In this document: in pieces, positions 1-64,000 of the stretch
How the letters are laid out: every line of letters starts with the position of its first letter
How positions within the stretch are numbered: the first letter of the stretch is position 1
NCBI GenBank assembly: GCA_016186115.1
Contig: JACPMK010000003.1
Span: forward strand, 154,470-218,469
DNA length: 64,000 nucleotides
Direction of reading: 5' to 3'
From: Candidatus Wildermuthbacteria bacterium
GTDB taxonomy: Bacteria > Patescibacteriota > Minisyncoccia > Minisyncoccales > UBA10102
The notes under the pieces: model-generated
What the model was told of the DNA's origin: nothing
Databases searched by the model: none
The model's input: the letters and a program-made list of their open reading frames with translations, nothing else
Translations under genes and position numbers: made by a program

Positions 1-13
1 TCAAGCAATAGCT

Positions 14-646
14 ATGGAAAGTCAGTACGTTTTAACAAAAGATATTGTATTTTCCGAGATCGCGAAACAGTTTCCTGACGATGTAAAAGTCACTTCGCTC
101 GCTGAAAATGCGCGAGCATTTTATCATTATGCAAAAAAAATCAATGTTCAAGATTCCACCTTCTTTATGCTGGGCTCTATGGGGCAGGAAGTTTCGATGG
201 GCTTGGGGGTCAGCATTGGGATAAAAGATGCAGCAAAACTTCGATGCATTGTGATAAGTAGTGACGGGAGTTTTCTTTCAAATTTGCCAGCATTGATGAC
301 CATAAGCTTGATGAAGCCCTCAAAAATGATTCTCTTGGTGCTTGATAATGAAATGCATCGTATTACGGGGGGGCAGGTGACTGCCTCTCGCGCAGTATCG
401 CTTTGCAATATCGCGCGAGAATGCGGAATGGAAGCGTATTTGGTGCATACCATTGAAGAATTGAAGCAGGCCTTTCGAAAGGCAAAGCAGGAAGAGGGCC
501 CAATTTTTATCCAGATCAAAATTAACGATAAGGTCGCTCATTCAGAGGAAATTGAGGAAGCCCCTGCGGTTCTCTTTCATAATTTTTCTAATTATATCCA
601 GCAGCATCGATATGATAAGCGTACGAAGATTTCGAAAGGGAGATGA
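14..646 (+). CDS. TPP-dependent decarboxylase, beta-subunit/C-terminal TPP-binding domain (sulfopyruvate/phosphonopyruvate decarboxylase-like); may extend upstream of the window
   Basis: GSMGQEVSMGLGVSIG followed by SSDGSFLSN...LVLDNEMH resembles the TPP-binding GDG...NN fold of ComE/Ppd-type enzymes. Codons 2-13 upstream are open, so the 5' end is uncertain. Confidence 0.6.
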   Translation: MESQYVLTKDIVFSEIAKQFPDDVKVTSLAENARAFYHYAKKINVQDSTFFMLGSMGQEVSMGLGVSIGIKDAAKLRCIVISSDGSFLSNLPALMTISLMKPSKMILLVLDNEMHRITGGQVTASRAVSLCNIARECGMEAYLVHTIEELKQAFRKAKQEEGPIFIQIKINDKVAHSEEIEEAPAVLFHNFSNYIQQHRYDKRTKISKGR

Positions 647-1571
647 GAAAGGGATTGTACAATTGGGACATTTACTATTTCCCAATTTTTATTTTCCGTT
701 TACTCAATGGCAATGGCGGCATTATTTCGACAAGAAGCGAATTGTTGTTGCCGTAGACGAATCAAATACAATAGTGGGACACTGGGCATACCTTCGTAGA
801 TCGCTTGTTTCGCAGGGGAAACGCTTTGCCGCCGGGATATCATTATCCGCAATGGTTCATCCCTCTTGGCAGGGCAAAGGAGTATTCTCGCAGATTGGGA
901 AGATGCTTTTTAAGATTGCAAGAAATGAAGGCGTAAAGCTGTTATTCGGTTTTCCCAATGATCTTTCCATGCCTATTCATTCTCATTTGGGTTTTGTCGC
1001 TATACGATCGTATTTTATTTACAACCTTTTGCATTTTGTTCAGAAGCATTCTCGAGAAGACGCATGTTTTTCGTTCATGCCAACAAGAGTATGTCATCCC
1101 GTTTCCCATACGTACGCTGGTCAAGATGCTGTGCATCTTATAAAGAATCAGCGATATCTTGCATGGCGCTATGGAGAAAAACCACAAAGCAATTATTTTG
1201 CGTACACGATACATGGGCAACATAAGAGAAAAGGATATGCAGTATGGAAATTGTATCCGAGGGAAGACGGAACGACTCACATGCAGTTGATTGATGTCGA
1301 TATCCATACTCAATTCCATGAGAAGTTTGCCGAAGAACTTTTTTCCTTCTGGCAAAAGCTTGCAAAAAAGAAAGGGGCGAATACTCTCTCCCTTTGGGGG
1401 CAGGGAATAGGAAGCATAGAAGATAGAATTATCGATCAGTATGGGTTTCAAAAGAATAACTCCAAAACATTCCATCTTATGGCAAAGGGAATATCCATTA
1501 CACAGAAAGAGATGAGGATTCTTCAGGAAACCCCGTGGAATATCAAAATGGGAGACACAGAGATATTCTAA
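612..1571 (+). CDS. GNAT-family N-acetyltransferase with C-terminal extension
   Basis: The ATG at 612 (MISVRRFRKGD...) is preferred over the 552 start. The QGKGVFSQIGKMLFKIARNEGVKLLFGFPN block is a typical acetyl-CoA-binding GNAT core. Confidence 0.6.
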   Translation: MISVRRFRKGDEKGIVQLGHLLFPNFYFPFTQWQWRHYFDKKRIVVAVDESNTIVGHWAYLRRSLVSQGKRFAAGISLSAMVHPSWQGKGVFSQIGKMLFKIARNEGVKLLFGFPNDLSMPIHSHLGFVAIRSYFIYNLLHFVQKHSREDACFSFMPTRVCHPVSHTYAGQDAVHLIKNQRYLAWRYGEKPQSNYFAYTIHGQHKRKGYAVWKLYPREDGTTHMQLIDVDIHTQFHEKFAEELFSFWQKLAKKKGANTLSLWGQGIGSIEDRIIDQYGFQKNNSKTFHLMAKGISITQKEMRILQETPWNIKMGDTEIF

Positions 1572-1587
1572 TCGCTGTGCAATATAA

Positions 1588-1616
1588 AAGAGCTCCTGGT
1601 TTTCCCAAGAGCTCTT
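1588..1616. terminator. Hairpin between convergent genes (possible bidirectional terminator)
   Basis: aagagctc (1588-1595) pairs with gagctctt (1609-1616) around a 13-nt loop. It lies between the stop at 1571 (+) and the stop at 1635 (-). Confidence 0.3.
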
Positions 1617-1634
1617 GTGGTTCCGTGGACGGTA

Positions 1635-2456
1635 CTATGCGGCTTGGAGTACTTTGGAAGGGGTTTCTTGTTTTCTGCGGTAATATTCATATCCGAGATA
1701 TAGCCCTAGGTAAATTGCATTGCCTACCACTACGTTTACCGTTAGCCCCAAGTTGCGGAGCCACCATGTGCCTGTGTTGACGTCAAGAGTATTATTGCTC
1801 ATGACATGTATCCAGAAAATGAACACGAGTGCATTAGAAAAAAGCCCTTTTAAAAATATTCGTCGGTAATATCCTGTTGAGTCCACTCGTATGGTCTTGA
1901 GGTCGAGCAAAATCCATCTCAAGACAATCAAGGTGGCCACAATTGCAGTGATGGTTTCGAAACCCCAACCCCATCCGATCGTAGAATCATCGAGATACCG
2001 TATAAAGCCAGTCAGAATGCCAAGCAGAATAGCTACGGCCGCAATAAGAATTGCAGTTAGTTTTTCGTTCCATGTAAGTTTCCATCGGTTGTGCAACCCT
2101 ACGCCAACCTGCGCACTAATAATGGTGAGCAGCAGCAATGTCAGAATAAACCACCAAATAGGCACATTTCTGTTCATCCATATGCCAATGTTCAGAACGA
2201 GGAGCATTGCCCAGTGGATGAGGTCGTACATACGGGCTTCAATATTTACGAGGTTTTTCCTTTGGATCGAAGAGAAAAGATCGAGTTGGCCCGAGATTAC
2301 TGCCAGCATCCCTACGGGTGGCAGCCATGCAGCGGGGAAATGAAACGCATCACCCCACGTATCAAAAGATCCTTGCATTCTGCCGAAAACGATTCCCACC
2401 AAGAGAACAAGGAGTAGCCAATATGACATCCCAATCGCCTTCTTTGTGATCTCCAT
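1635..2456 (-). CDS. Multi-pass integral membrane protein, unknown function
   Basis: 273-aa ORF with about 8 hydrophobic segments. It is the only sizeable minus-strand ORF that does not overlap a plus-strand gene. Confidence 0.55.
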   Translation of the reverse strand: MEITKKAIGMSYWLLLVLLVGIVFGRMQGSFDTWGDAFHFPAAWLPPVGMLAVISGQLDLFSSIQRKNLVNIEARMYDLIHWAMLLVLNIGIWMNRNVPIWWFILTLLLLTIISAQVGVGLHNRWKLTWNEKLTAILIAAVAILLGILTGFIRYLDDSTIGWGWGFETITAIVATLIVLRWILLDLKTIRVDSTGYYRRIFLKGLFSNALVFIFWIHVMSNNTLDVNTGTWWLRNLGLTVNVVVGNAIYLGLYLGYEYYRRKQETPSKVLQAA

Positions 2457-2552
2457 TTTTCCCCTCCTAGATTTGCTAGCTTATATCTATCCTTTCTCTT
2501 TCTGTTTGTCAAGAGCGAGTTTTTCAATCTCAAATTCAGCAAAACCCGCACC

Positions 2553-2580
2553 TTTACAAAAGGGAATAATCTGATAAGCT
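2553..2580 (+). promoter_or_regulatory. sigma70-like promoter of pseI (TTTACA-16nt-TAAGCT)
   Basis: -35 TTTACA at 2553-2558 and -10 TAAGCT at 2575-2580. The ATG at 2589 is only 8 nt downstream. Confidence 0.35.
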
Positions 2581-2588
2581 GAAGGTAT

Positions 2589-3665
2589 ATGAATACACAT
2601 CCTTTTATAGAGGTTGCTGGGAGAAAGATTGGGCTCGGTTACCCCTCCTTTATTATTGCCGAGCTTTCTTGTAATCATCTCCAACAACTTGACAAGGCGA
2701 AGGAAATTATTAGGGCAGCAGCGGCTGCGGGCGCCGATGCGATTAAACTTCAAACTTATACCGCCGATACCATTACCATCGACTCCAGAAAGCCAGATTT
2801 TCTAGCAGGGGGCGCCGATAATCCGAGCGACTGGAATCAGCAGACCCTGTATGGACTTTACCAGCAAGCTTATACTCCTTGGGAATGGCACGCAGAATTA
2901 AAGCAACTCATTGAGGATCTTGGGATGATTTTTTTCTCAACGCCTTCTGACGACACCGCAGTTGATTTTCTGGAAGAACTCGGGACACCTTGCTATAAAA
3001 TTGCTTCGTATGCCGCAACGCATATTCCTTTGCTTGAGAGGGTAGCAAAGACCCATAAACCAGTTATCCTTTCGACTGGTTTTGCTACTTTGGAAGAAAT
3101 TGAGCTTGCCGTGCAAACGCTTAGAGAAAATGGGGCACAACAGATTGCATTACTGCATTGTATTACTACATATGCGAAGGATCCTGATTCAGGGATTATG
3201 AATCTTCGTACTATCTCTGATCTAGGGGAACGTTTTGGAGTTGTCAGCGGATTTTCAGATAATAATGCCGGCATCGAAATTCCTATTATGGCAGTGTGCG
3301 CAGGAGCTTCCATTGTTGAAAAACATCTCATGCTGCAGCATGCCGATGAAAGTTTTGATGCGCAATTTTCTTTGGATCCGTCTGAACTCAAAGAGATGGT
3401 TTCAAGGATTCGTCATTTCGAACGCCTTCTTGGGCAAGTGCATTATGGCCCCGCAAATGCTTCAGAAGAGCATAACTTAAGATATCGTCACTCTATTTAC
3501 GTAGTAAAAGATATGAAGGCGGGAGATGTTTTCACGCCAGGGAATATACGAGTGATCCGGCCGGCATTCGGACTTGCTCCAAAGCACTACAAGAATATCC
3601 TCGGGAAGTCTGCTAAAAAAGATATTGAACGCGGAACTCGCCTCTCTTGGGAATTAATTTCTTGA
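2589..3665 (+). CDS. pseI: Pseudaminic acid synthase (NeuB/PseI family nonulosonic acid synthase)
   Basis: SFIIAELSCNH...GADAIKLQTYT...YKIASYA...VILSTG...GFSDN...IVEKH plus a C-terminal SAF-like domain (VRPAFGL...KDIERG). It is collinear with the PseI sequence I recall. Confidence 0.85.
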   Translation: MNTHPFIEVAGRKIGLGYPSFIIAELSCNHLQQLDKAKEIIRAAAAAGADAIKLQTYTADTITIDSRKPDFLAGGADNPSDWNQQTLYGLYQQAYTPWEWHAELKQLIEDLGMIFFSTPSDDTAVDFLEELGTPCYKIASYAATHIPLLERVAKTHKPVILSTGFATLEEIELAVQTLRENGAQQIALLHCITTYAKDPDSGIMNLRTISDLGERFGVVSGFSDNNAGIEIPIMAVCAGASIVEKHLMLQHADESFDAQFSLDPSELKEMVSRIRHFERLLGQVHYGPANASEEHNLRYRHSIYVVKDMKAGDVFTPGNIRVIRPAFGLAPKHYKNILGKSAKKDIERGTRLSWELIS

Positions 3666-3670
3666 TCTCT

Positions 3671-4378
3671 ATGACGATAGCGCAAGCAGGAATAAAACCG
3701 CGCATCTTAGTCATAGCGGCGCACCCGGATGACGAAATTTTAGGTTGTGGGGCAACGCTCGCCCGCTACATCCGCAGGGGAATTGAGGCGCACGGTTTTA
3801 TTCTTGGGAAGGGGAAGTCCTCCCGCTTTGCGAATCCAGGAAATTCTGCCGAGACAATTCAAAAAGAACAGGACATTCTTCTGGAAGAAGCGCACAAAGC
3901 CGCCAGTATTATTGGAATTTCTCGTCTTTCCTTTGCTGATTTTCCGGATCAACGATACGATTCCGTACCATTTTTGGAGATTGTGCAGCGCATAGAAGAT
4001 ATGGTGGAGCAGGTGAAGCCGTCCATTGTCTTTACTCACTATCGGCGCGATCTTAATTTGGATCATCGAATTACGTTAAAAGCCGTGCTTACAGCTGTCC
4101 GTCCTCTCCCGGAACAATCTGTACGACATATCTATTCTTTCGAAGTGCCTTCTTCCACCGAATGGAACGTTCCTTTATCCTTTTCTCCAAATGTATTTAT
4201 TGACGTGAAAGAAACCTTTGACCAAAAACTTGCTGCCCTTCAGGCATACGAGAGCGAAATGCGGGAATACCCTCATCCCCGTTCGATGCGAGCAATAGAA
4301 ATTATCGCAAGACGATGGGGGACTATTGTTGGCAAAGAGTTGGTGGAGGCATTTGAACTCGTGCGCGAGATAAAATAG
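3671..4378 (+). CDS. PIG-L/LmbE-family sugar N-deacetylase (copy 1)
   Basis: ILVIAAHPDDEILGCG motif. The ATG at 3671 is preferred over the TTG at 3647. It is a paralog of 24227-24886. Confidence 0.8.
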   Translation: MTIAQAGIKPRILVIAAHPDDEILGCGATLARYIRRGIEAHGFILGKGKSSRFANPGNSAETIQKEQDILLEEAHKAASIIGISRLSFADFPDQRYDSVPFLEIVQRIEDMVEQVKPSIVFTHYRRDLNLDHRITLKAVLTAVRPLPEQSVRHIYSFEVPSSTEWNVPLSFSPNVFIDVKETFDQKLAALQAYESEMREYPHPRSMRAIEIIARRWGTIVGKELVEAFELVREIK

Positions 4379-4384
4379 TGGAAT

Positions 4385-5875
4385 ATGCAAAGTGAACCGA
4401 TATCTTCTCTTCGACAGGAAATTGTCAAACATATTGCGCAGTTTTCTTTTGGGACCCTCATAAAGGGCATAGGCCAGTTCGTCAATCAATATGTTGCCGC
4501 ACTTTTGTTGGGTCCAGCTATCTTTGGCGTATGGCAGGGAGCACGATTATTGTTAGGATATGGGACGAATGTCGGCTTGGGGACCATCGAGGGCATGCAA
4601 AAAGAAATTCCTGTGTTGCGGGGGAGGGGAAACCAAGAAAAAGTATTGACCATTGCCCGCACCTCTTTCTTCTTTAATTTCGCAGCAACTCTTTTTTTAT
4701 CTATCGTAATTTTATTGAGCAGTTTTTTTATACATGCAGGGCAGGAAATGATTCTCGCACTCCGTTTTATAAGTGTATTGCTCGTTTTGCAGTTTTTAAA
4801 AATGTTTTATGAGACGTGGCTGAAGGCACACAAGAAGTTTGACACTTTGAGCGTTGTTGCGGCGATCGACGGAATCGGTTTTCTCGCTTCTCTTACTCTC
4901 ATTTTCTTTTATTCTTTTCTCGGGTTTCTTTTAGGATACGTATTCACAATGCTGGCGAGTACGGCATATGCAATGGGGAAGAGCGAATACAAATTTGCTC
5001 TTGGATTGGATGGGAAAACTCTTCGCTCCCTTATGATTATTGGTTTTCCTATCATGCTGATCGGATTTTCTGGAATGGGTTTTCAAACAATCGATCGCGT
5101 CCTCATTCTAGGATTTCTCGGCGCCGCATCTTTAGGGGAATACAGTTTGGGCTGGCTCCTTTTTATGCCTTTCACATTTCTTATCTATACCGTAAATTCA
5201 GTTATGTTTCCGCATTTTGCCGAGCGCTTCGGGGCAAAAGGAACCGATGGCGCACTTTTGAATTTTATTGTTGTGCCCATTCAGTATGTAGCGCTTATTA
5301 TGCCTACTCTTATCGGAGCAATTGTGATTGCTTTGCCAGAACTTGTTCCTCTCTTTCTACCAGCGTATGAAAAGGGAGTTTTGGCGGCGCAAATTTTTCT
5401 TTTTGGGTCTTTTTTTATATCTACGGTTGGCATGGCCGGCAATTTTTTTATTTCCACCAACCGGCAAAATTTCTATCTTCTTATTCTCGCAGCGAGTTTC
5501 GCTTTAAATTTTGTCTTGAGCATATTTTTTTTATCGCTCGGCCTTGGAATCGTTGGAGTCGCATGGGGAGCAGCTCTTTCCTATTTTTTCTTCTTCATCG
5601 CAATGATTGTTCTATCGTTAAGATATTGTGGAGCTTTGAGAAATGAAATTATGAACAGAGTTGGTAAGTTTCTTTTTCCCGTATTGTATAGTATCCTTTT
5701 ATCAATACTGGTGATGGTTTTTATTAAGACAGATAAAAATGCTCAAGGAGCAACAGCTGCAATGCAGACGATCCTGGCTCGGGAATCCATCTTTTTTCTT
5801 TTTAGTTCATATTTGGTTTATCTTTTTTTAAAAAATATGAAATCTTCTCTTCCCCGCTTTTCATGGAAAAAATAG
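4385..5875 (+). CDS. Wzx-like polysaccharide flippase (MOP superfamily), copy 1
   Basis: 496 aa with about 12-14 TM segments, in polysaccharide-cluster context. Confidence 0.7.
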   Translation: MQSEPISSLRQEIVKHIAQFSFGTLIKGIGQFVNQYVAALLLGPAIFGVWQGARLLLGYGTNVGLGTIEGMQKEIPVLRGRGNQEKVLTIARTSFFFNFAATLFLSIVILLSSFFIHAGQEMILALRFISVLLVLQFLKMFYETWLKAHKKFDTLSVVAAIDGIGFLASLTLIFFYSFLGFLLGYVFTMLASTAYAMGKSEYKFALGLDGKTLRSLMIIGFPIMLIGFSGMGFQTIDRVLILGFLGAASLGEYSLGWLLFMPFTFLIYTVNSVMFPHFAERFGAKGTDGALLNFIVVPIQYVALIMPTLIGAIVIALPELVPLFLPAYEKGVLAAQIFLFGSFFISTVGMAGNFFISTNRQNFYLLILAASFALNFVLSIFFLSLGLGIVGVAWGAALSYFFFFIAMIVLSLRYCGALRNEIMNRVGKFLFPVLYSILLSILVMVFIKTDKNAQGATAAMQTILARESIFFLFSSYLVYLFLKNMKSSLPRFSWKK

Positions 5876-7242
5876 ATTTTTGTTTTTTCGTAACCGAACT
5901 TGCCAGAGACGGAGAATTTGCCGTCATGCTTTCTCGTGAGTTTGAAAAGCGCGGTTTGAGAACTTTTTTTGTAACCACAAGCGAAGCGGGGGATCTTGCA
6001 TTTCAGAAAGCTGGCCTTACTAATTTTTGCAATATCGAGAGCATGAGCAAGACGATGCAGATTACGGATGAGAATCTTGGGCGGGCGGTGGAACGGGCTC
6101 AATCGCAATTTGGAATAGAAAGTATGTCATTCGAAATATTAACAGAGAAGATGGTCTTTAAAAGAAAAGATGATAAAGAAATGATGCGGAAACTTCTTCT
6201 CTACCTTTTTTCTTTAAGTGAGTTTTTCTCCAAGAGATTTGAAGTTCGCTATTTTGTGCAGGGGTGCTCCAAATCCCTCAATAGTATTGCGTTTTACTAT
6301 GCGGGAGCCAATCAAGGGAAACATATCTTCTTTTCTGCTTCGCCAATTGCAGGATATCTTTATTTTTCTTTTCACCCGTGGGGTTTATTAGAAGTAGATC
6401 CTAAGAATGTAAAACATGTGGAAGGGGAAGCAAGAAAGCGTATCGAAGATTACGTTGCGAAAGTCAAAGAAGAAAAAAAGGTTGCTATTGTGCTGCCGAT
6501 GTCCAAAGTGACTCCCTCCTTAACAAAAGAGCGATTTCAAAAACTTTTTTATCTGTTGAAAAATTTTCGGTCAGAACATCTGCCCATCCTTTTTATTTTG
6601 AAAAATTTTACCATGCGGTTTTTCCGCCAGTTCTATGTGCGCAGATTTTATCAAAATCCTGTGCCGGGAGAAAAATATATGTATTTCCCTCTTCATTTCC
6701 CTGATGACAGCCAATTGACCGCAAGAGCTGTTCCTTTTATTACCCAAGAATTTGTCATTGAGATTCTTTCCCGATATCTTCCTTATGGGTATAAAATTTA
6801 CGTGAAAGAGCATCCGGCTTCCCTTGGATACTATTCATCACATATGCTCCGTTTTATTTGCGGTTTGCCAAATGTAAAATTGGTTCCTCCGTTACTCAAT
6901 TCGCATGGCCTTATTCAAAAAGCAGAAATTGTATGCGTGATTAATTCCAGTGTGGGGTATGAAGCATTGCTGTATCAAAAACCCGTGGTTACGTTTGGCG
7001 AGTCATTTTATAGTGGGAGGGGAGTAACGCTCGATATTCGCAATTTGTACGATGTTCCAAAAATCCTTCAGCAGGCGCAGCGTTTTCAGCCAGATCGGGA
7101 ACGGATTCTCTCATTGCTTCATGCGTGGTATCAGGAGAGCTATCCTCCGAGTCCGGAACGGGTGTTCTATGATTCGCATCAGGAAGATGCAGAAGTTTTT
7201 TGTGATGCATTGGTAAAATATACGGAAGGGCAAATTCCCTAA
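5863..7242 (+). CDS. Capsule_synth-family protein (KpsC/KpsS/LpsZ-like ulosonic-acid transferase fold)
   Basis: C-terminal block VKEHPASLGYY...LLNSHGLIQKAEIVCVINSSVGYEALLYQKPVVTFGESFYSGRGVT matches the conserved HP...INSTVG.EAL..GKPV..G...Y pattern of KpsS/KpsC. Confidence 0.6.
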   Translation: MEKIDFCFFVTELARDGEFAVMLSREFEKRGLRTFFVTTSEAGDLAFQKAGLTNFCNIESMSKTMQITDENLGRAVERAQSQFGIESMSFEILTEKMVFKRKDDKEMMRKLLLYLFSLSEFFSKRFEVRYFVQGCSKSLNSIAFYYAGANQGKHIFFSASPIAGYLYFSFHPWGLLEVDPKNVKHVEGEARKRIEDYVAKVKEEKKVAIVLPMSKVTPSLTKERFQKLFYLLKNFRSEHLPILFILKNFTMRFFRQFYVRRFYQNPVPGEKYMYFPLHFPDDSQLTARAVPFITQEFVIEILSRYLPYGYKIYVKEHPASLGYYSSHMLRFICGLPNVKLVPPLLNSHGLIQKAEIVCVINSSVGYEALLYQKPVVTFGESFYSGRGVTLDIRNLYDVPKILQQAQRFQPDRERILSLLHAWYQESYPPSPERVFYDSHQEDAEVFCDALVKYTEGQIP

Positions 7243-7250
7243 ACATTTTT

Positions 7251-8708
7251 ATGCAGCTGCTCAAGAGATTTCTTTTTGAAAATAAGGGCATTGCACCGAT
7301 AGTTTTCAAGAATGCGTCGTGGCTTATTTTTGCCGAGGGGGTTTCGCGTCTTTTTGTATTTGCTGCTTTTCTTTTGGCTGCGAGAACTCTTGGGCCTTCT
7401 GGATTCGGGGAATTTACGTTTGCGCTTGCCTTTGTATCTTTATTTTTAATGTTTGGCGAGGGGGGGATTTCGATGGCTCTTACGAAAGAATTTTCCCAGC
7501 GTTCCATGCAGCGAGAGGAATTTTCTTCGCTGATCTCCTTGAGAGCGTTGATGAGCATTGTCCTTTTTCTGCCCATCCTCGGGTTCTCTTTTTTGGTGAC
7601 CCAGCATATGGTTATTCGATATGCAATATGGATTCTTGCCTGGTATGTGGTTGCCGAGAGTTTTTCTGAAACCTTCTTTGCCATGTTTCGTGCGCACCAG
7701 AAAATGAAATACGAAGCAATTGTGCGTATTGTTCGAATGATCCTTGCCTTTGGATTAATGTGGTGGGTTCTTTTCACGATGCCCAGCGTGCTTTATTTGA
7801 GCATTGGATATTCGAGTGCCTACCTTGCGGGTTTGGCAATATGCTTCGTTCTTTGCCATCTGTTTATTCAACGTCTTGGTTTTCAGTGGAATTTTTTTAT
7901 TTGGAAAAGATTCTTCAAGATGTCTTGGCCATTTGCTCTTATCGCTCTCTCCACTTCTTTCTATGCGTTTAGCGATTCAGTAATGATGGGATTCTGGGGA
8001 CAAATCACACAAACAGGATGGTACAACGGGGCCTATAAAATAGTTTCGACGCTTCTTTTTCCTGCTTTGCTGCTTTCTTTGGGATTTTACCCGGCATTGA
8101 GCGTTCATATTCAAACTTCAAAGGAACAATTCCAACGCCTTTGGCGTACCCATTTTGAGTTAATGCTTATGGGCTCAATCCCCATGGTAGTTGGAGGAGT
8201 AATTCTTGCTCCCAAACTCATTGATTTGCTATATGGCGCGAGTTATCAGCCCTCGGTACTTGCATTTCAGATTCTGATCGGGATGGCAGGGCTTTTGATG
8301 CTTTTCCTGCCCTTCAAATACCTTCTGATTGTCTGCAATCAGGAGAGGAAACTTTTTATCTTGACCCTGGCTGGAGCAATCATTAATATTGTTTTAAATG
8401 TCATATTCATTCCTCGATTTAGTTTATATGGTGCCGCCGCCACCACGCTTGTGTCGTATCTTTTTTTGGTTTGCGCTGCGTGGATCTTTTCTTTTCGGTA
8501 CACTCCAATTTTTTTAGATCGAATGCGTATTCTAAAAATCGTGGTCGCTTCTTTCGTAAGTAGTGCGATTCTTTATTTCTTCCTTTCTGAATCTTTGAAC
8601 CTTCGTCTCCCAGTGATTGTTGTAGGATTAGCAGGATTTCTTCTTTACCTTACTGTTTTCGCGTTTGGCTATAGATTGTTCATAAAAGAGAGGCACATGG
8701 CGATATGA
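7251..8708 (+). CDS. Wzx-like polysaccharide flippase (MOP superfamily), copy 2
   Basis: 485 aa, polytopic, N-terminal NASWLIFAEGVSR typical of polysaccharide biosynthesis proteins. Confidence 0.7.
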   Translation: MQLLKRFLFENKGIAPIVFKNASWLIFAEGVSRLFVFAAFLLAARTLGPSGFGEFTFALAFVSLFLMFGEGGISMALTKEFSQRSMQREEFSSLISLRALMSIVLFLPILGFSFLVTQHMVIRYAIWILAWYVVAESFSETFFAMFRAHQKMKYEAIVRIVRMILAFGLMWWVLFTMPSVLYLSIGYSSAYLAGLAICFVLCHLFIQRLGFQWNFFIWKRFFKMSWPFALIALSTSFYAFSDSVMMGFWGQITQTGWYNGAYKIVSTLLFPALLLSLGFYPALSVHIQTSKEQFQRLWRTHFELMLMGSIPMVVGGVILAPKLIDLLYGASYQPSVLAFQILIGMAGLLMLFLPFKYLLIVCNQERKLFILTLAGAIINIVLNVIFIPRFSLYGAAATTLVSYLFLVCAAWIFSFRYTPIFLDRMRILKIVVASFVSSAILYFFLSESLNLRLPVIVVGLAGFLLYLTVFAFGYRLFIKERHMAI

Positions 8709-9835
8709 AAGTAGCGTTTCTTTTGGGCACCCGCCCGGAAATTATCAAAATGGCTCCGATGATACGGATTTGCCAGAGGGAGAAAATTCCTTTTCGCATT
8801 CTGCATACGGGTCAGCATTACGATGTGATGATGAGCGCCACTTTTTTTAAGGAATTGGGGCTTCCGTCGATCATACAGAATTTGCATACCAAATCAGGTA
8901 CGCATGGAAGGATGACAGCGCAGATGATGGGGGGTATTGAGAGGGCGCTCAAGAAGGACAGATCAGATATTGTGTTGGTTCAGGGAGATACGGATACCAC
9001 GGTGGCCGGCGCTTTGGCAAGCGTGAAATTGCATATCCCAGTGGGTCATGTGGAGGCGGGCTTGCGAAGCTATGATCGGCGGCTTCCGGAAGAATACAAT
9101 CGCATTATATGCGACCATATTGCTGATTATCTTTTTGCTCCTACGAAGTTGGCAAAAGAAAATCTTCATCAGGAGGGTATTGGCAGGAACTCTATTCTTT
9201 TTCCGCAAGGGGAGAGGAGGCAGGAAATATTTGTTACCGGCAACACCGCTATTGATGTGCTCAAGCAGTGGAGAGAAAAGGCGGATAATTCCCGCATGCG
9301 CCAAAGAATTGGATTGCAGAGCACTGAATACTTTTTGATGACTGTTCATCGGGAAGAAAATGTGGATCGCAGAGAAAATTTGCTCGGCATGATACGGGGC
9401 ATTGAGAATGTTGCGAAATTTTTCCGTGTGCCGATTGTGTTTCCGATGCATCCAAGGACAATGCGAAAACTCAAAGAATATAAACTTTTGGCAAAGGCAG
9501 CGAGAATTCGGGAATTGCGCATCATTGAGCCGGTTGGGTTTTTGGATTTTTTTGCACTGGAGGCAAATGCTTCGCTTGTGCTTACGGATTCCGGAGGAGT
9601 GCAGGAAGAGGCATGCTATCTGCGTGTTCCATGCGTTGTGTTGCGAGAGAGAACTGATCGTCCCGAATCTGTTCAAGCAGGAGCTGCCATGCTGGCTGGC
9701 TGTGATTCAGAAACAATACTGAAAAGCGCTCAGGTCATGCTTCAAAAACCCCGGCACTGGAAAAATCCCTTTGGCGATGGAAAGGCAGGAGAACGGATTA
9801 TGGAAATACTCACGAGTCATTTTTGCCTTTTATGA
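8705..9835 (+). CDS. wecB: UDP-N-acetylglucosamine 2-epimerase (non-hydrolysing type)
   Basis: MKVAFLLGTRPEIIKMAP...VQGDTDT...HVEAGLRS...DSGGVQEE is the canonical WecB/MnaA pattern. Confidence 0.85.
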   Translation: MKVAFLLGTRPEIIKMAPMIRICQREKIPFRILHTGQHYDVMMSATFFKELGLPSIIQNLHTKSGTHGRMTAQMMGGIERALKKDRSDIVLVQGDTDTTVAGALASVKLHIPVGHVEAGLRSYDRRLPEEYNRIICDHIADYLFAPTKLAKENLHQEGIGRNSILFPQGERRQEIFVTGNTAIDVLKQWREKADNSRMRQRIGLQSTEYFLMTVHREENVDRRENLLGMIRGIENVAKFFRVPIVFPMHPRTMRKLKEYKLLAKAARIRELRIIEPVGFLDFFALEANASLVLTDSGGVQEEACYLRVPCVVLRERTDRPESVQAGAAMLAGCDSETILKSAQVMLQKPRHWKNPFGDGKAGERIMEILTSHFCLL

Positions 9836-11073
9836 AAACAGCATTGCTGATTTCATATTTTTTCCCACCAATTCAAAATCCGGAAAGTGTTATGTCTCTG
9901 CATCTTGCAAAATATTTATCACGATTGGGCTGGAAAATAATAATTCTTTGCGTTGATAAACCCGGGCGGGGAGGAATGGATTTTTCGCTCGATTCCGAGA
10001 TCCCAAGCAATGCGGTTGTCTATCGAACATCGGGCTTCGAGAATTTCATTACGCGCATTCTATTTTATTTTTGGATCTTGCCCGATAGTAAAATCGGCTG
10101 GTATTTTTCCGGGTTGAAAAAAGCACGGCAGATTATCCAAGAGCATCGCGTGGATATCATTATTTCCCGCTCTACCCCAATAGCTTCTCATTTGATTGCC
10201 CTTCGACTTAAGCGCACATCACAACTTCCTTGGATTGCTTGTTTTTCAGACCCATGGGTGTTGAATCCCTATACGGCTTACCCCTGCGCATTGTTTCGAA
10301 AGCCCCAAGAGTATCTGGAAAAAACCGTTCTTTTCAATGCGGAGAGAATCATTGTCACCAATGAGCAAACAAAGCAATTATTTTTAGAAAATTATCCCTT
10401 GGGGGAAAAAATAAGAGTGATTTCAAATTCGTATGATCCCGAAGTTATCCCAAGACAAGGGAGCGCGCCAAAGAATAAAAATCTTGTGATTACCCATACG
10501 GGAAATTTTTATGGCAAGAGATCGCCAGAGCCGTTTTTCAAAGCATTGGCAGCGGTAATCTTGAAGCAAGAGTTTCGGAATACAATTAGTGTTCAGCTAT
10601 TTGGATCAATTGGTCCTTTCCAAAATCTTATTTCGCAGTATCACCTTAATGAAACTGTTCATATACGTAATGCTGTTTCACGAAGAGAGGCGTTACGTCA
10701 TCTTGGAGATTCGGATATACTTTTACTTATTGATGCCGTGCATAAGGGAGAAAGTCCATTTTTACCGTCTAAATTAATGGATTACATTGGTATTGGGAAA
10801 CCTATTTTAGCCATTACTCCAAAGGGAGCAAGCATGGACGTTATGAAAATTACCAAAACAGGAGTTGCTGTGTTGCCTGACGATAGAGAAGGGATTCAAA
10901 AAGCAATTATGCAGTATGTGACATCGTGGCAACAAGGGCAACTGCAAGGAGAGCCGGACTGGAGTGAAATTCAGAAATACAGTGCGCCAATCCTGGCGCA
11001 AAGATTTTCTGAATATATGCAGGAAGTAATAGATCAATCAGGATCATTCTCGACGACCCATGCGAAAATTTGA
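9832..11073 (+). CDS. GT4-family glycosyltransferase
   Basis: The ATG at 9832 forms an ATGA overlap with the wecB stop. GT-B fold length, with the C-terminal PSKLMDYIGIGKPILA region. Confidence 0.6.
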   Translation: MKTALLISYFFPPIQNPESVMSLHLAKYLSRLGWKIIILCVDKPGRGGMDFSLDSEIPSNAVVYRTSGFENFITRILFYFWILPDSKIGWYFSGLKKARQIIQEHRVDIIISRSTPIASHLIALRLKRTSQLPWIACFSDPWVLNPYTAYPCALFRKPQEYLEKTVLFNAERIIVTNEQTKQLFLENYPLGEKIRVISNSYDPEVIPRQGSAPKNKNLVITHTGNFYGKRSPEPFFKALAAVILKQEFRNTISVQLFGSIGPFQNLISQYHLNETVHIRNAVSRREALRHLGDSDILLLIDAVHKGESPFLPSKLMDYIGIGKPILAITPKGASMDVMKITKTGVAVLPDDREGIQKAIMQYVTSWQQGQLQGEPDWSEIQKYSAPILAQRFSEYMQEVIDQSGSFSTTHAKI

Positions 11074-11917
11074 GGCACATCTAGCTGCTTTATTTTGCCC
11101 CCATCTTTATACGAGATGGCTGTATCGTCATAACAAAGGAAAACAGGATTGGGGCGACAAGAAAGCATGCCTTACTCTTTCTTTTGACTGCGATTATGTG
11201 GAAGATATATACGCCTTGCCAAAGGTTCTTGATCTTCTTCGTGCTCACTCATTCAAGGCATCCTTTGCCTGCGTTGGGAAACTGATTGAGCAATATCCTT
11301 CTGAACATAAAAGTATTATTGCAGAGGGTCACGAAATAGTAAATCATACCTATACCCATCCGAATCATGAAAAGCTCAACCCTAGCCATACATTTAACGA
11401 GCTTACTTTTGAGCAACAGCAGGAAGAAATTGCCAAGTGTCACAAGGTTTGTGAGAATGTGTTGAATTACTCGCCGATCGGGTTTCGCACACCTCATTTT
11501 GGAATGTTGCATACCAAGAGAGTATATCAAATCTTAAAGGAAGCGGGATATGCATATTCTTCGTCCTTGGCTTTGATTCAGAGTTCAACATATGGCATGC
11601 CCTTTTTTGAACAGGGAATACGAGAAATCCCGGTCAGCATTTGCCCAAAGCATCCATTTAGCGTGTTCGATACTTGGCATTCCTTCGCCCGTGGAAGAGG
11701 CAGGCATGAGGGTAAGAACGACTGGGTTCGTACTTTTTGCGAACTGGTTGAGCTTGGTGTCCAGACCAATTCTTACCTTAATGTATATTTTGATCCACAG
11801 GATGTAGCAAGCCGGAAAGAATTTCAGACAATACTTGAGTATCTTGAAGAGAAAAGAGATACTATTACAGTAACTCCTTACGAGAAACTTCATCGAGAGA
11901 TTTATGCAACAGCATGA
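11060..11917 (+). CDS. Polysaccharide deacetylase (CE4/NodB homology domain)
   Basis: FDCDY...GHEIVNHTYTHPN...RTPHF motifs of the NodB domain. Confidence 0.75.
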   Translation: MRKFEAHLAALFCPHLYTRWLYRHNKGKQDWGDKKACLTLSFDCDYVEDIYALPKVLDLLRAHSFKASFACVGKLIEQYPSEHKSIIAEGHEIVNHTYTHPNHEKLNPSHTFNELTFEQQQEEIAKCHKVCENVLNYSPIGFRTPHFGMLHTKRVYQILKEAGYAYSSSLALIQSSTYGMPFFEQGIREIPVSICPKHPFSVFDTWHSFARGRGRHEGKNDWVRTFCELVELGVQTNSYLNVYFDPQDVASRKEFQTILEYLEEKRDTITVTPYEKLHREIYATA

Positions 11918-12584
11918 CATTGAACAAGCTATTGCGGAAAGGTTTGACGCATTGGCCGACCGATTTCCGGAAGAGTTGGATCCTGAAGATTTTCGTATGC
12001 GCGTAGTAGCAGATTTTTTTGGAGAGATCAAGGGCGCGAAGGTATTGGATGTGGGATGTGCGAAAGGGAGGTTTGCCAAAGCGCTTGCAAAACTGGATGC
12101 GAAAGTGGTTGGAGTGGATTCTTCGGAGAAATTAATCGAGAGTGCACGGGTGAATGTTCCAATCGCTGAATTTTTTGTAGGTTCTGCGACACATCTCGAT
12201 TTTCAAAACAATGCCTTCGATCGTGTCTTATGTGTTGAGACTTTAGAGCATATCCCAGATATTGAAAAAGCAATTGCAGAAATGATGCGCGTTGTAAAAT
12301 CGGGAGGCAAAGTACTTATCATTGATAAAAATAAATTTTCTTTTCATCCTACCATTTTCATTCCCCGCCTCGCGTTGAAAACCCTGATGGAGTATTGTAA
12401 TCAGTGGTTTTATCCAAGAAATTTCCCATTTCACGAGCAGTGGTTTTCAAATCACACGATCGAACAGATGCTTGAAAAATATGCCTCGCGCGTGGAAAGT
12501 TCATACCTAAAAGACACAGAGAATAAGCTCTTTTCTTTTCTCCCCTTTCTTAATTTTTTTATTGCATGGAAAGCGATCAAATAA
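11904..12584 (+). CDS. Class I SAM-dependent methyltransferase
   Basis: VLDVGCAKGRFA (motif I), and FDRVLCVETLEHIPD. Confidence 0.75.
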   Translation: MQQHDIEQAIAERFDALADRFPEELDPEDFRMRVVADFFGEIKGAKVLDVGCAKGRFAKALAKLDAKVVGVDSSEKLIESARVNVPIAEFFVGSATHLDFQNNAFDRVLCVETLEHIPDIEKAIAEMMRVVKSGGKVLIIDKNKFSFHPTIFIPRLALKTLMEYCNQWFYPRNFPFHEQWFSNHTIEQMLEKYASRVESSYLKDTENKLFSFLPFLNFFIAWKAIK

Positions 12585-13297
12585 TGAAAAATCCGCCACC
12601 TTCTTTGTGGAATGATGTATATCATAGGTATAGCGGCTTTGATTTGGTGAATGAGTATATTTATTCTAAACTCAAGAATATTTTAGATCAGTATATCAAA
12701 AGCAAAGATCGCATTCTCGAGGCTGGCTGCGGATCCGGATATATGGTTGCGCATTTTCAGCAAAAGGGGCATCTATCTGTAGGATTGGATTTGTATGAAG
12801 AACCTCTCCGTGTGGCGCGAGAGGTTTTTGGGGTGCAACATACCGTCCGAGGAAATATTTTTCGCATGCCATTTGAAGATTCTTCTTTTGATATTGTTTG
12901 GAATGAAGGTGTGTTGGAACATTTTTCGATTCAGCAATCAATTGAAGCGGCCAAAGAGATGAAGAGGGTTGCCAAAAGATATGTTATTATTGACGTACCC
13001 AATCGATATAATCTTTTCGTTGTCAAGAAACACCTTATGCGTTTTTTGGGGAAATGGCCGTATGGCTACGAAGAGTCATATTCGAGAAAACGTCTGCGAT
13101 ATCTCATGGAGCAGGCAGGATTGGAGGTGATGGGGATGCATGGGATCTATATTGCTCCTCCTCTCGTTCCTTTACTGCCTCAAAGAGTGCGTTCTTTTTT
13201 TCTTCAAAAAATTTCTTTTATTGAAGATCGCTATCCCGGATTCACCCGGTTATTTGGTTTTCACTTGCTGATGATTGGTAAGACCAATAAAGAATAA
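12584..13297 (+). CDS. Class I SAM-dependent methyltransferase
   Basis: ILEAGCGSGYMVA motif I. The ATG at 12584 overlaps the upstream TAA by 1 nt; the alternative ATG is at 12566. Confidence 0.7.
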   Translation: MKNPPPSLWNDVYHRYSGFDLVNEYIYSKLKNILDQYIKSKDRILEAGCGSGYMVAHFQQKGHLSVGLDLYEEPLRVAREVFGVQHTVRGNIFRMPFEDSSFDIVWNEGVLEHFSIQQSIEAAKEMKRVAKRYVIIDVPNRYNLFVVKKHLMRFLGKWPYGYEESYSRKRLRYLMEQAGLEVMGMHGIYIAPPLVPLLPQRVRSFFLQKISFIEDRYPGFTRLFGFHLLMIGKTNKE

Positions 13298-13317
13298 AGA
13301 CAACTCTATTTTGGACA

Positions 13318-14280
13318 ATGGATACAAAGAGTAAACATTTCCTGTCGATCGTGTACTTTGGGGGTGGTTGGCCTACCAATATTGGTAATGCTTTTATTGA
13401 TCTCGGATCGATGCATTCTTTACGATCAGCATGCCCAAGTGTTACCGTACATTTTGCAAGCGAAATGCCCAAATGGTTTTTTCATATGCAAGGAAGAGAT
13501 GTGCGGTATACATTTGATATTGCAAGCGTTACAAATGCTGACTACATTGTTGTCTCTGGGATGGTCTGTTGCGATGAGTTTATCCAACTGCACGGGCAAA
13601 CGATTTCTGCTGCAGTCGAGCGCGGTACCCGTTTGGTTATTAATGGGGCAGGAGGAGCAGAGTATACCAAGAGAGAAATACAAAATTTCAGGAATTTTTT
13701 GAAGAAAAATCGTCCCTACGCTTTTATTTCTCGCGACACACGTTCTTTTGAGAACTATTGTGATCTCGCGGAGCATGCCTATAACGGCATTGACTGCGGA
13801 TTTTTTGTTTCAGATTATTTCTCGCCCGCAAAACTCAATTTACCCAAGTATGTGATTTTCAATTTTGACGCAACGAATATCCAGAAGTTTGTACGCGTTA
13901 TTCGGAAACGTTCTCTTCTCCAGTCGTCTCCTCGTCTTCCAAATGTTAAGGATAGAATGATTGTGAGAACTCATCATTCATGCTGGAAAATCCCGTATTC
14001 TCATTTTCGGGACCCCGATACATTTATTTCTGACATTCCGGAAGATTACCTTAACTTATACGCGAATACCCAAGCCACCTATTCTGATCGTGTTCATGCG
14101 TGCGTGGCAACGCTGGCATTCGGCAAGCCGGCAATGCTTTTTTCTTCGACGTCGCGGGGGTCTTTGTTTGAAAAAATAAACGCCTCTCACATTCATGAGG
14201 AGCTTGTCTATCCCAACGAAGAGATCATAAAAGAGGAAAAGGCAAAGCAACTCGAGTTCCTGGCAGATATATTGCGTTAA
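13318..14280 (+). CDS. Polysaccharide pyruvyl transferase-like protein
   Basis: The C-terminal YSDRVHACVATLAFGKPAMLF pattern and the N-terminal NIGNAFIDLG resemble the PS_pyruv_trans (CsaB/WcaK) family. Confidence 0.5.
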   Translation: MDTKSKHFLSIVYFGGGWPTNIGNAFIDLGSMHSLRSACPSVTVHFASEMPKWFFHMQGRDVRYTFDIASVTNADYIVVSGMVCCDEFIQLHGQTISAAVERGTRLVINGAGGAEYTKREIQNFRNFLKKNRPYAFISRDTRSFENYCDLAEHAYNGIDCGFFVSDYFSPAKLNLPKYVIFNFDATNIQKFVRVIRKRSLLQSSPRLPNVKDRMIVRTHHSCWKIPYSHFRDPDTFISDIPEDYLNLYANTQATYSDRVHACVATLAFGKPAMLFSSTSRGSLFEKINASHIHEELVYPNEEIIKEEKAKQLEFLADILR

Positions 14281-14311
14281 TGTACGATTTTTTATAGCTT
14301 CAACAAACTCC

Positions 14312-15457
14312 ATGGCTTTAAAAATTCGAGTTACTTTTTTTCTTTCTACGCTTGAATTTGGGGGAGCAGAACGGATTACCATAAATCTTATTCAGAATCT
14401 TCATCCAGATTTTTTTGATATTGTACTGCTTGTGAAAAAACGCACGGGAGATTTTCAAAAGGAAATTCCTTCCTATGCAAAAATATTAGATTTGCATTCT
14501 GCAAATCCCTGTATCGTATTTTGGAAATTGGTGAGATATTTTCGTAGCCAACAGCCAGATATTTTTATTTCTCATTTTACCTATACCAATCTTCTTGCAA
14601 CCGGGGCCAAGATTTGTGCCCAAGCGAAAACAAAACTCATTCTTACCGAACATACGCCTTTTTCTCAAACCGTCGTTGATGCAAGATCATTGTTCAGAAA
14701 GATTCTTGCCCGATGGGTTACGCCCTCCATTATGAAAATGCTCTACCCCAAAGCTGATATGGTGGTATGTGTTTCGCAAGGAGTTGCTCAAGATCTCAAA
14801 AGATTGCTTGCGCCGAAGGCCTGCTCTCAACAAGTGATCTATAGCCCGATTGTCGGCAATTCCATATTGCAGTTTGCACAAGAAGAAGTGAGCCATCCTT
14901 GGTTTCAAGATGTGAAGAGTATCCCCATTGTTTTAAGCGTTGGTCGGATGATTAGAGCAAAAGATTACCCTACTTTACTAAAGGCCTTTCAGATGCTACG
15001 AAAGAAGAGAAGCGTTAGGCTTATTTTGATTGGAGAAGGCCCTGAAAGAAAGAAATTAGAACATCTCGCGAGGGAGTTGGACATTTCCAAGGATACCGCT
15101 TTTGCCGGCTTTCAGCGGAATCCCTATGCATATATGAAGAGATCCACCCTTTTTGTTCTGTCTTCGATACGCGAGGGGTTTCCCACGGCGTTAGTGGAGG
15201 CAATGGCTTGCGGGGTGCCGGTGGTATCGACCGATTGCAATACTGGGCCAAGAGAAATCATTCGACACGGGGAGAATGGATTTTTGGTAAGCGTGAAAGA
15301 TGCTCAAGGGCTTGCCGGGGCATTAGAAATCCTTTTGAACAGTACCTCATTGCAATCGCAGTTCTCCATTCGAGGGAGAGAGCGTGCACAGGATTTTTCC
15401 ATCGAAAAAAGCATGAAGAGTTATGAATATCTTTTTCAAAAATTAGTACAAAGTTGA
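14312..15457 (+). CDS. GT4-family glycosyltransferase
   Basis: GGAERITINL... and REGFPTALVEAMACGVPVVSTD (EX7E region). Confidence 0.8.
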   Translation: MALKIRVTFFLSTLEFGGAERITINLIQNLHPDFFDIVLLVKKRTGDFQKEIPSYAKILDLHSANPCIVFWKLVRYFRSQQPDIFISHFTYTNLLATGAKICAQAKTKLILTEHTPFSQTVVDARSLFRKILARWVTPSIMKMLYPKADMVVCVSQGVAQDLKRLLAPKACSQQVIYSPIVGNSILQFAQEEVSHPWFQDVKSIPIVLSVGRMIRAKDYPTLLKAFQMLRKKRSVRLILIGEGPERKKLEHLARELDISKDTAFAGFQRNPYAYMKRSTLFVLSSIREGFPTALVEAMACGVPVVSTDCNTGPREIIRHGENGFLVSVKDAQGLAGALEILLNSTSLQSQFSIRGRERAQDFSIEKSMKSYEYLFQKLVQS

Positions 15458-15458
15458 T

Positions 15459-16796
15459 ATGATGGGGGCGAATTTTCCATTGCGAAAAATAATGATTTTG
15501 GCAGTAGGCGGAGTATTCATAGGGGGGATTGGGATCTTGGTTGCTTTTGATCCGGGGTTGGCGATAAGCACGATATTGCTTGCTTTGTTTGCTGCTGGGA
15601 GTCCCTTGATTGCCCGCTTGCTCGGAATACGATTCCATAAGCTTGTTTTCCAACTGTTTCTTTTTACACTTCTTTTCCATTTTGCAATTGCTGCGTTTTT
15701 GTACTACACCCAGTTCACTCCTTTTGGAGGAGTAGGGGATTATATTTTGTACCATGAGGTGGCAACGCAGGCAGCAGAGCGAATGCGCGAAGGGAATTTT
15801 TCGATGCAGGGTCTTGATACCTCCCATTACTACCCTTTTGTGATCGGGGCAGTGTATGCTTTGACTATTCCAGCTGAAATGATAGGCAACACCGTGAGCG
15901 TAGGACTGGCTGCCATTACCGCGTTGCTTATATACGCTGTTGTGTTAAAGATGGGTGGAAAAGAAAAAATGGCTTTCTGGATAAGCATCTTCACCACAAG
16001 TTTTTATCCAAGTTATGTGTATTACGGAAGTTTGTTGCTGAAAGATACGCTGGTGATCCCACTCGTACTTCTTGGAGTTCTACTGATGATGAATTTGATG
16101 GAACGTTTTTCTGTGAAAGGATTTATTGGATTTTGTTTGATCCTTATCGCTTTATTCCCCTTAAGAATTTATGTGGGTTTTGCAATGCTGTTCACCTTTA
16201 TAATCTCATGGGTATTGTTTTCAAAAGTTCACTTGATCAAAAAAATTATTTTGGGCGCAGGTGTCTTATACCTTGTACTTTTTATTCCTTCGTTCTCCGG
16301 GCATACCTTTGGAGGATTTGATGTGTTGCAGACCTACATGAGTGAATCGTGGGTGTCTTACTATCGTCAAGACGCCTATGTTGGGTCTGGTTCCACGGTA
16401 GAAGCTGCGGATATATTCGGTGGCCCTAGTCAATTTATTCGGGGTCTTCTCGGCTCATTTATGGTTGTACTGTTGGGGCCTCTTCCTTGGCAGGTTACGG
16501 CATGGAGACAGATGTTGGGCTTAGGAGAAGTTTTGTTATGGTATTTCGCTCTGCCATTTATTGCGTTGGCATTTTTCACCCCGCTCCTGAAAAAGAGAAT
16601 GGTATTCATTCTTGTGATATTTAGCATTCTTTTGTTTGGCGTTTTAAGCGTATATGTTTCTAACATGGGTATTATCACAAGGATTAGAATGCCCGCCTTT
16701 ATTTTGCTTTTTTCGCTTTTACCGTTTGGACTGTATCTGGTGCATCAAAAAATTTTTGGCTCCCGTTATTTCCCAATTGAACCCACAGTCCATTAA
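15459..16796 (+). CDS. Polytopic membrane protein, Wzy polymerase / O-antigen-ligase-like or GT-C-like (function unresolved)
   Basis: 445 aa with more than 10 TM segments, embedded among GT genes. No diagnostic motif was recognised. Confidence 0.4.
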   Translation: MMGANFPLRKIMILAVGGVFIGGIGILVAFDPGLAISTILLALFAAGSPLIARLLGIRFHKLVFQLFLFTLLFHFAIAAFLYYTQFTPFGGVGDYILYHEVATQAAERMREGNFSMQGLDTSHYYPFVIGAVYALTIPAEMIGNTVSVGLAAITALLIYAVVLKMGGKEKMAFWISIFTTSFYPSYVYYGSLLLKDTLVIPLVLLGVLLMMNLMERFSVKGFIGFCLILIALFPLRIYVGFAMLFTFIISWVLFSKVHLIKKIILGAGVLYLVLFIPSFSGHTFGGFDVLQTYMSESWVSYYRQDAYVGSGSTVEAADIFGGPSQFIRGLLGSFMVVLLGPLPWQVTAWRQMLGLGEVLLWYFALPFIALAFFTPLLKKRMVFILVIFSILLFGVLSVYVSNMGIITRIRMPAFILLFSLLPFGLYLVHQKIFGSRYFPIEPTVH

Positions 16797-16810
16797 ATGC
16801 ATATTGCTTT

Positions 16811-17527
16811 ATGAAAAACCTTTACGATTTTTATTTCCAGTCCCATTTTCAGCGCTTGAATAATTTATCAGAGCAGGGCTACGATCGTTCTGCCCGTTAT
16901 TATCGGTCGTATTATGAGAATCTTTTGCCTCGAGATAAGCAAAGCGCAATTCTTGATGCAGGATGTGGGCTTGGTCAGTTCATTCATTTTTTGCAGAAAG
17001 AGGGGTATACAAATTACTATGGGATTGACCTTGCTTCAGATCATGTTGCGATTTGCAAGCGCCGGGGGTATCCAGTTGAGATTGCGGATATTTTTGAGTT
17101 TTTGCAAAATAAAAAACAAACTTTTGATCTCGTCGCCGCAAACGATGTACTGGAGCACATTCCGAAAACAAGAACAATGGAATTTCTCGCGGTTATTTTC
17201 CATGCGCTCAAGGATAACGGAACCATTCTTTTGAAGGTGCCGAATATGTCGAATCCCTTTGGGCTGATGGATCGCTATCAGGACTTTACTCACGAAGTAG
17301 GGTTTACAGAATTTAGCTTATCTGAAGTATTGGCAATGGCGGGGTTCAAGGATATTCAGATAAAGGGAGCGGCTTATCCGGTCATATCACTGCAGTCCGC
17401 GATTGGAAAGATAGCTGAACAAAGTTTGTATGCTATGTTGCGATTTCTGTTCCATATGCAAGGTCATGCAGTTCCTCGTATTATGGACAAGGATCTTATT
17501 GGGAAAGCAATAAAAAAACAACTATGA
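16811..17527 (+). CDS. Class I SAM-dependent methyltransferase
   Basis: ILDAGCGLGQFIHFL motif I, and FDLVAANDVLEHIP. Confidence 0.75.
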   Translation: MKNLYDFYFQSHFQRLNNLSEQGYDRSARYYRSYYENLLPRDKQSAILDAGCGLGQFIHFLQKEGYTNYYGIDLASDHVAICKRRGYPVEIADIFEFLQNKKQTFDLVAANDVLEHIPKTRTMEFLAVIFHALKDNGTILLKVPNMSNPFGLMDRYQDFTHEVGFTEFSLSEVLAMAGFKDIQIKGAAYPVISLQSAIGKIAEQSLYAMLRFLFHMQGHAVPRIMDKDLIGKAIKKQL

Positions 17528-18462
17528 AGTATCTTGTGACGGGCGGCGCCGGTTTCATTGGCTCGCATATTGTGCAAAAAATTCTGGAGTCGGGGGATTT
17601 TGTAAGAGTAGTTGATAATTTTTCTACTGGCAAAACAGAAAATATCAAAGAATTTTTGGGAAATGAAAAATTTGATCTCATGGAAGGCGATCTCACGGAT
17701 TTTGCGATTGCAAAAAAAGCGGTGGAGGAAATAGATATTGTTTTGCATCAAGCGGCAATTCCCTCGGTGCCCCGTTCCATTGCAGATCCCATTCGATCTA
17801 CCAATGCGAACGTGATGGGAACGTTGCATATCTTGCTTGCAGCGCGCGATGCCGGAGTGAAACGGGTGGTGTACGCCTCTTCTTCTTCGATTTATGGCGA
17901 CAATCCTGCGCTTCCGAAAAGGGAAGATTTTCCGGTGCGTCCTATTTCTCCCTACGCCTTAACAAAATACGTGGGGGAGAGGTACGCCCAGATTTTTTGG
18001 AGCATCTATCAATTACCCACGCTATGTCTTAGATATTTTAATGTTTTTGGGCCAAAGCAAGATCCCCAGAGCCAATACGCTCCAGTCATGCCAAAATTTA
18101 TTACTGCATTGCTTAACGGAGAGCAGCCGCACATTTTTGGCGACGGAAGTCAATCAAGGGACTTCACCTATGTTGATAATGTGGTGCAGGCAAACTTGCT
18201 TGCAGCAAAAGCAGATAGCGGGTTTGGAGAAGTGTTCAACGTTGCCTGCGGCAAGGAAACAACGTTGAATGCCGTTGTCCAGATGATGTCTCGTATGATC
18301 GGCAGCAATGGTATGCCTGCGTATGAGCCAGCGCGGATAGGAGATGTGCCTCATTCTCTCGCAGACATCTCAAAAGCCAAGCAGATTCTGGGATATTCTC
18401 CTCATGTAGATATCGAAGAAGGCATCCGTCGTACTATTGAATGGTTTAAAGCACATGCCTAG
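17524..18462 (+). CDS. Extended SDR NAD-dependent sugar-nucleotide epimerase (WbpP/UDP-hexose 4-epimerase-like)
   Basis: VTGGAGFIGSH Rossmann motif, a YALTK catalytic YxxxK, and an ATGA overlap with the upstream gene. Confidence 0.8.
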   Translation: MKYLVTGGAGFIGSHIVQKILESGDFVRVVDNFSTGKTENIKEFLGNEKFDLMEGDLTDFAIAKKAVEEIDIVLHQAAIPSVPRSIADPIRSTNANVMGTLHILLAARDAGVKRVVYASSSSIYGDNPALPKREDFPVRPISPYALTKYVGERYAQIFWSIYQLPTLCLRYFNVFGPKQDPQSQYAPVMPKFITALLNGEQPHIFGDGSQSRDFTYVDNVVQANLLAAKADSGFGEVFNVACGKETTLNAVVQMMSRMIGSNGMPAYEPARIGDVPHSLADISKAKQILGYSPHVDIEEGIRRTIEWFKAHA

Positions 18463-20791
18463 TGCATCTCCATTTCGAAGACAAATACGGGTGTGCTGCG
18501 TGGCCAACATGGAGGCAGTGCGTTTTTTGTTATTGCCGCAGCTATTATTCTTGAAAGAGCGAGGGTACGATATTTCCGTGGTGTGTCCAGAAGGAAGATT
18601 CAATGAGGATATCAAGAAAAGCGGAGTGCGCCTCACCCCGATTCCCTTTCAGAGAAAAATGAATCCTTTTTCTGATCTTTTGTTTTTCATCCGGCTGTTT
18701 TTTTATTTTCGCAAAGAAAAATTCGATATCGTCCATACCCATAACCCAAAGCCTGAACTGTTTGGTCAACTTGCCGCCCGCCTTGCAGGCGTGCCTATTA
18801 TTGTCAATACGGTTCACGGCTTTCCATTTAATGAGAAATCTTCTTTCCTCAAGAGGCGACTTTTTATTTTGATAGAAAAAATAGCAGCACTTTGTTCTGA
18901 TCATGTGTTTTCTCAAAGTGAGGCAGGGGTGCAGGTTTTGATCAAAGAGAAAATAGCTGCGCCAGAGAAAGTTCAGTTTCTAGGGAATGGCATTGATCTT
19001 AAGAGATTCGACCCCATGCGGTTTGCCAAGCAGGATATCGAACAAAAGAAACAAGAGCTAGGGATCGACCCTCATACAAAGATCATTGGCATTGTGGCGC
19101 GATTAGTGCGCGAAAAGGGCTATCTTGAATTATTTGAGGCCTTTTCTCGAATCTTGGTACGTTTTCCTCAAACTATGCTTTTGATTGTGGGCCCTCAAGA
19201 GACGGAAAAGAGTGATGCCTTGCAACTTCATATCGTAAAGAAATACGGCATTGAAAAGAACGTGAAGTTTCTAGGCGAACGTACCGATGTTGATTCGCTT
19301 TATCCCGTGTTCGACATTTTTGTGCTGCCTTCGTGGCGGGAAGGATTCCCGAGGTCTGTGTTGGAGGCATCGGCAATGGCAAGAGCCGTAATCGCCACAG
19401 ACATTAGCGGATGCAGAGAAGCAGTTGTTGATGGAAGTACAGGGATATTGGTGCCGATCAAAAATCCAGAACAATTATTTCATGCCTTGGAGCAGTTGTT
19501 GGAAGATCCAGAAAAAACGCAGATATTGGGAAAGAAAGGGCAAGAAAAGGCAGCGCAAGAATTTGATGAACGGCTTATCTTTCAAAGAATTGCCAAGGAA
19601 TACGAACTGCTTATCAAAGAAAAACTTTCCGAAAGGTATAAAGTGTGTTGGGTGGCAAACATGGAAGCGGTTCGTTTTTTCCTTATGAATCAACTGCAGT
19701 GTTTGATGCGTGAGGGGTACGAGGTATCGGTCGTATGCCGGGATGGAAGATTTGTTTCAGATATGCGGGCTCAAGGTTTGAATATTAAAACAGTTAATTT
19801 CACGAGGAGAGTAAGTATTGTGCAAGATTTGATTGCATTGTTTCAGTTAGTACTCTATTTCCGCAAAGAAAAATTCGATATCGTCCATACCCATAACCCA
19901 AAGCCCGCTTTCTTTGGGCAATTGGCAGCAAGGTTAACGGGAGTACCGATTGTCATGAATACTCTTCATGGTTTTTCATTCAATCAGTACTCCACTTCAT
20001 TGCGACGGGTTGCTTCACTGTTCTTGGAAAGAATTACGGCGCGTTTTTCCAGTCGCATTTTGTCGGTGAGCAAAATCAATATGCAGATTGCCATTGAAAA
20101 ACATATTTGTACGTTAGACCGTATTCATTACGTAGGAAACGGGATTGAGCTGCCCCGATTCCGGCCAGAGCGTTTTTCACCAGAATTTATTGCTGCAAAG
20201 AAAAAAGAGCTTCGGATAGGAGAAGGAAAAAAAGTCGTGGGAGTGATTGCGCGGCTCGTAAAAGAAAAGGGCTACCTTGATTTGTTTCAAGCATGGCAAG
20301 AAGTTGCTGAAAAATTTCCAGAAGCCCTCCTCTTGATTATCGGACCTGTTGAGCCGGAAAAGGGAGATGCGGTAGATCCTGAAATAGTCAAATCATATGG
20401 CATAGCAAAAAGCACAATCTTTCTGGGAGAACGGCTTGATGTGGATGAGCTGTATCCGCTGATGGACGTATTTGTGTTGCCTTCTCATCGCGAGGGGCTT
20501 CCTTATTCGTTACTTGAGGCCTCTGCCATGGAAAAACCCATTGTTGCGACCGACGTGGGGGGTTGTAGAGAAATCATCGAGCATCATACAACAGGGATTC
20601 TGATTCCAGCGAAAAGCCCGGACCAGCTTGCCCAAGCTATTATGTATTTGTTCGAGCATCCCAAAGAAGCCGCACTCATGGGGAAAAATGCCAGAGCAAA
20701 AGTTGAGAGAGGATTTGATGAGCAGTTTGTATTTCAGAGATTGAGGGAGGAATACCAAGAACTTGTTTCAGAATATCATTCTAAAAGGTGA
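18455..20791 (+). CDS. Tandem double GT4 glycosyltransferase (two complete GT-B modules fused head-to-tail)
   Basis: Two collinear halves: (C)VANMEAVRF...FRKEKFDIVHTHNPKP...VARLVREKGY...PS.REG.P.S.LEASAM. The ATG at 18455 is preferred over the TTG at 18437. Confidence 0.8.
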   Translation: MPSASPFRRQIRVCCVANMEAVRFLLLPQLLFLKERGYDISVVCPEGRFNEDIKKSGVRLTPIPFQRKMNPFSDLLFFIRLFFYFRKEKFDIVHTHNPKPELFGQLAARLAGVPIIVNTVHGFPFNEKSSFLKRRLFILIEKIAALCSDHVFSQSEAGVQVLIKEKIAAPEKVQFLGNGIDLKRFDPMRFAKQDIEQKKQELGIDPHTKIIGIVARLVREKGYLELFEAFSRILVRFPQTMLLIVGPQETEKSDALQLHIVKKYGIEKNVKFLGERTDVDSLYPVFDIFVLPSWREGFPRSVLEASAMARAVIATDISGCREAVVDGSTGILVPIKNPEQLFHALEQLLEDPEKTQILGKKGQEKAAQEFDERLIFQRIAKEYELLIKEKLSERYKVCWVANMEAVRFFLMNQLQCLMREGYEVSVVCRDGRFVSDMRAQGLNIKTVNFTRRVSIVQDLIALFQLVLYFRKEKFDIVHTHNPKPAFFGQLAARLTGVPIVMNTLHGFSFNQYSTSLRRVASLFLERITARFSSRILSVSKINMQIAIEKHICTLDRIHYVGNGIELPRFRPERFSPEFIAAKKKELRIGEGKKVVGVIARLVKEKGYLDLFQAWQEVAEKFPEALLLIIGPVEPEKGDAVDPEIVKSYGIAKSTIFLGERLDVDELYPLMDVFVLPSHREGLPYSLLEASAMEKPIVATDVGGCREIIEHHTTGILIPAKSPDQLAQAIMYLFEHPKEAALMGKNARAKVERGFDEQFVFQRLREEYQELVSEYHSKR
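18710..18753 (+). repeat. 44-nt exact intragenic repeat, copy 1 (partner at 19862-19905)
   Basis: cgcaaagaaaaattcgatatcgtccatacccataacccaaagcc occurs identically 1152 nt (384 codons) downstream. Confidence 0.9.
19862..19905 (+). repeat. 44-nt exact intragenic repeat, copy 2
   Basis: Identical to 18710-18753. It encodes (F)RKEKFDIVHTHNPKP in both GT4 modules. Confidence 0.9.
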
Positions 20792-20805
20792 TTACAGAAA
20801 TAAAA

Positions 20806-20841
20806 ATACCCGTTCATTCCAGCATTGGAATGAACGGGTAT
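20806..20841 (+). terminator. Strong hairpin after the double-GT gene (terminator-like, weak U-tract)
   Basis: atacccgttcattcca / gcat / tggaatgaacgggtat is a 16-bp perfect stem, 15 nt after the stop at 20791. Confidence 0.6.
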
Positions 20842-20872
20842 TAATGCACAATTTTTCTTTAATGTCAAATGA

Positions 20873-20901
20873 TTGAGGAAGAATCCCGACTGCTCTATAA
20901 T
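20873..20901 (+). promoter_or_regulatory. sigma70-like promoter (TTGAGG-17nt-TATAAT) for the priming-transferase sub-operon
   Basis: -35 at 20873-20878 and -10 at 20896-20901. An AAGAGG Shine-Dalgarno-like element precedes the ATG at 20919. Confidence 0.55.
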
Positions 20902-20918
20902 GAAGGCGTAAAAGAGGT

Positions 20919-21533
20919 ATGATGCAAATTCAGCGATTTATAAAAACGCAGATGGATTTTTGGATTGCGTTGGTGGTGCTTATCGTTTGTACGCTGCCAT
21001 TTTTAATGATTGCTTTGTTGATTGTGTTTGATTCAAAGGGGCCGATTTTTTTTCGGCAAGAGCGCGTAGGTAAATATGGAAAGATATTCAAGATATGGAA
21101 GTTCCGAACTATGGTGGATCATGCCGCGCACATAGGATTGGGTCTTGAAATAGCCCATAATGATTCCCGAATTACCAGAGTAGGAAAGTTTTTGCGGCGC
21201 TTTGGAATTGATGAAATCCCGCAGATATTCAATATTCTTGCTGGTCAGATGTCTTTGGTCGGGCCTCGGGCCGCTCTTCCTCATCAGGTTGCGCAGTATA
21301 CGGATTTTGAGAAGAAACGTTTAGAAGTAAAGCCGGGTGTTACCAATATCAATATCTTGAAGGGATGGAATACATTGCCGTGGAAAGAGCGAATTAAGTG
21401 GGATGTGTGGTATGTGGAGCACTGGTCGTTGTGGCTCGACTTGAAAATCTTAACAGTAACTCCTATAATCGTACTATCTGGTAAGGGCCAGTATGGCGAA
21501 AAAGGAGTTGTAGAAGATTACAAACGAGAATAG
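20919..21533 (+). CDS. Undecaprenyl-phosphate sugar phosphotransferase (small PglC/WbaP C-terminal type, Bac_transf)
   Basis: Single N-terminal membrane helix followed by KGPIFFRQERVGKYGKIFKIWKFRTM...DEIPQ...LVGPR. Confidence 0.85.
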   Translation: MMQIQRFIKTQMDFWIALVVLIVCTLPFLMIALLIVFDSKGPIFFRQERVGKYGKIFKIWKFRTMVDHAAHIGLGLEIAHNDSRITRVGKFLRRFGIDEIPQIFNILAGQMSLVGPRAALPHQVAQYTDFEKKRLEVKPGVTNINILKGWNTLPWKERIKWDVWYVEHWSLWLDLKILTVTPIIVLSGKGQYGEKGVVEDYKRE

Positions 21534-21540
21534 TTGAGAT

Positions 21541-22446
21541 ATGCGAGCAATTGTAACAGGAGCAAGCGGACTCGTTGGTTCTTATCTTTCAGAGCAACTC
21601 TTGGAAAGGGGATACGAGGTGCTTGGATTGTCCTATGGACAAGAGGAACATATCGCTCATTTAAAACAAAAAAAGAATTTCCAATATATGAATGCCGATA
21701 TTCGTGATTTTGAGAGAATTCTGGAAATTTTCCAGCAGTATCATCCTCAAGGAGTATTCCATGCTGCGGCACTGCTTCCTCCCAAGGCGGAAGGAAGTGA
21801 TCCCTTTCCCTTTTTTGAGATCAACGTGCGGGGTACGCTCAATGTATTGGAGGCCTGCTGCAGATCAGGAATGAAAAAGATTATCTACAGTTCTTCTATG
21901 AATGTCTATGGCAAAGATATTCAGATATTGCCGGTAAAAGAAACGTGCCCGCCGCATCCTTTTGATTTCTACAGCATTACAAAACTTCAAGGGGAGGAGT
22001 TTTGCAGATTATACGCCGAGTTCTACGGATTACAGACAACTGTTTTGCGGTGCTCCGGCATTCATGGATTTCCCAGAAAAGGTGGAGCTGTATATTCATT
22101 TATTCGCAATGCTCTCGATAACAAACCCCTCGAAATCCTGAGCGATATGAGTTGGGATACGCTCTATGTGGAAGATGTGGCAAGAGCAAATATTCTTGCT
22201 TTTGAGAAAGACAGTCCCTCATCATTTTCAATTTTCAATATTGGGGGCGGCAAAGAAATACATCTCAAAGATCTTGCGCAAAAAATTATAGCGATGACGA
22301 ACTCCCAATCGGAGATTGTTACGAAGGAAAGCACGGGTTCGAGCCATTTCTTCCTTGATATCAGCAAGGCAAAAGAACAATTGGGTTTTTCTCCCAGACC
22401 ATTGGAAGAGGGCCTGCAAGAGTTTATCCAAAAGTTACGAGAATGA
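21541..22446 (+). CDS. NAD-dependent epimerase/dehydratase (extended SDR)
   Basis: VTGASGLVGSYL Rossmann motif and YSITK (YxxxK). Confidence 0.75.
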   Translation: MRAIVTGASGLVGSYLSEQLLERGYEVLGLSYGQEEHIAHLKQKKNFQYMNADIRDFERILEIFQQYHPQGVFHAAALLPPKAEGSDPFPFFEINVRGTLNVLEACCRSGMKKIIYSSSMNVYGKDIQILPVKETCPPHPFDFYSITKLQGEEFCRLYAEFYGLQTTVLRCSGIHGFPRKGGAVYSFIRNALDNKPLEILSDMSWDTLYVEDVARANILAFEKDSPSSFSIFNIGGGKEIHLKDLAQKIIAMTNSQSEIVTKESTGSSHFFLDISKAKEQLGFSPRPLEEGLQEFIQKLRE

Positions 22447-22452
22447 AATGAT

Positions 22453-23133
22453 ATGGTTACCGTCACCATCAATCAGGCACTCCACCTTCCTTATCTTGGA
22501 ATTTTTGAACGCATGGCAAAAAGCGATGTATTCGTATTTCTTGATGACGTGCAGTTTGTTAAAAATGACTTTTACAATCGGAATAGAATCAAGACAGAGC
22601 AGGGCTGGCAGTGGATTACCGTACCAGTAAAATATCGCTTCCCGCAGATTCAGAATGAAGTAGAAATTGATAACATGAAAAATTGGCGGGAGAAAAACTG
22701 GAGAAGCATTGAATCAAGTTATGAACAAGCGCCCTTCTTCTCCGAGTACAAAGATTCATTCCGTGATGTGTACCAAGAGCAAAAAAATATTATTTCTGAT
22801 TACAATGTCGATCTTACCCTGTATCTTGCAGAAAAATTGGGCATAAAGGCAAAACTGGTGCGTTCATCAGAGCTTGGGGTGCCAAAGGGGATTGGCGCCA
22901 CAGAGCGATTAGTGGAAATCTGCAAACTCTTCGGCGCAACCACGTATTTCTCGGGGAAAGGTGGGCATAACTACTTAAAGGAAGACAAATTTTCTGAAGC
23001 CAATATGCAAGTTATCTATCAGGATTTTCAACACCCCACCTATCCCCAGTTGTATGGGGATTTTATTCCCGGGCTTTCCATTATTGATCTTCTTTTTAAT
23101 ATAGGCCCCAAAAGCATTGATTTTATCGTATGA
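22453..23133 (+). CDS. WbqC-family protein
   Basis: The N-terminal HLPYLGIFERMAKSDVFVFLDDVQFVKNDFYNRNRIK...WITVPV pattern is characteristic of WbqC-like proteins. Confidence 0.65.
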   Translation: MVTVTINQALHLPYLGIFERMAKSDVFVFLDDVQFVKNDFYNRNRIKTEQGWQWITVPVKYRFPQIQNEVEIDNMKNWREKNWRSIESSYEQAPFFSEYKDSFRDVYQEQKNIISDYNVDLTLYLAEKLGIKAKLVRSSELGVPKGIGATERLVEICKLFGATTYFSGKGGHNYLKEDKFSEANMQVIYQDFQHPTYPQLYGDFIPGLSIIDLLFNIGPKSIDFIV

Positions 23134-24230
23134 TTCCATTGCTACGACCAACCTTGCCAAAACTCGCTTCTCTTCAGGGAAAGTTAAAAGATGTGTTTCG
23201 CACTGGCATGCTTACCAATGCAAAGTATGTCCGGGAGTTTGAGAATCGTTGCGCAGAGTATTTGGGAGTAAAGCATGCCATTGCAGTCGCTAATGGGACC
23301 TCGGCTTTAATGCTTGCTCTCACTTGTCTTGATATGAAGGGAGAAGTTATTCTTCCAAGTTTTACCTACAGTTCAGATGGGCATGTATTGTTGTGGTGCG
23401 GGGTAAAACCTAAATTCGCAGATATTGATCCTGCAACGCTCAATTTAGATCCGGAATCAATCGAGCGCAGCATCACTTCTCGAACGCAGGCCATTATGCC
23501 GACCCATGTCTTTGGCAATCCCTGCGAGATTGATGCAATCGGCAAAATTGCAAGGAAACATAATGTAAAGGTAATCTATGATGGGGCGCATGCCTTCGGC
23601 TCTGTATATCATGGAAAGTCGGTGTTGGGATTTGGGGATGTTTCCATTGTGAGTTTGACGCCTACCAAAACTCTCACCACCGGAGAAGGCGGGCTGCTGA
23701 TTGTAAATGATGAGAAGTTAGCGAGAAAGATGAAATTAGGCAGATATAACGGCGACAGCGAGAATCGTAATGAAGAATTCTTGGGCATTACCGCAAGAAT
23801 GGATGAGTTGAGCGCCATCTTGGGAATCGAGGGATTGAAGATCTTTCCCAAAATGCAGCGAAGAAGATTGCATCTGGTCGAACTGTATCGAAGAGAATTA
23901 CACGGGCTTCCGGGAATTACTTTCCAAAAGATTTCTTCCGGCTCTATATCTGCGTATAAGGACCTTGTGATTTTAGTTGACAAGGAAAAATTCGGGATTT
24001 CTCGTGATGAACTGATAGGAGAGTTGCGGAAAAAGAATATTGAGACCAAGGCGTATTTTTACCCCATTCACAAAAAGAAGGTCTATGAAAGGTACCAGAA
24101 TCTTCGGCTTCCAAATACCGAATTGGTGTGGGAAAAAATTATGAACCTTCCCTTGTATTCTCACATGCCAGAGCAATATGCGAAAAAAGTGTGTTCTGTT
24201 ATTCAATCTATTCATCAAAAGCATATATGA
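23130..24230 (+). CDS. DegT/DnrJ/EryC1/StrS-family PLP-dependent sugar aminotransferase
   Basis: AVANGTSAL..., a DGAHAFGS..., and SLTPTKTLTTGEGG (Lys-containing PLP site). Confidence 0.85.
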   Translation: MIPLLRPTLPKLASLQGKLKDVFRTGMLTNAKYVREFENRCAEYLGVKHAIAVANGTSALMLALTCLDMKGEVILPSFTYSSDGHVLLWCGVKPKFADIDPATLNLDPESIERSITSRTQAIMPTHVFGNPCEIDAIGKIARKHNVKVIYDGAHAFGSVYHGKSVLGFGDVSIVSLTPTKTLTTGEGGLLIVNDEKLARKMKLGRYNGDSENRNEEFLGITARMDELSAILGIEGLKIFPKMQRRRLHLVELYRRELHGLPGITFQKISSGSISAYKDLVILVDKEKFGISRDELIGELRKKNIETKAYFYPIHKKKVYERYQNLRLPNTELVWEKIMNLPLYSHMPEQYAKKVCSVIQSIHQKHI

Positions 24231-24886
24231 AGATTCTTGTGCTCGCTCCTCATCCTGACGATGAAGTGCTTGGATGCGGAGGAATAATGAAAAAATATAG
24301 TAAGAGAGGTGATGAGGTGTATCTTTGTGTGGTGACCCAAGGGTATAGTCCAGATTGGTCAGAAGAATTTTTGCGGAATCTTAGGGATGGACTAGATCAA
24401 GCAAATCGAATTTTGGGTACCAAGGAGAAATTTTTCTTGGGATTTCCTACGGCAAAGCTCGACATGATACCTCAAAAAGAATTGAATGATGCTCTTTTTC
24501 GACTTGTAGAAACCGTGCAACCTGATGTTATCTATGCGCCAAGCATGAGTGATTTAAGCAGGGATCATCGCTGTATTTTCGAGTCCTTACTCGTAGCGGT
24601 ACGGCCTAAACCCGGAATGCATACACCCCAAGTTCTTTGCTACGAGGTTTTATCCGAAACAGATTGGGGAACTCCGCTTCATAATTTTGTTCCCAATGTA
24701 TATGAAGATATCACAAACGAGTTTGGGGACAAGATAGAAGCAATGAAGGCGTATAAAAGCGAGCTGAAAGATTTTCCTCACCCCCGTTCTGTTGAAGCGA
24801 TTGAGGCCCTAGCAAAGAAAAGGGGATCCGAAGTAGGCACATATGCTGCAGAGGCCTTTGTTTTGATACGTTCTTTCCAAAAATAG
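24227..24886 (+). CDS. PIG-L/LmbE-family sugar N-deacetylase (copy 2)
   Basis: The ATG at 24227 forms an ATGA overlap. ILVLAPHPDDEVLGCGG, with a C-terminal FPHPRS...EAF shared with copy 1. Confidence 0.8.
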   Translation: MKILVLAPHPDDEVLGCGGIMKKYSKRGDEVYLCVVTQGYSPDWSEEFLRNLRDGLDQANRILGTKEKFFLGFPTAKLDMIPQKELNDALFRLVETVQPDVIYAPSMSDLSRDHRCIFESLLVAVRPKPGMHTPQVLCYEVLSETDWGTPLHNFVPNVYEDITNEFGDKIEAMKAYKSELKDFPHPRSVEAIEALAKKRGSEVGTYAAEAFVLIRSFQK

Positions 24887-24887
24887 T

Positions 24888-25565
24888 ATGAACATAGGGA
24901 TTATCTCTGATGTGCATTCGAATGTGTATGGTTTGCAGAGTGTGTTGGATCAATTAAAGGGCATGGATACCATTTTGTGTGCTGGCGATCTGGTAGGGTA
25001 TTATCCTTTTGTCAATGAGGCATTAGATCTTCTGCGCCGGAAGAATGTTCAGTGTATTCTTGGAAATCACGATGCGTATCTTCTGGGATTACTGCCCCCG
25101 CCAGAAAACCCCAATGTTATATCTCCTTTGCAATACGCCCAAAAGCATATCAGCCCAGAAAATATGAAATTTCTGAAAGATATAGGGACAGGCCATCGGG
25201 AGGTTACAATAGACGGGCTCCATGTTACAATGTTTCATGGAAGCCCTTGGGATGAGTTTGAGGAATATATCTTCCCAGATTTTTCTGATTTCCAAAAATT
25301 CAAAAAGATAAGGGCAGATGTTGTTATTTTGGGTCATACTCATTATTCTATGGTGAGACATGTAGAGAGTATGGTGATTGTGAATCCCGGCTCGTGCGGT
25401 CAGCCAAGAGATTGGAACCCCGCAGCTTCGTATGCGGTCTTAGATACCAGCACAAAAGAGGTTGTGCTCCAAAGAGCGAGTTATGATGTTGAGATTGTAT
25501 GCGAAAGGGCGCGACAGGAAGGGTTTCCAGAATATGTTGTTCAGGTATTGCAACGAAGAAAATAG
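24888..25565 (+). CDS. Calcineurin-like metallophosphoesterase (YfcE/MJ0936-like)
   Basis: IISDVHSN, a GDLVGY, a GNHD and a GHTH motif. Confidence 0.75.
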   Translation: MNIGIISDVHSNVYGLQSVLDQLKGMDTILCAGDLVGYYPFVNEALDLLRRKNVQCILGNHDAYLLGLLPPPENPNVISPLQYAQKHISPENMKFLKDIGTGHREVTIDGLHVTMFHGSPWDEFEEYIFPDFSDFQKFKKIRADVVILGHTHYSMVRHVESMVIVNPGSCGQPRDWNPAASYAVLDTSTKEVVLQRASYDVEIVCERARQEGFPEYVVQVLQRRK

Positions 25566-25577
25566 CCGTAAACTTTT

Positions 25578-26678
25578 ATGAATACGCAACAAATATCAGT
25601 CCTTATTACCGGAGTGGGAGGAGGAAGCACAGGTGAAGGGTTGATAAAGTCGTTAAAACTTGCAGCGACTCCATATCGTATTATTGCGGTAGATGCGCTT
25701 CCCATCAGTTTTGGTTTTTTTGAAGTGGATGCGTATGAGCAGGTCCCTTCTGCAGGGAGCCCGCAATACCTGGAAAGAATTTTAGCTATTTGCAAGAGAG
25801 AAAACGTACAGGTCGTTATTCCGGGGTCTGAACCAGAGCTGAAAAAAATGTCAGAAAATCGGAAGGTCTTTGAGGATAATGGCATTCTTTTATTGATCAA
25901 TAATGCCGAGGTCATCAGCCGGTGCATGGATAAATGGGAAACATATCTTTTTCTCAAGGAGCACGGTTTTGATGTGCCGCAGTCCTACCTTATTACCGAG
26001 GAGCAGCAGATAGACGAAATAGGTTTGTTTCCCGTTGTGATTAAGCCAATTCGCGGCGGGGGATCCTCGGTCAATGCTTTTCTTGCGCAGGACAAACCAG
26101 AACTCGAATTTTTTGTGCGGTATCTGCTTAAGCAAGGGGCTGTTCCTGTTGCGCAAGAATACGTTGGTTCTCCAAAAGAGGAATACACTACCGGAGTGTT
26201 GCATACCCTTGATGGAAATTTTCTTGGGTCCATTGCCTTGCGTCGTCAGATTTTAAGTGGGCTATCGAGCAAAATACGGATTAAGAATCGGACACAGCAT
26301 CCTTATTTTGACACCTTGGCTATTTCTTCGGGTTATTCGCAGGGACTTGTGGGAGATTACAGGTCTGTTAGGGACTATGCCGAGCGAATTAGTCAGGCGT
26401 TGCATTCAACTGGTCCCTTGAACGTGCAATGTCGGAAAACAGAAAAGGGTATTTATACATTTGAAATTAATCCTCGCTTCTCTGGAACAACAGTAATGCG
26501 AGCAATGGTAGGATTTAATGAACCGGATATTCTTATACGCCATCATATTCTTGGGGAAAAAATTGAGTTGCCTATTCCATATAAAACTGGCATTGTCGCA
26601 AGGGGCTTGCGTGAACAGTATATAGGGATTGATCAGGTGAAAAATATTTCTTTGGAAGATTTTATCGAGCATCAATAA
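25578..26678 (+). CDS. ATP-grasp domain enzyme (carboxylate-amine ligase-like)
   Basis: PVVIKPIRGGGS..., EYV...EYT..., and C-terminal FEINPRFSGT are typical ATP-grasp elements. Confidence 0.7.
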   Translation: MNTQQISVLITGVGGGSTGEGLIKSLKLAATPYRIIAVDALPISFGFFEVDAYEQVPSAGSPQYLERILAICKRENVQVVIPGSEPELKKMSENRKVFEDNGILLLINNAEVISRCMDKWETYLFLKEHGFDVPQSYLITEEQQIDEIGLFPVVIKPIRGGGSSVNAFLAQDKPELEFFVRYLLKQGAVPVAQEYVGSPKEEYTTGVLHTLDGNFLGSIALRRQILSGLSSKIRIKNRTQHPYFDTLAISSGYSQGLVGDYRSVRDYAERISQALHSTGPLNVQCRKTEKGIYTFEINPRFSGTTVMRAMVGFNEPDILIRHHILGEKIELPIPYKTGIVARGLREQYIGIDQVKNISLEDFIEHQ

Positions 26679-26684
26679 CGCTCT

Positions 26685-28190
26685 ATGAATGCTATTCTCA
26701 ATTCTTTTCTATCGATTTTAAGAGGGGCAAAAAGATTCCGCAGGCCTATTTTTATAGCAATGGATGCCGGAGTTATTGTTGCCTCTATTCTTATTGCATT
26801 TTTGTTGCGATTCGATGGGACTATTCCTTCTGAACGATGGGATGCCCTATGGACATTTGCAGTCATTTCTCTTTGCGTGACGATCCCGGTATTTTGGTGG
26901 CAAAGCATGTACAAAATCTCCTGGTCTTACGTGGCGTTGACCGATATTCCCAAGATAGCAAGAAGCGTCGTGATGAGCGTTTCTCTTGTGGGGCTCATCC
27001 TCTTTCTTTTCAAGAATTCACCTGTGCTTGAGGAGTTTCCTCGGTCGGTCATCTTTAGTTATGGCCTCCTTCTTTTCTTATATGTTGGCACTCTTCGCTT
27101 TTCAAAAAGAATCTATTGGCAACTTTTTCAGGGTAAACTGGGCGTGCCTGTGCCGCAAGCGGAATTCCCCTTTCCTTTTCGAAAGATTGTGCAGAATGAA
27201 AAAGACCGCATCAAAACCGTTTTGCTTACGGGCGGAGCCGGATATTTGGGATCCATGCTTACGCATCTGCTTTTGAGCAGCGGTTATAGAGTGAGAGTGG
27301 TTGATCGGCTATTGTTTGGCGATGCCTCTCTGCAGGATGTGAGAAAAAATCCAAATTTTGAATTGATCGAAAGAAATATTTTTGATCTTCGAGATGACCA
27401 CGCTGTGTTTGCAGATATTGATTGCGTGGTACACTTGGCTGCTATTGTTGGAGAGCCGGCTTGTGTCGCGAACAAAGACCTTTCTTTGAGAACAAATTAT
27501 TTGGGGACGGTCTATCTTGCTCGTCTTTGCAAAGCATTTGGAATCAAAAGATTCATTTTTGCCTCTACGTGCAGCGTATATGGCGAAGCCGAGAATGGGA
27601 GCGTTGTCGATGAGAGGTCTTCTTTAAAACCAGTAGATTTTTATGGGGAGACGAAAATTTATGCCGAAAGAGAACTTTTGAAATTAATGGATGAACATTT
27701 TACTTGTGTTTTCCTGCGCTTCGGCACTTTGTATGGGTTGTCCTACCGAATGCGTTTTGACTTGGTTGTGAATACATTTGCAAAAAAGGCGGTGAAAGAT
27801 AGAGAAATCTTACTGTTCGGAGGAAAGCAATGGAGACCTCTTGTCCATGTGCAAGATGCGGCTCGGGCAATTTATCTTTGTGTAGATGCCTCAACGCAGA
27901 GGGTCGCAAATCAGATTTTCAATGTAGGGGGAGATCAGGAAAACTACCTTATTTCAGATGTGAGCGATCTTATCAAAGAATATTTTCCAGAAACTTGCAT
28001 TAAGACAATTTCAAATGTCACTGATCAGAGAAGTTATCGAGTTTCCTTTCAAAAGATTAAAAAAGTGTTAGGTTTTGAACCAACCAAAACCGTGGGAGAT
28101 GGCATCGCAGAGATTAAGGGAGCGATTGACAGAGGCGTCTTTCAAGATCTCGAAAATAAACAGTACTATAATCATCTTTTCCAGAAGTAG
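26685..28190 (+). CDS. Membrane-anchored extended SDR (CapD/PglF/WbpM-like architecture: N-terminal TM bundle plus NAD-dependent epimerase/dehydratase)
   Basis: About 4 TM helices in the first ~150 aa, then LLTGGAGYLGS and YGETK (YxxxK). Confidence 0.7.
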   Translation: MNAILNSFLSILRGAKRFRRPIFIAMDAGVIVASILIAFLLRFDGTIPSERWDALWTFAVISLCVTIPVFWWQSMYKISWSYVALTDIPKIARSVVMSVSLVGLILFLFKNSPVLEEFPRSVIFSYGLLLFLYVGTLRFSKRIYWQLFQGKLGVPVPQAEFPFPFRKIVQNEKDRIKTVLLTGGAGYLGSMLTHLLLSSGYRVRVVDRLLFGDASLQDVRKNPNFELIERNIFDLRDDHAVFADIDCVVHLAAIVGEPACVANKDLSLRTNYLGTVYLARLCKAFGIKRFIFASTCSVYGEAENGSVVDERSSLKPVDFYGETKIYAERELLKLMDEHFTCVFLRFGTLYGLSYRMRFDLVVNTFAKKAVKDREILLFGGKQWRPLVHVQDAARAIYLCVDASTQRVANQIFNVGGDQENYLISDVSDLIKEYFPETCIKTISNVTDQRSYRVSFQKIKKVLGFEPTKTVGDGIAEIKGAIDRGVFQDLENKQYYNHLFQK

Positions 28191-28244
28191 CCCATCGGCT
28201 CTTGCATTATGTCTTTGAAAGAGATATAGAGAGAGTGATGTCCT

Positions 28245-29156
28245 ATGGACAATTTTCAACTACTCCCCAAAAAAGAGAGTGAGCTTAAGCACTATCTGAA
28301 GCTTATTTCCCAAAAAAATAAGATCATTTTTGGTCTGGCTGTCGGAGCTATGATTGTAGCTGGTGGCTTGAGTTCTCAATTAAGCACTTCTTCAAAAGTG
28401 GAGGCAGTGTTTCAGGTAGGGACAATCGATGGTGCCGCGATTGAATCTCCGCAGGCAATCATTGAAAAGGTGAGAGCAAACATTTACATAAGCCAGCTTC
28501 AGGCGAGTTCTCGCGTGGACGATACCGAGCTAAGGAAAATGAGATTGACAAATCCCCCGGCTACAAATCTTATCAAGATAGAAATAAACAGCACTCAACC
28601 AGACCGGGCCAAAGATACTTTGCAGGCCCTGCTTGTTTTAATGGGAAAGGATCTCGAGAAAAGAATTAATGCGAAAAAAGAATCGTGGAGAACAGAAATT
28701 GCCTTTTTAGAAGACGATATTAAGCTTATGAATGAAGCTATCAAACGGCTTGATGGAGAAATCCAGTTGCTCGAAGGAGAAAGAAAGAGTTTTGAACAGA
28801 AAGAAAGAATTATTGAGAATTCAAATCCTTATGATCAAGTGAGTCAACGGCTCAGCGGATCTGTATTTATGCTTTTGGATACACGGGAAAAAATCGACCG
28901 GATAAGAGAAGACATGCAAGAATTACAAGGAGGAAAAGAACGCATGTCTTCTAGTATCCTTTCGCTTCAAAGACAAATCTCTCTGTTCCGCGATAAGCTT
29001 TCCAATAACGTCGAATCCCCCCTTGTCCTAAAAGACCCTGTAGTTTCGCAGACCTCCAAACAGCCGGGCATGCTTATGAATACTGTTGTTGCCGGTATTC
29101 TTGGTTTGGTGGCAGGGACCACGCTGGTGTTTGCAAGAGAATGGTGGAAGGCCTAG
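28245..29156 (+). CDS. Polysaccharide co-polymerase / chain-length determinant (Wzz-like)
   Basis: An N-terminal and a C-terminal TM helix flank a long coiled-coil-prone periplasm-type domain. It is the last gene of the glycan locus. Confidence 0.6.
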   Translation: MDNFQLLPKKESELKHYLKLISQKNKIIFGLAVGAMIVAGGLSSQLSTSSKVEAVFQVGTIDGAAIESPQAIIEKVRANIYISQLQASSRVDDTELRKMRLTNPPATNLIKIEINSTQPDRAKDTLQALLVLMGKDLEKRINAKKESWRTEIAFLEDDIKLMNEAIKRLDGEIQLLEGERKSFEQKERIIENSNPYDQVSQRLSGSVFMLLDTREKIDRIREDMQELQGGKERMSSSILSLQRQISLFRDKLSNNVESPLVLKDPVVSQTSKQPGMLMNTVVAGILGLVAGTTLVFAREWWKA

Positions 29157-29291
29157 CAGTAGTTTTCCACAGTTTTTTTCTTGACTCATTCTGCTGGTGT
29201 GAGAAAATGACGTAATGTCGATAAAACCAGAGGTTTTTATTTATTGGTTGTGAAAAACTAGAACAATGTTGTTTTAGTTTTTTATTTTTAT

Positions 29292-32200
29292 ATGTTTCAT
29301 AAAAAATCAGTACCAAGTAATTTTAGAAAGGGCATTCCATTTATTATTGTAATATTCGTGGTAATGCTGGCAGGAGTTGCCTGGTTTGTGCCCGGCGCTC
29401 CTCATGCTGAAGCCGCAGTGAGCAATGTGGTTCTGGCCGATAACGATACTACAGGGTATGGGTTAGATGGAAGGGACTTTTCCGTAACCTGGACTCCGGG
29501 TGATTCACCCGCAGGTTATGTAGGAACAAAAATATATATTCTTCCCGCAGCAGTTGCTGCAAGTGTAACTACGGGAAATGTGGCTACAAACGGATGTTCT
29601 GGGAATGCCTGTCAGGACAGAGGAATTTTCTTTCAGCAGAGCCAGTCATCTCATACGCTTCCCCAGTTTGAGCAAAATGATAGCGTGGGGACGGCATGGA
29701 GTGCTGCCACTTCCTACAAGGCCTGTATCTTGATCGATGCCACAACTGACGAATTGACGTGTTCTGCTGCCGGGGTCAGTCCGACTTCAGACAGTCCCAG
29801 CGATGCGAATCGTCCTTTTATTGATCATGCTGCTGTTCATAGCGCTCAAGGGGGAGTGGATGCGGTAATCCTTGCATTTGTTTTTGATGATCAAACAACC
29901 TCAACTGAATTTACAAGTCCTACAGTAGACGCAGTTCAATATTTCAAACTTTTTTACGGAGCCAATGTAGCAAGCAGCGAAACGGCAACAAACGGGGCGC
30001 AGGTTGACGGGAAGTTATTCAAATTCATTGTGCCAGCAGCATCAGTTCCTGCAGCAGGGGGTACGTTCCAGTACTATCTTTCTGCAAAAGACAAGTCGGC
30101 AAATACCACTTTCTTTTGCGCCAATCCCAATGCAGCTACCGCAGCAGAATGCAAAAGTTCTCCCATTGTTGTAAATACGGTTGCAGCCGGTTCACGCACT
30201 ATTGCCGGCACTATTTCAGGGCTTAATGCCGGGGTAACAACTGCCTTGTCTGGAGCGTATGTATTTCCAGCCGGATTTGCCAAAGACACAACGACAACGA
30301 ATGGTAGCGGTGCCTATACCTTGAGCGGCATTCCCAATAACGAAGCTCTTGATATAAGCGCATACAAATCCGGGTATTGCATGAATAAAAGATTTGAAGT
30401 AGTCGGAACCGGTAATCTCACAGGAATCAACATGAACCTTAATCAAGGGGAATGCGGATTCAGCGGAGCCGGAGGACCGGGAGCTGGAACGAGCGGAGCT
30501 CCCGCAGTACTGTTTTCTGGGCCTTCGGAAGGATCATCCAGCGTTCCTTTAACAGAAAAGCTGCGAGTCGGGCTTAACCAGTCGATGAATGCGAATACTG
30601 TCAATGATGCAGATGCATCAAATGCGGGAAGCAATGTGTACCTGACTACTGATGACGGGACCACTAAAGTTGCTGGCTCTGTTGTGTATTGCGCGAGCAG
30701 CGCATCCCCGGGATGTTCTGCGTTATTCTCGCAAGATCAAAATACGATTCTTTTCTCTCCTTCTAGCGATCTTACTGTAAATATATTTTATACATTAGTT
30801 GTTACCGAAGGAGTGACCAATACGGCAGGGCAATCGATTCAAGGCAATCGCGCGGGAGGAGGGCATAGAATCAGTTTTACCACTGGCGGCGCCGTCATGA
30901 ACTCAAGCACCGTGACCACGAACTTTGGGGACAGCGGCCAATATATGCCTCCGTATGTAAAATCAATGAATCCCGGACCAGGAGTAAGTGCGCCAACAGC
31001 AACGAATATCTTGCTTGAGTTCAGCGAGCGCCTGAATACAGCCACGATTACCACCACAAATATACAGCTATGGAATAAGGGTACAGGCGTGCAGGTTTCG
31101 TTGAGTTCGAGCGATATCAGCGTGGATCCAAACGAGCAACGTTTTGTTACCATTAATCCTGCAAGTAATTTGGCTGCAGGCGATTACGAAGTCCGGGTAA
31201 AGGGAGCTGTGGCAAGCGCAAGCGGCATGAGCTTGATGCCTCCTAGCCAAGCGACTTCGAATGCATTTGTCTCCCAGTTTACCGTATCAACTTCTGCAAC
31301 AGCACCGGCCCCAACCATTTATCCGGGCCTTACCTCAGGGAGCACGGGCGTTGCAGTGAATAGCGGATCCTTTGAATTTGGGTTTACTCAGCAGCTTTCC
31401 TACACTTCAATTTCGTCCACGAACATCACTCTGAAACGGGGATCCACAACGATTTCTGCAGATGTAAAATACAATCCCTCTCGAAACGGTGTGTTCGTAA
31501 TGCCGCAGGATGTCTTAGCTCCGAACACGACGTACACTATTACCTTTGGAACAGGGGTGACCTCGCTTGCAGGTACCGCTCTTGCTTCAGAACAGAACTT
31601 CACCTATACCACAGGATCAGCGGATACGACAGCACCCAAGTTAAGGGAGGTACGTTGCGATGACTATACCTGTACCGCGTTCTTTACCGAGCCCATGAAC
31701 CACGATACTCAGGCAGACAGTGATTTTGCGGGAAGCGTTCTGAATCATGCAAATATTACATTGACTCAGGGCGGAGCAGACAAGGTAATTTCTTCTACTC
31801 CTATAACGTATGATTCAGAGGCGTGGTCCATTACAGTGAAGGGCGTCGCTTTGACTGCCGGCGGAGGATCCTTTATCTTCACCGCTGCGGCTGCAACAGA
31901 GGATGTTTCCGATAACGGAATTGACGGGACCGCGAGAACGTTCACTGGCTCTGTCGAAAACAGCGCAAATACCTTTGGGTCCTTCGGAGATACGGGAATG
32001 TTTGCTCCTCCAACGTCTATTGCGGGAGGGGGAACAGCCGCATTTAAACCCGAAGGATTCGGATCTTTTTCTGCAGAGCAATTTGCATTTGGCCAGGCAG
32101 CCACGGCATACCCATTCAATAATATGGCGGGGAAGGACTCGAACGTGTTTCAGGTAAGGTTCGGTCCTGGAATTGCGCTTCAGAATGACGATCAGGTTGT

Positions 32201-35200
32201 GCTGACTTTCCCAAGCGGCACGACCATTACGAACGCGGTTCCTGATACGTTCTCTCCCTTCTACAACGATATGAATGGATCTGGTTCGGTAACCGCTATT
32301 TTCGACACTGCGTATGATACCGACGGAGTTGGTGTGGATGCGACCGCAAGAACCGTAACAGTCCAGCTGAATATCAGCGGAACTCCGGGAACGAGTGACC
32401 AATATACGATTGACCTTCGCAAGATCACAAACCCGTCCATTCCAAAGGGGCCTGAAACCGGAGGGTACACGCTCGGAATCAAAGTGGTGCGAGCAGGAAC
32501 CACGCTCGTGAATAAGACCTCAATGCCGTACTTCATTATGACGGCAGGGGAACGGAGTATCACGGTGAATATCTATGCCGGAAGCCAAGCAAGTCCCACC
32601 GCAGGAGCCAATGGTAACATCTTCCTTCACGGAGGAGGTCCTACAGGACCCATGGATAAGAATGTTACGCTTACGAATGGAATTATCTCTTCGGTAGATG
32701 GAACTGCAGCTTCAAGTATCCAGTATACAAATTTGAACGATGGTTGTTACTTCTTAGGCACTGATCCATTTGTTACCTTGGGAGGTAACGATTACTTTGG
32801 CCAAATGTCCCCGGAACCCGTATGCGTTAGTTCTTCTGCTTCTTCAGTAACAAAAAATATCGTATTGACTTCTTCTTCTGGTTCTGCGTCTGTGCCGTTG
32901 ACAGTCAAATTTTCCGGCATTGCAAGCTTCAATAGCACCGATGTGGATATCTTTGCAGGCGGACCCGGAAGATTTGTGGTCAAGACCCTCTCTGCTTTGG
33001 GTGCTCCTGATGCAAACGGTTACACCATTCGTCTTCCGCAAGACGGTACTTGGTTTGTGGGCGTGGGGCCGGCAATGCCAAAAAGCGCATCATCCAAAGT
33101 TACTACGATGTTGCCCGGAATTCCCCCGCCTCCTATTGAGCTAGCAGTAAGCGGCGTAGGCGGAGCAAGCCCCGCAATCAGCGCAGGGCGCAACGCTCCT
33201 GCCGGGGCATCATTCAATGATGCAACAGATACGGTTACCTTTACCTTTGCTACCGCAGATAAAACAGTTTCTGGCCAGGTAACTGATGGTAATTCAGGGT
33301 TGGCGAGCGTGCAGGTGTTTATGCATTCCCAAGGATTTGGTGCACCCGTGTTCACCACAACTGATGCAAGCGGCAACTTTACGATCAGTATGTCTGATTA
33401 TGGGGCATATGAAATTGGCGCCTTCAAGGATGGATTGCCTCCGATGTTCCAGCCCATTGAGGTGCAGCCCGATAATACGGTAACTCCTGCAGACGCAGGG
33501 ACTGCTCCCGATATCATTTTCAAGGGGAAGTTAATTACCGGAGATAATCCTTTGGTTCTTAAGTTGAAGAAAGGAACGTACTCAATTTCAGGAAAGGTGC
33601 TGGATGCTGCGAGCAGTGGGAATGGCATTGCAAACGCTTCTGTATTTGCAAATGATACCGCAGGAAATTTTGTGGGCGGCAATACCGATAGCAGCGGGAA
33701 CTATACTTTATTCGTTGATGCTGGTACTTGGACCATACGGTCCGAACTTCCTCCAGACAAAACCGATATCTGCGGTACACTTTCTACGACTCAAACGATT
33801 ACTACCGAGAGTAAGTCAAGCGTGAATCTTACTCCTTCTACAGCTACTTGTGTAGAATTATCCGGCACAATCACGGTCGGTGGCAGTGTCTTGGCAAATG
33901 CCCCGGTGTTCATTGATGAATGGGACGCGACCAACAGCAAGCCCATTACCGGAGGATTCTTTAAAGGAACGTCAACGAATAGCAGCGGAGTGTATGCCGT
34001 AAAAGTAGTGGGGAACAAAACTTATCGCGTGGGAACGTTTGACCCGAATAATGGAGAGATTGCGACAACAGCAACGGTTGCAGGATCCGATGTATTAAAT
34101 GCTCACATTACTGCGACCACAGGAACTATTACCTTTGCCTTCACGGGCGGAACTTCTTCGATGAATGCGTTTGCCGAAGTGAAGAATTCCACGAACTCGA
34201 CTCTCCGAAGAGGACAACAAAAGAATGGGCTAGACACAAATCTCACTATGTCTGTTCCTGCAGGTACCTACAACTACTTTGTTGATGTGTTTGGATTTGG
34301 GAAATTCACCGGGCAGGTTGCCACTGGTTCTACCGCAACCATTGATGTTTCAACATCGAGTTTCGTCTCTCTTTCCGGGAACGTGAAGGATGGGAATGCC
34401 GCTGAATCCAATAATTTGAAAGGAGTACTTGTTACTGCGACCGATACGACGACCGGTCTCGTTGCTACCGCGCTTACGGATTCAAGCGGCAATTACACAA
34501 TAAATGTGAAAACAGGAACGTACAAGGTTTCTTCTGCTTTGTCCGGATATGTTCCGAGTCAGGCGTCTGCCACCGTGAGTATTAGCGGAAATACTTCAAA
34601 TTACGATTTCGGCGGAGCAAGTGGCGATCAGACCGCGTTAGCCAAAGCAGGAAATGTGATCAGGGGTACTGTATATCAGTCAGACGGGAGTACTGCGATG
34701 AGCGAGGGGTCTGTTACTGCAACGGAAAGCTCCACGAATTTAGCAGTCACTGCTCCAATTGATCCTCAGAATGGTTCGTATTCTCTTTCTGTTACTAATG
34801 GAACCTGGACAGTTTCTGCAAAAGGCCCAAAGCATGCAAAGACCACAAGATCAGGCACGGTAACAATTGCGGGTGCCGATTCTACCGGTAACAATCTTAC
34901 GCTTACCGCAGATGCTTCACGTACTCCGAAAAGTGACAGTAAATCGATAGCCGCAAACACAGGTGGATCTCTGGACGATTCAGATAATAGCGGAATCAAA
35001 CTGACTGCAGGAGCTGGAGTATTGGCAACAGGATCCAGCAATGTAACAGTAGAGGTTGAGAAAAACTACAATGCTCCTGACACAAGCAACTTCATCCCGC
35101 TAGGGGACGTATCTTTCGATATTTCAGCTACTGGTTCAAGCGGCGCGATTAAGGATTTATCAGGGAATGCAGATATTCACATTGAATATACTGATTTGAT

Positions 35201-35963
35201 GAGTTCGCTCCCCAGCGGAGTAAGCGAAAGCAATCTTAAACTAGCATACTATTCTTCTGAAAGAGGAGAATATGTTCCCGTGGAAGACGGCTTTACTATC
35301 GACACCACGAATAATGTCATTACTGCCCAGACCGATCACTTCACGACTTTCGGGGTTGTGTACGGTTCATCGGTGAGCGTCGCGAGTACGACGACCTCCG
35401 GAGTCACTTCTCCTGAAGATCTTTCGGGATCGAGTCCTTCAGTATACGCATATAATGCTCCTGTATCAACTTCGACTCCGACCCCGACGCCAACTCCTGC
35501 TGCTCCTTCCGTTCCGACTTCGATTCCCACCTCTCCATCTGTCTCAACTCCGAGCATTTCCAAACCGATCTCTGAAATGACAAGAGAAGAGATCGTTGCC
35601 AAAATTGCAGAATTGCAGGCATTAGTAGCAAAACTCCAACAAGAATTGCAGGCGCTTAAACAAGGTTCAGTGCTTGTAGGTATCCCTGTCGATTTTTCCT
35701 TCAGCAATGACCTGAAATACGGAATGAGGTCAGACGAAGTAAAGTACCTTCAGATTATTTTGAAAGCAGAAGTGGGAGATCCTATCTATCCTGCGAATGT
35801 TCCTGCGGGTGGATGGTTCGGTACGACTACAAAAAATTCCGTAATTGCGTTTCAGGAAAAGTATGCACAAGAGATTCTGGCTCCATGGGGCTTCACCAAA
35901 GGTACTGGGCTGGTAGGTAAGACCACGAGAGCAAAATTGAATACATTGCTGGGAGCACAGTAG
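29292..35963 (+). CDS. Giant (2223 aa) secreted surface protein: signal peptide, SbsA/Big-like Ig domains, CarboxypepD_reg-like beta-sandwich repeats, PT-rich linker, coiled coil, C-terminal PG_binding_1-like domain
   Basis: The signal is ...PGAPHAEA/AV. FSE..N motifs are typical of SbsA_Ig-like domains. There is a recurrent G.V.D....A.V......T.SSGNYT pattern. The C-terminus is LKYGMRSDEVKYLQIIL...FGTTTKNSVIAFQEKY. Confidence 0.85.
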   Translation: MFHKKSVPSNFRKGIPFIIVIFVVMLAGVAWFVPGAPHAEAAVSNVVLADNDTTGYGLDGRDFSVTWTPGDSPAGYVGTKIYILPAAVAASVTTGNVATNGCSGNACQDRGIFFQQSQSSHTLPQFEQNDSVGTAWSAATSYKACILIDATTDELTCSAAGVSPTSDSPSDANRPFIDHAAVHSAQGGVDAVILAFVFDDQTTSTEFTSPTVDAVQYFKLFYGANVASSETATNGAQVDGKLFKFIVPAASVPAAGGTFQYYLSAKDKSANTTFFCANPNAATAAECKSSPIVVNTVAAGSRTIAGTISGLNAGVTTALSGAYVFPAGFAKDTTTTNGSGAYTLSGIPNNEALDISAYKSGYCMNKRFEVVGTGNLTGINMNLNQGECGFSGAGGPGAGTSGAPAVLFSGPSEGSSSVPLTEKLRVGLNQSMNANTVNDADASNAGSNVYLTTDDGTTKVAGSVVYCASSASPGCSALFSQDQNTILFSPSSDLTVNIFYTLVVTEGVTNTAGQSIQGNRAGGGHRISFTTGGAVMNSSTVTTNFGDSGQYMPPYVKSMNPGPGVSAPTATNILLEFSERLNTATITTTNIQLWNKGTGVQVSLSSSDISVDPNEQRFVTINPASNLAAGDYEVRVKGAVASASGMSLMPPSQATSNAFVSQFTVSTSATAPAPTIYPGLTSGSTGVAVNSGSFEFGFTQQLSYTSISSTNITLKRGSTTISADVKYNPSRNGVFVMPQDVLAPNTTYTITFGTGVTSLAGTALASEQNFTYTTGSADTTAPKLREVRCDDYTCTAFFTEPMNHDTQADSDFAGSVLNHANITLTQGGADKVISSTPITYDSEAWSITVKGVALTAGGGSFIFTAAAATEDVSDNGIDGTARTFTGSVENSANTFGSFGDTGMFAPPTSIAGGGTAAFKPEGFGSFSAEQFAFGQAATAYPFNNMAGKDSNVFQVRFGPGIALQNDDQVVLTFPSGTTITNAVPDTFSPFYNDMNGSGSVTAIFDTAYDTDGVGVDATARTVTVQLNISGTPGTSDQYTIDLRKITNPSIPKGPETGGYTLGIKVVRAGTTLVNKTSMPYFIMTAGERSITVNIYAGSQASPTAGANGNIFLHGGGPTGPMDKNVTLTNGIISSVDGTAASSIQYTNLNDGCYFLGTDPFVTLGGNDYFGQMSPEPVCVSSSASSVTKNIVLTSSSGSASVPLTVKFSGIASFNSTDVDIFAGGPGRFVVKTLSALGAPDANGYTIRLPQDGTWFVGVGPAMPKSASSKVTTMLPGIPPPPIELAVSGVGGASPAISAGRNAPAGASFNDATDTVTFTFATADKTVSGQVTDGNSGLASVQVFMHSQGFGAPVFTTTDASGNFTISMSDYGAYEIGAFKDGLPPMFQPIEVQPDNTVTPADAGTAPDIIFKGKLITGDNPLVLKLKKGTYSISGKVLDAASSGNGIANASVFANDTAGNFVGGNTDSSGNYTLFVDAGTWTIRSELPPDKTDICGTLSTTQTITTESKSSVNLTPSTATCVELSGTITVGGSVLANAPVFIDEWDATNSKPITGGFFKGTSTNSSGVYAVKVVGNKTYRVGTFDPNNGEIATTATVAGSDVLNAHITATTGTITFAFTGGTSSMNAFAEVKNSTNSTLRRGQQKNGLDTNLTMSVPAGTYNYFVDVFGFGKFTGQVATGSTATIDVSTSSFVSLSGNVKDGNAAESNNLKGVLVTATDTTTGLVATALTDSSGNYTINVKTGTYKVSSALSGYVPSQASATVSISGNTSNYDFGGASGDQTALAKAGNVIRGTVYQSDGSTAMSEGSVTATESSTNLAVTAPIDPQNGSYSLSVTNGTWTVSAKGPKHAKTTRSGTVTIAGADSTGNNLTLTADASRTPKSDSKSIAANTGGSLDDSDNSGIKLTAGAGVLATGSSNVTVEVEKNYNAPDTSNFIPLGDVSFDISATGSSGAIKDLSGNADIHIEYTDLMSSLPSGVSESNLKLAYYSSERGEYVPVEDGFTIDTTNNVITAQTDHFTTFGVVYGSSVSVASTTTSGVTSPEDLSGSSPSVYAYNAPVSTSTPTPTPTPAAPSVPTSIPTSPSVSTPSISKPISEMTREEIVAKIAELQALVAKLQQELQALKQGSVLVGIPVDFSFSNDLKYGMRSDEVKYLQIILKAEVGDPIYPANVPAGGWFGTTTKNSVIAFQEKYAQEILAPWGFTKGTGLVGKTTRAKLNTLLGAQ
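33260..34840 (+). repeat. Protein-level tandem array of about 5-6 CarboxypepD_reg-like units inside the giant gene
   Basis: Repeated SG.V.D......A.V.....G....T.TD.SGN(Y/F)T(L/I)....G.Y.(V/I) units. They are diverged at the DNA level. Confidence 0.6.
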
Positions 35964-35998
35964 GAGTTTGTCAGCAGATCCAAAGATTTTAACAACAG

Positions 35999-36035
35999 CA
36001 AAAGTCCTGAGCGAAGTCGAAGGACTTTTGTTTTT
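35999..36035 (+). terminator. Rho-independent terminator of the giant gene
   Basis: caaaagtcct / 12-nt loop / aggacttttg followed by ttttt. Confidence 0.75.
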
Positions 36036-36060
36036 GAAGTAAATTTGATACATTAGGTTT

Positions 36061-37782
36061 ATGCGAAAGCAATTGCTTACATTTTTATTGATTGGCGTGG
36101 GATTCCTGGCTGCGCCTCATATTGTCGATGCAGACATACTAGGGCAGAAGGTTACTTTTTTCATTGATCAGCAGAGCGATGCGGAACAACGAGAGAGGAT
36201 ATCTGCGACCCTTCAGTTTATTGCTGATGATTTGTATTTTTATACCGAAGATAGCTGGTGGAATTCCTTGGATCAAGATCAAAGAAATGGCTATATTGAA
36301 AAATTCCGTACCTTAGGGGTGAATTTCCAAAAAGAAATATACCCAACGCTTACCAATCTCTTTGGAACAGAGAATAGACCGGGTATCGATAAAGATGCTC
36401 TGATTACGATATTGATTCACCCGATGAAATCAAAGCAAGTCGGAGGGTATGTGCGTTCGTTGGATGGGCATTTCAAGCTTGAAGCCCCTACGTCGAACGA
36501 AAGAGAGATGCTCTATCTAAGCCCGGAGAGTGTTGTCTCAACCTTTGCAAAGAGCTTTCTTGCGCATGAATTCACGCATCTCATTTATTTCAATCAGAAT
36601 CCAGCTGCAGAGAGTATCGAGGGCGAAACATGGTTTGCAGAAGGGTTTGCGGAATTAGCGCCAACATTTGTTGGATACGATGCAGAGCGGGGAGAGACCT
36701 ATCTGAAGGTTCGGCAGGCCGACTTTGTTGCCAATAAAACCGATTCTCTTACAGAATGGAGCAAAATAGCAGATTATGGGGTAGTGAATATATTTTTTCA
36801 ATATCTGAAAGAACAGTATGGATCCCAAGTATTACTTGAGGCCTTTCGTTCTTCCCAGCCCGGGATTTTAGCAGTTGAGGAAGCATTGGAAAAGAATGGG
36901 ATCAAAAAGAGTTTCGATCAAATTTTTACCAACTGGACGATCGCATTATTTCTTAATGATTGCTCGTATGGAAAGGAGTATTGTTTTGAAAGAGAAGAAC
37001 TGTCGCAATTGAGAGTGGCTCCTTATACAAGTATTCTTCCCACATTCGGCGACAGTTCCCTTACCATCACCAATCAGACAAAGGACTGGGCCGGAAACTG
37101 GCACAAGGTAACTGGCCGGCAAGGATTTTTGAAAATATCCTTTGAAGGAAATCCTACTGCAAAATTCGTGCTTCCGTATCTTTTACAAAAACAATCGGGC
37201 AGCTATGAGTTGCAGTTTCTGCCATTGAGCCCGGATCAGAAAGGAGAGATTCAGGTGAAGAATTTTGGAAAAGAATATATTGCCTTGATCATCATTCCTA
37301 CGGTTCAGACGAAGCGTTCTGCGTTTACGAATTCCGATCCCGCATACTTTTTCTCATGGACTGCAAGTATTACAGGAAGCGAGAATGCTTCAGGAAGTGC
37401 CAATACCAATGCCGGCCAAAAGATTCAGGAACTTCTCCGGCAGATCGAACTTTTGCAGGCGAAAGTAAGGGAATTACAAGCGCAACTCACGCTTCTTCAG
37501 GGGACCAATCCGTGTAGTCGGTTCGAGAGCGATCTCTTCTTCGGTCTTCAGAATAACTCGCAGGTACGTTGTCTTCAGCAGTTTCTCAAGAGTCAGGGGC
37601 CTGCGATGTATCCCGAGGGTTTGGTAACCGGAAATTTCCTTTTCTTTACGAAGCAGGCGGTAATCAACTTCCAGGAAAAATATGCTTCAGAAATTCTTAC
37701 TCCTTTAGGGTTGAGCAAGGGTACTGGTTTTGTGGGGCAGATGACGAGAAAGAAAATCAACGAAATTCTTGGCTATCATTGA
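36061..37782 (+). CDS. Secreted gluzincin-like metallopeptidase (Peptidase_MA-like HExxH...EGFAE) with C-terminal coiled coil plus PG_binding_1-like anchor
   Basis: Signal peptide, HEFTH at 36565-36579, and WFAEGFAE 18-21 residues later (compare the M1 WLNEGFA motif). The C-terminal module is homologous to that of the giant protein. Confidence 0.65.
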   Translation: MRKQLLTFLLIGVGFLAAPHIVDADILGQKVTFFIDQQSDAEQRERISATLQFIADDLYFYTEDSWWNSLDQDQRNGYIEKFRTLGVNFQKEIYPTLTNLFGTENRPGIDKDALITILIHPMKSKQVGGYVRSLDGHFKLEAPTSNEREMLYLSPESVVSTFAKSFLAHEFTHLIYFNQNPAAESIEGETWFAEGFAELAPTFVGYDAERGETYLKVRQADFVANKTDSLTEWSKIADYGVVNIFFQYLKEQYGSQVLLEAFRSSQPGILAVEEALEKNGIKKSFDQIFTNWTIALFLNDCSYGKEYCFEREELSQLRVAPYTSILPTFGDSSLTITNQTKDWAGNWHKVTGRQGFLKISFEGNPTAKFVLPYLLQKQSGSYELQFLPLSPDQKGEIQVKNFGKEYIALIIIPTVQTKRSAFTNSDPAYFFSWTASITGSENASGSANTNAGQKIQELLRQIELLQAKVRELQAQLTLLQGTNPCSRFESDLFFGLQNNSQVRCLQQFLKSQGPAMYPEGLVTGNFLFFTKQAVINFQEKYASEILTPLGLSKGTGFVGQMTRKKINEILGYH

Positions 37783-37837
37783 CAATAAAAAACGTATCGG
37801 CTATAATGAAGTATAGGTGAGTTAAGCTTCAATTCGG

Positions 37838-37874
37838 CAGCAGGCCCCACTCGAGCGGGGCTTGTTGTTTTTTT
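37838..37874 (+). terminator. Rho-independent terminator
   Basis: cagcaggcccc / actcgagc / ggggcttgttg (11 bp including G-U pairs) followed by ttttttt. Confidence 0.7.
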
Positions 37875-37970
37875 GTTCGAAGTATTCTATGATGAACTTG
37901 GACCAAGGGGCCGTACTCACCTATATTTTTGAATTGGGGTATAACGCCCTTGGTCCACTACATCTCTGCT

Positions 37971-39029
37971 ATGCAAGATCGGCTATTGCAACTCCTGCCC
38001 GAGGCAAAAACAAATGTGCCCTTGGCTCCATACACAACTTTTCATATCGGCGGACCAGCCCGATATTTTTTTATTGCACGGCAAAAAGAAGATTTGGTTC
38101 ACGCGGTTGAGGCAGCGAAAAAACTGCATATACCCCTTTTTATTTTGGGAGGCGGTTCCAATGTTTTGGTTTCTGATAAAGGATTCAATGGCTTGGTGGT
38201 GAAAATAGAGATACAGGGAATCGATTGGAAGCAGCAAAAAGATGAGAACGTAAGAGTTTGTGTCTGTGCAGGAGAGCAATGGGATCATGTTGTTGCGCTT
38301 TCTATTGAGAAGAATCTTTTTGGCGTCGAAAACCTTTCGGGAATTCCGGGTACTATGGGAGCTGCTCCCGTGCAAAATATCGGGGCGTATGGAGCAGAAC
38401 TCAAGGATACTCTTGATGAAGTCGAGGTATTCAATAAAAAGACAACGCAATTCGAAAAATTATCAGCCGATGCGTGCAAGTTTCATTACCGTGAGAGTAT
38501 TTTCAAAAAAAAGGAAGGGGAATCGCTTATCATTTCAGAGGTTTCGCTGCTGCTCAAAACGAATGGGCAATTCCGTGTACAATATAAAGATATTGATCGA
38601 TATCTTAGTGATCATCAAATTAAAAATCTTTCACTTTCTATGCTTCGGAATATCATTCTCGAAATCCGGCAAAGAAAATTCCCTGATCTTCGCGAAGTAG
38701 GAACCGCAGGTTCTTTTTTTAAGAATCCTATCCTGCGTAAAAAGGAATTTCAGAAACTCATCGCGAAATTTCCAGAGATGCCTTTCTACGAACTGGACCA
38801 AGATCGAGTGAAGGTACCTGTTGCATGGATTTTAGATCGTATCTGTCGTCTTAAAGGGAAAACCAAGGGGTCTGTGGGTGCATATGAAAGACAACCGTTG
38901 GTGCTTATCAATACGGGAAACGCTACTGCAAATGAAGTAAAGGAATTTGCGTATGAAATCATACGAAATGTAAAAGAAAAAACAGGAATTTCTATTGAAT
39001 CAGAAGTGCAATTGGTTGGGAAATTTTAG
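37971..39029 (+). CDS. murB: UDP-N-acetylenolpyruvoylglucosamine reductase
   Basis: PLAPYTTFHIGGPARYF...LGGGSNVL...NLSGIPGTMGAAPVQNIGAYG...GSFFKNP. The ATG at 37971 is preferred over the TTG at 37929. Confidence 0.9.
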   Translation: MQDRLLQLLPEAKTNVPLAPYTTFHIGGPARYFFIARQKEDLVHAVEAAKKLHIPLFILGGGSNVLVSDKGFNGLVVKIEIQGIDWKQQKDENVRVCVCAGEQWDHVVALSIEKNLFGVENLSGIPGTMGAAPVQNIGAYGAELKDTLDEVEVFNKKTTQFEKLSADACKFHYRESIFKKKEGESLIISEVSLLLKTNGQFRVQYKDIDRYLSDHQIKNLSLSMLRNIILEIRQRKFPDLREVGTAGSFFKNPILRKKEFQKLIAKFPEMPFYELDQDRVKVPVAWILDRICRLKGKTKGSVGAYERQPLVLINTGNATANEVKEFAYEIIRNVKEKTGISIESEVQLVGKF

Positions 39030-39155
39030 AAATTTCAGTTTTCCCCATTGACATCATCTTTCGGCCATGAAAAAATGAGTTAAAGTGTGCAAATAGTGAG
39101 AAATGTCGACGCTATTTGTAAAGACAATTCTCTAACAAAGATAGCACCCACAACA

Positions 39156-39230
39156 ATGGCTAAGAAAAAAAGAAAGAGTGCAAAGAAAGCCGCGACTCGA
39201 AAGAGAACGACTCATCGGAGAAAAAGATAG
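39156..39230 (+). CDS. Candidate 24-aa highly basic micro-protein (MAKKKRKSAKKAATRKRTTHRRKR)
   Basis: ATG-to-TAG ORF absent from the ORF track because it is under 60 aa. 15 of 24 residues are K/R/H. A strong intrinsic terminator starts 24 nt after the stop. No clear SD. Confidence 0.35.
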   Translation: MAKKKRKSAKKAATRKRTTHRRKR

Positions 39231-39253
39231 ATCTATTTTTCTCTCGATACTCT

Positions 39254-39285
39254 CGCAATCCCGCTTCAAGCGGGATTGCGTTTTT
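39254..39285 (+). terminator. Rho-independent terminator
   Basis: cgcaatcccgc / ttcaa / gcgggattgcg followed by ttttt. Confidence 0.8.
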
Positions 39286-39344
39286 GTTCCAATGGAGTAC
39301 AATAGAACGCAGGGATAGATTCTCCCGATTGTATATTCTGAAAA

Positions 39345-39749
39345 ATGATCCGATCACGAAGACGGTTCAAGAATGGCAAGAACCATACCAATGTTCGATA
39401 TGCCGGAGTTCATCTCATCGCTGATTTTTGGCATGGGAAAATCATTGAAGACGAGAAACAATTTGAAACATTACTCTGGCAGGCAGCAAAGAAGGCGAGA
39501 AGTCATCCTCTGCAAATTGCATTGCATAAATTTTCTCCTCAAGGAATTACAGGCGTTCTTTTGCTTTCCGAATCGCACATCGCAATCCATACCTGGCCCG
39601 AGATTGGATATACTGCTGTCGATATTTTTACATGCGGAAAGAAATCTTTCCCCTCAAGAGCGCTCAAATTTCTCCGCAAGGTTTTGCAGCCTCATGAGGT
39701 TATGATTCGAGAAATCAGACGCGGAGAAGCAATCGCATCTATCTCATGA
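39345..39749 (+). CDS. speH: S-adenosylmethionine decarboxylase proenzyme (small pyruvoyl SpeH/SpeD type)
   Basis: G.HLIADFW..., and the self-cleavage site LLSESHIAIHTWPE, then DIFTCG. Confidence 0.85.
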   Translation: MIRSRRRFKNGKNHTNVRYAGVHLIADFWHGKIIEDEKQFETLLWQAAKKARSHPLQIALHKFSPQGITGVLLLSESHIAIHTWPEIGYTAVDIFTCGKKSFPSRALKFLRKVLQPHEVMIREIRRGEAIASIS

Positions 39750-39755
39750 TTTTCT

Positions 39756-42248
39756 ATGTCTTTTCTGGCGAAATTATTTCGCAATGTCGCCCAAGGCGAT
39801 TTGCGGACATTTAATTCTGTTATCTCTGCAATAAATGCCCTTGAGAATCAATGGGCTGTTTTTTCATCAGAACAATTGAAAGAAAAAACCAAAGAACTTA
39901 AAGAAGAACTTCGCAGTGGCAAATCTCTTGACGACGTATTGCCCGAGGCCTTTGCTCAAGTTCGTGAGGCAGCAAAACGCACCTTAGGGCAGCGGCATTT
40001 TGACGTTCAGCTCATGGGCGGTATTGTTTTGCATCAAGGAAAGATCGCTGAAATGAAAACAGGAGAAGGAAAGACCCTTGCTGCAACATTACCCGCGTAT
40101 CTCAATGCGCTTGAGGAAAAAGGCGTGCATATTGTGACAGTAAATGATTATCTTGCAAAACGGGACACGGTCTGGATGGGGCAGATTTACCATGCACTTG
40201 GTTTAGCCGTGGGATGTATCACGCATGACGCATCGTACCTGTACGATCCTCATTATACATCCCAAATCCCAATGGCCAATGACCAAAATACGGAGCGAGA
40301 CAAAGAGCGTGACACAGTGGGCGGGTTCAAAGTGATCGAGAGTTATCTGCGACCGGTTTCGCGCAAAGAGGCCTATGCCGCTGACATTACCTATGGCACC
40401 AACAATGAATTTGGATTCGACTATTTGCGAGATAACATGATGTATAATCTGGAGGAGCGGGTGCAGCGAGAACACCAATTCGCAATCATTGATGAAATCG
40501 ACTCGATTTTGATTGATGAATCGAGAACTCCTTTAATTATATCTGCTCCAGACGAGGAAAGTTCTAAATGGTATTATGATTTTGCGCATCTGATTCCTCA
40601 TCTGGTCGCAAAAGAGGATTACGAGGTCGATGAAAAACTCAAAGCAGTTACACTTACAGAACAGGGTGTCAACAAAGTTGAGCAATTGCTTGGCGTGAAA
40701 GATATTTATGAAGAGAAAGGAATTAAATATCTTCATCATTTGGAGCAAGCGCTCCGAGCCCAGGTATTATTTCAGTGCGACCGTGATTATGTGGTCCGCA
40801 ATGGCGAGGTGATTATTGTAGATGAGTTTACGGGCCGTCTCTTGCCCGGTCGGAGATTTTCCGGCGGGCTTCATCAGGCATTGGAGGCAAAGGAAGGCGT
40901 CAAAGTGCAGCCAGAATCAATCACCTTGGCTTCCATTACCTTTCAGAATTATTTTCGAACGTATAAAAAATTAGCAGGTATGACCGGAACCGCAGAAACC
41001 TCTGCAGAAGAATTTCATAAGGTCTACAACTTGGAAGTAGTCGTTGTTCCAACCAATAAATTAATGATTCGAAAGGATTTGCCTGATCAAATTTATAAAA
41101 CCGCACAAGCGAAATTCGAGGCAGTTGCAAAACAAGTAAAAGAACTTCACGACAAGGGGCAGCCGGTTCTTATTGGCACGGTCTCAATCCAAAAGAATGA
41201 ATATTTGAGTAAATTACTGGAGCGGGAAGGAGTTCCGCATCAGGTTCTCAATGCCAAGCATCATGAAAAAGAAGGAGAAATTATCGCTCAAGCCGGGCGT
41301 CTGGGCGCAGTGACCGTTGCCACCAACATGGCAGGCCGCGGTGTGGATATCATCCTCGGGGGGAACCCGCAGGTTCCCGGAGATGTGGAGCGGTGCAGAA
41401 GCATTGGGGGGCTCCATGTGATTGGAACCGAGCGCCACGAAGCACGAAGAATCGACAATCAGCTTCGCGGAAGATCGGGGAGGCAAGGTGATCCCGGTTC
41501 CTCTCAATTTTTTGTTTCTTTGGAAGACGATCTCATCCGAATCTTTGGAGGCGATCGTATTGCAAAAATTATGGATCGTTTGCATTTGCCGGAAGATCAG
41601 CCCATTGAGTCGGGAATTATTTCCCATGCCATTGAGTCAGCGCAATCACGGATCGAGGGCATGAACTTCGATACCAGAAAACACCTTCTTGATTTTGACG
41701 ACGTGCTCAACAAGCACAGGGATGTAATATATAGGAAGCGAAAAGAAATTCTTGAGAAGGCCCAAGTGCAGGATTCGAATAACCCCGCGAGTTTAAAAGC
41801 GTATCTGCTTCCATTCTGTGAGCAGCACGGCTACACGCGGGAAGATTATGAAAAGAAAGAAAAAGAGCTGGGCCAAGAAAATATGCGGCAAGCCGAGAAG
41901 ATTGTTGCATTGCGCGCCATTGATTCGTTGTGGGTTGAACATTTGGAAAACATGGAGCAGTTGCGCGACTCGGTGCGGCTGCGCGCCTATGGCCAGCAGG
42001 ATCCCTTGGTGGAGTACAAACACGAGGGTCACCAAATGTTTCAGAATCTTCTTGCTACTATGGAAGAATTGATCGCGAATTCTTTGATGCGTGTCCAGAT
42101 CGCCCCTCGACAGAACTCGGGGCAAGCCCCCCAAACTTCGCAGCAGATGGCATCTGTACGATCTCCGAACGCTGCTCCCAAGGTTGGCAGAAATGATCCT
42201 TGCCCCTGCGGAAGCGGTTTAAAGTATAAAAAGTGCCACGGGAAATAA
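39756..42248 (+). CDS. secA: Preprotein translocase ATPase SecA
   Basis: MKTGEGKTL Walker [40 protein letters not shown], and the C-terminal zinc tail [15 protein letters not shown]. Confidence 0.95.
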
Positions 42249-42249
42249 T

Positions 42250-42423
42250 ATGGCAATAAAACCAAAATGCGACAAATGTAAAAAGGAGTTGAAAGAATTT
42301 GGAGGAATTCTATTGAGTCCACCAAAGAAGAATGTGGTGAAGAAATTTCACCTATGCCAAAAATGTTATTATGAGATTTCTCGTGGCCTGGGTAAGAAAT
42401 ATAAGAAGTGTCATGGAAAATAG
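42250..42423 (+). CDS. 57-aa zinc-ribbon-like protein ending in a SecA-tail-like motif (..[10 protein letters not shown])
   Basis: The ATG lies 1 nt after the secA stop. The sequence is [57 protein letters not shown], with CxxC at residues 7-10 and 35-38. The stop is 1 nt before the next ATG. Confidence 0.5.
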
Positions 42424-42424
42424 C

Positions 42425-42646
42425 ATGATCAAATTAGGAAAATACCGACACTACAAAGGAAAAGAGTATGAAGTTATAGGTGCTGCGCGACACAGCGAAA
42501 CGCTGGAAGAATTGGTGATTTATCGAGCATTATATGGAAATTTTGACCTGTGGGCGCGGCCACTGAAGATGTTTTTGGAGGAAGTAGAAGTTGATGGTAA
42601 AAAGATGCCACGATTTCAATATTTGGGTGATCCGCGTGGCAATTAG
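42425..42646 (+). CDS. DUF1653-family small protein
   Basis: [52 protein letters not shown] matches the DUF1653 pattern. The ATG at 42425 is preferred. Confidence 0.7.
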
Positions 42647-42711
42647 CATTAAAGATGTCATGGGAAATAAAGCGGAGTGCTCGCAGAGATAAAATTTGTT
42701 AAGATAGCAAT

Positions 42712-43141
42712 ATGAAGACAAGAAAGCGAAAAACAGTATCTTCTAAGTCCGCTCAGGAGATTCAGGACGATATTTTTCGAAAGATGTCTGCCGATAGAAA
42801 ATTTGCCACAGCAGCGCGCTTATCAATGTTTTGTTTGAAATTACATGCATTACATCACCATGCCGCACGAAATAGTGGATCCTAGAAAAGTAGTGGTACA
42901 GATAGCGAGTATATTTGATAACGTTAAAATTCCTTACTTTATAACCGGCGGCTTCGCCGTTTCTGTCTGGGGGCGGCCGCGCGCAACTTTCGATATCGAT
43001 ATTGTAGTAGAGCTTACCGAACCAAAGCAGATTGGCCCATTTGCTTCGGAAGTGCTTACGCTTGGCCTTCCAGATGAAAATGGAGAAGTTATTTTATTAA
43101 CCCCGACCGCAAAAGTTCCTAACGGCGGGAAAATGTTTTGA
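42712..43141 (+). pseudogene. Probable frameshifted/decayed nucleotidyltransferase-domain gene (two overlapping reading frames)
   Basis: Frame 1 (42712-42885) encodes a 57-aa N-terminal piece. Frame 2 (42845-43141) encodes IPYFITGGFAVSVWGRPRATFDIDIVVEL, an NTase-fold GG...DxD, and ends prematurely. Short ORF debris follows to about 43300. Confidence 0.35.
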
Positions 43142-43300
43142 TATGATGGATGAATTGATCGATTTGAATGTTCCAGAAAAACTCGCTTATCCCTTAAAGC
43201 TTTCCTGCGAACATATTTTCAAATTGAGCAGAATGTAAAAATGGAACTTAAGAAATTGATTGTTGATGTGAAGGTGCAGGATTTAGAAAAATGAGATAAG

Positions 43301-43329
43301 TTGAGACAGGCTAAGCCTGTCTATATAAT
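43301..43329 (+). promoter_or_regulatory. sigma70-like promoter (TTGAGA-17nt-TATAAT) with a 19-nt palindrome in the spacer
   Basis: -35 at 43301-43306 and -10 at 43324-43329. The palindrome agacaggctaagcctgtct spans 43304-43322. The ATG at 43338 is 8 nt after the -10. Confidence 0.5.
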
Positions 43330-43337
43330 ATAGAGGT

Positions 43338-43802
43338 ATGTTGCGAGGTTTGGTAAAATTCACGACGATTCTGGCAGCCTTTTTGATTGGAGTTGTGGTT
43401 GGGGGATATTTGTTTGCAGATAGCCAGCCGAGATCATTTCTCGCTATTCCCGATTGCAGAGATCGTTGTCTTGATGCAAATGAGCTGACGGGACTGCTGG
43501 GATCAATAGGGATTCAGCGATTCAATGGACTGGTTCCGCTCATGGTGAAGGAAACCGAAAAAACAGTAGTCATCAAGCATCCGTTTCCTCAAGCCCCGGT
43601 TCATTACGTGATTATTCCCAAAAAAGACATCCGGAATATCGCGGAATTAGAAGAAGCGGATCAGGAATATATCGTTGATGCGTTGGCAGTTGCAGGAGAG
43701 CTTGCGCGGCAGGAAAAATTGGTGAAGTATCGCATTCTGACCAATGGCCCCGGCTATCAGTCGGTCGCGTATTTGCACTTCCACCTTATGGGAAATAGAT
43801 GA
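43338..43802 (+). CDS. HIT-family (histidine triad) protein with N-terminal membrane anchor
   Basis: An N-terminal hydrophobic helix. The C-terminal NGPGYQSVAYLHFHLMG is a variant triad with Y in place of the first His. Confidence 0.65.
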   Translation: MLRGLVKFTTILAAFLIGVVVGGYLFADSQPRSFLAIPDCRDRCLDANELTGLLGSIGIQRFNGLVPLMVKETEKTVVIKHPFPQAPVHYVIIPKKDIRNIAELEEADQEYIVDALAVAGELARQEKLVKYRILTNGPGYQSVAYLHFHLMGNR

Positions 43803-43803
43803 T

Positions 43804-44115
43804 ATGAAAATAGAAATTGACCTCACAAAAATCAGAGAGAATCTACGCAATGCGATGCGGGAATGCGGTTATGCGCCGGAAGGAGTAGAGGAATCGACAG
43901 GCGAGTTGAAGTTTTTTCGTTCTATTCGCGGAGGGCGCTATCCAAGATTTCATATATATTGTAGGGTTTTACCCGACGATACCAAGGCGGTTTTGAATCT
44001 GCATTTAGATCAGAAGCAGCCGAGCTATGCCGGATCTGCGGCGCATAGTGGCGAGTACGAGGGTTCTGTTGTCGAGGCCGAAGCCGCCCGCATCCAATCG
44101 CATCTTTACTTTTAA
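43804..44115 (+). CDS. Conserved-looking hypothetical protein (103 aa)
   Basis: The ATG is 1 nt after the upstream stop. The protein is soluble (RFHIYCRV...LHLDQKQPSY...AHSGEYEG). No family was recognised. Confidence 0.5.
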   Translation: MKIEIDLTKIRENLRNAMRECGYAPEGVEESTGELKFFRSIRGGRYPRFHIYCRVLPDDTKAVLNLHLDQKQPSYAGSAAHSGEYEGSVVEAEAARIQSHLYF

Positions 44116-44148
44116 GCAATTCGATGGTATCGTATAGAGGACTCTTTC

Positions 44149-45588
44149 ATGAGAAAACGTACACTTGGTGCGGTTCTATTTTGTATTATACTTTTGGGAA
44201 TTGCTGCTGCTGTTTTTGTATTTCCTAATGAAGTCAATCGCGGGATTGACTTTTTTAATGCAAAAAGAGATCAAATTTCGAAATTGCAATGGCTGCCCCA
44301 CATCCGGCAGGTTCCCAATGTGCCTTTTCGTTTTGGTTTGGATCTGCGAGGCGGAGCCCAACTCACCTATCAAGCCGATCTTTCAAATGTTCAGAAGTCC
44401 GAATACGACGCAAAGATGCAGGGATTGCGAGATATTATTGAGCGAAGAGTGAATTTCTTTGGAGTTGTGGAGCCCAATATTCAGATTGAGGGTTCTGGAG
44501 ATGACCAGCGGCTTGTCGTTGATCTGCCCGGAGTTACCAATGCAGAGCAGGCAAATAAACTTGTGACAAGCGCCCCATTTCTGGAGTTCAAGGAGCGTCT
44601 TTCTGTTGATCAGACAAAAGAAATTTTGAAGGAGTTTCTTGGAGATCAAAGCGACCAAGCAGATCCCGAAACGCTCTGCAGAACTTCTATTTTTTTGAGA
44701 TCATTTATCGCTGCCTATCGGACAGATCCCTGTTTCCAATCAGTTGGCCTGACGGGCGCACAATTGAAGCGGGCGGATGTGGATTTTCAACAACTTCCGA
44801 GTCAGCCGGCGGTTTCTCTTCAGTTTAATGAAGAAGGAGCAAAAATTTTTGAGGAAATTACAGGAAGAAATATTCAAAAACCAGTGGCAATTTATCTCGA
44901 TGGGCAACCCGTACAAATTGCTACTGTTCAGGAAAAGATTTCGGGAGGTCAGGCGCAAATCACAGGGATTGCTTCTCTTGATGAGGCCCGTCAGCTGGTG
45001 CGGAATTTAAATGCAGGAGCAATTCCCGTATCTATTACATTAATTTCGCAGAGAACTTTAGGTCCAACGCTTGGAGCCCTTTCTTTGCAGCAGAGCTTAA
45101 GGGCCGGGATTGGAGGGCTTGCTGCCGTGCTTGGATTTATGATTTTGTTCTATCGATTGCCGGGTTTGCTCGCAAGTATCGCCCTTATGCTTTACGTGCT
45201 ATTTTTGCTTGCGTCCTTCAAAATTTTTTCTGTTACGCTTTCTTTGGCCGGGATCGCAGGAGTTATCCTTTCGATCGGCATGGCAGTGGACGCGAACATT
45301 CTTGTGTTTGCCAGAATGCGTGAGGAAATGCGGGAGGGAAAAGGTTTTTCTGCGGCGTTGAGCGAAGGATTCCGCCGGGCATGGCCCTCGATTCGCGATG
45401 GCAACCTTACTACAATTCTCACCACAGTCATCCTGTTTCTCCTTGGTTCTTCTTTCGTGCAGGGATTTGCGGTCACATTGCTTTTGGGTATTCTCTTGAG
45501 CATGTTTTCTGCGCTTGTTGTCACGAGAATTCTTTTGCGCATGTTCGAGGGAACCCGCTTATCGAACCTTAAGCGATTATGGATATAA
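44149..45588 (+). CDS. secD: Protein-export membrane protein SecD
   Basis: LGLDLRGG..., a periplasmic P1 domain, and a C-terminal 6-TM region with GIAGVILSIGMAVDANILVFARMREE. Confidence 0.9.
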   Translation: MRKRTLGAVLFCIILLGIAAAVFVFPNEVNRGIDFFNAKRDQISKLQWLPHIRQVPNVPFRFGLDLRGGAQLTYQADLSNVQKSEYDAKMQGLRDIIERRVNFFGVVEPNIQIEGSGDDQRLVVDLPGVTNAEQANKLVTSAPFLEFKERLSVDQTKEILKEFLGDQSDQADPETLCRTSIFLRSFIAAYRTDPCFQSVGLTGAQLKRADVDFQQLPSQPAVSLQFNEEGAKIFEEITGRNIQKPVAIYLDGQPVQIATVQEKISGGQAQITGIASLDEARQLVRNLNAGAIPVSITLISQRTLGPTLGALSLQQSLRAGIGGLAAVLGFMILFYRLPGLLASIALMLYVLFLLASFKIFSVTLSLAGIAGVILSIGMAVDANILVFARMREEMREGKGFSAALSEGFRRAWPSIRDGNLTTILTTVILFLLGSSFVQGFAVTLLLGILLSMFSALVVTRILLRMFEGTRLSNLKRLWI

Positions 45589-45598
45589 AATAGATAGT

Positions 45599-46480
45599 AT
45601 GAATTTCTTTCGATATCTTAAAATCTATTTCATTATTTCTGCTCTTTTGGTTGGCGCTGCAATCATGAGTATTGCGGTATTTCGTTTGCCCATCGGCATC
45701 GATTTTACCACGGGAAGTATTCTTGAAGTTGATTATGCCCAAGGGAGGCCGTCGAATCAGGAGATACAGGATCAACTCTCAAATATTGATCTTGGTTCAG
45801 TAACTATCCAGCCAGTTGGAGAGAGCGGCGTATTGTTGAAGATGAAAGATATTTCTCCCGAAACCCATCAGGAAATTTTAAAGCGCTTGGGAGACGATGC
45901 CAAAGAGTTACGCTTTGAATCCATTGGCCCGATCGTGGGCAGGGAGCTGCGCAATAAAACCTTCCTTATCGTTCTTCTTTCGGTGAGTTTGATGTTGCTT
46001 TACATTGCAATTGCTTTCCGGCGCGTAACGAAACCCATTTCTTCGTGGCATTATAGTTTGGCAAGTATTGTACCTCTTATCGTGAATATCCTTGTTCCGG
46101 TAGGAGTGTTTGCGGTGTTGGGACAGTTAGGCCAAAGCGTTCAAATTACTGTTCCTGTCGTTGTCGCCCTTTTGACGGTATTTGGGTATACAATCAATGA
46201 TACCGTGGTTGTGTTTGACCGAGTCAGAGAAAATATTCTAACCCATGCCGGTCTTGATTTTATTGATGTGGTCAATCGAAGCTTTCGGCAGACATTGGCC
46301 CGAAACTTGGGAACATCCTTTACGGTGCTCCTCACGTTATTTGCTATTTTCTTTTTTGGGGGAGGGACGCTCAAAGATTTTTCTTTAGCATTGATTATTG
46401 GCATTGCTACCGGTCTCTTTTCTTCTCTTTTCCTCGCGCCGTCTTTCCTTATCTTTTTTGCAAAGGTTAGACATTCTTGA
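45599..46480 (+). CDS. secF: Protein-export membrane protein SecF
   Basis: The ATG at 45599 is preferred. GIDFTTGS..., and YTINDTVVVFDRVREN. Confidence 0.9.
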   Translation: MNFFRYLKIYFIISALLVGAAIMSIAVFRLPIGIDFTTGSILEVDYAQGRPSNQEIQDQLSNIDLGSVTIQPVGESGVLLKMKDISPETHQEILKRLGDDAKELRFESIGPIVGRELRNKTFLIVLLSVSLMLLYIAIAFRRVTKPISSWHYSLASIVPLIVNILVPVGVFAVLGQLGQSVQITVPVVVALLTVFGYTINDTVVVFDRVRENILTHAGLDFIDVVNRSFRQTLARNLGTSFTVLLTLFAIFFFGGGTLKDFSLALIIGIATGLFSSLFLAPSFLIFFAKVRHS

Positions 46481-46507
46481 CATAAATTTATAAATTTGGT
46501 TTAATAT
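46477..46507 (+). promoter_or_regulatory. sigma70-like promoter overlapping the secF stop (TTGACA, then TTTAAT or TAATAT)
   Basis: -35 TTGACA at 46477-46482. A-T-rich -10 candidates lie at 46500-46507 (spacer 17-19 nt). Confidence 0.4.
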
Positions 46508-46541
46508 TTTAAACCCTTTATTTCCTAGATACTCTACACCT

Positions 46542-47588
46542 ATGTTTAGCTATGAAAAAATCTGTTCCCAGCTTCTTTCTGATACTCACCCTCGAACAAA
46601 GGATATTTTAACCAAGCGTTTCGGGCTGTATTCCGAGGAGCCGCAAACTCTTGAGGCCATCGGGAAAAGCCACGGCATTACAAGAGAAAGAGTGAGACAA
46701 ATCGTGGAAGATGGGATCGCTTTGCTCAAAGAAAAAGCGCTTCGCAATCGAAAAGAAAATCCTGAAGTTCAGGAGGTGTTGCGATATTTTGCAGACGCAT
46801 TGCGAAAGCTCGGATATGTCAAGAAAGAAGACCTTTTTATCGAATATCTTGAGGCAAAACCCCTTTCCTGCGAGGTCATATTTTTGATGCATTTGGAAGA
46901 TCGCTTCGCGAGGCATCGCGAAACCGAGGATTTCTATCCATTCTGGAGCGCGAAAAGAGAATACGTCGATCAGGCCCCAGCCATTCATCAAACGGTTATT
47001 GACTACCTCAAAGAACACAGCGCGATTCTTTCTGATGAAGAAATAAAAGAAGAGCTTTTAGCGAAGATTGAAAATCAGTTGCATCATCGTACATTCTTTT
47101 CTTTGCTCGAAAGTTCCAAGCACATTATGCAGGCGTATGATGGAAAATGGGGTTTGAGACAATGGCCAGAAGTGAATCCGCGCGGCATGAGAGAAAAAGC
47201 ATATATTGTATTGCGGAATGCGGGCAAACCCTTGCACTTTCTTCAAATTACGGAACACATTGATCATTTGCAAAAGCTCTTGCCAAGTCGTCCGGAAAGA
47301 GCAGTGCTTTCGCAGACCGTACATAACGAGCTTATTAAAGATCCCCGCTTTGTGCTGGTTGGAAGAGGAATTTATGCATTGAAGGACTGGGGATACGAAT
47401 CGGGAACAGTGCGGGATGTGTTGGTGGCTATTCTGGAACAGGCGGATGAACATCTCAGCAGAGAAGAGCTTATTCAGAAAACATTGGAACAGCGTCAGGT
47501 AAGAGAGAGCACTATTCTTTTAAATCTCCAAGATCGGGATCAGTTTGCGCGTGACGAGCAGGGGAGATATTATTTGGTACATATCTAA
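46542..47588 (+). CDS. DNA-binding protein: N-terminal sigma70 region-4-like HTH plus HARE-HTH-like winged helix domain(s)
   Basis: LTKRFGL...PQTLEAIGKSHGITRERVRQIVEDGI is a sigma-r4 pattern. AYIVLRNAGKPLHFLQI...RFVLVGRGIYALKDWGY is a HARE-HTH pattern as in the RNAP delta N-terminal domain. Confidence 0.6.
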   Translation: MFSYEKICSQLLSDTHPRTKDILTKRFGLYSEEPQTLEAIGKSHGITRERVRQIVEDGIALLKEKALRNRKENPEVQEVLRYFADALRKLGYVKKEDLFIEYLEAKPLSCEVIFLMHLEDRFARHRETEDFYPFWSAKREYVDQAPAIHQTVIDYLKEHSAILSDEEIKEELLAKIENQLHHRTFFSLLESSKHIMQAYDGKWGLRQWPEVNPRGMREKAYIVLRNAGKPLHFLQITEHIDHLQKLLPSRPERAVLSQTVHNELIKDPRFVLVGRGIYALKDWGYESGTVRDVLVAILEQADEHLSREELIQKTLEQRQVRESTILLNLQDRDQFARDEQGRYYLVHI

Positions 47589-48910
47589 TGCCAGATTTTG
47601 CTCCACAAGGAATTTTCGTAGCATTTTTCGCCATCTTGCAGGCCATTGTAAAATGGTGGTGGCTTTGGCTGCCTTTTGTTTTGTATAAACCCTTTGTGAC
47701 GATGTGGATATGGTGGCGCAGGGAAATTTGGCTTTCCAAGCAGCGTTTTGTGATTCTTGATGTTCGGGTGCCGGCTGATGTGGAGAAATCCTATATGGCC
47801 ATGGAAAATGTCTTCACGGGAATTTGGCAGGCACTCCATGATCCGCCAGACATTCCGGAGAAATGGCTCGACGGGAAATTTCAGCTTCCAATCGCGGTTG
47901 AAATCGTTTCAATCGCAGGAGAAATTCATTTTTATTTTGCGATGCTTCAGGGAGTGAGAAAAGGCGTGGAATCAGCAATTTACTCCCAGTTTCCTTCTGC
48001 AGAATTTAGCGAGGCGGAGGATTACAGCAGAAAAATTCCTTTCGATATCCCGAACAGGGAATGGAATTTGTGGGGCACAAACTACCGTTTTCAAAAAAGT
48101 GATGTGTATCCCATTAAGACCTTCATGAAGTTTTTTGAGCCAAGACCTGATGCCAAGGAAGAAACAAAAGTTGATCCCATGGGATTGTTGTTGGAGGGTT
48201 TAAGCCGCCTTGGTGAGGGCGAGCAACTTTGGATTCAATACTTGCTTAGCCCCATTACCCCGGAAGACGACTACGACTACGTTGCTCTCGGAAGAAAAGA
48301 AATAGATAGAATTGTCGAGGAACGCGCCAAGCCAAAGGCGGCAGCAGGCCCCCGTCTTCCTTGGTTCCTCACCCTTTTCAGGGACACGATTATTCAGATT
48401 GTGACTGGTCAGCCACCTGCCGAAGAAGAACAAAAGAAAGAAGAAAGAGTGCCTGCCGCCTTTGAGTTTACGCCCGGGGTTCGGGAGATGACTTCAGCTA
48501 TCGAGCAGAAGATCGGCAAATACGCTTTTCGAAGTTCGGTGCGATTTATCTATCTTGCAAAGATCGATAACTATTTCAGCCCGGCAAAGGGATTTGCAAT
48601 GTCCTATTTCACGCAGTTTAGCACGCAAACACTGAATAAGTTGCGGCCCTTCAAGGCAACTCTGACGAAAGTGAACACGATTACGATGCGGTTTTTGGAT
48701 AAGCGCAGGACCTACCTTGTAAAGCGCAGATTATTGAGAAAATATTTGAGACGCGAACCTCCGGAAGGAAGCGCAGGGCACGTATTGCTCAATACGGAAG
48801 AAATGGCTACCTTGTTTCATTTTCCTGGGCGACTTACTGCTACTACTGCCCCGCTTGCCCGCGTGGAGACAAAGCGCGGCGGAGCCCCTCCCGAATTACC
48901 AACAGAATAG
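47588..48910 (+). CDS. Membrane-anchored protein of unknown function, partner of the downstream TraD/VirD4-like ATPase
   Basis: TAATG overlap with the upstream gene. Two N-terminal Trp-rich TM helices are followed by a ~370-aa soluble domain ending in ..LNTEEMATLFHFPG. Confidence 0.6.
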   Translation: MPDFAPQGIFVAFFAILQAIVKWWWLWLPFVLYKPFVTMWIWWRREIWLSKQRFVILDVRVPADVEKSYMAMENVFTGIWQALHDPPDIPEKWLDGKFQLPIAVEIVSIAGEIHFYFAMLQGVRKGVESAIYSQFPSAEFSEAEDYSRKIPFDIPNREWNLWGTNYRFQKSDVYPIKTFMKFFEPRPDAKEETKVDPMGLLLEGLSRLGEGEQLWIQYLLSPITPEDDYDYVALGRKEIDRIVEERAKPKAAAGPRLPWFLTLFRDTIIQIVTGQPPAEEEQKKEERVPAAFEFTPGVREMTSAIEQKIGKYAFRSSVRFIYLAKIDNYFSPAKGFAMSYFTQFSTQTLNKLRPFKATLTKVNTITMRFLDKRRTYLVKRRLLRKYLRREPPEGSAGHVLLNTEEMATLFHFPGRLTATTAPLARVETKRGGAPPELPTE

Positions 48911-48925
48911 TTGTGCAATTCAGAG

Positions 48926-48956
48926 AGCATTGGAAATCCCCAATGCTTGTCTTTTT
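48926..48956 (+). terminator. Hairpin plus U-rich tract between the membrane protein and ATPase genes (terminator/attenuator-like)
   Basis: agcattgg / aaatcc / ccaatgct followed by tgtcttttt. Confidence 0.5.
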
Positions 48957-49007
48957 GAAAAGCCCTCTTTGCTTTGAGGAGGATTCGAGATACAATAAAT
49001 AGGAATT

Positions 49008-50633
49008 ATGGCAAACGGCAACGATATCACATTATTTGGGGAGACCAACTTTCGGAATATCCGAAGGAAGTTCGGCATCAAGCTTGACGATCGCCGCCGC
49101 CACATGTATGTGATCGGGAAGACCGGTATGGGAAAGAGCGAAACGCTCAAAAACATGGCCATTCAGGATATTCAACGCGGCTATGGAGTCGGATTTATTG
49201 ATCCTCATGGCGAGGCAGTGGAGGACCTGTTGCATTTTGTGCCCAAAGAGCGTATCCAAGATGTGGTATATTTTAACCCTGCAGATACCAACTTTCCCGT
49301 TGCGTTTAATGTCATGGAATCTGTAGATCCTGAAAAGCATCACTTGATTGCCGCGGGGTTGATGTCGGTGTTCAAAAAAATCTGGCCCGACGTGTGGTCG
49401 GCTCGCATGGAGTATATTTTGAACTATGCAATTCTTGCACTCTTGGAAGATCCCAATTCAACTCTGCTCGGGATTAACCGCATGCTTTCGGATGTGGAAT
49501 ATCGCCAGCAGGTTGTGGAGCATGTGAAAGATCCCGTGGTAAAAGCATTCTGGCTGCAGGAATATGCAAGATACACGCAGCGCTATGAAGTTGAGGCAAC
49601 CGCCGCAATTCAAAATAAAGTGGGACAGTTTATTTCCTCATCTCTTATCCGTAATATTATTGGTCAGCTTAAGTCCAGCATTAATATGCGCGAGATTATG
49701 GATCGGCAAAAAATTTTGCTGGTCAATTTATCGAAAGGGAAAATAGGAGAGGACAGCTCCCGCCTCTTGGGGGGACTTCTCGTAACAAAATTGCAGTTGG
49801 CAGCAATGTCTCGCGTTGATATTCCGGAGGCAGAACGAAGCGACTTCTTCCTTTATATTGATGAGTTCCAGAATTTTGCGAGCGATAGTTTTGCTGGTAT
49901 TTTGTCAGAGGCAAGAAAGTACCGACTTTCGTTGATTTTGAGTCATCAGTATATTGCCCAGCTGGATGAAAAAGTGAGGGATGCGGTATTCGGGAATGTC
50001 GGAACTTTGGTTTCTTTTCGGATTGGAGCAGAGGACGCAGAAGCGTTTGAAAAAGAATTTTTTCCCGAATTTACCGCAGAGGATTTTGTTGATTTGGGAA
50101 AATATACGATTTATGTAAAGCTCATGATCGATGGAATTGCGAGCCATCCCTTCTCTGCAGTCACGCTTCCGCCGATGCCCCATCCAGAGGTTTCGTACGC
50201 CAAAGAGATTATTGAGAGTTCTCAAGCAAAATACGGAGCTCCCGCAAAAGAAGTGGAAGAACGAATTGTGCGCTGGTCCGGCATTGGGGAGTTAGAACAG
50301 CGTCTGCAGGAAAATCCTTTGCCGCAGCAGGCAAATCCCCCCGTGCTGTACGATGCGATTTGTAGTAATTGTAAGAAACCAACCAAGGTAGTGTTTCCTC
50401 CTGATGGCAAGAGACCAGTGTATTGCAAGAAATGCAGAAAGAATTTAAGAAGAGTGTCAGAAAAACAATCTTCTGCTTCTGTTGCTGCTGCTCCGCGCCC
50501 GGAACAACCTGCCAAGCCCAAGGATGGGCGGGAAGAGCTGCGAAAAGCGCTCAAAGATGCACTGCAAGGAGAATCATCCAATAAAGGAGTTTTGAATCCC
50601 GGCGATACGGTCTATTTTAAAAAGACCACATGA
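49008..50633 (+). CDS. TraD/TraG/VirD4-like (type IV coupling protein-like) P-loop NTPase with C-terminal CxxC-x17-CxxC zinc-ribbon
   Basis: Walker A GKTGMGKS (49116-49139), Walker B-like FFLYIDEFQNF, and ARKYRLSLILSHQY. There is no N-terminal TM. The C-terminal CSNC-x17-CKKC spans 50361-50435. Confidence 0.7.
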   Translation: MANGNDITLFGETNFRNIRRKFGIKLDDRRRHMYVIGKTGMGKSETLKNMAIQDIQRGYGVGFIDPHGEAVEDLLHFVPKERIQDVVYFNPADTNFPVAFNVMESVDPEKHHLIAAGLMSVFKKIWPDVWSARMEYILNYAILALLEDPNSTLLGINRMLSDVEYRQQVVEHVKDPVVKAFWLQEYARYTQRYEVEATAAIQNKVGQFISSSLIRNIIGQLKSSINMREIMDRQKILLVNLSKGKIGEDSSRLLGGLLVTKLQLAAMSRVDIPEAERSDFFLYIDEFQNFASDSFAGILSEARKYRLSLILSHQYIAQLDEKVRDAVFGNVGTLVSFRIGAEDAEAFEKEFFPEFTAEDFVDLGKYTIYVKLMIDGIASHPFSAVTLPPMPHPEVSYAKEIIESSQAKYGAPAKEVEERIVRWSGIGELEQRLQENPLPQQANPPVLYDAICSNCKKPTKVVFPPDGKRPVYCKKCRKNLRRVSEKQSSASVAAAPRPEQPAKPKDGREELRKALKDALQGESSNKGVLNPGDTVYFKKTT

Positions 50634-51694
50634 AAACAATACGCGACCTTGAGCTGAAAGGTAAGAGAGCGCTTCTTCGGTGCGATCTCAATGTACCTCT
50701 TGATGAAGAGGGGAATATTATTGATGATTTTCGCATCGCTGCGAGCATCCCTACCATTGCATACGCACTCAAACAACAGGCAAGAGTCATTCTTTTAACC
50801 CATCTGGGAGATCCGGAGGGGGAAATGATTGTGAAACTCCGGGTTGATAAAATTCAGGAAAAACTATTCGAATATCTCGATGTTTCGGTTACAAAAGCCG
50901 CAGATTGCATAGGGAAAGAAATTGAACAGTGGACTTTGGAAATGGCGCCGGGAGAACTATTGCTTTTGGAAAACGTACGGTTTCATAAAGAGGAAATGCT
51001 CAATGATGAGAATTTTGCAAAACAACTCGCCCTGCTTGGAGATGTTTTTATTAATGACGCATTTGGAGTTTCTCACCGGGCACATGCTTCTGTTGCGGGA
51101 ATCCCAAAATATCTGCCGTCGGGCATAGGACTGCTTTTTGAAAAGGAACTGCACGCGCTCCATCGCCTCTTGGAAAATCCCAAGCGGCCAGTCGTTGCAA
51201 TTGTGGGGGGAAAAAAAGTAGAAAGCAAACTTTCATTTATCAACCGTATCGCAGGGATTGCTGATGTCGTGCTGCTCGGTAATCTGCTTGCAAGAGAGGC
51301 CTTGCAAACCCATCTTCGCTGGGAGCATCCGGAAAAAATTGTTGTTCCTGTTGACGGAATTCCCAGTAATGAGCAGGCCCTTGATATCGGCCCAAAGACG
51401 CAGGATGCTTTTTTGGAAAAAATCCGTAACGCTTGCACAATTTTCTGGGCAGGGCCATTAGGCATGACCGAAGAAGAAAAATATGCACAAGGTTCTTTGC
51501 GAGTGGCAGAGGCGATCGGGAAGAGCAATGCCTTTTCGATCGCAGGAGGAGGGAATCTTCTCGCCTTTTTGAATGCATATCATCTTCGGGACCACTTTTA
51601 CCATGTTTCGACGGGAGGAGGCGCAATGCTTGCATTTATTGTAGGAGAAAAACTCCCGGGATTAGAAGCATTACACGAGTATGATGGAGGTTAA
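50630..51694 (+). CDS. pgk: Phosphoglycerate kinase
   Basis: RCDLNVPLD..., NVRFHKEE, and STGGGAMLAF. ATGA overlap with the upstream ATPase gene. Confidence 0.9.
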   Translation: MKTIRDLELKGKRALLRCDLNVPLDEEGNIIDDFRIAASIPTIAYALKQQARVILLTHLGDPEGEMIVKLRVDKIQEKLFEYLDVSVTKAADCIGKEIEQWTLEMAPGELLLLENVRFHKEEMLNDENFAKQLALLGDVFINDAFGVSHRAHASVAGIPKYLPSGIGLLFEKELHALHRLLENPKRPVVAIVGGKKVESKLSFINRIAGIADVVLLGNLLAREALQTHLRWEHPEKIVVPVDGIPSNEQALDIGPKTQDAFLEKIRNACTIFWAGPLGMTEEEKYAQGSLRVAEAIGKSNAFSIAGGGNLLAFLNAYHLRDHFYHVSTGGGAMLAFIVGEKLPGLEALHEYDGG

Positions 51695-52844
51695 AAACGT
51701 TCCAGAGGCTGCAGAGAGGATCAAAAAAGCAATTGATAAAAAAGAGCGCATTATTCTTTATGGGGATGCCGATTTGGACGGGGTTTGTTCGGTGTTGATT
51801 TTGAAGGAGGCATTAAAAAACATGGGGGGAGAAATTGCTGCCGTGTATTTTCCCAATCGCGAAGAAGAGGGGTACGGTATCACCAAGACGGCATTGGAAG
51901 CGCTTGGAAAATTCGCTCCCGCTCTTTTCATCGCGATGGATCTTGGGATATCGAATTTCGAGGAGATAGACCTTGCAAATCAAAAAGGATTCGAGGTTAT
52001 TCTTATTGATCACCATCAAATTCTTGGGTCCCTGCCGTCTGCCTTTTTGATCGTTGACCCCAAGCAGGAAGGCGAGCAGTATCCTTTCACTAGCTTTGCC
52101 GCGTGCGGACTTACCTTGCGGGTCGCAGAACATGTGCTTGGAAAGGCAATGACCAATTCTTTGCGCAAGAGCTTGGTTGAGCTCGCGACTCTGGGCACGA
52201 TTGCCGATATGATGCCGAGGGAGCAGGATAATCAAGCGCTTATCGAAGAGGGGTTATCGTATCTTCCGCAGTCATGGAGACCGGGTCTTCAGGCCCTTTT
52301 CCAATTCGAACCATTTTCTCAAGCATTAAGTTTGGAAGAAAAAATAGCGCGCGTCATCTCTCTCTTAAATGTGCGCGATATTCAATACGGACTGCCTGCG
52401 GCTTTTCGTCTTCTGGTTGTTTCGTCGCTGCAAGACGCGGAGGCGTTGCTTGAGCGTCTGTGGGAAATTAGCAAAGTGCGTCATGGCAATATCCGCGCGT
52501 TTGTCGAAGAAGTGGAAAGAAATATTGCAGCGAGAAGGGATGATCTTATCATCTTTGAAGGAACTACAGAGCTTGAGTACGTACTTTTGGGAGGGGCAGC
52601 TTCGGTACTTGCGAATCGATACAAAAAGCCCGTTTTTCTATATCGGGAAAGGGGAGCTGAAAGTTTAGGCAGTGTGCGAGCTCCTTTGGGGTATGATACT
52701 GTCAAGGCAATGACATATTGTTCGCAGTTTTTATCTACCTATGGCGGGCATGCACAGGCATCGGGCTTCCGTTTGAAAACAGAACATATCGATCAATTTC
52801 GATCTTGTCTTATCAAATTTTTTTCTACACATGAAAAATCCTGA
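51681..52844 (+). CDS. DHH/DHHA1-family phosphoesterase (short RecJ/NrnA-like)
   Basis: YGDADLDGVCS (DHH motif I/II), IDHHQ, and GGHAQASGF (DHHA1). Confidence 0.75.
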   Translation: MMEVKNVPEAAERIKKAIDKKERIILYGDADLDGVCSVLILKEALKNMGGEIAAVYFPNREEEGYGITKTALEALGKFAPALFIAMDLGISNFEEIDLANQKGFEVILIDHHQILGSLPSAFLIVDPKQEGEQYPFTSFAACGLTLRVAEHVLGKAMTNSLRKSLVELATLGTIADMMPREQDNQALIEEGLSYLPQSWRPGLQALFQFEPFSQALSLEEKIARVISLLNVRDIQYGLPAAFRLLVVSSLQDAEALLERLWEISKVRHGNIRAFVEEVERNIAARRDDLIIFEGTTELEYVLLGGAASVLANRYKKPVFLYRERGAESLGSVRAPLGYDTVKAMTYCSQFLSTYGGHAQASGFRLKTEHIDQFRSCLIKFFSTHEKS

Positions 52845-53280
52845 CCATTTGATTGTTCAAACCGACGGGGGAGCAAGGGGAAATCCCGGCCCCGCGGCGA
52901 TTGGAGTTGTGATTAGCGACAAACAGGGCAACATCCTAAAGAAATACGGAGAATATCTGGGGGAACAAACCAATAACTACGCTGAATATCAGGCAGTCAT
53001 TTCTGCCCTAAAGAAGATCAAACAACTCTTTGGCAAAGAGAACGCAAAAACCGCAATTATTGATGTGTTCGCTGATTCGGAGTTGCTGGTAAAACAAATG
53101 AATCATCAATATAAGGTAGAAAATGAGAGCGTCCAGCAACTTTTTTTGCAGCTGTGGAATCTTATCATTGATTTTCAAGAGGTACATTTTCATGCGGTGC
53201 CCCGGGAACAGAATAAAGAGGCAGACGCTCTTGTGAATGAGACACTCGATGCGCAACAAAAAGCAGCGAAACTTTTCTAA
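52831..53280 (+). CDS. rnhA: Ribonuclease HI
   Basis: TDGGARGNPGPAAIG..., NNYAEYQAVISAL, DSELLVKQM, and NKEADALVN give the DEDD catalytic pattern. Confidence 0.85.
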   Translation: MKNPDHLIVQTDGGARGNPGPAAIGVVISDKQGNILKKYGEYLGEQTNNYAEYQAVISALKKIKQLFGKENAKTAIIDVFADSELLVKQMNHQYKVENESVQQLFLQLWNLIIDFQEVHFHAVPREQNKEADALVNETLDAQQKAAKLF

Positions 53281-53581
53281 GAAAAATATCCCAACGCCCG
53301 CTCTGCTCTGCTTGAAGAAGATTCCTAAAGGGAAAGTGACTACCTATAAGGAATTGGCAAGAGCGTGCGGTACTTCTCCACGGGCAGTCGGCAGAATGAT
53401 GGCGTGCAACCCTTATCCTCAAGAGTACCATTGCTATAAAATGGTCTCTTCGAGGGGGGAACTTTGCGGATATAGTGGCCATGGCGGATTGAAAGCCAAG
53501 AAAAAATTGCTGGAGAAAGAGGGTATCGAGGTTCACAACGGCAAAGTGGATTTGAAACGTTTTCTTTTTCGATTTGACTAA
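53249..53581 (+). CDS. MGMT/Ogt C-terminal-domain-only protein with variant active-site motif (HCYKMV instead of PCHRVV)
   Basis: IPKGKVTTYKELA...SPRAVGRMMACNP....HCYKMVSSRGELCGYSG aligns with the DNA-binding/active-site domain of O6-alkylguanine transferases. Confidence 0.65.
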   Translation: MRNKKQRNFSKKNIPTPALLCLKKIPKGKVTTYKELARACGTSPRAVGRMMACNPYPQEYHCYKMVSSRGELCGYSGHGGLKAKKKLLEKEGIEVHNGKVDLKRFLFRFD

Positions 53582-53602
53582 TATTTTGAGTTCCCGTATA
53601 AT
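53574..53602 (+). promoter_or_regulatory. sigma70-like promoter of rnpB (TTGACT-17nt-TATAAT)
   Basis: -35 at 53574-53579 and -10 at 53597-53602. The predicted start near 53609 coincides with the first base of the P1 helix. Confidence 0.65.
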
Positions 53603-53608
53603 ATAATT

Positions 53609-54150
53609 GCTTGGAGTGGCAAGGTAATCGCCCGCTAAATTTTCGCAAGAAAACTTAGTCGGGAGGAAAGTCCGAACACTCTGCTGCCATGATTGGCAGT
53701 AGAAACAGGTCAGGGCAATTCCCTGCTAGCCGATGTTTCATCGGTTATGAGGTGCGAACAGAGACGATTTTGTCTGAAAAGACAAAATCGTCCTTCGAAG
53801 CCCGCCGACTGGCGGGCGTAGGAGGACGATCTGGGTTATACAGCGGGTGTCCTCCTTTGCGTAAAGCTACGGAGGACAGCTTCGCCAAAGGCTCAGCTGA
53901 AACGGCTAAATCCTGCCCGGGTGCAAGAGTAAATCCTGCTGTCTATGCGTGTAGGAAAGACCTGCGGAATCTTGACCCAGTTTCGAAAACTGCGTTGCGT
54001 GAGATTCTTTTCTGCATAGGCGTGGGGAGAAAAGTAACTCGCTTGACCCCGAGAGTAATCGAGGGGCTAGATAGATGATTATCATTTTCTTTTCTGCGTG
54101 GACAACAGAAGAGAAAAACAGAATTCGGCTTACTGCCATTCCAAGTTCCA
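53609..54150 (+). ncRNA. rnpB: RNase P RNA (bacterial type A-like), unusually long (~540 nt)
   Basis: GGGAGGAAAGUCCGAAC (CR-I) lies at about 53661. CUAGAUAGAUGA...ACAGAAUUCGGCUUA (CR-IV/V) lies at about 54067-54131. A 13-bp P1 forms between 53609-53621 and 54134-54146, and P4 AAGUCCGA pairs with UCGGCUU. Confidence 0.9.
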
Positions 54151-54152
54151 TA

Positions 54153-54181
54153 GCAAAAGAGCGTGATTCGCGCTCTTTTGC
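54153..54181 (+). terminator. Rho-independent terminator of rnpB
   Basis: gcaaaagagcg / tgattcg / cgctcttttgc followed by a T-rich tract. Confidence 0.7.
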
Positions 54182-54203
54182 TTTATGGGATACAATAAAA
54201 AAG

Positions 54204-55841
54204 ATGACAATTTCTCAAATTTTTAATTCCCAGACAAAAACTATCGCTTTTGCCGCAGGGCTGCTTGCTGTTTCGTCGTTGATTAGCCGCTTCCTTGGAC
54301 TCATAAGAAATGCCATGCTTTCGTGGCGTTTCGGAGCAAGCGAGTCCACTGATATGTATTTTGCCGCATTTCAAATTCCCGACTTCTTATATGCCATCTT
54401 GATTACGGGTGGGGTTTCTGTTGTGTTTCTTCCTTTGTTTGCCTCATATATGGAACAGAACAAGGAAGAAGCATGGAAATTTGCGAGCAATCTTCTCAAT
54501 AGTGCTATTGGAATTCTCGTAGGCCTCGCAGTTCTCGCTGCCCTTTTCGCCCCCCTTCTTATGAAGCTTGTCGCACCGGGATTTACAGAGGATCAGATCC
54601 AAGTGGCCAGCAACCTTACGCGGCTGATGCTTCTCAGCCCAATTTTATTCGGCATATCCTCCATATTTTCGGGAATGCTTCAATATTTCAATAAATTCTT
54701 TGCGTATTCTTTAGCCCCAATTTTGTATAATTTGGGAATTATGTTCGGTATCGTATTTTTGGTTCCTCTATTTGATGTATGGGGGTTAGGGCTTGGCGTC
54801 GTGTTGGGCGCTCTTTTTCATGTGCTTATTCAAATTCCAGCTGCGATTCAGTCCGGATTTTCCTGGCGCGCGATATGTGACATGAGACATCCCTCGATTC
54901 AAAAGGCGATACGCATGACTTTTCCCCGTACCATTGCCTCTGCAGGATTTCAATTCAATCTTGTGGTTATTACTGCCTTGGCCTCCCTTATTTCTGCAGG
55001 AAGTATTACGATTTTTCAATACGCAAACGATCTTCAGTATGTGTCGATTGGCTTGGTGGGGGCGCCGTTCTCAATTGCCGCTTTTTCTGCGCTTTCCAGA
55101 TTATTTGCCCAGCAAAATTTTGAACAAATGAAACGGGTATTATCTCGTACAACAGCCCAGATCATTTTTTTCTTAATTCCTTTCTCCGTGCTTTTGTTTT
55201 TATTGAGAGCCCAGATCGTTCGTTTGGTGTATGGCAGCACTCCAAAATTTACATGGGAAGATACTCAGCTTACCGCGGCGGTATTGGGAATTTTCGCATT
55301 TGGGTTGGTGCTCTATGGTCTCATTCCATTATTCGCGCGAAGTTTTTTTGCTATGCAAGATACCAAAACCCCCACCATCTTCGGCCTTATGGCTATTGCG
55401 CTTAACATTGGTTCTGCCATAGGGCTGATGCAGCTTTTTGCGACAGAAAATGCGTTTCAGCAGTTTTTTGTATCTTTCTTAAAACTTCAGAATATTTCCG
55501 ATGTGCGCATTTTGGCGTTCCCCTTGGCTTTTGTGATATCGGGCATGTTTCAGGTAGCAACACTCGCAATTTTTTTGATGCGCGCAGTCCCCGCTCTTTT
55601 CGATAAGGCGTTTTTCCTTTCGGTGCGCAGGACTTTTATGCTCACTACAATAATTGGTATTGCAACCTATGCGACGCTTCATCTATATGGGGCAATCATC
55701 CCGCTTCGCACCTACACCGAGGTTCTTTTTCAATTTCTGTCGGCAGGATTGATTGGGATGTTGGCCGGCATCGCAACAGGATTTGCCGTGAAGTCGCCCG
55801 AACTACTTTCATTAGTAAGAAGATTGAAGAAGACGCCCTGA
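54204..55841 (+). CDS. murJ: Lipid II flippase MurJ (MviN)
   Basis: The ATG at 54204 (MTISQIFNSQ...) is preferred. SRFLGLIRNAMLSWRFGAS..TDMYFAAF.IP is the MurJ N-terminal signature. The 54075 start would overlap rnpB. Confidence 0.85.
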   Translation: MTISQIFNSQTKTIAFAAGLLAVSSLISRFLGLIRNAMLSWRFGASESTDMYFAAFQIPDFLYAILITGGVSVVFLPLFASYMEQNKEEAWKFASNLLNSAIGILVGLAVLAALFAPLLMKLVAPGFTEDQIQVASNLTRLMLLSPILFGISSIFSGMLQYFNKFFAYSLAPILYNLGIMFGIVFLVPLFDVWGLGLGVVLGALFHVLIQIPAAIQSGFSWRAICDMRHPSIQKAIRMTFPRTIASAGFQFNLVVITALASLISAGSITIFQYANDLQYVSIGLVGAPFSIAAFSALSRLFAQQNFEQMKRVLSRTTAQIIFFLIPFSVLLFLLRAQIVRLVYGSTPKFTWEDTQLTAAVLGIFAFGLVLYGLIPLFARSFFAMQDTKTPTIFGLMAIALNIGSAIGLMQLFATENAFQQFFVSFLKLQNISDVRILAFPLAFVISGMFQVATLAIFLMRAVPALFDKAFFLSVRRTFMLTTIIGIATYATLHLYGAIIPLRTYTEVLFQFLSAGLIGMLAGIATGFAVKSPELLSLVRRLKKTP

Positions 55842-55853
55842 ATCGCAAATGAT

Positions 55854-57647
55854 ATGCAAGAGAATATCCGCAATTTCTGTATTATTGCCCATATTGATCA
55901 CGGAAAATCGACGCTTGCCGATCGGTTGTTGGAATTGACCAAGACCATCGAAGAAAGAAAAATGCGGGAGCAGGTGCTGGACTCGATGGAGTTGGAGCGT
56001 GAGCGGGGAATTACTATTAAAATGACCCCTGTCCGTATGCTCTATACGCGGACAGGTCCGCAACAGACAACATATATGCTGAATTTGATTGATACACCGG
56101 GGCATGCCGATTTTTCGTATGAGGTTTCGCGCTCTTTGGCTGCGGTGGAGGGGGCGGTCTTGCTGGTTGACGCAACCAAGGGGGTGCAGGCGCAGACCTT
56201 ATCGAATATCAAGCTTGCGCAGAAACAGAATCTCGTATTAATTCCCGTAGTCAATAAAATCGATTCTTCGCTTGCAAGGCCAGAAGAGGTGGCGCAGGAG
56301 ATTGCTGATCTTTTGCATATTCAGAAGGAAACTATTATTCGCATTTCTGCAAAACTTGGTACAAATGTAGAGCAGTTGCTTGAAAAGGTAGTAGAAAAAA
56401 TTTCTCCGCCCTCCGGAAATTCAGGCGCTCCTTTGCGAGCTCTTATATTCGATTCTTTATTCGATCCTTTCAAGGGGGTAATTGCGTATGTCCGTATTGT
56501 GGATGGGGAGTTAAAGACCGGAGAGCAGATTCTTTTTTTGGGTACTGGCGAGAAAGCCAGCGCAAAGGAAATCGGATATTTTGCGCCCCAAGAAGTTTCG
56601 GTGCCAATCTTGCGGGCAGGCGAGATTGGGTATATTGCCACCGGCGTAAAAGAGCCAGAGCATGTCCGCATCGGCGATACTATCTCTAAACCCGGCGCAA
56701 GCGGAGAAATGCTGCCCGGATACAAAGAGCCAAAGCCGATGGTGTTTTTAAGTTTTTATCCGCAAGACCCCGGCGATTTTAATGCTTTGAGGGATGGGTT
56801 TTCCTACCTTAAGTTGAACGATCCTTCTTTTACGTTTGAACTCGAATCCAAAGATGCACTGGGACGGGGATTTCGCTGCGGATTTCTTGGAGTGCTGCAT
56901 TCTGAAATTATCGCAGAGCGCGTACAGCGCGAATTTCATATTGAAATGGTAATTTCCCGTCCTTCTGTTGAGTATCGCGTGAGCGATATGCAAGGAAAAA
57001 CTTATTCGGTGAAAACCCCGTCTGATTGGCCCGAAGAAAAACAACTTACAGCGATGGAAGAGCCATGGGCAAGAGTAGAGGTGCTTGCTCCTCAAAGCGT
57101 ATTCTCGCAAGTCGTGCAATTATTCGAGAAAACAGAGGGAAATCAGGTTGATTTTCTGCCAATGGGAGAAGGCCGTCTTTTGATAAAGTATGAAATGCCC
57201 TTGCGGGGCGTTATGAACGATTTATATGACAGATTGAAGGGCGCGACGCAGGGGATGGCATCGATGGACTACGAGCTTTGCGGATGGCGCTCTGCAGATT
57301 TAGTAAAGCTGGATATTCTTGTTGCGGGAATAAAAGAGGAGGCATTCGCAACCATTATTCCGCGTATTCAGGCATACGATGAGGGAAAGCGTATTGTTGA
57401 AAAATTGAAAGAATTATTGCCAGCGCAGCAGTTTGAAGTGGCGCTTCAGGCGGTTGTGGGAGGAAAAGTTATTGCAAGAGAGACCATCAGGGCGAGGCGG
57501 CGCGACGTGACCGCGCCCTTGTATGGGGGAGATGTGACAAGAAAACGCAAACTGCTCGAGAGACAAAAGAAAGGCAAAAAAGAATTAAAAACAAAAGGAA
57601 GGGTGATCGTCCCGACTCGCGTTTTCCTCGACGTCTTCCGCGCATGA
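55854..57647 (+). CDS. lepA: Translation elongation factor 4 (LepA)
   Basis: IRNFCIIAHIDHGKSTLADR, DTPGHADF, NKID, and the LepA C-terminal domain. Confidence 0.95.
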   Translation: MQENIRNFCIIAHIDHGKSTLADRLLELTKTIEERKMREQVLDSMELERERGITIKMTPVRMLYTRTGPQQTTYMLNLIDTPGHADFSYEVSRSLAAVEGAVLLVDATKGVQAQTLSNIKLAQKQNLVLIPVVNKIDSSLARPEEVAQEIADLLHIQKETIIRISAKLGTNVEQLLEKVVEKISPPSGNSGAPLRALIFDSLFDPFKGVIAYVRIVDGELKTGEQILFLGTGEKASAKEIGYFAPQEVSVPILRAGEIGYIATGVKEPEHVRIGDTISKPGASGEMLPGYKEPKPMVFLSFYPQDPGDFNALRDGFSYLKLNDPSFTFELESKDALGRGFRCGFLGVLHSEIIAERVQREFHIEMVISRPSVEYRVSDMQGKTYSVKTPSDWPEEKQLTAMEEPWARVEVLAPQSVFSQVVQLFEKTEGNQVDFLPMGEGRLLIKYEMPLRGVMNDLYDRLKGATQGMASMDYELCGWRSADLVKLDILVAGIKEEAFATIIPRIQAYDEGKRIVEKLKELLPAQQFEVALQAVVGGKVIARETIRARRRDVTAPLYGGDVTRKRKLLERQKKGKKELKTKGRVIVPTRVFLDVFRA

Positions 57648-57683
57648 TACGTCCCTGCCTTCTTGAAGAATCAAGAAAATCCT

Positions 57684-57779
57684 TTAGAATAAAGGAGCGA
57701 GGAGGTACCCCACCATGCTGATGGCGACGAGCAGGACGAGAATCGCCCAAGTGACGCGAATGAACTTTTTGGAAAGCAT
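57684..57779 (-). CDS. Candidate 31-aa single-TM micro-protein (MLSKKFIRVTWAILVLLVAISMVGYLLAPLF)
   Basis: ATG-to-TAA ORF in the 140-nt gap between lepA and the divIC-like gene. It has a basic N-terminus and one hydrophobic helix. A hairpin at 57660-57677 lies between it and lepA. Confidence 0.3.
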   Translation of the reverse strand: MLSKKFIRVTWAILVLLVAISMVGYLLAPLF

Positions 57780-57787
57780 ATTCTTTT

Positions 57788-58195
57788 ATGGTAACAAGAG
57801 TTTCAAAAACACGCAAAAATCATTTTTCTTTTTCGCGTAAAGTGGCTACGGGTTTGACGGTTTTGACGCTGTTGGGCATTATGGGAGTACTATTGTCTGC
57901 GAATGCGCGAATTGCCGATAAGCGCAAGGAATTGCTCCAGAAGCAGGAAACAGTCCAGGAGCATATTCTTCGTATCGAGCAGCAGCGACAAGAACTTGAA
58001 CAAGGAGTTCTGGACAGCCAGAATCAAGAATATCAGGAAAAGATTTTGCGAGAAAGGGGTCTCTACAAAAAACCAGGCGAAGAGGTGGTCACCATTTTGA
58101 GGCCAGAGGAGCAGAAAAATACATCAGAGCAAAACACGAAACAGCAGTCATGGTGGTCCCCCATAGAAATGTATCATCGTCTGTTTGGGAAATAA
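57788..58195 (+). CDS. Septum formation initiator-like protein (FtsB/DivIC family)
   Basis: A single N-terminal TM followed by a coiled coil (KRKELLQKQETVQEHILRIEQQRQELEQ) and an RERGLYKKPGEEVV-type C-terminus. Confidence 0.6.
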   Translation: MVTRVSKTRKNHFSFSRKVATGLTVLTLLGIMGVLLSANARIADKRKELLQKQETVQEHILRIEQQRQELEQGVLDSQNQEYQEKILRERGLYKKPGEEVVTILRPEEQKNTSEQNTKQQSWWSPIEMYHRLFGK

Positions 58196-58207
58196 GTTGA
58201 ACGTGAT

Positions 58208-58278
58208 GCGAGTGTGGTTCAATGGTAGAATGCGACCTTCCCAAGGTTGAGACGGGGGTTCGATTCCCCTCACTCGCT
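58208..58278 (+). tRNA. tRNA-Gly (anticodon CCC)
   Basis: Hand-folded cloverleaf: acceptor gcgagtg/cactcgc, anticodon stem cgacc/ggttg, loop ttCCCaa, T-loop ttcgatt. No encoded CCA. Confidence 0.85.
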
Positions 58279-58281
58279 CAT

Positions 58282-58353
58282 GCCGGAGTAACTCAGAGGC
58301 AGAGTAGCTGTTTCGTAAACAGCAAGTCGCGAGTTCGAATCTCGCCTCCGGCT
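58282..58353 (+). tRNA. tRNA-Thr (anticodon CGT)
   Basis: Acceptor gccggag/ctccggc, D stem actc/gagt, anticodon stem gctgt/acagc, loop ttCGTaa, T arm gcgag-ttcgaat-ctcgc. No encoded CCA; followed by a T-tract. Confidence 0.85.
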
Positions 58354-58361
58354 CTTTTTTA

Positions 58362-58390
58362 TTGCATTTTTTTCAATTTCTCCGTACAAT
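58362..58390 (+). promoter_or_regulatory. sigma70-like promoter of prfB (TTGCAT-17nt-TACAAT)
   Basis: -35 at 58362-58367 and -10 at 58385-58390. The ATG at 58400 is 9 nt downstream. Confidence 0.5.
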
Positions 58391-58399
58391 ATACTCGAT

Positions 58400-59501
58400 A
58401 TGCTAGATATTGCGCAGGAATTGAACGAACTCTCTAACCGCCTCCATGAGTTGGAGGACTGTCTTTGACATTGCCGAAAAACGCAACCGAATCCGAGAAC
58501 TCGAGAATGAATTTCAGAACCCGGCATTTTGGCAAAACAAGGAACGCGCTGCCAAGCTAAATCGCGAACTTTCTGAAACAAAAGAAATTGTGGCGCAGAT
58601 CGAGGGTTTCCAGCGCGAGCTTAATGATGCAAGGGACTTAGCAAAAATTTCAGAAGGGGATATACATTCTATTGAAGGGATCGAACGGCAACTCAATGAT
58701 TTCAAAGACCGCATTCGGCAGGAAGAACTCAAGACCTTTTTTTCTGCAAAGTATGATCATGGCGATGCGCTGCTTACGATTACCGCCGGTGCCGGCGGCC
58801 AGGATGCCCAAGATTGGGCCGCACTGCTTTTGCGTATGTACCAGCGCTATTGCGAAAAGAAAGGATGGGCTGTAAAAATTCTTCATCAGTCGTTTGGAGA
58901 GCAGGGAGCAGAGGGGCGCATCGGTATCAAGCACGCGCTTCTGGAAATTCAAGGACCTTTTGCCTACGGATTTTTGAAAAAAGAAACAGGAGTGCATAGG
59001 TTAGTGCGCATCTCGCCATTTTCTGCAAAATCCTTACGGCATACATCATTTGCTTCGGTAGAAGTACTGCCTCGTATCGATATGGTGGAAGAAAAAAGTA
59101 TTGCCATTAAACCAGAAGATGTGAAGTTGGAGCTGACAAGGTCTTCCGGTCCCGGCGGGCAGAATGTGAACAAGCGCGAAACAGCCGTGCGTTTGACTCA
59201 CATTCCAACAGGAATCGTTGTCGAGTCGCAATCTGAACGTAGTCAGCAACAGAATCGGGATCAGGCAATGGCAGTGCTTGCCTCAAAATTGTATCAGCTT
59301 CAGGAGCAGCAGCGGCAGCAGGAAGTGGCCGCGCTCAAGGGCGTGCAAAAGCCAATTGAATGGGGAAGCCAGATACGTTCGTATGTGTTGCACCCGTATA
59401 CTTTGGCAAAAGATCATAGAACCGATGTTGAAATTTCCGATGTACATTCGGTGCTCAATGGCGAACTCGATTCATTCGTGGAAGCAGAAATAAAATTATA
59501 G
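58400..59501 (+). CDS. prfB: Peptide chain release factor 2, requires programmed +1 frameshift: join(58400..58465,58467..59501)
   Basis: Frame 0 encodes MLDIAQELNELSNRLHELEDCL and then meets an in-frame TGA at 58466. The +1 frame continues DIAEKRNRIRELE...SPF...SGPGGQNVNK. Confidence 0.9.
58454..58469 (+). promoter_or_regulatory. RF2 autoregulatory +1 frameshift site (SD-like GGAGG, CTT TGA C)
   Basis: ggaggactgtCTTTGAC: an internal GGAGG lies upstream of the classical CUU UGA C slippery/stop context. Confidence 0.85.
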
Positions 59502-59513
59502 AAGAATACGATC

Positions 59514-60209
59514 ATGGCAACTGAACCGCTGATACGATTCCATCAAGTTACAAAATTATACCCTCCCGATACCGTAGCATTGGAAGATATTGATGTGGCG
59601 ATCGAGGAGCACGAATTTCTTTCTTTAGTAGGGAAATCCGGTGCCGGCAAAACAACATTTCTCAAGCTGTTGCTTAAAGAGGAGGAGCCAACCAAGGGAG
59701 AGCTTTTGAGCCGGGGAAAAAATCTTGCCGGCATGGAAGGGAACGAGCTTTTGGATTATCGGAGAACAATCGGAGCAATTTTTCAGGACTATAAACTTCT
59801 GGACTCCAGAACCGTGTACGAAAACGTTGCTTACGCGATGGAGGTTTTGGGAGCTCCAGACGATGCGATCAGGCGCGATGTTTCAGAGGTGCTCAAGGTG
59901 GTGAATCTTCTTCATAAAATTGATCAATTTCCCTTTCAACTTTCCAACGGCGAAAAACAGCGGGTGGCAATCGCGCGCGCACTGATCCATCGGCCCCAAA
60001 TAATTTTGGCGGATGAGCCAACCGGCAATCTCGACCCTTATCACACCAGAGATATTGTCCGCCTGCTCTTGAAAATTCATGAATTTGGGACTACCGTACT
60101 ACTAGCAACCCACAATAAAGAAATCGTGAATTTGCTGGGTCGCCGCGTGATCACCTTAGACGATGGGAAAATCATACGAGACGCACAAGAAGGAAGGTAT
60201 GTAATCTAG
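59514..60209 (+). CDS. ftsE: Cell division ATP-binding protein FtsE
   Basis: GKSGAGKTT Walker [16 protein letters not shown] signature, and [11 protein letters not shown] Walker B. It is adjacent to ftsX. Confidence 0.9.
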
Positions 60210-60212
60210 TAT

Positions 60213-61127
60213 ATGAGCATATTACTTTCATTTCGAAGAATTTTTGCCTCGGGCTGGAAAATGTTTATTCGCGACCGTAGTTCAACAGGCGCGGCTTTGC
60301 TTGTGATGACGATCGTCCTGATGCTTGTTTCGGGTTGGTTTATGCTCGAGGGGGTAAGTGAATTCTTCCTCAAGAATTTACAGGATCGGATTGACATTAG
60401 TACCTATTTTAAGGACTCTGCCACCGAGGCGCAGATTCTTCAATTGAAAGACGAGCTCGCAAAGTTCCCCGAGGTAAAGGAAGTGGACTATATTTCCAAA
60501 GAAGATGCTTTGAATAAATTTGTCGCAACGCACAAAGAAGATCAATTAATTTTGCGTTCGCTTGACGCCCTTGGAGACAATCCTTTGCTTGCTTCTTTGA
60601 GCATTAAAGCATGGGCGCCAGAATCATTTGAAAAAATATCGACATTTCTCGAAGCTAGTTCCTTTGCGCCAGTTATTGAGAATGTTGACTATCGGGATCG
60701 GGCTCCGGTGATTGAGCGTATTGCAAAGTTCATGGCCAACATACGCAATGGGATACTTGTGGTCAGTATGGGAGGCAGCATTGTAGTTTTTCTTGTGCTG
60801 TTTAACACTATCCGACTTGCTATCTCCCATTCCAAAGAGGAAATCGAGGTGATGCGACTGGTGGGCGCCTCAAATCTGTTTATCGGCGGACCGTTTATTG
60901 TGCAGGGGATTCTGGTGGGGCTTATCGCAATGTTCATTCTTTTTCTTCTTAGCTTTCTTTCGCTTCCTTTTATTGCTCCCCGTCTGGAAGCCGCACTCGG
61001 AGGATTCAATTTCTTTTCTTATTTTACAGATCACCTTTTTCTTATCCTTGGTCTCCAAGCAGCGGTTGGAATTGGTCTCGGCATTCTTTCAAGTTTCCTC
61101 GCCATCCGCAAGTACTTGCGTGCGTAA
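60213..61127 (+). CDS. ftsX: Cell division permease-like protein FtsX
   Basis: An N-terminal TM, an extracytoplasmic domain, and 3 C-terminal TMs with the RLVGASN motif. Confidence 0.85.
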   Translation: MSILLSFRRIFASGWKMFIRDRSSTGAALLVMTIVLMLVSGWFMLEGVSEFFLKNLQDRIDISTYFKDSATEAQILQLKDELAKFPEVKEVDYISKEDALNKFVATHKEDQLILRSLDALGDNPLLASLSIKAWAPESFEKISTFLEASSFAPVIENVDYRDRAPVIERIAKFMANIRNGILVVSMGGSIVVFLVLFNTIRLAISHSKEEIEVMRLVGASNLFIGGPFIVQGILVGLIAMFILFLLSFLSLPFIAPRLEAALGGFNFFSYFTDHLFLILGLQAAVGIGLGILSSFLAIRKYLRA

Positions 61128-61132
61128 AAAAG

Positions 61133-61203
61133 CTGCGGGGCTTGGATTCGGACCAAGATACTCGCCTCCAGAGGGCGAAGTCCTACCATTAGACGACCCC
61201 GCA
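61133..61203 (-). tRNA. tRNA-Gln (anticodon CTG)
   Basis: Minus-strand cloverleaf: acceptor tgcgggg/ccccgca, D stem gtct/ggac, anticodon stem tcgcc/ggcga, loop ctCTGga, T arm cttgg-tccgaat-ccaag. No encoded CCA. Confidence 0.8.
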
Positions 61204-61323
61204 ATAACATCAATAGTATATCCTATTTTCCGGAAAAATCCAGAGAAGGGGGGGTATCTTGCTATAAACTCACGGCCGTGAGTTTTTAGCCGGATAGCAT
61301 TCTTTTTTGGCTTGCCATTCTAG

Positions 61324-61353
61324 TTGGCAGTGACCGCTAGGTTTTGATAGAAT
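61324..61353 (+). promoter_or_regulatory. sigma70-like promoter abutting the ATG (TTGGCA-18nt-TAGAAT)
   Basis: -35 at 61324-61329 and -10 at 61348-61353. Exactly 6 nt separate the -10 from the ATG at 61360. Confidence 0.55.
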
Positions 61354-61359
61354 AAGTTT

Positions 61360-61788
61360 ATGAATGGGAATAAAGACAAGAAATTTATTGCGGTGGCGGT
61401 GGCGTTGGTGAAAAGAGGGGATGAAATTTTAATGACTCTCCGAAATGAAAAAGCGCTCCCTGAAGCGCATTTGAAATGGGAATTGCCCGGAGGCAAAATT
61501 GACTTTGGAGAAACTCCCGAACAAGCGCTGATTCGGGAAATACGCGAAGAAACCGGATATACAGTAAAAATAATTGATAAAAATCCGATTATACGCACCC
61601 ATATTTGGGAATATCCCACATTATCTTTGCATGCGCTTTGTTTGGGATATAAATGTAAAGTAGTCGACGAGCAGAAACCGAAAAACGATCCAAGCATTAA
61701 AGCCATCGCTTGGAAGAAAATCCGCGACTTGGATTATTCCCAAACCCTCCGCGGCACCAAAGAATTTCTAGAGGCAATGAGGAAATAA
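61360..61788 (+). CDS. NUDIX hydrolase
   Basis: Nudix box GGKIDFGETPEQALIREIREETG. Confidence 0.85.
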   Translation: MNGNKDKKFIAVAVALVKRGDEILMTLRNEKALPEAHLKWELPGGKIDFGETPEQALIREIREETGYTVKIIDKNPIIRTHIWEYPTLSLHALCLGYKCKVVDEQKPKNDPSIKAIAWKKIRDLDYSQTLRGTKEFLEAMRK

Positions 61789-61823
61789 GAAATACGTAGG
61801 TAGCCTCATAGACCAAACATAAA

Positions 61824-61851
61824 TTGACATCCCCTTTTGCAAAATTATAAT
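61824..61851 (+). promoter_or_regulatory. Consensus sigma70-like promoter abutting the ATG (TTGACA-16nt-TATAAT)
   Basis: -35 at 61824-61829 and -10 at 61846-61851, with 6 nt to the ATG at 61858. Confidence 0.6.
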
Positions 61852-61857
61852 GAAAAC

Positions 61858-62067
61858 ATGCCTTTAACCAAGCAGGATTTAAAACAAATAAAAAAGGTTG
61901 TTATTGAGGCGGTTGATCCGTATTTTACTGCAATACAACAAGATTTTGGGCAAGTATATGGGCGTTTCGACAGAATCGAAAAGCTCATGCTTGCGGATCA
62001 TAAGAGGCGAATAGAGAAACTCGAGCTAGAAGTGCGCGAACTAAAAGATTTGCTCGCAATAAAGTAA
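61858..62067 (+). CDS. Small coiled-coil protein (69 aa), paralog of 63076-63318
   Basis: The ATG at 61858 is preferred over the TTG at 61837, which lies inside the promoter. The shared C-terminal block is RFDRIEK..L.DH+RRIEKLE..V+EL+D.LA.K. Confidence 0.6.
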   Translation: MPLTKQDLKQIKKVVIEAVDPYFTAIQQDFGQVYGRFDRIEKLMLADHKRRIEKLELEVRELKDLLAIK

Positions 62068-62128
62068 ATTATTTATTGATGCCGACTAGAGTCAGTTGCT
62101 TAACTTAGTTAAGCAATCCATAGTTGAG

Positions 62129-62149
62129 TCGCCATAGAGGCGATTTTTT
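62129..62149 (+). terminator. Rho-independent terminator
   Basis: tcgcc / ataga / ggcga followed by tttttt. It is preceded by a second palindrome, ttgcttaacttagttaagcaa. Confidence 0.55.
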
Positions 62150-62163
62150 GGTAGAGTAAAACA

Positions 62164-62283
62164 ATGATTGAATTTATCGTTCGTGCGTTGATACAGAAAA
62201 ACGAGAAAATTCTTAGAAATGAGGGAAGTTTAACTTCCTTCCCATTCCTCCATCTATTTGATTTTTTGTTTAGAATTTGGTAG
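62164..62283 (+). pseudogene. Possible 5' remnant of a NUDIX gene interrupted at a hairpin repeat
   Basis: MIEFIVRALIQKNEKIL resembles the first beta-strands of the neighbouring NUDIX proteins (VHLILQKGEKIF). The frame then runs into repeat A1 and nonsense sequence. Confidence 0.25.
62219..62241 (+). repeat. 23-nt hairpin repeat A, copy 1 (partner 63364-63386)
   Basis: atgagggaagtttaacttccttc versus atgagggaagtttgacttccttc is 22/23 identical. The core ggaagtt-n-aacttcc is palindromic. Confidence 0.8.
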
Positions 62284-62326
62284 AAGTAAGCATAAGAAAA
62301 AGGGAGGAAAGAGAGGTAAATAAACT

Positions 62327-62779
62327 ATGCCAGGAGAAAGATTTAAAATTACCCCAGCGGTACATCTCATACTACAGAAAGGGGAGAAAATTTTTCTTTC
62401 GCTTCGCAAGAACACGGGATGGCATGATGGAGAATACAGTTTACCCTCCGGGCATTTGGAGGGGAATGAAACATTGCTGGAGGCAATGACAAGAGAAGCA
62501 AAAGAAGAAATTGGCATTACAGTCGCCTCCGAAGATTTGCGACTGGTCCATGTAATGCATAGGAAACAATCAGATCAAGAAAGGATTGACTTTTTCTTCT
62601 CCGCCACGAAATGGTCTGGCGAACCCGAAAATAAAGAGCCCGAAAAATGCGGGGGTTTGGGTTGGTACGAAATCCCTTCGCTCGGGGTAATCTTGCCGAT
62701 AGATATTATTCCTTATGTCGAGCAGGCAGTACGACAATCCTTCGGAGGAAAATTCTATAGTGAATATGGCTGGGATTGA
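62327..62779 (+). CDS. NUDIX hydrolase
   Basis: Nudix box GHLEGNETLLEAMTREAKEEIG. An SD-like AGGGAGGA lies upstream. Confidence 0.85.
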   Translation: MPGERFKITPAVHLILQKGEKIFLSLRKNTGWHDGEYSLPSGHLEGNETLLEAMTREAKEEIGITVASEDLRLVHVMHRKQSDQERIDFFFSATKWSGEPENKEPEKCGGLGWYEIPSLGVILPIDIIPYVEQAVRQSFGGKFYSEYGWD

Positions 62780-62788
62780 GCAACTCTC

Positions 62789-62816
62789 TTGACGACTATG
62801 GTTGGGCTGGTATAGT
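62789..62816 (+). promoter_or_regulatory. sigma70-like promoter (TTGACG-16nt-TATAGT) driving a non-coding transcript
   Basis: -35 at 62789-62794 and -10 at 62811-62816. No credible ORF lies downstream before the terminator at 63010. Confidence 0.5.
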
Positions 62817-62822
62817 GAAAAC

Positions 62823-63038
62823 ATCTGGAGGAGGACCTGTGCCGGGAAAATCGAAGAGGCCTCTTACCAGTTGGTTGTGTGGCGTGGTAGGTGAGAGTGT
62901 CCTTGGGGATTGACGGACGCTCTATGCGTTCCTTGCCCCTCCTTTTCGGGTGGACATCTCTCTCGTTGTGGGAGGCGTGATCCCGGCCACGCCCGCCCCC
63001 AACTAAAATAAAGGACGAGTTTATCTCGTCCTTTTATA
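62823..63038 (+). ncRNA. Candidate structured small RNA (~215 nt, GC-rich, rod-like; 6S-like architecture, family unassigned)
   Basis: It is bounded by the promoter at 62789-62816 and the terminator hairpin at 63010-63034 plus a T-run. The ends pair as an interrupted ~15-bp helix (62827-62846 with 62982-63000). Inner helices are 62859-62865/62970-62976 and 62893-62902/62952-62962, with a large asymmetric internal loop. Confidence 0.45.
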
Positions 63039-63039
63039 T

Positions 63040-63069
63040 TTGACACCCGTTCTATGTCGCCAGTAGAAT
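63040..63069 (+). promoter_or_regulatory. sigma70-like promoter abutting the ATG (TTGACA-18nt-TAGAAT)
   Basis: -35 at 63040-63045 and -10 at 63064-63069, with 6 nt to the ATG at 63076. Confidence 0.55.
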
Positions 63070-63075
63070 AGATGT

Positions 63076-63318
63076 ATGGAAAGTAATAACCATGAAGTTA
63101 CCAACGAGGAACTCGCAAGAATGGTTGCGAAGGGCTTTGAGGGAGTTCCGACAAAGCAAGAAATGAACGCACGTTTTGATGAGGTGAGTGACCGATTCGA
63201 CAAAATCGACAAGCGTCTCGAGCATATAGAGAAATTTTTGCTTGAGGATCACCGCAGAAGAATAGAAAAATTGGAGGAACAAGTGAAAGAGCTGCGCGAT
63301 GCGCTTGCAATGAAGTAA
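63076..63318 (+). CDS. Small coiled-coil protein (80 aa), paralog of 61858-62067
   Basis: The C-terminal DRFDKIDKRLEHIEKFLLEDHRRRIEKLEEQVKELRDALAMK aligns with the other copy. Confidence 0.6.
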   Translation: MESNNHEVTNEELARMVAKGFEGVPTKQEMNARFDEVSDRFDKIDKRLEHIEKFLLEDHRRRIEKLEEQVKELRDALAMK

Positions 63319-63329
63319 AATAGCTGTAG

Positions 63330-63347
63330 ACAGGCTTAGCCTGTTTT
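63330..63347 (+). terminator. Short terminator hairpin related to the 43304-43322 palindrome
   Basis: acaggc / tta / gcctgt followed by ttt. It shares the core acaggct(a/t)agcctgt with the palindrome at 43304-43322. Confidence 0.45.
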
Positions 63348-63363
63348 AGATATAAGGGAAGTT

Positions 63364-63386
63364 ATGAGGGAAGTTTGACTTCCTTC
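63364..63386 (+). repeat. 23-nt hairpin repeat A, copy 2
   Basis: See 62219-62241. It is preceded by a partial extra gggaagtt unit. Confidence 0.8.
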
Positions 63387-63457
63387 TCAAAAGACGAGTC
63401 AAGAGCTTGTCCTTTTATATTTGAGAAATTTCTAGCAAAGCACAGCGTCTTAATTCT

Positions 63458-64000
63458 ATGAAAATTGCGCAAATAGCGCCTCTCATTGAACGCGTGCCTC
63501 CAAAAAAATACGGCGGAACAGAACGAATGGTTTATGCTCTGACCGAAAAACTTGTAAAGCGCGGGCATGACGTTACTCTTTTTGCGAGCGGCGATTCGAT
63601 AAGTTCTGCAAAATTAGTTTCGGTATATCCCCGCAGTTTACGGGAAGCGCGGATCAAAGATCTGTACGGCTTGAATGATTTGATGCTTTTTAATATTGGG
63701 TTGGCGTATTCCAGGCAGAAAGAATTTGACATTATCCATGACCACAACGCTCAAATCAGTTTGCCTACTGCAAATCTTTGCACTGTCCCTGTGGTCTTCA
63801 CTTTGCATGGTCCTATTTCTCTCACGCAACGAAAAATGTTGGAGGAGCTTGGCAATCCCCATCTCGTTGCGGTATCTCATGCCCAGAAGGATCAAGCTCC
63901 TCGCTTGAATTTTGCTGGCGTGGTGTACAACGGATTAGATATGGAACAGTATCCTTTTTCTGCGGAGCACGATGGGTATCTTCTTTCTGTGGGAAGAATT
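63458..64000 (+). CDS. GT4-family glycosyltransferase, 5' partial (runs off the window; not in the ORF track)
   Basis: Hand translation is open from the ATG at 63458 to the window end. MKIAQIAPLIERVPPKKYGGTERMVYALTEKLVKRGHDVTLFASGDS... is the typical GT4 N-terminal domain. Confidence 0.75.
   Translation, partial: MKIAQIAPLIERVPPKKYGGTERMVYALTEKLVKRGHDVTLFASGDSISSAKLVSVYPRSLREARIKDLYGLNDLMLFNIGLAYSRQKEFDIIHDHNAQISLPTANLCTVPVVFTLHGPISLTQRKMLEELGNPHLVAVSHAQKDQAPRLNFAGVVYNGLDMEQYPFSAEHDGYLLSVGRI

Follow-up and report, generated by a model that had tools for sequence, protein, structure and literature searches.

In Escherichia coli, the e14 element at icd leaves the coding gene intact through a 3' end supplied by the insert, while a second copy of that 3' end lies at the other border. 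Most of the differences between the icd and icdC copies are synonymous or conservative (PMC13626634). The metal-binding motif of SecA consists of four ligands, CXCX8CH (or CC), together with a conserved serine; in E. coli SecA this residue, Ser-889, lies between the CXC pair and the basic stretch, which is accompanied by the aromatic Tyr-893 (10.1101/613315). In the E. coli proteins YecA and YchJ, which bind metal, the CXCX8CH/C motif is complete and the conserved serine is present; the C-terminal SecA-like domains of both keep the residues for SecA-SecB binding (10.1101/613315).

In the window, the whole 64-kb stretch of DNA analysed here, a small zinc-ribbon ORF (zr) lies directly behind secA and ends in the same residues as SecA. 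The tail of zr is probably what remains of a duplicated secA 3' end that is now translated, and not an independent metal-binding module.

The secA-secD interval of the window

The secA gene occupies positions 39756-42248 of the forward strand and encodes an 830-aa protein with a complete C-terminal SEC-C metal-binding motif. Its product matches Pfam SecA_DEAD at 1.6e-122 and SEC-C at 3.5e-10 (40 bits, profile positions 1-19), and is 100% identical to the SecA of one Candidatus Wildermuthbacteria MAG. The zr ORF (42250-42423, forward strand) encodes 57 aa with cysteines at positions 7, 10, 36 and 39 and starts with an ATG one nucleotide past the secA stop; the DUF1653 gene (42425-42646, forward strand, 73 aa) starts one nucleotide past the zr stop, the layout that the earlier note had described. 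The product of the latter belongs to Pfam PF07866, which it matches above threshold over profile positions 1-61 of 62 (1.2e-32, 112 bits), and it resembles PDB 3be3, deposited as an uncharacterized protein, at 9.3e-10. A literature search on the function of DUF1653 gave nothing useful. Because of the junction of stop, one nucleotide and ATG, translation of zr is probably coupled to that of secA.

The remainder of the variable interval (42671-44148, forward strand) holds a further 57-aa ORF, a chimeric ORF that joins the N-terminus of a nucleotidyltransferase to the C-terminus of CsaA, a HIT gene and an ORF of 123 aa. Its conserved right-hand border is secD, a 479-aa ORF at 44149-45588 of the forward strand, identified by position: genes with SecD/SecF Pfam matches stand at the same place in two related loci (L175, L176) and a secD-like ORF in a third (L008). 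In the window, the Pfam scan of the ORFs that separate secA from secD finds no integrase family, and Rfam, searched at E<=1, places no known RNA element at the junctions.

Three copies of the secA end lie in this part of the window, all on the forward strand. Copy 1 consists of the last 8 codons of secA and its stop (42222-42248; AAG TAT AAA AAG TGC CAC GGG AAA TAA), and copy 2 is the in-frame C-terminus of zr (42397-42423; AAA TAT AAG AAG TGT CAT GGA AAA TAG). Both are exact matches to the degenerate 27-mer AARTAYAARAARTGYCAYGGNAAATAR, which has exactly these two sites in the 64-kb window; chance resemblance is ruled out, AARTAYAARAARTGYCAYGGNAAATAR being found 0 times in 100 shuffles. Both ORFs thus end in KYKKCHGK and a stop, as previously reported, and the 6 of 27 bases that differ are each synonymous or stop-to-stop. 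The Nei-Gojobori count gives 5 differences at synonymous sites (S=3.3) and 0 at non-synonymous sites (N=20.7). A recent tandem duplication of the genome's own secA tail is ruled out, as the copies are 78% identical and the synonymous sites saturated.

Copy 3, which escaped the first reading of the locus, is decayed and spans the DUF1653 stop (42638-42670; GGC AAT TAG CAT TAA AGA TGT CAT GGG AAA TAA). It lies in the same register as copies 1 and 2 and translates as G N stop H stop R C H G K stop, with an intact 3' half. Its 18-mer at 42653-42670 carries 1 mismatch, where 0.25 matches at <=2 mismatches are expected per window. A gap of 41 nt follows, without a start codon.

The zr family and its C-terminal tail

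The zr ORF belongs to an unnamed family of zinc-ribbon proteins of about 50 aa (median 50 aa) from Patescibacteria and DPANN archaea, the latter lacking SecA, and is also found on a few viral contigs. At least 1628 clusters (50% identity) match it at E<=1e-3, none of them with a Pfam assignment, and 226 loci occur among species-representative genomes. In an alignment of 65 members (A1), 59-90% identical to the window protein, the invariant residues are M1, I3, P5, C7, C10, L14, G18, L21, P24, P25, K32, H34, C36 and C39, with the invariant blocks GGILLSPP and KFHLCxxCY; the window protein fits both the family pattern and the length of about 50 aa. The conserved core has a dN/dS of about 0.05-0.13. 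A spurious ORF is thereby ruled out, and the small ORF is a real gene, as had been proposed. No gene with a zr product is recorded in the assembly collection, which fits the earlier description of the ORF as unannotated; zr is often omitted from annotation. Comparison with Pfam and NCBIfam yields nothing above cut-offs, PHROGs only matches at E>=0.027, PADLOC nothing, Foldseek against the PDB nothing at E<=0.001, and a PDB sequence profile search only a weak uS14 motif.

Across deep divergence, secA is the only recurrent neighbour of zr. The gene lies <=1.5 kb downstream of secA in 36/132 loci, is preceded by a stop, one nucleotide and ATG in 37/132, and by the junction TAAT-ATG or TAGT-ATG in 31/132. 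It also stands behind ORFs other than secA with a SEC-C-like ending, full in L002 and partial in L003 and L087. The link to DUF1653 gains some support: the latter is a same-strand neighbour in 12 loci, and the two are fused in one protein (P0381). Beyond this fusion, the longer homologues include one partial Fpg fusion and no others. The family is thus very widespread and strongly conserved, lacks a family assignment, and is tied to DUF1653 by neighbourhood and one fusion.

In the window protein, the tail extension comprises the last 7 codons (YKKCHGK), beyond the conserved core, and the AlphaFold model, which contains no metals and has a mean pLDDT of 77, drops to 53 over residues 51-57. Of the SecA ligands, only the distal Cys-His pair is present. 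An arginine occupies the place of the second cysteine, and a leucine that of the conserved serine (GLG instead of GSG), while the aromatic residue and its flanking basic residues are kept as KKYKK. The match to Pfam SEC-C (PF02810) covers profile positions 8-19 of 19 and reaches 14.5 bits against a cut-off of 20.4. Since the CxC pair, half of the four ligands, is missing along with the serine, the idea of a free-standing copy of the metal-binding tail does not hold; judged from its residues, the zr tail is unable to form the CXCX8CH site found in SecA.

Among about 130 distinct loci, translation runs through the tail in only 5. A cysteine or histidine is replaced in 3/5 of these (L001, H to R; L003, H to C; L085, C to Y), and KK[YF] is kept in 5/5. 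In at least 11 close relatives, a stop stands at the start of the tail with decaying KCHG-coding DNA behind it; it takes the place of the Tyr codon in L005, L006, L086, L089, L090, L091, L013, L093, L109, L007 and L106, and varies between TAA, TGA and TAG. The tail as a conserved feature of the zr family is ruled out by this distribution, and the conservation of KYKKCHG in relatives, for which the earlier note had suggested a search, is not found. A neighbour-joining tree of zr DNA (156 columns, weakly resolved) places the window among the stop-bearing relatives. Furthermore, zr is missing beside secA in four relatives that are among the most similar in SecA (70-71% identical), have usable context and retain the SecA tail; this is close to the observation that the earlier note had named as counting against its proposal.

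Relative to the window tail, the pN of untranslated relics is 0.00 in L089, 0.08 in L109 and 0.08 in window copy 3, and decayed relics reach 0.5-0.76. The five translated tails have a pooled pN/pS of 0.23, with pS near saturation. The 3' half of the relics (TGY CAY GGN AAA TAA) is better kept than the 5' half, which carries the stops. Untranslated relics can be as conserved in peptide as the translated tails, and therefore the synonymous pattern is not specific to translation. It had been argued that the peptide is conserved by selection rather than by a recent duplication. The tail is indeed not a recent copy of the genome's own secA end, but the synonymous argument for selection is not decisive, because untranslated copies behind stops show the same pattern.

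Copies of the secA end in related arrays

In relatives, secA and zr are separated by toxin-antitoxin, NUDIX, SET-domain and other genes, and a 27-60-nt copy of the secA end bounds each of them. In L009, the order is secA, a 531-nt toxin-antitoxin block, a 60-nt duplicate that takes in all of the MBD-coding end (50/60 identical) and zr; in its relative L095, zr directly follows secA, which places the L009 insertion exactly after the secA stop. Inserts of hicAB with tail relics occur in L004 and L090, three tail copies in L087 and four in L149, while L177 carries two relic copies in a secA array entirely without zr. L176 represents the empty site, where secA is followed by secD after an interval of 90 nt. 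Flanking direct repeats with an intact target, as expected of an element that duplicates a 3' end, are thus present in the window, L009, L087, L149, L177 and L034, and an unoccupied site is seen in L176 and in L095 compared with L009; a recombinase encoded by the element is not found in the arrays examined.

Copies are 70-93% identical to each other. In L001, the variant F..Q appears in both the upstream and the downstream copy, and in L034 both copies end in HGQ and are 83% identical over 42 nt. A count over 39 non-redundant loci gives 20 additional tail 18-mers on the coding strand in the 3 kb that follow secA downstream, against 0 on the opposite strand and 0 and 1 in the upstream control regions. 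The array genes are often housekeeping-like (NUDIX, HIT, Ham1). The Pfam lists of the arrays in L001, L004 and L174-L177 contain no recombinase or integrase, and the three junctions show no attC-like hairpin, the z-scores of single-strand DNA folding ranging from -1.3 to +1.1 against shuffles. A literature search on secA as an integration site found nothing useful, and in the literature searched there is no description of a secA-secD insertion hot spot with repeated secA ends.

Origin of the tail and comparison with known systems

According to the favoured reading, small genes would gather in the secA-secD interval of Candidatus Wildermuthbacteria and related Parcubacteria, each inserted block ending downstream in a repeat of the final 27-60 nt of secA. 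The zr frame would run into such a copied end and terminate at the copied secA stop, and the three copies in the window would correspond to the functional SecA end, the copy read through by zr and the decayed copy at the DUF1653 stop. The function of zr would be independent of the tail, with YKKCHGK forming a short, basic, probably disordered extension that presumably has no role of its own. The copies may descend from different secA tail alleles, each selected while part of secA; if so, copies 1 and 2 would be expected to differ at synonymous sites alone. As no recombinase was found in or beside the arrays examined, we can only infer the mechanism of insertion.

Against this reading, it is possible that the translated tail is under purifying selection (pN/pS 0.23, compared with a pN of 0.5-0.76 in decayed relics), and the secA-zr neighbourhood, recurrent across deep divergence, could instead be a functional operon. 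Plain decay does not predict the better-kept 3' half of the relics. Housekeeping-like genes such as NUDIX, HIT and Ham1 are atypical as mobile-element cargo, and the window tail is perfect (9/9 residues) despite a synonymous divergence of 0.47 from the nearest zr relative.

An alternative close to the original proposal is that KKYKKCHGK is selected for binding something that the SecA tail also binds, for example the ribosome, an acidic lipid or a chaperone. This is quite unlikely, and equally so its corollary that zr modulates secretion or is recruited where SecA is. The tail is intact and in frame, with only synonymous differences from the secA copy, and the SecA-like domains of YecA and YchJ set a precedent in keeping SecB-binding residues (10.1101/613315); the pooled pN/pS of 0.23 over the five translated tails, their shared KK[YF], and the position of zr near secA (36/132) or behind a stop, one nucleotide and ATG (37/132) also speak for it. 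However, the metal-binding fold cannot form without the CxC pair and the serine, the remaining Cys or His is mutated in 3/5 translated tails, and close relatives have truncated the tail repeatedly by different stops. Equal conservation in untranslated relics, the low AlphaFold confidence for the tail and the absence of zr from the other Wildermuthbacteria-like secA loci examined argue in the same direction. The secretion regulator of the earlier note is not supported either: the tail is not a family feature, and zr occurs in archaea that lack SecA.

Two further alternatives take the copied DNA, and not the peptide, as the functional entity. The tail DNA may be the recombination site of an active system in which one-copy cassettes enter and leave the secA 3' end through a recombinase encoded elsewhere, a scheme we regard as rather unlikely. 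The copies would stay compatible with SecA, part of a cassette copy becoming the SecA end after exchange, and the zr peptide would be a by-product; this part is likewise rather unlikely. Such a system would account for same-strand cassette arrays with a copy after each, the precise insertion with a 60-nt duplicate and the empty site, the co-variation of upstream and downstream copies within a genome (L001, L034), and the relics with a preferentially intact 3' half and stops in the 5' half. It would also accommodate zr behind non-secA ORFs with a SEC-C-like tail (L002, L003, L087) and its spread over bacteria, archaea and a few viral contigs. Against it stand the lack of an integrase near the arrays examined and of an attC-like hairpin at the junctions, repeats of only 70-93% identity, poor for homologous recombination, a largely housekeeping-like cargo, and no observed circular or excised form. 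The other alternative, a translation-coupling adaptor in which TGYCAYGGNAAATAA-N-ATG is kept at the RNA level and spreads with genes that need it, is very improbable, and there is hardly any likelihood that the segment equips the next gene with a ribosome-binding stretch rich in purines together with a stop/start junction. TAAT-ATG or TAGT-ATG precedes zr in 31/132 loci, even where the upstream relic lies outside any ORF (L118, L090, L146), the window DUF1653 gene starts 1 nt after copy 2, and the 3' half of the relics is the more conserved. Yet variation is concentrated at third codon positions, which marks protein-coding DNA rather than an RNA signal; GGNAAA matches the Shine-Dalgarno sequence only weakly; and no start codon comes after either window copy 3, which is followed by its 41-nt gap, or the L089 relic, which is followed by a terminator-like hairpin.

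A broader version is tentatively entertained as a possibility, though a somewhat doubtful one: Patescibacteria would have an undescribed cassette system, integrase-less or mobilised in trans, that attaches at the coding end of secA (the SEC-C tail) and has zr as its most successful cassette. If true, zr, DUF1653, toxin-antitoxin pairs and enzymes of the NUDIX/HIT type would be inserted and exchanged behind secA, the tail copies would always restore SecA, the cargo would be translated by coupling, and the spread of zr into DPANN archaea would reflect mobility.

In conclusion, the reading of the tail as a translated leftover of the secA 3' end replaces a functional mimic with an evolutionary account: if insertion copies the end of an essential gene and a neighbour then reads into the copy, a synonymous-only peptide match can be the outcome. 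In Parcubacteria, the stretch between secA and secD resembles an insertion hot spot, and this could help explain the uptake and expression of small genes in very small genomes.

Among known proteins, zinc-type uS14 has a local motif, RKFHLCRICFRE, that resembles the sequence of zr around the second CxxC, but 25 residues separate the two Cys pairs in zr and about 12 in uS14, and the N-termini differ. An assignment of zr to uS14 was rejected, with 14.3 bits against a cut-off of 54 for NCBIfam NF004424, a PDB profile match of E=0.03 over 16 residues and no structural match. Like YecA and YchJ, zr is a non-SecA protein with a C-terminal KYK.CHG, including the tyrosine, the basic residues and the Cys-His pair; unlike them, it carries only the distal half of the SEC-C motif, below cut-off and absent or degenerate in nearly all homologues.

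The arrays recall integron cassettes in their promoterless same-strand genes, with a repeat in the place of the attachment sequence after each, downstream of a fixed site, and in a content that varies between relatives down to an empty site. They differ in lacking an IntI-type integrase and an attC-like fold, and in having an essential gene's coding end as their repeat; an integron was therefore rejected, with no integrase present and junctions folding no better than shuffles. Tandem island accretion at tRNA genes and gene 3' ends shows the same likeness and the same differences. With respect to e14 at icd, no integrase or phage genes are present here, the inserts measure just 0.2-1.5 kb, several copies form an array, and one copy is read in frame by the unrelated zr. 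The secA 3' end is nevertheless best read as an insertion hot spot comparable to e14 at icd: secA remains intact, the inserts are flanked by 27-60-nt copies of its end, and copies 1 and 2 differ only synonymously.

Layout of secA, zr and the DUF1653 gene

In the window, secA (39756-42248, + strand) is followed after 1 nt by a 57-codon ORF with an ATG start (42250-42423, +), termed zr here together with its family, and a DUF1653 gene (42425-42646, +; Pfam, 1.2e-32) opens 1 nt past the zr stop. The window belongs to a Candidatus Wildermuthbacteria (Patescibacteria) genome. Its SecA matches an NCBI MAG protein at 100% identity; the closest SecA after that reaches only 71%. A copy of the SecA C-terminal end (...KYKKCHGK), the tail, stands at each of these three consecutive gene ends in progressively worse condition: at 42222-42248 in secA, at 42397-42423 in zr and, in the same register, at the DUF1653 end (42638-42670, +; GGC AAT TAG CAT TAA AGA TGT CAT GGG AAA TAA). 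A search of the window for the 27-nt tail pattern gives exactly two matches, and shuffled sequence gives none. The secA and zr copies differ at 6 positions, all synonymous or stop-to-stop. Coordinates, pattern search and copy comparison bear out in every detail what the earlier note had observed of the layout, the matching tails and their synonymous differences.

About 600 nt downstream of secA lies a chimeric 98-aa ORF (42845-43141, +). Its N-terminal half is nucleotidyltransferase-like, with weak AbiEii and aminoglycoside-NTase matches, and residues 54-98 match C-terminal sequence of the CsaA/tRNA-binding protein family (NCBIfam, 2e-13; CsaA subfamily, 3e-8), CsaA being annotated as an export-related chaperone. 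The ORF looks like a gene remnant from deletion or recombination. Further on, a HIT-domain ORF (43338-43802, +) and the next ORF, of 123 aa and no family (43744-44115, +), share 59 nt that each reads in a different frame; the actual start codon of the latter probably lies further downstream.

A large family of zinc-ribbon micro-genes

The small ORF is a real gene in a large unnamed family: 209 homologues, 59-90% identical, come from a word-indexed search, 226 loci from scanning a single genome for each species, and at least 1628 clusters (50% identity) at E<=1e-3 from an exhaustive profile search. Member length is typically 48-53 aa (median 50), with four invariant Cys and the invariant blocks GGILLSPP and KFHLCxxCY. 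In comparisons with relatives at half to full synonymous saturation, the core dN/dS is about 0.05-0.13. The family spans Patescibacteria and DPANN archaea; the archaeal locus L068 also has genes for Orc1/Cdc6 and an archaeal-type PheRS. Such cross-domain conservation is unusual for a micro-protein without family assignment, and zr belongs to no family in Pfam, NCBIfam, PHROG or PADLOC. The zr model that the earlier note had suggested was obtained with AlphaFold (pLDDT 77), its extra seven residues being of low confidence, and no similar solved structure was found for it. The only hint is that zr weakly resembles zinc-type uS14 locally, at the latter's second zinc knuckle (E=0.03). Judged solely by fold class and this uS14-like motif, zr possibly binds nucleic acid or the ribosome.

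The zr proteins of Patescibacteria and those of DPANN archaea (Woese-, Pace-, Nano- and Aenigmarchaeota, Iainarchaeum) share 60-78% identity; in the examples L041, L056, L062, L068 and L071, on contigs of 70-220 kb, the match lies at 5001-5144 in each. Relatives at 41-66% identity occur on nine contigs classed viral (L165-L173, IMG/VR), three of them 148-437 kb long. Three proteins of 86-98 aa (P0241, P0251, P0259) hold two matched zr stretches per polypeptide, which suggests tandem duplication of the micro-gene; in L149, a 5'-truncated zr copy with tail (3480-3546) directly precedes a complete zr. The sole recurrent neighbour besides secA is a gene of about 110 aa upstream of zr in L014, L017, L018, L020, L021 and L153, which by eye resembles ribosome-binding factor A, and in these six loci a tRNA gene lies just downstream.

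The coupling of zr to DUF1653 proposed earlier is suggestive and no stronger, because shared location in the secA array may explain part of it. At 12 loci, zr has a DUF1653 gene on its own strand no more than 1.3 kb away, on either side, and the two directly adjoin in the window, L031, L162 and L164. In P0381 (L178, 757-1233; 158 aa), an N-terminal zr and a C-terminal DUF1653 domain (Pfam, 2.4e-16) are joined by a linker of about 40 residues, a fusion present on one contig only.

Tail DNA and inserted genes behind secA

At 36 of 132 loci zr lies within 1.5 kb of secA, directly behind it in many Parcubacteria, and at 37 of 132 it is preceded by a stop, 1 nt and the ATG. Among the 120 homologues listed and about 130 distinct genomic loci, no more than five translate the tail (the window, L001, L002, L003 and L085), and a would-be metal ligand is altered in three of these (H to R in L001, H to C in L003, C to Y in L085). 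At least 11 close relatives carry a stop (TAA, TGA or TAG) at the window's Tyr codon, often followed by a second; behind these stops K-C-H-G is still readable in some and decayed in others. In L034, L146 and L117 the tail DNA behind zr is in another reading frame. Because of these stops, the other-frame copies and the mere five translated cases, the tail DNA behind zr is old and widespread, and its translation is the exception. The conservation of the tail among relatives that the earlier note had looked to is absent, and translation at five loci together with the stops in at least 11 close relatives rules out the tail as part of the zr family.

The SecA metal-binding domain (MBD) is defined as CXCX8CH with a conserved Ser and Tyr (10.1101/613315). 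The zr tail comprises only its distal half, scoring 14.5 bits against Pfam SEC-C (cut-off 20.4) over profile positions 8-19 only; the adjoining SecA scores 40 bits over the whole profile.

In L009, a toxin-antitoxin pair (3627-4157) is placed precisely after the secA stop and before the zr start, and behind the pair stands a 60-nt duplicate of the entire MBD-coding end (50/60 identical); in the related L095, zr directly follows secA. L004 (5454-5913; HicA/HicB by Pfam) and L090 (790-1300) carry hicAB between secA and zr with relic tails, three copies in L087 separate secA, a toxin-antitoxin pair (320-700), a SET-domain gene and zr, L149 has four copies, and L177 has two relics in an array without any zr. 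Across 39 non-redundant loci, 20 extra tail 18-mers occur on the coding strand up to 3 kb downstream of secA, against 0 on the opposite strand and 0 and 1 in equal-length upstream controls. The frame murB, AdoMet decarboxylase, secA, variable part, secD/F is common, at least partly, to the window and the Wildermuthbacteria-like L175-L177, the variable part measuring 90 nt in L176 versus 1.9 kb in the window.

Toxin-antitoxin pairs are the commonest inserts between secA and zr; those of L009 and L087 we take, by eye, to be RelE-like. In L117, zr is immediately preceded by a tail relic that belongs to no long ORF, and a fragment matching the SecA C-terminus (4535-4627) lies about 1 kb downstream of zr. 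A variant SecA tail, in which an insertion separates the CxC pair from the KYK stretch (CPCGA[KT]H[PS]DGRPIKYKHCHGK), is found in L004 (5330-5430), L008 (4850-4912), L013 and L093; in L008 a classical-tail relic and then zr follow, as though the end of SecA had been exchanged. In L002, an ORF (3-377) recognised as presumably D-Ala-D-Ala dipeptidase-like (YPKEYWHWSFGD) ends in a complete SEC-C motif (CLCGSKNKFKECHGK, then stop). The zr of L002 (379-582) starts 1 nt after it and has an in-frame tail whose stop is lost (KKYEKCHGKKNEIQQISQR), and what we take, by recognition, to be a MazG-like gene start (MKYNKLVRDKIPEI) overlaps the tail extension.

Origin of the zr tail

The zr tail is rather probably a duplicate of the secA end, left at an insertion site and entered by the zr frame. 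The conserved zinc-ribbon protein would be translated by coupling to secA, whose end would serve as a repeated insertion site with its last 27-60 nt duplicated; in the window, the zr frame would run into one duplicate and end where the secA stop codon was copied. The seven added residues, basic and predicted at low confidence, cannot form a SecA-type metal site.

The earlier note had proposed instead a selected mimic of the SecA tail that regulates secretion, a function that the findings do not support. A half-mimic sharing a SecA partner would account for the intact tail, the linkage to secA and the pooled pN/pS of 0.23 in the five translated tails (pS near saturation); it is nevertheless improbable, as ligands are missing and others mutated, the tail is repeatedly truncated, none of the examined Wildermuthbacteria-like secA loci other than the window's has zr, and the family has archaeal members. 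The synonymous differences had been read as a sign that the zr peptide is under selection. Constraint is indeed visible in the translated tails, whereas pN in decayed relics reaches 0.5-0.76, but several untranslated copies behind stops are as constrained as the translated tails: against the window tail, pN is 0.00 in L089, 0.08 in L109, 0.16 in L086 and 0.08 in the window's third copy. The peptide-conserving pattern is therefore not specific to translation in zr. Weak selection on the translated tail is possible, because the window copy is perfect and translated copies are in better condition than long-decayed ones.

Copies seeded from secA tails themselves under selection would be expected to show this synonymous pattern, and co-variation within genomes (F..Q in both copies of L001, terminal HGQ in both of L034) fits such an origin. 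An active cassette system that uses the tail DNA as its site would be compatible with the duplicate origin and would also suit the co-varying copies, the arrays, the precise insertion and the 3' halves left intact; this addition is doubtful, since a recombinase was not found, a folded attC-like site is lacking and excision was not observed. That the tail segment serves as an RNA-level coupling adaptor is very unlikely.

The duplicate origin has a counterpart in E. coli, where icd and the icdC fragment flanking prophage e14 differ largely by synonymous or conservative changes (PMC13626634), a synonymous-type divergence of a duplicated gene end like that of the secA tail copies. A duplicated gene end at an insertion site is already known as a general type; new here is that it occurs at secA, forms an array and is read in frame by a conserved micro-gene that lacks annotation.

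Follow-up and report, generated by a model that had tools for sequence, protein, structure and literature searches.

The 297-nt gap between a NUDIX hydrolase gene (62327 to 62779) and a gene for a small coiled-coil protein (63076 to 63318) of a Candidatus Wildermuthbacteria bacterium very probably holds a genuine noncoding RNA gene, as predicted from the sequence of the window, i.e., the whole 64,000-nt stretch of DNA analyzed here. The best explanation overall, which has about an even chance of being right in all its parts, is an independently transcribed, noncoding, structured small RNA (sRNA) gene that belongs to a new and narrowly distributed family. The one informative relative is locus L051 in Logan sample ERR3281024, which was reached via its NUDIX protein (P0032; 78 to 81% identical to that of the window, with 118 of 146 residues, or 81%, identical in the global alignment). 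The earlier note had proposed a promoter- and terminator-bounded, structured RNA without a protein product, and this description is supported by the recurrence of the whole unit in the second species. The further proposal of a 6S-like RNA was not supported. Features of the RNA gene described below lie on the plus strand.

Boundaries and noncoding nature of the RNA gene

The predicted promoter (62789 to 62816) is of the sigma-70 type, with a −35 box TTGACG, a 16-nt spacer, and a TG-extended −10 element (TGGTATAGT). In the promoter scan, TTGACG-16-TATAGT matched the consensus at 10 of 12 positions, and the TG lies at 62808 to 62809. The consensus match alone is not significant, with six sites found in 3 kb versus 4.8 expected. 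The promoter is credible because its layout is kept in L051 (TTGACT-16-TATAGT with the TG, at 2087 to 2114), where the promoter region is approximately 87% identical to that of the window, compared with 43% at neutral sites. The intrinsic terminator (63010 to 63041) was identified by the terminator scan as a 10-bp stem with a 5-nt loop (63010 to 63034) followed by a U-tract, and the stem-loop was scored on the minus strand too. The terminator of L051 (2399 to 2421) occupies the same place with a different stem sequence. Both signals had been named in the earlier note, including the T-run after the terminator, and both were recovered by the scans. From their positions, a transcript of about 215 to 220 nt is predicted (62823 to 63041), which would start at an A located 7 nt past the −10 box and end in the U-tract of the terminator. 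The segment 63023 to 63041, consisting of the 3′ half of the terminator, the T-tract, and TTGA, recurs with one mismatch at 63405 to 63423, within the terminator that follows the coiled-coil gene, which suggests a duplicated terminator/promoter junction.

The body of the gene had been described as visibly richer in G+C than its flanks, and it is in fact the window-wide maximum. The G+C content is 0.54 to 0.64 over 62800 to 63000 in 100-nt windows and about 0.35 to 0.45 in the flanks, and the 200-nt bin 62801 to 63000 (0.59) ranks first among the 320 bins of the 64-kb window, in which a typical value is about 0.44. The absence of a credible open reading frame (ORF) from the gap was confirmed. 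The ORFs present start only with TTG or GTG and encode 30 to 60 amino acids, and no conserved ORF was found in the comparison of the gap with its L051 homolog, because 1-nt indels occur within the conserved blocks. The sole start codon preceded by a Shine-Dalgarno sequence, the GUG at 62839, corresponds to CUG in L051, and the peptides downstream of the two codons are unrelated, with only two residues in common. The frame-breaking 1-nt indels lie inside both of the blocks described below as B and C, which excludes a coding function. A conserved coding signal, which the earlier note had named as evidence against an RNA gene, is therefore not what the comparison revealed. Thus, the features generally expected of a stand-alone sRNA gene are present, namely, its own promoter and terminator, a noncoding body, and conservation as a unit, with transcription itself being a prediction.

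Conservation and distribution

The NUDIX genes of the window and L051 are identical at 18 of 42 four-fold degenerate sites (43%), which indicates that neutral sites are near saturation. Against this background, two blocks of the RNA are nearly invariant in the alignments. Block B (62826 to 62851; UGGAG..GGACC.G.UGCCGGGAA.AU) includes the core GCCGGGA (62841 to 62847). Block C (62973 to 63003; AGGCGUGAUCCCGG(C)CACGCC.G(C)CCCCAA) ends in a C-rich tail (62994 to 63003); its first 14 nt are identical between the window and L051 (15 with a 1-nt gap), and a 1-nt indel separates these from 6 more identical positions. The comparison of the two sequences shows that blocks B and C are under strong purifying selection.

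In L051, the promoter, a G+C-rich body, and a terminator directly follow the NUDIX stop codon, as in the window. The RNA of the window detected its L051 counterpart by nhmmer with an E value of 1.3e−6, and a covariance model based only on the window sequence aligned L051 over its full length (31.6 bits; E value of about 4e−6). The copies differ in length, the window copy having about 190 nt plus the terminator and the L051 copy having about 280 to 300 nt (about 280 nt plus the terminator). Lack of conservation in the orthologous region, which would have counted against the gene, was not observed, since L051 keeps the unit, its selective conservation, and some compensatory changes.

In addition, the NUDIX or coiled-coil protein is encoded without any change in 13 near-identical Logan contigs. 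Twelve of these also have an RNA 100% identical to that of the window, and a G-to-A change at 62948 was found in the remaining contig (L011; Logan SRR4343435), so these contigs provide no covariation information. This contig is a strain variant with a 12-nt deletion at 63351 to 63362, just downstream of the coiled-coil gene. Over the remainder of its 2.4 kb, it shares 99.2% identity with the window, and its G-to-A change falls in the apex of the RNA, which is variable.

Beyond L051, searches returned no further member. The same covariance model had no other match in 326 kb of Patescibacteria-type loci, and no RNA homolog was detected by nhmmer in 28 genome loci with NUDIX proteins at most 53% identical; the closest species-level genomes among these are Patescibacteria. 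The element is also absent from the loci of NUDIX homologs with 59 to 70% identity. Another gene directly follows the NUDIX gene of P0033 (66% identical), the NUDIX gene of P0034 is followed by an A+T-rich gap of 516 nt without an RNA homolog, and the NUDIX homolog P0039 is located at a contig end. Upstream (5′) of the 66%-identical NUDIX homolog (locus L052, positions 255 to 400), a segment with raised G+C content, hairpins, and CUCCUCC was observed, which shows no homology with the RNA. The contexts of six coiled-coil homologs (P0001, P0002, P0004, P0005, P0010, and P0012) are not syntenic and contain no RNA. The block C pattern GGCGTGATCCCGGN{0,1}CACGCC gave 102 matches in a scan of 241 million metagenome records, and these matches were judged to be due to chance because the contigs have G+C contents of 53 to 77% and show no similarity past the seed. 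The only match among viral contigs is one of the same chance matches, and blastn against phage and plasmid collections returned no RNA homolog. The RNA family is narrowly distributed as judged from these sequence searches and is known from two species, so covariation statistics are weak.

Predicted secondary structure

A three-hairpin architecture, rather than a single rod, is the somewhat better supported model of the RNA, in which a 5′ hairpin (P1) would be followed by a long variable central hairpin and then by a short 3′ hairpin (P4) with the C-rich tail. P1 (62827 to 62868) pairs 62827 to 62838 with 62857 to 62868 through 11 bp with two 1-nt bulges, and its apical loop (62839 to 62856) contains the core of block B. 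Its pair probability in the window ensemble is 0.97 to 1.0. Of its 11 pairs, 7 are unchanged in L051, 1 is changed on one side, 2 are changed on both sides in a compensatory manner (G-C to A-U and U-A to A-U), and 1 is broken; this alignment is anchored in the flanking conserved sequence, and the manual and Infernal versions agree. In L051, P1 is bordered on each side by an insertion specific to that locus, and the two insertions form a 12-bp helix at the base of P1 (p = 0.95), an arrangement that is nested-compatible only if P1 is a local hairpin.

The long central hairpin (62893 to 62962) appears in both the minimum free energy (MFE) and the centroid structures, with a basal helix of 10 bp (62893 to 62902 with 62952 to 62962) below a branched G+C-rich apex. 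The earlier hand fold contained the same 10-bp helix, which is robustly predicted, as part of the MFE structure and with a probability of about 0.91 to 0.95 in the window ensemble. L051 has a central hairpin of 12 + 12 bp at the corresponding place (p = 0.77 to 0.99). Local alignments of the central region between the window and L051 score no better than those of shuffled sequence. A manual alignment yields three apparent compensatory pairs in this hairpin, which were not relied on because the alignment is at chance level and Infernal aligns the region differently.

P4 (62974 to 62993) pairs GGCGUG (62974 to 62979) with CACGCC (62988 to 62993) around the loop AUCCCGGC (62980 to 62987). Its sequence is invariant in L051, where it forms a 9-bp hairpin (p = 0.94) with the core of block C unpaired in a 7-nt loop. 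In the window copy, P4 competes with a window-specific long-range helix (62870 to 62888 with 62987 to 63005), and enforcing P4 costs 6 kcal/mol; the core of block C is mostly paired elsewhere than in the P4-loop arrangement in this ensemble. The MFE of the window copy is −78.5 kcal/mol. The folding z score of the window copy is −4.0 with the terminator included but a modest −2.4 without it, 3 of 200 shuffled sequences being as stable; the corresponding value without the terminator for L051 is −2.2. Two helices of L051 have no counterpart in the window. The first (2155 to 2166 with 2223 to 2235) lies basal to the 5′ hairpin and the second (2275 to 2286 with 2339 to 2350) basal to the central hairpin, and the window copy has a larger branched apex in their place. 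Helices are gained and lost as modules around the conserved core.

Complementarity between the two outer loops

The block B core GCCGGGA (62841 to 62847) in the P1 loop is perfectly complementary to UCCCGGC (62981 to 62987) in the P4 loop, with a duplex energy of −14.3 kcal/mol, and both cores are unpaired in the L051 ensemble. The complementarity can be extended into an interrupted B:C helix of 17 bp, with energies of −26.5 and −26.6 kcal/mol in the two species. Since the cores sit in the two outer loops, an intramolecular loop-loop (kissing) contact between P1 and P4 is proposed. When the blocks were shuffled with the same G-rich and C-rich compositions, a complementarity of at least 7 nt was obtained in 5.5% of cases (chance P of about 0.055), and the contact is thus put forward as a hypothesis, one that the sequence makes plausible but slightly less probable than its absence. 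The contact may nucleate and extend into the 17-bp helix, in which case each block would be held by two alternative structures; this would account for the invariance of even both P4 strands in an RNA whose P1 and terminator vary.

GC-rich loop-loop (kissing) contacts are known from RNA I and RNA II of ColE1. Like those RNAs, the RNA described here would have 6 to 7 G+C-rich pairs between a hairpin loop of 7 to 8 nt and a second apical loop, in a contact that could be extended into a longer duplex. Unlike them, it carries both loops in one molecule, with a contact that is inferred from sequence and with no plasmid or antisense context.

Possible functions and alternative explanations

The RNA may act in trans as a folded particle whose partner, most likely a protein, recognizes the invariant elements. 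This partner-binding mode of action is tentative, at roughly one chance in three, and a plain antisense RNA appears less likely than that.

The alternative of an ordinary trans-acting, base-pairing sRNA, whose C-rich elements would block G-rich or Shine-Dalgarno regions in the manner of RsaE/RoxS or alpha-r14, is unlikely but has the most in its favor among the competing explanations. The RNA resembles these sRNAs in having its own promoter and Rho-independent terminator, loops of the UCCC or CCUCC type, and the narrow, genus-level spread that is typical of sRNAs. The C-rich single-stranded elements comprise the UCCCGG loop, the CCCC(C)AA tail, and a CCUCC in the central apex, and both the UCCC-containing hairpin loop and the C-rich tail are conserved. 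However, the perfect complement of the C-rich loop lies in the same RNA, unlike in RsaE/RoxS and alpha-r14, and in the window copy some of the CCUCC is base-paired. How often GCCGGGA and CCTCC occur across the window was uninformative. No targets were found either. When the conserved loops were tested for duplex formation with the translation initiation regions of 58 window genes, nothing rose above background; random coding windows paired better than these regions did, and none of the genes emerged as a target. Furthermore, the loci examined provide no context of an Hfq- or ProQ-type chaperone. The central loop of L051 (ACACCUCCACC) aligns weakly to alpha-r14 (14.7 bits; E value of 1.8), but the gathering threshold is 58.8 bits and the window copy gives no match. 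An alpha-r14-type sRNA (RF02344), which has several hairpins with CCUCCUCCC loops, was rejected because no score reached at least 58.8 bits.

Less probable still, and improbable in itself, is that this RNA serves the lineage as its 6S-type RNA. 6S RNA is defined by its shape and by its binding of RNA polymerase. In such a structure, the B:C helix would form the closing stem and the middle part a bubble with a terminal stem beyond it; the resulting rod would mimic an open promoter and sequester the sigma-70 polymerase. Several properties agree with this reading. The RNA is a stand-alone gene of about 200 nt with a strong promoter, the window copy has a fitting size (about 190 to 215 nt), and the 17-bp interrupted helix can join its 5′ and 3′ portions in both species. 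A long, irregular terminal hairpin occurs in the middle of both copies, alternative conformations are possible, and the invariance of blocks B and C is compatible with the dual-structure constraints described for the refolding of 6S RNA.

The known-family searches argue against it. A cmscan of the 64-kb window with Rfam 15 at the gathering thresholds returned only three tRNAs, and no 6S RNA was found at these thresholds in L051 or L156. With a lax filter (E value of ≤10), 62700 to 63120 of the window and 2081 to 2530 of L051 contained no match to 6S, 6S-Flavo, SRP, tmRNA, RNase P, or riboswitch models, and ARAGORN detected no tmRNA. The statement in the earlier note that neither an SRP domain-IV motif nor a tmRNA end is present is in line with these results, and the cmscan that it suggested for 6S and SRP yielded no family for either copy. 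Rfam matches to Termite-leu, sraA, DapZ, mir-67, and ar14 on one copy or the other were attributed to the terminator or to chance. In favor of the 6S reading, divergent phyla are known to escape the Rfam 6S models (RF00013 and related models).

All the helices of the hand-drawn rod can be drawn, including 62827 to 62846 with 62982 to 63000 (15 bp; −21.8 kcal/mol) and 62859 to 62865 with 62970 to 62976, but the enforced rod has −67.8 kcal/mol and lies 10.7 kcal/mol above the MFE. Forcing the B:C core alone costs 8 kcal/mol in both species, and the long-range B:C pairs have probabilities of about 0.00 in the ensembles of both homologs. The second rod helix weakens from −9.4 kcal/mol in the window to −4.1 kcal/mol in L051. 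The large central bubble, regarded earlier as a hallmark, is not conserved; its 5′ side in L051 would be about 77 nt (versus 13 nt) and would itself be base-paired. The covariation check against the homologous region gave compensatory pairs for P1, and the compensatory changes of L051, together with its inserted helix, favor the competing local P1. In addition, the L051 copy has extra helices and is about 280 to 300 nt long, compared with about 150 to 220 nt for 6S RNA, and the searches made found no wider distribution than two species, whereas 6S RNA occurs phylum-wide. The three-hairpin reading is therefore retained over the 6S-like candidate of the earlier note; a hand-drawn rod was insufficient for a 6S call, and a single diverged homolog favored another architecture.

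Two more speculative readings, together given about one chance in ten, are a functional 6S analog that switches between the kissed three-hairpin state and the B:C-closed rod and an RNA coupled to the NUDIX protein. The former would be an RNA polymerase- or protein-sequestering RNA in a candidate phyla radiation (CPR) lineage. In the latter, the RNA would be a 5′-capped (NAD-type) or triphosphate substrate of the NUDIX protein, or its regulator, and such a coupling would account for NUDIX being its sole conserved neighbor. If true, either one would make this the first characterized regulatory RNA of Patescibacteria.

It is quite improbable that the RNA is a cis element of the NUDIX mRNA, that is, a structured 3′ untranslated region or terminator that stabilizes or processes the message. 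The NUDIX gene is the sole neighbor common to both RNA-bearing species, and the terminator scan found no terminator between its stop codon and the RNA, so NUDIX transcripts must run on into the RNA. However, a near-consensus TG-extended promoter whose −35 box lies 9 nt past the NUDIX stop codon is kept in L051, and NUDIX homologs with 59 to 70% identity do without the RNA. The NUDIX protein itself (150 amino acids) is generic, matching PF00293 and scoring below every NCBIfam equivalog cutoff.

Least probable is that the RNA serves the downstream gene as a regulatory leader in cis, i.e., a riboswitch or attenuator, or that it is an mRNA for a small protein or type I toxin, which a structured, G+C-rich, terminator-ending element upstream of a gene and an SD-like GGAGGAGG before the GUG at 62839 might suggest, but which the comparison with L051 largely refutes: the downstream genes differ (coiled-coil here, a secreted 792-aa protein there), the one here has its own promoter and looks leaderless, the GUG is replaced and the blocks carry 1-nt indels as described above, no hydrophobic small ORF exists, and no riboswitch family matches either copy.

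Relation to other orphan structured RNAs

Screens of G+C-rich intergenic regions (GC-IGRs) in A+T-rich genomes have uncovered orphan structured RNAs (PMC6429828, PMC8632094, and PMC11109978). The RNA described here shares with them the signature of a long intergenic region that stands out in G+C content, as well as modular helices and conserved loop sequences. Unlike the GC-IGR families in Rfam 15, it matches no model and has two representatives, and with these two it would fail the covariation standards of the GC-IGR studies.

A literature search for 6S or structured RNAs in Patescibacteria or Wildermuthbacteria found nothing relevant, and almost nothing has been reported, as far as this search shows, on regulatory or structured RNAs of CPR bacteria beyond the universal ones. 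With predicted ends, purifying selection, and a testable tertiary contact, the RNA is a clean candidate that can be cloned and probed directly, and more members, if found, would define a new RNA family.

Neighboring genes

The downstream gene (ATG at 63076) encodes a coiled-coil protein of 80 amino acids and has a separate promoter, TTGACA-18-TAGAAT (63040 to 63069, plus strand), which was identified by the promoter scan and from the sequence and ends 7 nt before the ATG. The RNA is consequently not the leader of this gene, which is apparently a leaderless transcription unit of its own. In L051, all neighbors other than the NUDIX gene differ from those of the window.

The regions 61360 to 62067 and 62327 to 63318 are tandem paralogous pairs, each consisting of a NUDIX gene (142 and 150 amino acids) followed by a coiled-coil gene (76 and 80 amino acids), and the RNA gene is found only in the second pair. 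The motif DH(K/R)RRIEKLE is found at the C terminus of both coiled-coil proteins. Both of their genes (ATGs at 61858 and 63076) look leaderless; each lacks a Shine-Dalgarno sequence and has a near-consensus promoter that stops 7 nt short of its ATG (TTGACA-16-TATAAT in the region 61824 to 61860 and TTGACA-18-TAGAAT in the region 63040 to 63078). Other Patescibacteria contigs also carry homologs of the coiled-coil proteins, in multiple copies and in differing contexts.

Elsewhere in the window, a 57-aa ORF (42250 to 42423) with CxxC pairs lies right after secA (39756 to 42248). It ends in ...KKYKKCHGK, which repeats the C-terminal zinc-binding tail of SecA itself, ...LKYKKCHGK.
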